Shown: in pieces, positions 1 to 12,481 of the stretch | Layout: each line of letters begins with the position of its first letter | How positions within the stretch are numbered: the first letter of the stretch is position 1 | Origin: a virus | Lineage: Duplodnaviria; Heunggongvirae; Uroviricota; Caudoviricetes | IMG/VR virus record: IMGVR_UViG_2526164665_000018 | Reading direction: 5' to 3' (one strand) | Length of the DNA: 12,481 bases | Translations under genes and position numbers: made by a program | The notes under the pieces: generated by a model | Databases searched by the model: none | Told to the model about the DNA's origin: nothing | What the model saw: only the letters and a program-made list of their open reading frames with translations

Positions 1-45
1 CCGGAAATCCTGGAGACTAAACTCCCTGAGAAAGAGGTAAACAGG

Positions 46-372
46 ATGACTAAAAATACTCGTTTTTCCCCCGAAGTCCGTCAGCGGGCGATTCGTATGG
101 TTCTGGAAAGTCAGGATGAATATGACTCACAGTGGGCGGCAATTTGTTCCATTGCCCCAAAGATTGGCTGTACGCCGGAGACTCTGCGTGTCTGGGTTCG
201 CCAGCATGAGCGGGATACCGGGGGCGGTGATGGTGGGCTCACCAGTGCTGAACGTCAGCGTCTGAAAGAGCTGGAACGTGAAAATCGTGAACTGCGCCGC
301 AGTAACGATATCCTTCGCCAGGCTTCCGCTTATTTTGCGAAGGCGGAGTTCGACCGCCTCTGGAAAAAATGA
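46..372 (+). CDS. IS3-family transposase OrfA (helix-turn-helix/leucine-zipper part)
   Basis: 108-aa [25 protein letters not shown]... recognised as IS629-type OrfA. It ends in an A6 slippery run (364..369) where the IS3-family -1 frameshift into OrfB occurs. Confidence 0.9.
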
Positions 373-1259
373 TGCCACTGCTGGATAAGCTGCGTGAGCA
401 GTACGGGGTCGGACCGGTATGCAGCGAACTGCATATTGCCCCGTCAACGTATTACCATTGTCAGCAACAGCGACATCATCCGGATAAACGCAGTGCCCGT
501 GCGCAGCACGATGACTGGCTGAAGAAAGAGATACAGCGCGTATACGATGAAAATCACCAGGTATACGGTGTGCGTAAAGTCTGGCGTCAGTTGTTACGGG
601 AAGGTATCAGAGTGGCCAGATGCACTGTGGCACGTCTCATGGCAGTTATGGGACTTGCCGGTGTTCTCCGGGGTAAAAAGGTCCGCACTACCGTCAGCCG
701 GAAAGCCGTTGCCGCATGCGACCGCGTAAACCGTCAGTTCGTGGCAGAACGTCCAGACCAGTTGTGGGTGGCTGATTTTACCTGGGTAAGCACATGGCAG
801 GGCTTCGTTTATGTGGCGTTCATCATTGATGTGTTCGCCGGATACATCGTGGGATGGCAGGTCTCATCATCCATGGAAACAACATTCGTGCTGGATGCAC
901 TGGAGCAGGCGTTGTGGGCCCGTCGGCCGTCCGGCACAATCCATCACAGTGATAAAGGTTCTCAGTATGTATCGCTGGCCTACACGCAGCGGCTTAAGGA
1001 AGCCGGATTACTGGCATCAACAGGGAGTACTGGCGACTCGTATGACAACGCGATGGCTGAGAGCATCAATGGTCTTTACAAAGCGGAGGTAATACACCGT
1101 AATAGCTGGAAAAACCGGACAGAAGTGGAACTGGCCACACTAACGTGGGTGGACTGGTATAACAATCGACGATTGCTGGAAAGGCTGGGCCATATTCCTC
1201 CGGCAGAAGCAGAAAAAGCTTATTATGCTTCCATCGGAAATAATGATCTGGCAGCCTGA
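369..1259 (+). CDS. IS3-family transposase OrfB (DDE catalytic domain), normally expressed as an OrfAB fusion by -1 frameshifting
   Basis: 296-aa ORF overlapping OrfA in the -1 frame, with the typical DDE-transposase layout (...WVADFTWV...HSDKGSQY...YDNAMAES...). Identical in protein sequence to the minus-strand copy at 4909..5799. Confidence 0.9.
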
Positions 1260-1302
1260 GTTCACAGATAAAATACTCTCCAGGAAACCCGGGGCGGTTC
1301 AG

Positions 1303-1569
1303 CGTGATGTTGATCGCGCAGAAACAGATTTACTTATCAACCTGTCAACGCTTACCCAGCGCGGTCTGGCAAAGATGATTGGCTGTCATGAATCGAAGAT
1401 AAGCAGAACGGACTGGAGATTTATTGCTTCGGTCTTGTGTGCTTTCGGAATGGCATCAGACAACAGTCCGATTAGCAGAGCTTTTAAGTATGCGCTTGAT
1501 GGACTCACCAATAAAAAACGCCCGGTGTGCAAGACCGAGCGTTCTGAACAAATCCAGATGGAATTCTGA
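1303..1569 (+). pseudogene. cII: cII transcriptional activator homologue, 5'-truncated by the IS insertion
   Basis: The frame open after the IS end encodes ...GLTNKKRPVCKTERSEQIQMEF, matching the recalled lambda CII C-terminus (..ILTNKKRPAATERSEQIQMEF) and helix-turn-helix region. The first ~8-10 codons are missing. Position immediately upstream of O matches lambda order. Confidence 0.75.
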
Positions 1570-1601
1570 GGGAATTACTGGATCAATCCACAGGAGTCAT
1601 T

Positions 1602-2473
1602 ATGACAAATACAGCAAAAATACTCAACTTCGGCAGAGGTAACTTTGCCGAACAGGAGCGTAATGTGGCAGATCTCGATGATGGTTACGCCAGACTATCA
1701 AATATGCTGCTTGAGGCCTATTCAGGCGCAGATCTGACCAAGCGACAGTTTAAAGTGCTGCTTGCCATTCTGCGTAAAACCTATGGGTGGAATAAACCAA
1801 TGGACAGAATCACCGATTCTCAACTTAGCGAGATTACAAAGTTACCTGTCAAACGGTGCAATGAAGCCAAGTTAGAACTCGTCAGAATGAATATTATCAA
1901 GCAGCAAGGCGGCATGTTTGGACCAAATAAAAACATCTCAGAATGGTGCATCCCTCAAAACGAGGGAGGTTCCCCTAAAATGAGGGACATCCCTCAAAAC
2001 AGAGGGACACAAAAGACACTATTACAAAAGAAAAAAGAAAAGATTATTCGTCCGAGAATTCTGGCGAATCCTCTGACCAGCCAGAAAACGATCTTTCTGT
2101 GGTTAAACCGGATGCTGCAATTCAGAGCGGCAGCAAGTGGGGAACAGCAGAAGACCTGACCGCCGCAGAGTGGATGTTTGACATGGTGAAGACCATCGCA
2201 CCATCAGCCAGAAAACCGAATTTTGCAGGGTGGGCTAACGATATCCGCCTGATGCGTGAACGTGACGGACGTAACCACCGCGATATGTGTGTGCTTTTCC
2301 GCTGGGCCTGCCAGGACAACTTCTGGTCCGGTAACGTGCTGAGTCCGGCCAAACTCCGCGACAAGTGGACCCAGCTCGAAATCAACCGTAACAAGCAACA
2401 GGCAGGCGTGACAGCCAGAAAACCAAAACTCGACCTGACAAACACTGACTGGATTTACGGGGTGGATTTATGA
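1602..2473 (+). pseudogene. O: Replication initiator O, frameshifted inside the ori iteron region
   Basis: N-terminal frame (1602..2159) matches recalled lambda O (MTNTAKILNFGRGNFA...). C-terminal frame (open from 1979, first Met at 2099, to 2473) matches the lambda O C-terminus (...SGSKWGTAEDLTAAEWMFDMVKT...GVDL). The two parts are in different frames; total length 872 nt is not a multiple of 3. Confidence 0.75.
1950..2050. repeat. ori-lambda-like origin: three iterons (each an inverted repeat, TCCCTC...GAGGGA) followed by an A/T-rich stretch
   Basis: atccctcaaaacgagggag / gttcccctaaaatgagggac / atccctcaaaacagagggac at 1950..2008, then aaaagacactattacaaaagaaaaaagaaaag. Lambda has four iterons at this position inside O (established knowledge). 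Confidence 0.8.
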
Positions 2474-3171
2474 AAAACATCGCCGCACAGATGGTTAATT
2501 TTGACCGTGAGCAGATGCGTCGGATCGCCAACAACATGCCGGAACAGTACGACGAAAAGCCTCAGGTACAGCAGGTAGCGCAGATCATCAACGGTGTGTT
2601 CAGCCAGTTACTGGCAACTTTCCCGGCGAGCCTGGCTAACCGTGACCAGAACGAACTGAACGAAATCCGCCGCCAGTGGGTTCTGGCTTTCCGGGAAAAC
2701 GGGATCACCACAATGGAACAGGTTAACGCAGGAATGCGCGTAGCCCGTCGGCAGAATCGACCATTTCTGCCATCACCCGGGCAGTTTGTTGCATGGTGCC
2801 GGGAAGAAGCATCCGTTATCGCCGGACTGCCAAACGTCAGCGAGCTGGTTGATATGGTTTACGAGTATTGCCGGAAGCGAGGCCTGTATCCGGATGCGGA
2901 GTCTTATCCGTGGAAATCAAACGCGCACTACTGGCTGGTTACCAACCTGTATCAGAACATGCGGGCCAATGCGCTTACTGATGCGGAATTACGCCGTAAG
3001 GCCGCAGATGAGCTTGTCCATATGACTGCGAGAATTAACCGTGGTGAGGCGCTCCCTGAACCAGTAAAACAACTTCCTGTCATGGGCGGTAGACCTCTAA
3101 ATCGTGCACAGGCTCTGGCGAAGATCGCAGAACTCAAAGCTAAGTTCGGACTGAAAGGAGCAAGTGTATGA
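2470..3171 (+). CDS. P: Replication protein P (DnaB helicase loader)
   Basis: 233-aa ORF MKNIAAQMVNFDREQMRRIANNMPEQYDEK..., near-identical to recalled lambda P. Start overlaps the O stop. Confidence 0.92.
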   Translation: MKNIAAQMVNFDREQMRRIANNMPEQYDEKPQVQQVAQIINGVFSQLLATFPASLANRDQNELNEIRRQWVLAFRENGITTMEQVNAGMRVARRQNRPFLPSPGQFVAWCREEASVIAGLPNVSELVDMVYEYCRKRGLYPDAESYPWKSNAHYWLVTNLYQNMRANALTDAELRRKAADELVHMTARINRGEALPEPVKQLPVMGGRPLNRAQALAKIAELKAKFGLKGASV

Positions 3172-3458
3172 CGGGCAAAGAGGCAATTATTCATTACCTG
3201 GGGACGCATAATAGCTTCTGTGCGCCGGACGTTGCCGCGCTAACAGGCGCAACAGTAACCAGCATAAATCAGGCCGCGGCTAAAATGGCACGGGCAGGTC
3301 TTCTGGTTATCGAAGGTAAGGTCTGGCGAACGGTGTATTACCGGTTTGCTACCAAGGAAGAACGGGAAGGAAAGATGAGCACGAACCTAATTTTTAAGGA
3401 GTGTCGCCAGAGTGCCGCGATGAAACGGGTATTGGCGGTATATGGAGTTAAAAGATGA
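3168..3458 (+). CDS. ren: Ren (Rex-exclusion relief protein)
   Basis: 96-aa ORF MTGKEAIIHYLGTHNSFCAPDVAALTGA..., matching recalled lambda Ren in sequence, length and position after P. Confidence 0.88.
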   Translation: MTGKEAIIHYLGTHNSFCAPDVAALTGATVTSINQAAAKMARAGLLVIEGKVWRTVYYRFATKEEREGKMSTNLIFKECRQSAAMKRVLAVYGVKR

Positions 3459-3538
3459 CCATCTACATCACTGAGCTAATAACAGGCCTGCTGGTAATCG
3501 CAGGCCTTTTTATTTGGGGGAGAGTAAATCGTGGCTGA
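3455..3538 (+). CDS. Candidate 27-aa single-pass membrane peptide (MTIYITELITGLLVIAGLFIWGRVNRG)
   Basis: ATG overlaps the ren stop (ATGA coupling) and the peptide has a hydrophobic core. Too short for the ORF track, so support is only sequence-level. Confidence 0.25.
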   Translation: MTIYITELITGLLVIAGLFIWGRVNRG

Positions 3539-3754
3539 GTTTATGCTCGTCGCACTCAAATGCGTTGGCGTTTGATGGATTCTTCTGACGTTATTTATTG
3601 TTCTGCATAGCTACATTCGTCTTGTGAATGACGGTAAAGACCCATGGTATACGTTGTTTGGCGCTGCATTTGTCTGGGTGATTATCGGTGTTGCGCCTGT
3701 CGCTGTAGCAAAAATGGCGTGGCGTTTTGTGAGTTGAACTGAGGGTAAGTATCG

Positions 3755-4111
3755 ATGGACGAATCAAGAAAGCAGTTTGAGGAATACGTTGCCAAAAAAT
3801 TGAGATTACCATTCGAGATGATAACCGAGGCAAGAAATGGTGATAGGTACTTCGCATTTTCAAGCATGGATATTCGTCACTCCTTAAATGAGTGGTGGAC
3901 TTTATGGCAGGCATCGCGAGCAGCTATTGAACTGGATATCGACTGGCCAGAATCGAATGACGACTTTTGGAAAGATGGTGAAGAAGGTGCTTATGCGATG
4001 GGTTATGAGGATGGGCGTGACAAAACGGTAATTGCAGTAATGAAAGCTATCAGAGCCGCTGGAATTAAAGAGAAGAATTTCGATGAAGCAAACAATATTC
4101 CTCCGAACTAA
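3755..4111 (+). CDS. Hypothetical acidic phage protein (118 aa), accessory gene between ren and ninB
   Basis: Clean ORF with a GAGGG Shine-Dalgarno-like motif ~11 nt upstream of the ATG, rich in Asp/Glu. No family recognised. Lambda has ren and ninB almost adjacent, so this lies in an insert. Confidence 0.6.
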   Translation: MDESRKQFEEYVAKKLRLPFEMITEARNGDRYFAFSSMDIRHSLNEWWTLWQASRAAIELDIDWPESNDDFWKDGEEGAYAMGYEDGRDKTVIAVMKAIRAAGIKEKNFDEANNIPPN

Positions 4112-4493
4112 GCAACAACAGCAAGCCGCAATCAACGCCATCCTCGCAACACCACTCGATAAAGACAAGCCAGTCACCATCCGCATTACTGACTACAAGC
4201 GCAACCTTGACCAGAACGCAAAATTTCACGCGATGCTGGCGGATATCGCACGTCAGGTTCAATGGTGCGATAAGTGGTTAAAACCAGAACAATGGAAGGT
4301 TTTGTTGATTAGCGGTCATGCAGTGGCAACAAAGCAGGAAGCTGATGTTTTGCCCGGCCTTGAAGGCGAATACGTCAACATTCGCGAAAGTAGCGCGCAG
4401 ATGAGTGTGAAGCGTATGGCAAGTCTGATTGAGTACACGACAGCATGGGCTATTGGTCAGGGCGTCAGATTTACCGACAGGAGGTACGAATGA
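4083..4493 (+). CDS. ninB: NinB (Orf-family recombination mediator)
   Basis: 136-aa ORF whose ...[33 protein letters not shown]... matches the recalled lambda NinB pattern (...IVVTIQERNRSLDQNRKLWACLGDVSRQVEW...). Confidence 0.85.
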
Positions 4494-4666
4494 GACGACA
4501 GCGACGAAGTATCACCGACATAATCTGTGAAAACTGCAAATACCTTCCAACGAAACGCTCCAGAAATAAACGCAAGCCAATCCCAAAAGAATCTGACGTA
4601 AAAACCTTCAACTACACGGCTCACCTGTGGGATATCCGGTGGCTAAGACATCGTGCGAGGAAATGA
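4490..4666 (+). CDS. ninE: NinE
   Basis: [58 protein letters not shown] (58 aa) from the ATG at 4490, preceded by AGGAGG, near-identical to recalled lambda NinE. The track ORF 4445..4666 is the same frame extended upstream. Confidence 0.85.
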
Positions 4667-4866
4667 CAATGCTTTTAATTCAACCTGGATTTGGACTTAG
4701 CATCAAAAAAGGCCACATGTTTGGCGAGAAAGAGTCACAACGAAAAATGGTGTCTATCCGGTTGCCATTTATCAGTATTTATTGGCTAAACAGGGAGGCA
4801 ACAAATTATTGGTATACATGCGCCAGAGCAGCATTTAACGACCCTGACTGGTTTGTGAAAAACCAC
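4663..4866 (+). pseudogene. 5' part of a nin-region ORF interrupted by IS629 copy 2
   Basis: ATG at 4663 overlaps the ninE stop. The frame runs into the IS, whose first three bases (tga) create the stop of track ORF 4627..4869. The frame resumes in phase after the IS (see 6213..6383). Confidence 0.4.
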
Positions 4867-4908
4867 TGAACCGCCCCGGGTTTCCTGGAGAGTATTTTAT
4901 CTGTGAAC

Positions 4909-5799
4909 TCAGGCTGCCAGATCATTATTTCCGATGGAAGCATAATAAGCTTTTTCTGCTTCTGCCGGAGGAATATGGCCCAGCCTTTCCAGCAATCGTC
5001 GATTGTTATACCAGTCCACCCACGTTAGTGTGGCCAGTTCCACTTCTGTCCGGTTTTTCCAGCTATTACGGTGTATTACCTCCGCTTTGTAAAGACCATT
5101 GATGCTCTCAGCCATCGCGTTGTCATACGAGTCGCCAGTACTCCCTGTTGATGCCAGTAATCCGGCTTCCTTAAGCCGCTGCGTGTAGGCCAGCGATACA
5201 TACTGAGAACCTTTATCACTGTGATGGATTGTGCCGGACGGCCGACGGGCCCACAACGCCTGCTCCAGTGCATCCAGCACGAATGTTGTTTCCATGGATG
5301 ATGAGACCTGCCATCCCACGATGTATCCGGCGAACACATCAATGATGAACGCCACATAAACGAAGCCCTGCCATGTGCTTACCCAGGTAAAATCAGCCAC
5401 CCACAACTGGTCTGGACGTTCTGCCACGAACTGACGGTTTACGCGGTCGCATGCGGCAACGGCTTTCCGGCTGACGGTAGTGCGGACCTTTTTACCCCGG
5501 AGAACACCGGCAAGTCCCATAACTGCCATGAGACGTGCCACAGTGCATCTGGCCACTCTGATACCTTCCCGTAACAACTGACGCCAGACTTTACGCACAC
5601 CGTATACCTGGTGATTTTCATCGTATACGCGCTGTATCTCTTTCTTCAGCCAGTCATCGTGCTGCGCACGGGCACTGCGTTTATCCGGATGATGTCGCTG
5701 TTGCTGACAATGGTAATACGTTGACGGGGCAATATGCAGTTCGCTGCATACCGGTCCGACCCCGTACTGCTCACGCAGCTTATCCAGCAGTGGCATCAT
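4909..5799 (-). CDS. IS3-family transposase OrfB (copy 2)
   Basis: 296-aa ORF identical to 369..1259. Confidence 0.9.
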
Positions 5800-6122
5800 T
5801 TTTTCCAGAGGCGGTCGAACTCCGCCTTCGCAAAATAAGCGGAAGCCTGGCGAAGGATATCGTTACTGCGGCGCAGTTCACGATTTTCACGTTCCAGCTC
5901 TTTCAGACGCTGACGTTCAGCACTGGTGAGCCCACCATCACCGCCCCCGGTATCCCGCTCATGCTGGCGAACCCAGACACGCAGAGTCTCCGGCGTACAG
6001 CCAATCTTTGGGGCAATGGAACAAATTGCCGCCCACTGTGAGTCATATTCATCCTGACTTTCCAGAACCATACGAATCGCCCGCTGACGGACTTCGGGGG
6101 AAAAACGAGTATTTTTAGTCAT
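5796..6122 (-). CDS. IS3-family transposase OrfA (copy 2)
   Basis: 108-aa ORF identical to 46..372. Confidence 0.9.
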
Positions 6123-6212
6123 CCTGTTTACCTCTTTCTCAGGGAGTTTAGTCTCCAGGATTTCCGGGGCGGTTCACACCACGCAGTTCGTCAGGCAAAG
6201 AGAAAGGCCAAT

Positions 6213-6383
6213 ATGACATACATGAAGGCGTATCAAAAAGCATGGAAAGAACACCGCGATCGATACCAACAAGACATGGAAAAGCTTGAATCAGAAAACA
6301 TGGAATTAAGACGAAAGCTCGGTGAAGCAAAACGAGACATTGATGCTTACAAGCGACTTTTTAATGGTGAAAGCCATGCTTAG
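6213..6383 (+). CDS. 56-aa predicted coiled-coil protein (MTYMKAYQKAWKEHRDRYQQDMEKLESENMELRRKLGEAKRDIDAYKRLFNGESHA); possibly the 3' remainder of the ORF split by IS629 copy 2
   Basis: AAAGG Shine-Dalgarno-like motif 5-6 nt upstream of the ATG at 6213. In frame with 4663..4866 once the IS and one TSD copy are removed. Overlaps the ninF start by 8 nt. Confidence 0.4.
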   Translation: MTYMKAYQKAWKEHRDRYQQDMEKLESENMELRRKLGEAKRDIDAYKRLFNGESHA

Positions 6384-6552
6384 CCCATCCCAATCCCTTC
6401 AATACCAGAAAGAAAGCGTCGAGCGAGCTTTAACGTGCGCTAACTGCGGTCAGAAGCTGCATGTGCTGGAAGTTCACGTGTGTGAGTACTGCTGCGCAGA
6501 ACTGATGAGCGATCCGAATAGCTCAATGTACGAGGAAGAAGACGATGAATGA
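6376..6552 (+). CDS. ninF: NinF
   Basis: MLSPSQSLQYQKESVERALTCANCGQKLHVLEVHVCEYCCAELMSDPNSSMYEEEDDE matches recalled lambda NinF. The track ORF 6322..6552 is the same frame from an upstream Met. Confidence 0.8.
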   Translation: MLSPSQSLQYQKESVERALTCANCGQKLHVLEVHVCEYCCAELMSDPNSSMYEEEDDE

Positions 6553-7267
6553 GTTAATAAATGGCAATGCCATCAAAATGACAAGCATTGAAATAGCTGA
6601 GTTGGTGGGTAAGCGTCATGACAATGTGAAACGTACCATCGAAACGCTGGCTAAAAATGGTGTTATCCGGCTTCCTCAAATTGAGGTTTCCGAAAGAATC
6701 AATAACTTAGGGTTCAATGTTCAGTACGAGCATTACGTCTTCGAGGGCGAACAAGGTAAGCGAGACAGTATTGTCGTTGTTGCCCAGTTGTCGCCAGAGT
6801 TCACCGCTCGTCTTGTTGACCGTTGGCGAGAGCTTGAAGAAACTGCGGTTAATATCCCCAAAACGTTACCGGAAGCGTTGCGCCTTGCTGCTGATCTTGC
6901 TGAGCAGAAAATGCAACTGGAAAACCAGCTCGCAATTGCCGCACCTAAAGTTGAGTTTGCCGATCGCGTTGGCGAGGCCAGCGGAATTTTGATTGGAAAC
7001 TTTGCAAAGGTTGTTGGTATTGGTCCAAACAAACTGTTTGCGTGGATGCGCGATCACAAAATCCTTATTGCTTCAGGTTCCCGGCGCAATGTGCCAATGC
7101 AGGAATATATGGATCGCGGCTATTTCACAGTGAAAGAAACAGCGGTCAACACAAATCACGGAATACAGATATCGTTCACCACAAAAATCACCGGGCGTGG
7201 TCAACAGTGGCTGACCAGAAAGCTGCTCGATAACGGAATGCTGAAAGTAACAGGGGAGGCTGCTTAA
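6545..7267 (+). CDS. roi: Roi-like DNA-binding protein (antirepressor family; Rha/Bro-N-like N-terminus, KilA-C/ANT-like C-terminus)
   Basis: 240-aa ORF; the N-terminus ...MTSIEIAELVGKRHDNVKRTIETL... resembles phage regulatory Rha/Bro-N domains. Length and nin-region position fit the Roi protein of HK022-type phages. Domain call is from memory. Confidence 0.65.
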   Translation: MNELINGNAIKMTSIEIAELVGKRHDNVKRTIETLAKNGVIRLPQIEVSERINNLGFNVQYEHYVFEGEQGKRDSIVVVAQLSPEFTARLVDRWRELEETAVNIPKTLPEALRLAADLAEQKMQLENQLAIAAPKVEFADRVGEASGILIGNFAKVVGIGPNKLFAWMRDHKILIASGSRRNVPMQEYMDRGYFTVKETAVNTNHGIQISFTTKITGRGQQWLTRKLLDNGMLKVTGEAA

Positions 7268-7557
7268 TGGCTAACCTACGCAAAGAATCTCGCGGCAGAG
7301 AATGCCAGGTACGTATTTACGGCATATGCAATGGCAATCCTGAAACTACAGTTCTGGCACATTACCGGATGGCTGGAATTTGCGGAACGGGAATGAAGCC
7401 TGACGACCTGATCGGCGCATGGGCTTGTAGCGCGTGTCACGATGAAATCGACCGACGCACCCATAACCTCGACAACAAAGACGCCAGACTTTACCACCTC
7501 GAAGGCGTGATCAGGACGCAGGCGATACTGCTGAAGGAGGGGAAGATTAAGTCATGA
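7267..7557 (+). CDS. ybcO: YbcO-like DUF1364 protein (putative nuclease)
   Basis: 96-aa ORF MANLRKESRGRECQVRIYGICNGNPETTVLAHYR...CSACHDEIDRRTH... resembles recalled DLP12 YbcO. Lies immediately upstream of rusA, as in DLP12. Confidence 0.75.
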   Translation: MANLRKESRGRECQVRIYGICNGNPETTVLAHYRMAGICGTGMKPDDLIGAWACSACHDEIDRRTHNLDNKDARLYHLEGVIRTQAILLKEGKIKS

Positions 7558-7916
7558 ACGAATATCAGTTTGTGCTTCCATACCCGCCGTCGGTGAATAC
7601 CTACTGGCGAAGACGGGGAAGCCAATACTACATCAGCGATAAAGGCCAGAAATACCGAAAAGACGTTCAGCAAATCATCCACCAACTCAAGTTAGATATT
7701 TTCACCAAATCACGACTCCGCATCAAAGTAATCGCAGACGTTCCAGACTCCCGCCGCCGCGACCTAGATAACATCCTGAAGGGTTTACTCGACTCCCTTA
7801 TCCATGCCGGATTTGCGGAAGACGACGAGCAATTCGATGACATTCGCGTAATTCGTGGTGTGAAAGTACCAGGCGGACGGCTTGGAATAAAAATCACCGA
7901 ACTGGAGAACGCATGA
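7554..7916 (+). CDS. rusA: RusA Holliday-junction resolvase
   Basis: 120-aa ORF with ...PDSRRRDLDNILKGLLDSLIHAGF...GGRLGIKITELENA, matching the conserved RusA core (..PDRRRRDLDNLQKA..GGRLELTITEMGNE). Confidence 0.88.
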   Translation: MNEYQFVLPYPPSVNTYWRRRGSQYYISDKGQKYRKDVQQIIHQLKLDIFTKSRLRIKVIADVPDSRRRDLDNILKGLLDSLIHAGFAEDDEQFDDIRVIRGVKVPGGRLGIKITELENA

Positions 7917-8101
7917 ACGCCACAATTCAAACGATACCAGAGCTTCTTATCCAGACACGAGGCAATCAGACCGAAGTGGCGAGGATGCTTTCCTGCGCAA
8001 GAGGAACAGTGCTCAAGTACAACCGAGACAGCAAAGGCGAGCGTCATGTAATAGTTAACGGCGTCCTGATGGTCAAACAGGGCAAGAGGGGAAGACGATG
8101 A
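7913..8101 (+). CDS. ninH: NinH
   Basis: 62-aa ORF ...TIPELLIQTRGNQTEVARMLSCARGTVLKYNRDSKGERHVIVNGVLMV... matches recalled lambda NinH (..TIPDMLVEAYGNQTEVARRLKCSRGTVRKY..). Confidence 0.8.
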   Translation: MNATIQTIPELLIQTRGNQTEVARMLSCARGTVLKYNRDSKGERHVIVNGVLMVKQGKRGRR

Positions 8102-8187
8102 GACTCGAAAGCGTAGCTAAATTTCATTCGCCAAAAAGCCCGATGATGAGCGACTCACTACTGGCCACAGTTTATTGGTTTTCGTAA
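8098..8187 (+). pseudogene. Q: Remnant of a lambda-type Q antiterminator gene (first 20 codons only)
   Basis: MRLESVAKFHSPKSPMMSDS (8098..8157) equals the recalled lambda Q N-terminus; the frame then diverges and stops at 8187. The ATG overlaps the ninH stop. Confidence 0.65.
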
Positions 8188-8229
8188 CTGAGTCATTTTA
8201 TTATTTTATTGCAACTTTTAATCTTTTAT

Positions 8230-12481: not shown

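Follow-up and report, generated by a model that had tools for sequence, protein, structure and literature searches.

IS629 is an insertion sequence of the IS3 group within the IS3 family, with IS1203 and IS3411 as isoforms. IS3-family elements move by a copy-out-paste-in route through a circular intermediate, and the donor copy is regenerated (review, 10.1101/2023.06.07.543989). IS629 yields target-site duplications of 3-4 bp, which are present at only 21 of 47 O157 sites, and 62% of its copies reside in prophages (PMC3271280). IEE occurs in O26:H11, and IEE-dependent events include deletions next to the IS whose length ranges from a few nt to over 40 kb (PMC9943667). Excisions associated with IS629 and IEE, as well as deletions beside the IS, in enterohaemorrhagic Escherichia coli go back to Ooka (2009) and Kusumoto (2011), as these studies are cited in PMC9943667.

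The window, i.e., the whole 12,481-nucleotide stretch that was analysed, very probably comes from a lambda-like prophage in decay, integrated beside ybhC in E. coli O26:H11, and spans its early and nin region. Two IS629 copies lie in this decayed prophage. In the reading we favor (probability about 0.88 for the whole), copy 2 is an insertion, copy 1 marks a deletion junction, and the segment between them has been flipped by recombination in some strains.

The IS629 copies and the prophage segment between them

A repeat search found a single inverted repeat in the window. Its arms (1-1302 and 4866-6167) are 1302 nt long and 100% complementary, although the 1302nd matched base of each arm is a chance match of the flanks and lies outside IS629. 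The full element is 1,310 bp, as defined by copy 2, which is complete on the minus strand (4867..6176; IRR 4867-4907, IRL 6136-6176). Copy 1 on the plus strand (1..1301; IRR 1261-1301) is 100% identical to copy 2 and corresponds to element nt 10-1310; its first 9 nt are absent since the window begins within IS629. The missing TGAACCGCC is found immediately to the left of the window's equivalent in the nearest complete genome, where copies 1 and 2 match at 1310/1310 positions. A reading made from the sequence alone had called the copies identical, OrfA and OrfB included, and this holds at 100% nucleotide identity over the aligned arms. It had also taken the identity as a sign of recent transposition, which is a weak argument. 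All IS629 copies examined in the prophage are identical, and because this includes a third copy outside the window, identity says nothing special of copies 1 and 2.

Each copy has the anatomy of an IS3-family element. In copy 1, orfA (46..372, plus strand; 108 aa) encodes an HTH_Tnp_1 domain (Pfam PF01527, E 2.4e-12). The downstream orfB (369..1259, plus strand; 296 aa) encodes an HTH_21 domain and an rve integrase core (rve E 2.4e-26; NCBIfam IS3 family transposase, 312 bits). The ORF list places orfB at 4909-5799 and orfA at 5796-6122, both on the minus strand, in copy 2. The two genes overlap by ATGA, downstream of an A6 run, and an ALIL pseudoknot (Rfam RF01497) at 327..443 on the plus strand in copy 1 and 5725-5841 on the minus strand in copy 2 reaches 121.5 bits in each copy (gathering score 50). 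RefSeq models the orfA/orfB CDS with a programmed frameshift at the location of this pseudoknot. The overlapping orfA (HTH) and orfB (DDE/rve), with a predicted programmed -1 frameshift, are as expected for the IS3 family. The termini, TGAACCGCCCCGG... and ...CCGGGGCGGTTCA, form 41-nt arms that are 76% complementary, and both the imperfect TG...CA terminal repeats and the length of 1,310 bp (family range ~1.2-1.55 kb) are typical of the family. Target duplications fall in its 3-4 bp range at copy 2 (CAC) and at the third copy (ACC). Over 1310/1310 nt the element is 99.8% identical to the one annotated as IS629 orfA/orfB by the depositors of phage BP-4795 (AJ556162), which served as a proxy for the original Shigella sonnei reference, with >~95% nucleotide identity as the threshold for assignment. 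On these features both elements in the window can be assigned to IS629, a known IS3-family insertion sequence.

The copies bracket a segment of 3,565 bp (1302..4866), whose genes all lie on the plus strand and were placed from the annotation of a near-identical locus in strain 08_4358 (L001). They are cII' (1303-1569), O (1602-2473), P (2470-3171), ren (3168-3458), a hypothetical gene (3866-4111), ninB (4083-4493), ninE (4490-4666) and the 5' part of a 133-aa hypothetical gene split by copy 2 (4669-4866). The 3' part of the latter continues at 6177..6383 on the plus strand, as seen by comparing translations with the intact gene in the related O26 genome L003 (9437-9838). The bracket proposed from the sequence alone, from cII' through ninE, is real, but its right limit is the 5' part of the 133-aa gene, past ninE. 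The "replication module" named in that proposal is present as genes and already defective. A 67-bp iteron deletion removed three iterons from O and shifted its reading frame. At the left end, a hybrid ORF (1225..1569, plus strand) opens with 25 codons of the IS629 right end and continues in frame into cII codons 11-99, the original start of cII having been deleted; RefSeq names a shorter form of it (1243-1569) a "CII family transcriptional regulator". With O frameshifted and the early regulators deleted together with their promoter region, we expect the replication module to be neither functional nor expressed. Having lost its repressor, N, cro and an intact O, the prophage can probably not be induced. 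The window carries seven SNPs that are matched by no genome in the collection, with a best match of 99.5% over 1302-2700.

Copy 2 is a simple insertion and copy 1 lies at a deletion in relatives

Copy 2 interrupts the small 133-aa gene downstream of ninE and is flanked by CAC on the left (4864..4866) and on the right (6177..6179). The empty site in L003 reads AAAAAC-CAC-CAC-GCAG, one CAC fewer than the occupied site. Copy 2 is an ordinary transposition event with a CAC duplication, and its earlier description as a simple insertion is borne out by comparison with this IS-free allele. In 11368-type genomes copy 2 is found alone, without copy 1, in the direct context. Strain 02E060 has no IS at the copy 2 site, yet carries three CACs. 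This looks like an exact loss of the IS, although trinucleotide slippage could in principle give the same sequence.

Copy 1 has a different history. Its flanks mismatch in every close relative (TCG or GAG on the left, GCG on the right), and no target-site duplication was found between them in these genomes. In the relatives copy 1 sits on a deletion of 3.1-4.3 kb that removed sieB, N, cI, cro and the start of cII, and the lack of a duplication is explained by this adjacent deletion. On the left, copy 1 abuts the remnant of sieB or, where the deletion reaches further, that of a TolA-like gene; on the right it meets cII codon 11. Numbered along the intact L003 allele, the flanks on either side of the IS form the series 2927/6003, 1697/6003, 2144/7362 and 2927/7966, the left-junction types being taken from individual relatives' loci. 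The end points vary among strains, and each deletion begins exactly at a copy 1 end. In strain 11368 the IS itself and 6 nt of flank are gone (2927 joined to 6009), and the joint shows a microhomology of 2 nt (TG).

The left flank of the window's copy 1 lies outside the window, as had been pointed out from the sequence alone. What that account missed is that copy 1, as seen in relatives, marks an IS-adjacent deletion of the immunity region and is no plain insertion. We infer the same deletion junction for the window from relatives that are 99.9% identical. The DNA to the left of the window would then be TGAACCGCC, preceded by either ...GGGGGATGGAG (truncated sieB) or ...CTTCAGCCTCG (truncated TolA-like gene).

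Copy 1 appears to have generated adjacent deletions repeatedly. These may have formed by a second insertion nearby followed by recombination, or by the IEE/transposase-dependent pathway described for IS629. The 2-nt microhomology in 11368 is compatible with an IEE-promoted event, but is not diagnostic of one. An apparent IS629-cII' junction in O103:H2 FWSEC0007 was considered as the ancestral insertion and rejected; it is a separate IS629 insertion inside O.

Both orientations of the segment occur in O26 genomes

Both IRR ends face inward and both outer ends are IRL. With 3.6 kb between them, the copies form perfect inverted repeats of 1.3 kb, an arrangement in which homologous recombination would flip the segment. 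Orientation was called with queries made of the whole IS plus 1 kb on either side, on other groups' assemblies. Of the complete genomes that carry both copies and the entire 3,565-bp segment, 11 have the window orientation and 3 have the exact inverted isomer. The latter is found at 100% query coverage in PV0838, 10159 and 7_12_30A. PV0838 (L007) equals 08_4358 with 9302-12866 reversed, apart from a single mismatch over 21,310 nt, and the inverted segments of all three have 0 mismatches to the 08_4358 segment. Their flanks are exactly as expected from an exchange within the IS copies. The possibility of inversion raised from the sequence alone is thereby realized in three complete O26 genomes, and the two isomers are fixed in different sequenced strains.

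A wider census used a probe of 300 nt of the IS right end plus the reverse complement of 4567-4866 and found copy 2 in 24 genomes: 18 direct, 3 inverted and 3 with a second type of inversion. The latter spans 10.8 kb between copy 2 and the third IS629, which has its own ACC duplication, as in RM10386. The sieB' and the TolA' left junctions each occur with both the direct and the inverted orientation, and these four combinations take at least two inversion events to explain. The segment has what defines an invertible one, namely both orientations in the same background with break points in the repeats. No invertase gene is annotated in or beside it, and the flip would be RecA-dependent. It is probably without functional consequence.

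These orientations were judged from assemblies rather than reads, and repeats are well known for causing mis-joins. In the three genomes the inverted orientation could be an assembly error over the 1.3-kb repeats, with no true polymorphism behind it, but we consider this improbable. The three assemblies come from Japan (AP027188) and the USA (two CP0749xx/CP0748xx records), have three different left-flank backgrounds and share an identical structure. A distinct inversion, the 10.8-kb one, is present between other IS629 copies in three further genomes, and a 1.3-kb repeat is short against the long reads usual for complete genomes.

A different order of events is less likely again. The inverted isomer could have come first, by replicative intramolecular transposition of copy 1 into CAC, a single step that would make an inverted second copy and flip the segment at once, with the direct isomer arising later by recombination. 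The flanks of the inverted isomer (GTG... after one IS, CAC after the other) also fit such a transposition, and structures alone cannot order the isomers. Inversion-insertions, however, are not expected of an IS3-family element that regenerates its donor through a circular intermediate. The direct isomer is also the commoner of the two, copy 2 stands alone in the direct context in 11368-type genomes, and the same kind of flip has involved copy 2 and the third copy, which was inserted independently and has its own ACC duplication. These points speak against an inverted isomer that came first.

Since inversion is recurrent, the segment may conceivably flip appreciably within single cultures, its orientation altering read-through of the IS-CII' fusion, O-P or ninB-ninE. 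We regard this as a long shot. If true, the IS pair would serve a domesticated prophage as a rough phase switch, with flanking prophage DNA or the IS ends as the source of read-through.

The least credible alternative, that IS629-segment-IS629 is a composite transposon inserted or mobile as one piece (two complete, apparently intact IS copies do bracket the segment), founders on a segment that is collinear with the genes of the IS-free allele at the same chromosomal site and differs little from them in sequence, on outer flanks that share no duplication (GAG or TCG on the left, CAC on the right, with copy 2 alone having its own CAC/CAC), and on inner junctions restricted to this O26 prophage, with no second location in 5,426 genomes or 72,556 plasmids. 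Composite-transposon-like mobilisation, as suggested by the sequence-only reading, is unsupported: one duplication around the unit and foreign cargo are both lacking. The unit was instead put together in situ in two separate events, and we found no evidence of its movement as a unit.

Comparison with known systems

No new mechanism is revealed here. [quoted passage not shown] It displays a simple insertion, an apparent exact excision, an excision with small flank loss, graded IS-adjacent deletions and two inversions. Such polymorphisms could mislead short-read assembly, prophage typing and IS629-based typing of O26 strains.

Tn10 and Tn5 have the same geometry, with two inverted IS copies around a segment. 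The O26 locus differs from them in that it has no unit-wide duplication, its cargo is native and it occupies a single location. Inversions through homologous recombination of inverted IS or prophage repeats, such as the large chromosomal rearrangements of O157:H7 (PMC8743559), share with it perfect inverted repeats, both orientations in nature and break points in the repeats. In contrast to those, the flip in O26 is small (3.6 kb, one prophage) and without obvious phenotypic consequence. The likeness to the IS629/IEE system, as far as that system is described in the source cited above, lies in the variable deletions from an exact IS end, the losses in 11368 and 02E060, and a serotype that carries IEE. 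Unlike IS629/IEE excisions, most alleles keep the IS beside the deletion, and recombination between direct copies would explain them equally well. The closest match is IS629 of enterohaemorrhagic E. coli and Shigella itself, which shares the 1,310-bp length, TG...CA ends, ALIL pseudoknot, rve core, 3-bp duplication and residence in prophages. Relative to the copies in O157 Stx2a phages, those in the window are an O26-type sequence variant (~98.5% identical), with no substantial difference. The type of rearrangement is ordinary and already understood, and it agrees with how IS629 is known from the literature to behave in enterohaemorrhagic E. coli.

The IS629 pair in its prophage

The window is a 99.9% match to a lambda-like prophage adjoining ybhC in E. 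coli O26:H11 genomes and corresponds to 8001-20483 of the prophage locus from strain 08_4358 (L001). According to the annotation of that locus, the gene order is IS629, cII' (truncated cII), O (frameshifted), P, ren, a hypothetical gene, ninB, ninE, the 5' part of a hypothetical gene, IS629 (reverse), the 3' part of the same gene, ninF, a KilAC antirepressor, DUF1364, rusA, ninH, a Q remnant, an lpxR-family gene, and Q. The LpxR-family lipid A deacylase gene (8309-9271, minus strand) runs opposite to the surrounding antiterminator genes and is flanked by a 72-bp antiterminator gene remnant (8098-8169) and a complete Q gene (9662-10435). It looks like cargo in a mosaic late-regulatory region.

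A repeat search found a single long inverted repeat in the window, with 1302-nt, 100% complementary arms at 1-1302 and 4866-6167. A perfect repeat of 1.3 kb is much longer than chance could produce. Copy 2, on the minus strand at 4867-6176 (IRR 4867-4907), is a 1,310 bp element with the termini TGAACCGCCCCGG... and ...CCGGGGCGGTTCA. Copy 1, on the plus strand from the window start to 1301 (IRR 1261-1301), comprises nt 10-1310 of the same element, whose first 9 nt fall outside the window. The nearest complete genome has the TGAACCGCC that the window's copy 1 lacks, and there both copies agree at 1,310/1,310 positions. The sequence-only reading of two identical, inverted copies around a segment is thus borne out; both IRR ends point at the 3,565 bp between them (1302-4866).

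Both copies carry orfA (108 aa), with a transposase HTH domain, and orfB (296 aa), with HTH_21 and rve integrase-core domains and a score of 312 bits against the NCBIfam IS3 family transposase model. An ALIL frameshift pseudoknot lies at 327-443 in copy 1 and 5725-5841 in copy 2 (Rfam, 121.5 bits vs. a gathering score of 50), and the RefSeq annotation of the transposase CDS models a programmed frameshift. By sequence identity the element is IS629: across its whole length it shares 99.8% identity with the annotated IS629 of Stx phage BP-4795, and IS629 copies in O157 Stx2a phages are ~98.5% identical to it.

Copies 1 and 2, and a third IS629 found outside the window in some related prophages (copy 3), are identical in all strains examined, except for one SNP in one 7_12_30A copy. 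This identity indicates an O26 IS629 population that is young or has been homogenised. Recent transposition had been read from the identity of copies 1 and 2; since all three copies are identical, it is no evidence that either begot the other.

Copy 2 as an insertion, copy 1 as a deletion junction

The copy 2 site is explained by an allele of the same prophage in strain 2013C-3252 (L003), which is IS629-free and has an intact 133-aa gene at this position. Its empty site reads AAAAAC-CAC-CAC-GCAG, and the occupied site in the window AAAAAC-CAC|IS|CAC-CAC-GCAG, i.e., one CAC more. Copy 2 is bordered by CAC on the left (4864-4866) and right (6177-6179), and the extra CAC is the target duplication of a simple insertion, as had been proposed. 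The prophage of strain 02E060 lacks copy 2, yet has three CACs, and its homologue of the interrupted gene is 3 bp longer. This is most simply a footprint of exact IS loss, with trinucleotide slippage as an alternative. At copy 2, NIID080884, War and OY754853 have the IS-ninF junction on the IRL side and lack the one on the ninE side, implying more rearrangements or deletions there.

The flanks of copy 1 are unmatched in all relatives (left ...GGAG or ...CTCG, right GCG...). In coordinates of the intact L003 allele, the left flank ends at 2927 (in sieB) and the right flank starts at 6003 (cII codon 11) in most genomes, including 02E060 and UTAK-23. The left end is 1697 (in a TolA-like gene) in 08_4358 and PV0838, with the same right start. 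CFSAN027346 joins 2144 to 7362 (in P), and 93_0495 joins 2927 to 7966 (in ren), each with the IS present. The reference strain 11368 has lost the IS and 6 nt of the right flank, joining 2927 to 6009 with TG microhomology at the joint. All of these deletions begin exactly at an IS end, and copy 1 is best read as lying at a deletion junction.

Such a series fits the known IS629-associated polymorphism in EHEC. In O157, duplications border only 21/47 IS629 sites, and prophages hold 62% of the copies (PMC3271280). Events dependent on IEE and transposase include IS-adjacent deletions of a few nt to >40 kb, and IEE is found in O26:H11 (PMC9943667; review 10.1101/2023.06.07.543989). The copy 1 deletions may have arisen via IEE, or may reflect a transient second IS copy that recombined with copy 1. 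A second IS, IS600, also diversifies the O26 prophage: in the erf-kil region left of the window its sites and orientations vary among O26 strains (L002 2931-4087; L004 2453-3609; L008 2097-3253; L012 3745-6180), and UTAK-23 has two copies in tandem.

State of the bracketed genes

The 3.1-4.3 kb deletion took out the genes for the repressor, N and cro; if the layout is as in lambda, the early promoters lying between these genes would be lost too. The window's seven SNPs are matched at the corresponding locus by no complete genome of the collection, so the left flank of copy 1 is taken from relatives; whichever left junction applies, N, cro, the cI-like repressor and cII codons 1-10 would be absent. 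An ORF at 1225-1569 starts in the IS629 right end, crosses the IRR and enters cII at codon 11. The resulting 114-aa fusion consists of 25 codons from the IS end and the cII remainder. RefSeq labels a shorter form of it a CII family regulator. In O (1602-2473), a 67-bp deletion at 1988-2007 relative to the intact allele, common to all IS-bearing O26 relatives, is bounded by iteron-like repeats (ATCCCTCAAAACGAGGGA type). Of the six repeats three are gone and three are left, and the shifted frame yields ORFs 1602-2159 and 2099-2473. With O frameshifted, repressor, N and cro deleted and cII truncated, a flip of the segment would most likely be neutral.

Five of the seven SNPs fall within 94 bp at the O/P junction (2406-2499), the others at 1463 and 2003. 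The same O26 genomes carry another lambdoid prophage, whose O-P junction is the nearer match to this patch (2 mismatches vs. 5). This points to gene conversion between the paralogous prophages, or to a consensus mixed from them in assembly. Single-base length differences from all relatives in homopolymer runs at 8315, 9287, 10500 and 10808 look like sequencing or polishing errors of the source assembly; the last leaves a hypothetical gene of 744 bp as two ORFs, 10604-10879 and 10876-11361. Two more gaps, at 12463 and 12477, lie outside homopolymer runs at the extreme window end.

Inversion of the segment

Because both IRR ends face inward, the isomers can be separated only by a probe across the whole IS. 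A junction probe for the IS right end, blind to isomer, found copy 2 in 24 genomes. Probing for the native orientation (3867-7176) gave full matches in 18 O26 genomes. The inversion probe (reverse complement of 1302-2301 joined to 4867-7176) matched PV0838, 10159 and 7_12_30A at 100% coverage and 99.9% identity, with only 70% in other genomes. All three are annotated with IS(+), reversed ninE...P, O, cII', then IS(-) and ninF. Their segments have no mismatches to the direct segment and show an exact exchange of flanks (IS|GTGGTTTTT and ...ATCACGC|IS). PV0838 and 08_4358 with its segment reversed differ by one mismatch in 21,310 nt. The inversion predicted for the inverted pair is thus verified by an exact isomer in public genomes, with 11 direct and 3 inverted among genomes having both copies and the whole segment.

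The unique junction with the truncated TolA-like gene occurs in both orientations (direct in 08_4358, inverted in PV0838), as does the junction with truncated sieB (direct in many, inverted in 10159 and 7_12_30A). The segment must therefore have inverted at least twice, or inverted once and reverted. The L001 annotation shows no invertase gene near the segment, and the exchange presumably occurred by general homologous recombination.

The other three of the 24 copy 2 genomes, RM10386, 03_3469 and 07_3722, keep the IRR-side junction and have two copy 2 junctions ~11 kb apart. In RM10386 (L011 10725-24025), the one fetched of the three, the ~10.7 kb between copy 2 and copy 3 is inverted; like junction spacing suggests the same inversion in the other two. 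In some strains copy 3 (noted at L006 20549-21173, in 02E060) sits upstream of the small terminase gene, with ylcI on its other side, and it has its own ACC duplication.

Composite-transposon-like mobilisation, also raised earlier, is not supported: we rejected IS629-segment-IS629 as an active composite transposon because the outer flanks share no duplication, copy 2 has one of its own and the cargo is collinear with the IS-free allele, and the inner junctions were found solely in the O26 prophage among 5,426 genomes, with the IS-cII' junction in 0/72,556 plasmids.

IS629 itself, its deletions and the mechanism of inversion are already well known from EHEC.

Follow-up and report, generated by a model that had tools for sequence, protein, structure and literature searches.

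The question raised by this locus is what becomes of a phage regulatory gene when an insertion sequence ends inside it and an open reading frame that starts in the element runs on into the gene. The DNA analysed here (the window) makes up one whole draft contig, of 12,481 bp, from E. coli DEC10A. An IS629 element ends at position 1301 within the 5' part of a cII gene, as comparison with IS629 and alignments with the cII genes of strain H19 and phage HK629 agree, and the original prediction interpreted this as an IS insertion which had truncated cII and created an in-frame IS-cII hybrid. Two things have to be decided: how the joint was formed, and whether the hybrid frame could give a working CII protein. 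The explanation which fits the observations best, and which we hold with considerable confidence, is that the locus carries a dead 3' remnant of cII beside an IS629-linked deletion of 3,076 bp, and that the hybrid frame is accidental.

The prophage is lambdoid, adjoins ybhC and belongs to the E. coli O26:H11 lineage; in the form seen here it is defective and decaying. Position 1 of the window lies inside IS629, the contig starting 9 nt into the element at a typical assembly break in a repeat, and the left flank of this IS copy (copy 1) is outside the DEC10A contig. The left flank was deduced from near-identical complete genomes with the same junction; an 80-nt junction probe has a 100% match in 21 complete E. 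coli genomes. All 21 belong to a lineage which includes the O26:H11 strain 11368, and two markers of this lineage, a 67-bp deletion in the replication gene O and a second IS629 at the same site, are also present in DEC10A. These genomes are nearly clonal, and conservation of the open reading frame among them is uninformative on selection either way.

Copy 1 occupies 1-1301 on the plus strand and corresponds to IS positions 10-1310, the first 9 nt being lost to the contig start. With the IS629 copy in the annotation of phage BP-4795 it shares 99.8% identity. It encodes orfA (46-372, plus strand, 108 aa, with an HTH_Tnp_1 domain) and orfB (369-1259, plus strand, 296 aa, with the rve DDE integrase core), and between them the ALIL pseudoknot, a -1 frameshift signal, is found at 327-443 on the plus strand (Rfam RF01497, 121.5 bits); at the gathering threshold Rfam gave nothing beyond two ALIL pseudoknots. 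The right terminal inverted repeat lies at 1277-1301 (plus strand) and was delimited by comparing the left and right repeats of copy 2, which match at 22 of their first 25 positions. The terminal bases of the right end are ...GGGGCGGTTCA, the last one at 1301, and the full left end, TGAACCGCCCCGGAAATCC, is visible in strain E2865. Copy 2 (4867-6176, minus strand) has no mismatches to copy 1, is complete with 1310 bp, is inverted relative to copy 1 and has CAC, a 3-bp target duplication, at its ends, as a simple insertion should; the open reading frame which it splits belongs to the nin region. Identity, the length of 1,310 bp, the imperfect terminal repeats of about 25 bp, the orfA/orfB arrangement with its -1 frameshift signal and the DDE (rve) domain all place the element as IS629 (IS3 family, IS51 group). 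In the relatives copy 1 has no 3-bp target duplication: its left flank is GAG and its right flank GCG, compared with CAC on both sides of copy 2. The identity of the IS is not in doubt; the mismatch of its flanks marks a rearrangement.

To the right of copy 1 a cII remnant extends on the plus strand from 1302 to 1569, so that it begins with the last base of codon 11 and ends with the stop codon, and includes the helix-turn-helix and the C-terminal ...TERSEQIQMEF. Gap-free alignments of this segment were obtained with cII of phage HK629 (96.6%) and with the intact cII, of 99 aa, which this prophage has in the O26:H11 strain H19. The Pfam profile Phage_CII (PF05269) scores 116.5 bits on the remnant over profile positions 6-91 of 91 (cut-off 21.3), close to the 119.7 bits of a full-length CII protein, and PHROG 191 is matched with E = 1.6e-35. 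The alignment with lambda CII which the original prediction had proposed as a check places the remnant at residues 9-97 of PDB 1xwr (HMMER, E = 1.8e-7), so the gene is a cII homologue as had been supposed.

The loss, first estimated at roughly 8-10 codons, amounts by comparison with H19 to codons 1-10 (MEQTSYSKLS in H19) and 2 nt of codon 11. In H19 the gene starts ATG GAA CAA ACA AGT TAC AGC AAA CTA TCA CAG CGT GAT GTT, and the junction in the window reads ...GGT TCA/GCG TGA TGT T, the slash marking the end of the IS. The IS-terminal CA and the G at 1302 together restore codon 11 (CAG, Gln). In our alignment CII proteins vary most over the 10 residues which are missing here, and by the HMMER, Pfam and family alignments these residues appear to precede the ordered CII domain. 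Among the features by which a CII gene is recognized, the match to the family profile, the conserved C-terminal tail and the overlapping oop antisense RNA are present. The native start codon and N-terminus are absent, and so is the cro-cII-O context with the pRE -35 repeats (TTGC-N6-TTGY), of which it can be said that O does follow the remnant. The native CII is inactivated, as predicted, through loss of its first 10 codons, its start and its ribosome-binding site.

The hybrid frame itself is as it had been described. An ATG at 1225, inside the 3' end of orfB, opens a frame of 114 aa (1225-1569, plus strand) which crosses the junction and ends at the cII stop codon; an alternative ATG at 1243, the one chosen in RefSeq, gives 108 aa. 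Both candidate ATGs are inside orfB, in a frame different from that of orfB. The 26 N-terminal residues ascribed to the IS are made up of 25 purely IS-encoded codons and the rebuilt Gln, two bases of whose codon come from the IS-terminal CA. A usable start downstream of the junction, which would have undermined the hybrid reading, was not found before ATG 1375; this next in-frame start corresponds to Met36, in the middle of the helix-turn-helix. Start codons occur in just one of the three frames which leave the right end of IS629, and an in-frame fusion therefore had a prior expectation of about one in three, no more than chance.

The window copy carries one further change, a T to A at 1463 (plus strand) which replaces Ile with Asn. 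It is private to the window: all complete genomes with the same junction carry T at this position (99.8%, one mismatch in 551 nt), and each of the 12 full-length homologues in the alignment has Ile there; lambda CII has another residue at the aligned position. The change may reflect relaxed constraint or an error in the draft sequence.

The formation of the joint is best approached from the left flank. In 19 of the 21 genomes the IS is preceded by a truncated sieB gene, and in the remaining two (08_4358 and PV0838) by a truncated TolA-like gene; cro or the 5' end of cII was found to the left of the IS in none of these 21 complete genomes. In E2865 the truncated sieB abuts the IS directly (...GTTCTGAACAGGGGGATGGAG/TGAACCGCC...). 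In strain H19 this prophage occupies the identical site and its early region is unbroken: sieB is followed by an N-like gene, two small open reading frames, a CI-type (LexA-family) repressor, a Cro-like gene, cII, and intact O, P and ren; the identities of SieB, the N-like protein, the CI-like repressor, the Cro-like protein and CII were confirmed by PHROG matches. The distance in H19 from the last retained sieB base to the first retained cII base is 3,076 bp. What is gone from the deleted allele is the 3' part of sieB, N, the two small open reading frames, the CI-type repressor, the Cro-like gene and cII codons 1-10. The lost cII codons hold, on the opposite strand, a TTGC-N6-TTGT repeat, the counterpart of a CII-binding site in the annotation of HK629, and with these codons the pRE -35 repeats have disappeared. 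In lambdoid phages pL, pR and the operators sit in intergenic DNA between these early genes, and the intergenic DNA between the deleted genes is also gone. One deletion from sieB to codon 11 accounts for a cII which has lost the DNA on its pR side, its start, its ribosome-binding site and the pRE-cI target.

A simple insertion of IS629 would place the 5' part of cII, cro and pR just to the left of the IS, and a chimera could then be made from read-through or IS transcripts. The right junction taken alone does resemble such an insertion, and the left flank in DEC10A lies beyond the contig. It speaks against a simple insertion that no 5' end of cII and no cro precede the IS in any of the 21 genomes with an identical junction, that the flanks of copy 1 have no target duplication whereas copy 2 has one, and that DEC10A shares the 67-bp O deletion and the second IS629 site of the lineage. 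We regard it as extremely unlikely. The truncated sieB or TolA-like gene on the left, the missing target duplication and the intact region in H19 together argue for an IS-bounded deletion, and from these comparisons the joint at 1301 is to be read as the right-hand scar of an IS629-bounded deletion of 3.1 kb in a degraded prophage. The part of the original prediction which stated that cII is truncated at the IS end stands; the part which ascribed the truncation to the insertion as such does not, and since the contig begins inside the IS the deletion could not have been seen from the window.

The TolA-like gene, which lies between cIII and sieB, has an internal stop codon even in H19 (L004 4598-5566; homologues in L002 and L003), and some of the decay of this prophage thus predates the IS629 event.

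The history which we propose is the following. A copy of IS629 would have entered the early region, either in sieB or in cII. The DNA from about codon 69 of sieB to codon 11 of cII would then have been lost, by an IS-adjacent deletion or by recombination between direct IS629 copies, so as to leave one IS without a target duplication. The loss would have taken N, the CI-type repressor, Cro, the start and ribosome-binding site of cII, the pRE -35 repeats and the intergenic DNA of the pL, pR and operator type. The frame of 114 or 108 aa would be an accident, the ATG-bearing frame of the IS happening to meet the frame of cII. Transcripts over the hybrid would be possible only as read-through from the IS or from sieB, and the main CII target, pRE-cI, would no longer be present in cis.

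The mechanism of the deletion may be considered in the light of what has been published on IS629. The element and the IS-excision enhancer (IEE) occur in O26:H11, and IEE-dependent deletions beside an IS range from a few nt to more than 40 kb and are formed by microhomology end joining (PMC9943667). Scars with microhomologies of 2-4 bp and deletions near the length of the IS have also been described (bioRxiv 10.1101/2023.06.07.543989). Structural polymorphisms and deletions associated with IS629, and the IEE-promoted excision of the IS, in enterohaemorrhagic E. coli were the subject of Kusumoto et al. (2011), as cited by Calvo et al. (2023; PMC9943667). An IS-adjacent deletion of the present size thus has documented counterparts with IS629 and IEE (PMC9943667).

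Within the same deletion history, differing in mechanism alone, two direct copies of IS629, one in sieB and one in cII, might instead have recombined homologously and deleted the 3 kb between them. Flanks which do not match, here GAG and GCG, are exactly what such an exchange predicts; these genomes hold many copies of IS629, and the copies are identical; and exchange between the copies at the locus is demonstrated by the inversions in 10159, 7_12_30A and PV0838 described below. We put its probability at about a third or slightly less. Against it, among the genomes examined none was found with IS629 at the sieB site alone, at the cII site alone or at both, and the one-sided deletions in sister strains which have kept the IS would each need an extra insertion.

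The deletion with its single IS629 was not the end of the changes at this locus, as the sister alleles show. Ten genomes, 11368 among them, have sieB' joined straight to 'cII without the IS and without GCGTGA. The joint in 11368 (L003 9297-9310) is formed at a TG common to the start of the IS and the cII flank, with 1,316 bp lost, and its cII remnant is marked as a pseudogene by RefSeq. In 98E11 (L005 425-445) GAG, the IS and GCGTG have been lost, 1,318 bp in all, and the ends are again joined at TG; this joint makes a sieB-cII hybrid open reading frame, WP_100023898.1, which RefSeq calls a 'CII family transcriptional regulator'. The two losses of the IS are independent events. In both of them the whole IS and a few flanking nt were removed and the ends joined at a microhomology within the range of 2-4 nt, which is the pattern of IEE-type excision.

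The window allele keeps cII and sieB bases which are absent from the IS-less alleles, and it must therefore represent their ancestor and not their descendant. The reverse order, with the IS-less allele of 11368 as the ancestral one and the IS inserted later, was considered and is ruled out, as the window retains the authentic GCGTGA of cII.

Other sister strains have kept the IS and lost DNA on one side of it. The right flank in 93_0495 (L006 8340-8360) is deleted through O and P into codon 11 of ren, and in 08_4358 (L007 4216-4484) and PV0838 (L009 2217-2485) a leftward deletion runs through sieB' into the TolA-like gene. The segment of 3,565 bp between the two inverted IS629 copies, cII'-O-P-ren-ninB-ninE, is flipped in 10159, 7_12_30A and PV0838: in the first two strains the junctions are 4,875 bp apart (= 1,310 + 3,565) on opposite strands, and for PV0838 the gene order itself shows the inversion. 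The decay of the locus continues through such IS629-linked events, namely loss of the IS, one-sided deletions and inversions.

Compared with the IS629/IEE system as it is known, the element here is the same, the O26:H11 lineage is one in which IEE has been reported, deletions lie beside a retained IS, and the losses of the IS, of 1,316 bp (11368) and 1,318 bp (98E11), took a few flanking nt with them and were joined at microhomologies of 2 nt. No mechanistic difference was seen. The locus serves as an illustration of how IS629, probably together with IEE, erodes prophages in EHEC lineages. That prophages are eroded by IS629 is already well known from EHEC genomes, and in this respect the locus opens no new question.

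There remains the question of whether the chimera could be made and could work. A crude scan of the plus strand from 1 to 1750 found no sigma-70-like promoter. The Shine-Dalgarno pairing energy is -1.9 kcal/mol for ATG 1225 and -3.5 kcal/mol for ATG 1243, the median of all ATGs in the window being -2.5. The native cII site is also weak (-3.3), and the argument against the hybrid from ribosome binding is weak for this reason. As sieB, the IS and cII' are co-oriented, read-through transcripts are plausible. A single-sequence AlphaFold2 model of the 114-aa hybrid had a mean pLDDT of 43, which is too poor to judge the fold. Judged from its sequence, a translated chimera could fold and bind DNA, nearly the whole CII domain being kept. 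The C-terminal TERSEQIQMEF is identical to that of lambda CII, in which the C-terminus is a degradation tag for FtsH.

The sequence elements of the antisense oop RNA have also been kept. A tO-like hairpin followed by a T run, found by a terminator scan at 1515-1545 on the minus strand inside the 3' end of cII, is the terminator of the oop antisense RNA, and a pO-like promoter for oop (TTGAGT-17-CATAAT, the second hexamer being preceded by TG) lies at 1599-1627 on the same strand; an oop feature is annotated at the homologous place in HK629. The remnant thus resembles the lambda cII-oop module (PF05269; PHROG 191; 1xwr, 1zpq, 8igr) in belonging to the same family, in having the ...NKKRP..TERSEQIQMEF tail and in lying directly upstream of O, with an antisense oop promoter and terminator over its 3' end. 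It differs from lambda cII in having no codons 1-10, no start, no ribosome-binding site, no pRE -35 repeats, no cro upstream and no cI target, and the hybrid differs from lambda CII in that its N-terminus consists of 25 IS-encoded residues.

It may be imagined that the hybrid, expressed at a low level by read-through from sieB or the IS, works in trans on pRE, pI or paQ of the other lambdoid prophages, those of Stx phages included, or of incoming phages which share its CII type, and biases them towards lysogeny, or that it has a toxicity of the CII type. The CII domain, the helix-turn-helix region and the C-terminus are intact, the same type of cII is common in Stx1a- and Stx2a-converting phages, RefSeq lists an intact regulator on 66 contigs, and lambda CII is able to act in trans from plasmids (PMC5869508). 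Yet the hybrid has neither a promoter nor a good ribosome-binding site, a foreign extension of 20-26 residues stands directly before the match to the CII domain, and the window copy carries the Ile to Asn change. The oop module is kept, and in lambda OOP abolishes the activities of CII (PMC5869508). In sister strains the open reading frame has moreover been broken on three or more occasions (11368 type, 98E11 and 93_0495). Such a working hybrid must be considered very unlikely. The chance is slimmer still for the specific case in which the chimera is translated from read-through of sieB or of the IS, still binds DNA and works in trans at CII-dependent promoters in lambdoid phages of the same CII type, whether these are resident in the cell or newly arriving and with the Stx phages included; if it did, it would shift the lysis-lysogeny balance of such phages in O26:H11. 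The hybrid frame is most likely a neutral by-product of the deletion and a mis-annotated pseudogene, and most likely no appreciable amount of the protein is made and it serves no function.

The window was also scanned for CII-box repeats (TTGC-N6-TTGC with at most 1 mismatch), which gave 15 hits where 19 were expected. The sole exact match, at 10411-10424 on the minus strand, is antisense near the 3' end of a Q-like gene and reminiscent of paQ. A convincing -10 element was not found at this box and the match is within chance expectation; it gives no evidence of a surviving CII target.

These results bear mainly on annotation and on the interpretation of accidental cII hybrids, which is where we see their value. 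The 108-aa hybrid is identical to WP_000638163.1 and EHW67394.1, which are labelled as an intact 'CII family transcriptional regulator' in RefSeq and GenBank. Both WP_000638163.1 and the sieB-cII hybrid WP_100023898.1 are remnants of a gene which has lost its promoter region, its start and its target, and both are over-annotated. The alleles in addition form a natural series which leads from an intact prophage to an IS-bounded deletion and from there to loss of the IS at microhomologies, to one-sided deletions and to inversions.

Downstream of the remnant the replication functions are damaged as well. Gene O (1602-2473, plus strand) is frameshifted by the 67-bp deletion, which falls between 1988 and 1989 and splits the gene into open reading frames 1602-2159 and 2099-2473; RefSeq notes it as 'frameshifted'. 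An alignment with the intact O of H19 shows that three of the six origin iterons are removed, and hence both the initiator gene and the origin are damaged. The frameshift is present in the window and in all three deletion-bearing genomes examined (E2865, 11368 and 98E11).

This prophage has lost its repressor-cro-N region, its replication genes are broken, IS copies have entered it, and morons such as the lpxR-like gene are retained; in all this it resembles the cryptic or defective lambdoid prophages of E. coli which are without their immunity region. It differs from them in that H19, with the intact ancestral form, coexists in one lineage with six or more derived structural alleles, and as all of these have been sequenced the order of the decay steps can be read directly.

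The lpxR-like gene is a 320-aa open reading frame at 8309-9271 on the minus strand, which by the annotation of its relatives codes for a lipid A deacylase of the LpxR family. It lies between a truncated Q remnant and a second gene for a Q-type antiterminator (9662-10435), and has the appearance of a moron inserted among the late-regulatory functions.

Follow-up and report, generated by a model that had tools for sequence, protein, structure and literature searches.

A 67-bp deletion between iterons of its own origin very probably made gene O of a decayed lambdoid prophage of Escherichia coli a loss-of-function pseudogene

Gene O of the lambdoid prophage analyzed here is very probably a loss-of-function pseudogene that arose by a repeat-mediated deletion inside its own replication origin. 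In the window, by which we mean the whole analyzed stretch of 12,481 nucleotides, the gene is present as an 872-bp frameshifted pseudogene at positions 1602..2473 (plus strand), which corresponds to the 939-bp O of the six-iteron type minus 67 bp. Alignments of the window's O with this six-iteron form contained one clean gap of 67 bp. The ancestor is the 939-bp six-iteron O/ori of Shiga-toxin-type (Stx) lambdoid phages.

Over its full length, the 12.5-kb window matched a prophage of E. coli O26-type STEC at 99.9%. In O26-type STEC genomes the matched prophage adjoins ybhC, the integration site of lambda. As annotated in the matching genome, this prophage lacks N, cI, and cro, and further damage consists of two IS copies, a truncated antiterminator and several other genes that are frameshifted or partial. 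The first IS copy (copy A; 1..1302, plus strand), an IS3-family insertion sequence (IS629-like) in the PGAP annotation of the matching genome, is cut by the window edge and stands where the immunity region upstream of cII would be, thereby replacing it. Its transposase ORFs (46..372 and 369..1259) are joined via a programmed frameshift, and an ALIL pseudoknot is located at 327-443. The second copy, also IS3-family and IS629-like (copy B; 4866..6167, minus strand), lies 3.6 kb downstream, truncates the nin region and forms a 1302-nt inverted repeat with copy A, with which it is 100% identical. An Rfam scan of the window yielded the two IS ALIL pseudoknots only; no Rfam family is available for oop or the origin.

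The genes cII′, O, P, ren, ninB, and ninE are enclosed by the two IS copies. The cII remnant (1243..1569, plus strand), the 5′ end of which is contributed by the IS, covers positions 6-91 of the 91 positions of the Pfam Phage_CII profile (E = 6e-34); the annotation of strain 08_4358 lists it as a CII-family regulator, and that of O26 11368 marks it “missing N-terminus”. An oop-like antisense RNA unit (1512..1627, minus strand) comprises a pO-like promoter (TTGAGT-17 nt-CATAAT, 1627..1599), a transcript running from approximately 1591 to 1512 and a terminator hairpin (1545..1515) followed by a T run. Folding of this unit gave an MFE of -29.1 kcal/mol (z = -3.5), and in alignments it is colinear with lambda oop and pO, placed as described in PMC6022878. 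Downstream of O, gene P (2470..3171, plus strand, 233 aa; Pfam Phage_lambda_P, PF06992, E = 1e-61) is intact and its start overlaps the stop of O (ATGA); ren (3168..3458, plus strand, 96 aa) is intact as well. The prophage of the window is already non-inducible for reasons besides O.

The N- and C-terminal homologies of O lie in different reading frames, as a sequence-only reading of this DNA had already noticed. The truncated O ORF (1602..2159, plus strand, codon starts 0 mod 3) encodes 185 aa and matches lambda O from the start, while the C-terminal O frame, which specifies the linker and the P-interacting domain, is open at 1979..2473 (plus strand, codon starts 2 mod 3) and ends with the stop codon at 2471-2473. 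In the 185-aa product, residues 1-133 are native O and the remaining 52 residues (134-185) constitute an out-of-frame tail; the full Phage_rep_O profile of Pfam (PF04492) is matched by residues 22-115 (E = 1.4e-36). A single continuous O ORF of 299-312 aa is absent, and the allele length of 872 bp (2 mod 3) differs in this respect from the 939 and 900 bp (both 0 mod 3) of intact forms. The iteron-binding domain is thus uncoupled from the P-interacting domain by the placement of the two halves in separate frames, just as had been proposed, and the frame switch, which had been assigned to 1979..2008, indeed falls there, with the deletion junction inside the third iteron. No further lesions are present in the N-domain, the entire C-terminal frame, P, or ren. 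In its layout the region is an O/ori module of the lambda type, with a Phage_rep_O domain, inverted-repeat iterons of 18-19 bp inside O followed by an AT-rich region, and P downstream.

The C-terminal frame contains no ATG, its earliest possible start being a GTG at 2099, and reading the sequence just upstream of this codon revealed no AGGAGG-like Shine-Dalgarno motif. Independent translation of the C-terminal O domain, for which this GTG would be the sole start, is unlikely.

Exactly three inverted repeats of the window fit the pattern TCCCYYAAAAYN{2,3}GGGA (1951-1967, 1971-1987, and 1990-2007), compared to 0.00 matches expected from shuffles of the window, and motif scan and shuffles together confirm the earlier count of only three iterons. 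Iteron 1 (ATCCCTCAAAACGAGGGA, 1950..1967) equals iteron 1 of 933W, the 1″ of Kozlowska et al., and iteron 2 (TTCCCCTAAAATGAGGGA, 1970..1987) equals iteron 2 of 933W, called 1′, which is diagnostic of the six-iteron type. The third repeat (1989..2007) is a hybrid, ATCCCTCAAAAC followed by AGAGGGA, with the left arm of iteron 3 and the right arm of iteron 6. A G to A exchange at 2003, in the right arm of this last iteron, is private to the window and was absent from all other records examined. The adjacent AT-rich unwinding region (2008..2048, with bounds following the lambda description in PMC3349717) has the same sequence as in 933W and P27; A6 at 2031-2036 is the only homopolymer run of at least five bases in the zone where the two O frames overlap.

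The remaining origin consists of the two distal iterons, an iteron-4-like repeat and the AT-rich region. In Stx origins, O binds well only to the four AT-proximal iterons and weakly to 1′ and 1″, iteron 4 being the weakest of the four well-bound ones (PMC7466680). Judged by these binding data, the window origin appears to keep exactly the three poorest O-binding sites. Still, three iterons were enough for lambda growth, at least in the way Moore 1981 is cited in PMC7466680, and the residual origin may for this reason not be completely dead.

How the 67 bp were lost can be read from the intact six-iteron array, the order of which is I1-GG-I2-C-I3-AA-I4-TAAAAC-I5-TTGCT-I6. Iteron 3 (ATCCCTCAAAACGAGGGA) and iteron 6 (ATCCCTCAAAACAGGGGGA) have their first 12 bases, ATCCCTCAAAAC, in common, and according to the 933W annotation the starts of these two iterons are 67 bp apart. 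In the window, the 12-bp microhomology with the deletion junction is located at 1989-2000, and the deletion is flanked by C-ATCCCTCAAAAC on the left, which belongs to iteron 3, and by AGGGGGA-CAC on the right, which belongs to iteron 6. Such a junction is typical of two direct repeats that have mispaired by strand slippage or recombined unequally, and 67 bp carrying iterons 3, 4, and 5 were very probably lost in this way. Since 67 equals 66 + 1, the frame breaks and only a -1 shift would restore it; translation is predicted to leave the native frame after residue 133 and to reach a stop codon at 2157-2159, resulting in the 185-aa protein.

The intact 939-bp six-iteron O was found via a search of complete E. 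coli genomes. P27, BP-4795, and many Stx1a phages have an identical O, whose identity to those of 933W and H-19B is 98.6-98.9%. The distal pair of the window, ATCCCTCAAAACGAGGGA-GG-TTCCCCTAAAATGAGGGA-C at 1950-1988, is identical to the one of 933W and P27 and in this feature conforms to the six-iteron subtype, whereas the six iterons and the 13 extra O residues relative to lambda that mark this subtype are not found, iterons 3-5 having been deleted. Outside the gap, the allele of O26 11368 showed 0 differences from the six-iteron O of Stx1a_11KH263, and the alleles of F6321 and E110019 showed 1 difference from 933W.

In lambda O, an N-terminal part that binds the iterons and a COOH-terminal part that binds P are connected by a flexible linker, and amber mutants keeping 160, 205, or 294 of the 299 residues are null (PMC6022878). 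The 185-aa product would retain the iteron-binding winged-helix domain but would be devoid of the linker and the P-binding C-domain; as these are missing, the product can presumably not bring P-DnaB to the origin. On these grounds we strongly infer that loss of O function would be the expected consequence of the frameshift. Such losses have a precedent: cells die when a trapped lambda fragment whose O, P, and ori are active is de-repressed, and the survivors of de-repression carry mutations that block initiation, with P alone also being toxic (PMC3349717; PMC6022878). Small deletions and insertions in O have been described among the survivors of replicative killing (PMC6022878; PMC3349717). 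It is plausible that O losses are tolerated or favored in trapped prophages, since the activity of O, P, and ori kills the host. Where the same allele sits amid intact immunity and replication genes, as in several prophages, it could alternatively be tolerated through some residual activity.

Apart from such tolerance, the remnant might have been kept for a role in trans. The 185-aa O N-domain would, together with oop and the three iterons, serve as a decoy or dominant negative and damp the replication of co-resident or infecting phages of the same origin specificity; or, as a satellite origin, the residual origin would be fired by the intact O of a neighboring prophage, leading to regional amplification. 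The iteron-binding domain is intact, and so are the promoter, transcript and terminator of oop; plasmids with oop and lambda iterons are known to prevent phages with a lambda replication module from replicating (PMC3349717). Moreover, in a second prophage of the best-matching O26-type genome, six-iteron O, P, and ren are all intact, and the O of this prophage could act in trans on the residual origin. In O157, defective prophages receive complementation from their neighbors, which also bring about their regional replication (PMC2669165). However, inhibition as published depends on plasmids in multiple copies and on iterons 3-4 of lambda (PMC3349717), whereas here only the iteron-4-like repeat survives, and the surviving iterons in general are the weakly bound ones. 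A promoter for the truncated O is not evident either, because pR is gone and an IS lies upstream, and retention of the remnant looks the same as too little time to decay. A role in trans of either kind therefore appears improbable. Improbable, too, is a wider reading, according to which the iteron array is a recurrent, host-favored replication off-switch and the deletion product is retained as an origin decoy that damps co-resident Stx phages and toxin-gene amplification; within this same joint reading, the decoy would comprise a stable O N-domain able to bind iterons, along with intact oop and three weak iterons.

Another way for the gene to escape loss of function would be recoding. If ribosomes shifted by -1 at any point of 1979-2159, for example at the A6 run (2031-2036), or if transcription slipped there, an O-like protein of full length (291 aa) would result, and O would be functional after all. 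The required direction is indeed -1, both frames are open across 180 nt, an A-rich run with lysine codons is located inside the overlap, no damage is seen in the C-terminal frame, P, or ren, and replication modules that are otherwise intact still contain the allele. Against this stands the absence of any X_XXY_YYZ heptamer in the zero frame of 1979-2159, where the best candidate is G_AAA_AAA at 2030-2036 and all others are A-site-only sites. In addition, the two-frame arrangement occurs in 0 of 50,697 phage records, functional phages being single-frame, and the numerous frameshift alleles that are unrelated to one another and occupy either alternative frame point to mutational debris rather than to a conserved program. 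O dimers bind each iteron (PMC6022878), which implies a stoichiometric need that a trickle of recoded product is unlikely to satisfy. As the alleles show at most 16 differences among themselves or from the six-iteron forms, they are too similar to reveal purifying selection. Recoding is thus very unlikely, and a plain loss of function remains the reading we prefer.

The pseudogene is not confined to the window. Among 5,426 complete E. coli genomes, its exact 40-nt junction was found in 42, in each at a single place; most of these carry the O26-type prophage of the window; other carriers include O157:H7 F6321, O103 ML775, EPEC E110019, O39:NM, SLK172, and 13E0780. The junction-bearing loci comprise at least five different sets of cI, cro, and cII, i.e., heteroimmune prophage backgrounds, with P and ren intact, and in F6321 (O157:H7) the three-iteron allele resides within an otherwise near-complete Stx1a prophage. 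At every inspected locus PGAP called a “replication protein, frameshifted”, the same 872-bp feature bearing this label in RefSeq genomes, and a protein 99% identical to the 185-aa product heads a cluster of 22 members in public data. The intact six-iteron array was detected at 461 places in 356 complete genomes; about one in ten Stx-type arrays in complete genomes is therefore deleted (42 genomes versus 461 intact arrays). None of the 50,697 phage records contained the three-iteron allele, and the junction was not found in GTDB species representatives. Two IMG/VR contigs carry it, but judging by their identifiers these are presumably prophage calls from isolate genomes, and because their names read this way we did not count them as evidence for virions.

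This distribution also bears on whether the assembly had simply collapsed the repeats of a gene that is in truth intact. Short tandem-like repeats are classic sites of collapse, and draft and Logan assemblies contain many frameshift variants of a single nucleotide, some of which may well be errors. Nevertheless, an assembly or sequencing artifact is hardly credible here: the junction recurs in complete genomes from many laboratories and platforms and from serotypes including O26, O157:H7, O103, and O39, as well as in the two IMG/VR contigs, and since intact six-iteron arrays are resolved elsewhere in the same genomes, assemblers do not collapse this repeat. The sequence-only reading had named two observations that would speak against a broken O, namely a frame restored by resequencing and related functional phages with three iterons and a continuous O. 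The presence of the same allele in 42 independent complete genomes opposes the former, and no case of the latter occurs among the phage records.

The same reading had derived the frameshift from the loss of one iteron of about 23 bp from a lambda-type origin with four iterons, but although the window has one iteron less than lambda and the iterons of lambda are spaced by 20, 24, and 23 bp, the last of these not being divisible by three, this derivation failed and is left with practically no probability, as the single indel relative to lambda O is a gap of 28 bp, neither 23 nor 24 (and 67 bp relative to the six-iteron form), as nucleotide alignment with lambda ori showed iteron 2 and both spacers (GG and C) to be unlike those of lambda and identical to those of the first two 933W/P27 iterons, and as the flanks of the gap differ from six-iteron alleles at 0-1 positions and from lambda at 21-25. 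What the window does have in common with the O/ori of lambda (four iterons, 299 aa) is 97% nucleotide identity across O, the location of iterons and AT-rich region inside O, the oop/pO unit at the 5′ end of the gene and the overlap of P with the O stop. It differs from lambda in its second iteron and its spacers, in an array that is 28 bp shorter and of separate derivation, and in the broken frame.

Besides the deletion from the six-iteron type, other alleles of O show further length changes in the iteron array. A five-iteron allele in 13E0780 contains [I1-GG-I2-C] twice followed by I6; it measures 911 bp and has the same junction but a different, P27-like core. In ten complete genomes, among them ETEC H10407 and S88, a fusion of the first and the last iteron in a lambda-type array, again a step of 67 bp, has generated a one-iteron allele with a 172-aa product; O157:H7 also has such a fusion. 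Furthermore, a 23-bp tandem duplication of iteron 3 leads to a 202-aa product in O157:H7. A protein search with the 185-aa product revealed a family of truncated O proteins of varying lengths with a common out-of-frame tail (…RGTQKTLLQKKKEKIIRPRIL…), and many other frameshift alleles of O exist, in both alternative frames. Regarding the O products that end in the third frame, some may be sequencing errors.

The six three-iteron alleles all have the same core haplotype (C-A-A at alignment columns 660/666/693), while their flanks match different six-iteron haplotypes, and SLK172 is a mosaic. Because of this shared core, several deletions and one deletion spread by recombination would look alike among these six. 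Overall, at least two events of the 67-bp type have taken place, in addition to the one-iteron event of the lambda type. Since homologous length-change events recur, the iteron array and the AT-rich stretch of O are a hot spot of deletion and duplication by slippage, and the allele of the window is one common outcome.

Among known systems, the closest to the window is the Stx six-iteron O/ori of 933W, P27, BP-4795, and H-19B, with which it shares the N-domain, the first two iterons with their spacers, the last iteron, the AT-rich region, the C-terminal sequence, P, and ren, with 0-5 nucleotide differences outside the gap. It differs from these by the missing 67 bp, which carry iterons 3-5 including the well-bound inner iterons, so that an O of 939 bp and 312 aa is faced by one of 872 bp that is out of frame and has a 185-aa product. 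The r (ori-) mutants of Rambach and the RK- “ilr” mutants of Hayes are similar in that small deletions in O/ori of lambda stop initiation. RK- survivors come from a trapped prophage (PMC6022878; PMC3349717), and the prophage of the window is likewise trapped and defective. The r mutants, however, carry in-frame deletions of 12-24 bp, by which the site is damaged and O can stay active. The deletion of the window is not of this type: it is 67 bp long, or 28 bp if lambda is the reference, it shifts the frame, and it arose in nature and not under laboratory selection. More similar are the natural iteron frameshift alleles of H10407, S88, O157:H7, and 13E0780, which likewise go back to inter-iteron recombination or slippage with a length change not divisible by three, but which have iteron counts of 1 or 5 and parents of the lambda type with four iterons or of the expanded Stx type.

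That the O of the window is an ordinary pseudogene is already known, as it is flagged as frameshifted in RefSeq. Regarding a natural three-iteron or frameshifted O, its 67-bp origin and its recurrence, we found no description in the literature. The 67-bp origin of the allele and its recurrence are a small refinement of ordinary prophage decay. Within the window, the deletion is one more lesion in a prophage that is already without an immunity region and full of IS elements and pseudogenes. Beyond it, the same 67-bp fusion of first-type to last-type iterons arose on Stx-type and on lambda-type arrays, and iteron fusion is thus a simple and common route by which lambdoid prophages of E. coli lose autonomous replication. 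The occurrence of the dead allele also inside the near-complete Stx1a prophage of an O157:H7 strain bears on the prediction of inducibility: toxin-gene dosage in induced cells is influenced by the ability of the prophage to replicate, and a record of iteron number and O frame could therefore be of use in predicting which Stx prophages are inducible.

The last iteron of the frameshifted gene O reads ACAGAGGGA in the window and ACAGGGGGA in all other records examined. This difference is due to a private G-to-A change at position 2003, within the G-tract of the iteron, which in the native O frame would convert Gly to Arg and represents either a true strain SNP or a sequencing error. Directly beside the dead O, an oop-like antisense RNA unit (1512-1627, minus strand) is still intact. 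Its promoter resembles pO (TTGAGT-17 nt-CATAAT) and its transcript measures about 80 nt. The terminator is a strong hairpin followed by a T run, and its loop is 3 nt longer than that of the lambda oop terminator.

The segment cII'-O*-P-ren-ninB-ninE, with O* denoting the frameshifted O, is enclosed by an inverted pair of 100% identical IS3-family (IS629-like) copies (1-1302 and 4866-6167), both of which contain the ALIL frameshift pseudoknot. O26 strain 11368 is devoid of the left copy and carries a sieB'-'cII fusion in its place. The immunity region was therefore lost first, and the IS inserted later. Further downstream, the lipid A deacylase gene lpxR (8309-9271, minus strand) is present as a moron, with a truncated fragment of an antiterminator on one side and a complete Q gene on the other (Q at 9748-10437, PGAP annotation), the whole arrangement spanning 8098-10437. 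The position downstream of Q, which is occupied by stx in Stx phages, holds only small hypothetical membrane-like ORFs. Within 11690-12481, a late-region DUF6645 gene (from about 11908), frameshifted according to the annotation of matching genomes, resembles the SASA/NanS-p esterase of the Stx1a prophage, and the small minus-strand gene adjoining it is likewise a pseudogene.

Additional natural O frameshift alleles were found in other E. coli genomes. The second prophage of strain 13E0780 contains a five-iteron frameshifted O of 911 bp (L010, 3588-4498), in which a 39-bp unit [iteron 1-GG-iteron 2-C] occurs twice and is directly followed by the last iteron. This arrangement implies either an expanded parental array, possibly with eight iterons, or a duplication that came after the deletion. 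Other such alleles, at 3001-3833 of locus L015 and 3001-3609 of locus L018, include the following two. A single-iteron allele, formed by fusion of the first and last iterons and encoding 172 aa, is found in ETEC H10407, S88 and some O157:H7 strains, and an allele in which iteron 3 is duplicated in tandem (23 bp), encoding 202 aa, in O157:H7 drafts; both products share the out-of-frame tail of the window's O.

E. coli E2865 (NZ_AP018808.1), the best genome match to the window, harbors a second lambdoid prophage with intact P and ren and an intact six-iteron O (2131-3069 of locus L022), adjoined by a HigB toxin module. This prophage could potentially supply O in trans. In E. coli O157:H7 F6321 (NZ_CP038369.1, 1511099-1551138), the window's three-iteron frameshifted O (19627-20498 of locus L005) sits within an otherwise near-complete Stx1a prophage containing int, exo/bet/gam, N, cI, cro, cII, P, Q, stx1AB, lysis genes and a portal gene. 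Since its O is frameshifted, this toxin prophage is predicted to be incapable of replicating autonomously.

What the first reader, a model, noticed from the sequence alone, without database searches (positions are those of the whole stretch)
3455..4111. About 620-bp accessory insert between ren and ninB with small membrane peptides and an acidic 118-aa protein
In lambda, ren and ninB are separated by only a few tens of bp (recalled). Here the gap holds a 27-aa hydrophobic peptide coupled to the ren stop (3455..3538), a second possible hydrophobic peptide with only a GTG/TTG start (about 3624..3737), and an acidic 118-aa ORF with no recognisable family. Ren is itself an exclusion-related gene, and this region is a known site of variable gene content in lambdoid phages. 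The insert is a candidate defence or anti-defence module.
Basis: partly seen in the sequence, partly recalled or inferred. Interest (0 to 1): 0.55.

Follow-up and report, generated by a model that had tools for sequence, protein, structure and literature searches.

The report
Mosaic nin-region cassette after terminator tR2
The ren-ninB gap holds lambda's own tR2 terminator with its NinA reading frame, followed by a common swappable two-gene cassette: a small membrane-protein gene broken by a stop codon and an intact acidic protein of a large, uncharacterised phage family. This is ordinary mosaic phage architecture, not a new system.

Summary
The ORFs and the 624-bp ren-ninB gap are real (lambda has 73 bp). 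The interval has three parts.

1. 3455-3538 is not insert. It is lambda's own ninA frame wrapped around terminator tR2. It matches lambda up to 3524, apart from one substitution at 3469.
2. The 37-aa "peptide" is the tail of a 68-codon two-helix membrane-protein gene (phrog_1165, GTG 3531). An in-frame TGA at 3573-3575 breaks it. The break is seen only in this H-19B-type lineage.
3. The 118-aa ORF is intact and acidic (pI 4.7). It belongs to Pfam PF26207 (Phage_phiTE_015) and phrog_343. This family is very large, has no known function, and gives no PDB sequence or fold match.

Among 114 tR2-bearing viral contigs, 61 have ninB directly after tR2. The other 53 carry 0.2-1.3 kb of shuffled small genes: PF26207, phrog_1165, DUF7301, Lar.

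No promoter-like site lies in the interval, so expression would need antiterminated pR transcription. That argues against a lysogen-expressed defence gene. Anti-defence stays an untested guess. The prophage here is also decayed (IS insertions, frameshifted O).

Verdict: known, ordinary nin-region mosaicism; low interest.

The parts
3168..3458 (+). ren (96 aa). Its TGA stop overlaps the ninA ATG.
   Evidence: ORF list. phrog_142 Ren-like exclusion protein, E=3.6e-42. Annotated as ren in H-19B and lambda.
3455..3538 (+). ninA reading frame (27 aa). It runs through tR2 and has an SD (GGAG) 7 nt upstream.
   Evidence: phrog_5907, E=1.3e-18. Annotated ninA in HK620. Matches lambda to 3524 except one substitution at 3469. 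A NinA initiation site upstream of lambda tR2 is described in PMC4824070. The frame persists in phages that carry a different hairpin.
3484..3515 (+). tR2 intrinsic terminator: 8-bp GC-rich stem, 8-nt loop, T-tract.
   Evidence: Terminator scan. RNA fold -16.9 kcal/mol. Annotated tR2/terminator in HK620 and mEp235. Exact in 67 of 80 related loci. A structurally equivalent but different hairpin sits at the same place in 5 of the 9 loci that lack an exact tR2.
3516..3524 (+). GGGGGAGAG: a shared SD-like tail of the tR2 block and the mosaic junction. Sequences diverge immediately after it.
   Evidence: At least 8 alternative downstream sequences follow this motif in 71 loci. Lambda diverges from the window at 3525.
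3525..4082 (+). Net insert relative to lambda (about 555 bp). GC is 42-46%, against 50-57% in P/ren.
   Evidence: Alignments. Composition profile.
3531..3737 (+). phrog_1165 gene: a 68-codon small protein with two predicted transmembrane helices. Here it is a pseudogene, with an in-frame TGA at 3573-3575 (codon 15).
   Evidence: phrog_1165 E=5.4e-20, covering only profile positions 33-68. Translations. Intact in about 45 loci and broken only in window/H-19B/L007. dN/dS is 0.36 between the two allele classes. Two hydrophobic spans. The exact TGA allele occurs in 116 E. coli genomes, where PGAP calls no gene.
3624..3737 (+). It is the remnant 3' part of the broken phrog_1165 gene, with no SD upstream.
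3755..4111 (+). PF26207 (Phage_phiTE_015) / phrog_343 gene, 118 aa, acidic, intact. SD GAGGG lies 9-10 nt upstream. The last 29 nt overlap ninB.
   Evidence: Family assignment. Conserved motifs SRxQFExW, WQASRAAIE and AIRAAGIKxK. pI 4.67. The C-terminal 11-aa tail changes with the ninB allele. AF2 pLDDT 70-73.
4083..4493 (+). ninB (Orf-family recombination mediator); right border of the slot.
   Evidence: Pfam NinB E=4.2e-54.

Best explanation
The interval is the start of the nin region of an H-19B-type (Stx1) lambdoid prophage. It has three parts.

(1) 3455-3524 is the conserved tR2 block. It is an intrinsic terminator embedded in the short ninA frame, which starts on the ren stop (ATGA). It ends in GGGGGAGAG, which serves as ribosome-binding site for whatever gene follows.

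(2) After that junction sits a swappable cassette. The first gene (phrog_1165, a 68-aa protein with two predicted membrane helices) is inactivated here by a nonsense codon.

(3) The second gene encodes an intact 118-aa acidic protein of the very large, uncharacterised family PF26207/phrog_343. Its end reads into ninB.

Shown:
- the identities of the three parts;
- the junction after GGGGGAGAG;
- the polymorphism of the slot;
- the pseudogene status of the first cassette gene;
- membership of the 118-aa protein in PF26207/phrog_343.

Inferred:
- The cassette has no promoter-like site of its own and lies behind tR2. It would therefore be transcribed only as delayed-early message from pR after N antitermination, that is, during lytic growth and not in the lysogen.
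- Ribosomes on ren/ninA may modulate tR2.
- The PF26207 protein is a non-essential accessory factor. My best guess (about 0.3) is that it acts by binding a host or phage protein involved in DNA transactions, as host takeover or counter-defence. The basis is that the family is acidic (median pI about 4.85), has a small helical core with a hypervariable segment and a disordered acidic loop, and keeps company with recombination and anti-restriction genes.
- In this particular prophage the cassette is probably silent, because the element is decayed.

Confidence is about 0.85 for the anatomy and evolution and about 0.3 for the function.
For: - Identity to H-19B (99.6%) and Stx1a phage 11KH263 (100%).
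- The tR2/ninA block matches lambda except for one substitution. It is annotated as such in HK620 and mEp235. The hairpin and T-tract are detected.
- An alternative hairpin occupies the same place inside the same frame in other phages.
- Sequences diverge right after GGGGGAGAG.
- In 80 of 80 loci the PF26207 gene lies between ninA/tR2 and ninB, whatever the replication module or ninB allele.
- In the unbiased tR2 sample the slot is empty in 61 contigs and filled in 53. PF26207 is present in 36, phrog_1165 in 27, both in 20.
- The nonsense codon is restricted to this lineage. phrog_1165 is under purifying selection elsewhere.
- PF26207 has at least 4473 clusters, all small and unannotated. In six of seven contexts examined (five looked up plus the E. 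coli loci) it lies in the early-right operon after the replication genes, including a Pseudomonas prophage.
- No promoter-like site.
- The family is acidic.
- Ribosome proximity represses tR2, and a NinA start lies upstream of it (PMC4824070).
- nin genes are a non-essential mosaic pool of 30-50 genes (PMC5630979).
- Prophage decay.
Against: - No experiment or homology assigns a function to PF26207 or phrog_1165.
- The promoter scan is a strict consensus scan and could miss a weak or non-sigma-70 promoter.
- Acidity and neighbourhood are weak indicators.
- Translation of ninA is not shown here.
- UGA read-through or re-initiation in the broken gene cannot be excluded from sequence alone.
Confidence: 0.7

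Rival explanations
1. Counter-defence module. The acidic PF26207 protein would be an early inhibitor of a host immune nuclease, for example by anti-restriction or DNA/protein mimicry. The tR2-ninB slot would be a counter-defence hotspot.
For: - Acidic protein and acidic family.
- The conserved-but-disordered acidic/aromatic loop and the hypervariable, shuffled segments suggest a variable binding partner.
- The same slot holds a Lar-family restriction-alleviation gene next to PF26207 in O157-type prophages. An unrelated metagenomic phage has Lar three genes upstream of PF26207.
- Delayed-early timing fits this role.
Against: - No sequence or fold similarity to Ocr, ArdA, Lar, Gam or any solved protein.
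- The acidic loop is specific to one subfamily and is not conserved family-wide.
- Lar co-occurs in only 6 of 114 tR2 contigs.
- Small acidic proteins are common in phage early regions.
Confidence: 0.2
2. Replication/recombination accessory factor. PF26207 would work with the phage replisome or with NinB/Orf-type recombination functions, for example by binding SSB, DnaB or recombination mediators.
For: - Conserved position directly downstream of O/P, DnaB or DnaC-type genes and upstream of NinB/NinG. This holds from Escherichia to Pseudomonas.
- nin regions are rich in recombination genes (NinB, NinG, RusA, YbcO).
Against: - PF26207 alleles assort freely with three different replication modules and with different ninB alleles.
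- 78 of 114 tR2-bearing phages lack it.
- Lambda lacks it.
- One context (L089) is not next to replication genes.
Confidence: 0.15
3. Prophage-expressed defence or superinfection-exclusion module. Small membrane peptides plus the 118-aa protein would protect the lysogen.
For: - ren next door is exclusion-related.
- Small membrane proteins can mediate exclusion.
- The site is variable.
Against: - No PADLOC hit.
- No promoter-like site, and a location behind tR2 in the lytic operon.
- The membrane-protein gene is broken by a nonsense codon in this whole lineage, in 116 E. coli genomes.
- 'NinA' is the terminator frame that lambda also has.
Confidence: 0.04
4. Functionally inert filler. The cassette would persist only because its conserved ends (the tR2 block, the WQASRAAIE and IRAAGIKVK-coding DNA, the ninB 5' end) act as recombination linkers.
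For: - Module shuffling occurs exactly at conserved motifs.
- One of the two genes is already dead here.
- nin genes are dispensable in the laboratory (PMC5630979).
Against: - PF26207 keeps invariant residues at 25-50% identity across genera and at least 4473 clusters.
- phrog_1165 has dN/dS of 0.36.
- Both facts indicate selection on the proteins.
Confidence: 0.08

Closest known systems
Lambda tR2 terminator with the ninA frame (also annotated in P22 and HK620)
   Same: Same sequence to 3524 apart from one substitution. Same position after ren or P. Same ATGA coupling. Same hairpin and T-tract.
   Different: The frame ends differently. In lambda the sequence after GGGGGAGAG leads straight into ninB. 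Here it runs into the cassette (27 aa, stop at 3536-3538).
Pfam PF26207 Phage_phiTE_015 / PHROG 343 (function unknown)
   Same: Full-length HMM match and all family-invariant residues. Typical size. Typical place in the early-right operon.
   Different: - Carries the 'YVAKKL...WWTL' middle-segment allele and the acidic 'LDIDWPESNDDFWKDGEEGAYAMGYEDG' loop variant.
- Has an 11-aa tail created by overlap with ninB.
- RefSeq annotates it as only 81 aa, from Met38.
PHROG 1165 small two-helix membrane protein (mEp213, HK620, mEp235, many prophages)
   Same: 94-97% identical to intact alleles. Same position right after tR2, with a GTG start behind GGGGGAGAG.
   Different: Nonsense codon at codon 15, so at most a 14-aa N-terminal peptide or an SD-less 37-aa remnant could be made.
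nin-region mosaic gene pool of lambdoid phages (Juhala et al. 2000 and Casjens et al. 2004, as cited in PMC5630979)
   Same: Tightly packed, overlapping, non-essential small genes exchanged between phages at gene boundaries.
   Different: Nothing essential. This is one more combination from that pool.
Lar (Rac prophage) and other small phage anti-restriction proteins
   Same: Small early proteins. Lar occupies the same slot in related prophages.
   Different: No sequence or fold similarity. PF26207 lacks the Lar zinc-ribbon motif, apart from N-terminal CxxCxGxG extensions on a few distant members.

Membership tests
Lambda-type tR2 intrinsic terminator / ninA frame | GC-rich hairpin followed by a T/U-tract | tested here: met
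   8-bp stem (6 GC), 8-nt loop, TTTTTATTT. Folded energy -16.9 kcal/mol, z=-2.1.
Lambda-type tR2 intrinsic terminator / ninA frame | Sequence identity with lambda tR2 and position between ren/P and the nin genes | tested here: met
   Window 3440-3524 matches lambda with one substitution at 3469; hairpin and T-tract identical. Annotated tR2 in HK620.
Lambda-type tR2 intrinsic terminator / ninA frame | Short ORF starting on the upstream stop codon and reading through the hairpin | tested here: met
   ATGA at 3455-3458. The frame is retained with three unrelated upstream genes and with an alternative hairpin.
Lambda-type tR2 intrinsic terminator / ninA frame | Termination in vivo, relieved by N or by ribosomes | not testable with these tools
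   Known for lambda tR2 only from the literature (PMC4824070).
PF26207 Phage_phiTE_015 / phrog_343 | Significant profile match over the full length | tested here: met
   phrog_343 E=5.6e-31, residues 1-115. All 220 homologues, including a 98%-identical one, carry precomputed PF26207. The model is absent from the local Pfam copy.
PF26207 Phage_phiTE_015 / phrog_343 | Family-invariant residues (R5, F8, E9, W48, W51, S54, R55, G103, K105/K107) | tested here: met
   Alignments A5 and A6.
PF26207 Phage_phiTE_015 / phrog_343 | Known biochemical function | not testable with these tools
   No function is recorded in Pfam, PHROGs, NCBIfam or source names. No paper was found.
phrog_1165 small membrane protein | Profile match | tested here: met
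   E=5.4e-20, but only to profile positions 33-68.
phrog_1165 small membrane protein | Intact reading frame of about 68 codons with two hydrophobic helices | tested here: not met
   TGA at codon 15 (3573-3575) in the window. About 45 relatives are intact.
Known anti-phage defence systems (PADLOC) | Profile match to a defence protein | tested here: not met
   No hit at E<=0.1 for any of the four proteins.
Moron / lysogen-expressed accessory gene | Own promoter (and usually terminator) allowing expression from the repressed prophage | tested here: not met
   0 promoter-like sites in 3100-4500 on either strand. The only terminator is tR2, upstream of the cassette. This is a consensus scan only.
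Known anti-restriction / DNA-mimic proteins (Ocr, ArdA, Lar, Gam ...) | Sequence or fold similarity to a characterised member | tested here: not met
Known anti-restriction / DNA-mimic proteins (Ocr, ArdA, Lar, Gam ...) | Strong net negative charge | tested here: met
   pI 4.67, charge -8.4. Family median pI about 4.85. This feature is weak and non-specific.

The most novel reading that the evidence does not exclude
PF26207 (Phage_phiTE_015) would be a widespread, modular family of delayed-early counter-defence or host-takeover proteins. Its shuffled hypervariable segments would track variable host targets. The tR2-ninB junction of lambdoid phages would be a dedicated counter-defence slot, shared with Lar.
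Probability: 0.15. Interest if true: 0.5.

Novelty: already known. Interest (0 to 1): 0.2.

Why it matters
It matters little as a discovery. The sequence is 99.6-100% identical to published Stx1 phages. Every part belongs to a catalogued element (tR2/ninA) or family (phrog_1165, PF26207/phrog_343), and nin-region mosaicism has long been described.

There is some practical value:
- RefSeq misses the broken phrog_1165 gene in the prophage examined (E2865).
- RefSeq truncates the PF26207 protein to 81 aa there.
- PF26207 is a very large family (at least 4473 clusters) of temperate-phage early proteins with no function. That makes it a reasonable candidate for functional screens.
- The tR2-ninB junction is a well-defined natural cassette site.

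Tried and rejected
- **Family scans.** Pfam, NCBIfam and PADLOC scans of all ORFs gave nothing for the three small ORFs.
- **RNA families.** An Rfam scan of the whole window found no RNA family in 3455-4111. The only hit there is a chance-level one on the minus strand (E=0.71).
- **Antisense ORFs.** The 107-aa ORF at 3591-3914 has no PHROG hit and is treated as spurious. The smaller antisense ORFs were not examined.
- **PDB sequence profile search.** Nothing.
- **Literature.** Searches for PF26207, phiTE_015, phrog_343 and the WQASRAAIE motif found no functional study. Searches for nin-region anti-defence work and an accessory-gene screen paper did not mention this family.
- **Partner by allele association.** PF26207 alleles do not track the replication module or the ninB allele. 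They assort freely, so no partner could be inferred.

Full report
**Source and overall context.** The window matches Stx1a-converting phage 11KH263 (100%) and phage H-19B (99.6%) across 3400-4150. The local gene order is P (2470-3171), ren (3168-3458), the interval in question, ninB (4083-4493) and ninE. In lambda, ren ends at 40570 and NinB starts at 40644, a 73-bp gap. Here the gap is 624 bp.

**Part 1: 3455-3538 is backbone, not insert.** The 27-aa ORF begins on the ren stop (ATGA). It matches phrog_5907 and is annotated ninA in HK620.
- It encloses an intrinsic terminator: stem 3484-3507 with a T-tract to 3515, folding at -16.9 kcal/mol. The equivalent feature is annotated tR2 in HK620 and as a rho-independent terminator in mEp235.
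- The window matches lambda from 3440 through 3524, apart from one substitution at 3469. It diverges only after GGGGGAGAG.
- The same block follows a DnaB-type helicase gene instead of ren in mEp213, mEp235 and HK620.
- The hairpin is exact in 67 of 80 related loci. At least eight different sequences follow the GGGGGAGAG motif, so this is a mosaic junction.
- Nine of the 80 loci lack the tR2 hairpin. In five of them that I read, a different GC hairpin with a T-tract occupies the same place inside the same frame. The peptide changes from GLLVIAGLFIW to GAIYTVALFYW. What is conserved is therefore a terminator inside a translated leader.
- Li et al. (PMC4824070) describe the NinA initiation site upstream of lambda tR2. 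They show that nearby ribosomes repress tR2.
- The peptide's hydrophobicity probably reflects, at least in part, the T-rich tract coding for Phe, Ile and Trp (inference).

**Part 2: the 37-aa GTG ORF is a gene fragment.**
- It matches only positions 33-68 of phrog_1165.
- In mEp213, HK620 and about 45 other loci, a 68-codon ORF starts at the GTG six bases after GGGGGAGAG. It encodes two hydrophobic helices.
- In the window, H-19B and one identical contig, codon 15 is TGA (3573-3575). Close relatives have GGA there.
- Two allele classes differ by about 40% in protein sequence, with dN/dS of 0.36. The intact gene is therefore under purifying selection.
- The exact TGA allele is present in 116 complete E. 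coli genomes, for example O26:H11 11368. PGAP calls no gene there.
- No Shine-Dalgarno sequence precedes GTG 3624.

**Part 3: the 118-aa ORF is real and belongs to a catalogued family.**
- It hits phrog_343 at E=5.6e-31. All 220 close homologues carry PF26207, whose name is Phage_phiTE_015. PGAP labels a paralogue 'phiTE_015 family protein'.
- A profile search finds 591 representatives at 50% identity and at least 4473 clusters at 90% identity. All are small and unannotated.
- Invariant residues define the motifs SRxQFExW, WxxWQASRAA and AIxAAGxKVK. Between these motifs the sequences are hypervariable. At least five N-terminal classes and at least five C-terminal classes are shuffled.
- The N-terminal motif supports the start at 3755 (SD GAGGG). 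RefSeq's 81-aa call from Met38 is too short.
- The last 11 residues are encoded by the overlap with ninB. They change with the ninB allele, and Lar carries a closely similar tail in O157-type prophages.
- The protein is acidic (pI 4.67), as is the family (median about 4.85).
- AF2 gives a helical core with a low-confidence acidic loop, residues about 57-84.
- There is no match to solved structures or to annotated viral models.

**The slot.**
- In 80 of 80 loci found through the protein, the gene lies between ninA/tR2 and ninB. This holds with lambda-type P+ren or with either of two helicase types, and with different ninB alleles. Phrog_1165, DUF7301-like genes, unknown DNA or DUF7301+Lar may sit alongside.
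- In an unbiased sample of 114 tR2-bearing viral contigs, 61 have ninB directly after tR2 (the lambda state) and 53 carry 0.2-1.3 kb.
- In that sample PF26207 occurs in 36 contigs, phrog_1165 in 27 and both together in 20.
- The 118-aa gene's DNA is found in 668 of 5426 complete E. coli genomes.
- More distant members lie in the same early-right, post-replication position in Pseudomonas and other prophages. One lies near Lar and an HNH gene in a metagenomic phage.
- The insert has lower GC (42-46%) than P/ren (50-57%).
- This fits the published picture of the nin region as a pool of 30-50 non-essential, recombining small genes (PMC5630979).

**Expression and function.**
- No sigma-70-like promoter is detected in 3100-4500 on either strand, and the cassette lies behind tR2. 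It should therefore be delayed-early and N-dependent.
- This argues against a lysogen-expressed defence gene, as does the absence of PADLOC hits.
- Function remains unassigned. My preferred guess is a non-essential protein-binding factor acting on host or phage DNA-transaction proteins. Counter-defence and a recombination/replication accessory role are the main sub-options. All of these are inference.

**State of this prophage.**
- Two identical IS3-family copies in inverted orientation (1-1302 and 4866-6167) bracket cII'-O-P-ren-cassette-ninB-ninE.
- O carries a 67-bp deletion that removes three ori iterons and shifts the frame. PGAP marks it 'frameshifted' in strain E2865.
- In E2865, which matches the window at every segment compared, no N, cI or cro is annotated between a truncated sieB and the left IS. 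The IS lies where they would be, so they, and with them pR, appear to be missing.
- The cassette is therefore probably silent in this copy.

**Verdict.** This is an accurately spotted but ordinary piece of lambdoid mosaicism. It consists of known elements, one of which is a pseudogene. The anti-defence idea is untested and weakly motivated.

Noticed in passing
window 1-1302 (+) and 4866-6167 (-): Two 100%-identical IS3-family copies (orfA/orfB with the ALIL frameshift pseudoknot) lie in inverted orientation. They bracket cII'-O-P-ren-cassette-ninB-ninE. The left copy runs off the window. The right copy cuts an 80-aa ORF (4627-4869).
   Followed up: partly
window 1602-2473 (deletion near 1988): The replication gene O has a 67-bp deletion relative to H-19B. 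It removes 3 of 6 ori iterons and shifts the frame, giving ORFs 1602-2159 and 2099-2473. PGAP marks the same gene 'frameshifted' in strain E2865.
   Followed up: yes
window 1225-1569; locus L091 1374-3170: cII lacks its first ~5 codons because of the IS. In strain E2865, which matches the window at every segment compared, no N, cI or cro is annotated between a truncated sieB and the IS. They, and with them pR, appear to be missing, so the prophage is a decayed remnant. The IS-cII junction occurs in 32 complete E. coli genomes.
   Followed up: partly
L091 5467-5712 (= window 3866-4111); L001 (H-19B AF034975): RefSeq annotates the PF26207 protein as 81 aa from internal Met38. The 1998 H-19B record annotates nothing between ren and nin orf-58-A, not even ninB. 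It differs from the window by small indels that look like old sequencing errors.
   Followed up: partly
L012 2704-2790, L013 2309-2400 and similar loci: An alternative ninA/tR2 allele. The first 30 nt of the frame are the same (near-identical in L040), but a completely different GC hairpin (GGGGCTA...TAGCCCC) plus T-tract sits at the same position. This amounts to a natural 'compensatory' replacement of the terminator inside the frame.
   Followed up: partly
proteins P0131, P0174, P0252; locus L085 upstream of 3001: Some PF26207 members carry an N-terminal extension of about 35 aa with a CxxCxGxG...CDC zinc-ribbon-like motif. It is unclear whether these are true fusions or upstream ORFs read through.
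   Followed up: no
window 4083-4111; L005 3237-3280: The C-terminal tails of the gene preceding ninB are encoded out of frame by the ninB 5' end. As a result PF26207 proteins and Lar carry closely similar tails ('EANIHASQRSNQK' and 'EANLSASQRSNQK') when they abut the same ninB allele.
   Followed up: yes
window 11616-11820 (+): Sub-threshold Rfam match to sRNA STnc100 (41.4 bits against a gathering score of 47, E=2.8e-6). It ends in a terminator-like hairpin. Weak SorX and asX2 hits overlap it.
   Followed up: no
L005 2067-3280 (E. coli NCCP 13946 prophage): In O157-type Stx prophages the same slot reads: helicase, an 89-aa ORF, PF26207 (92 aa), DUF7301, Lar-family restriction alleviation protein, ninB. 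This is the fullest version of the cassette site seen.
   Followed up: partly
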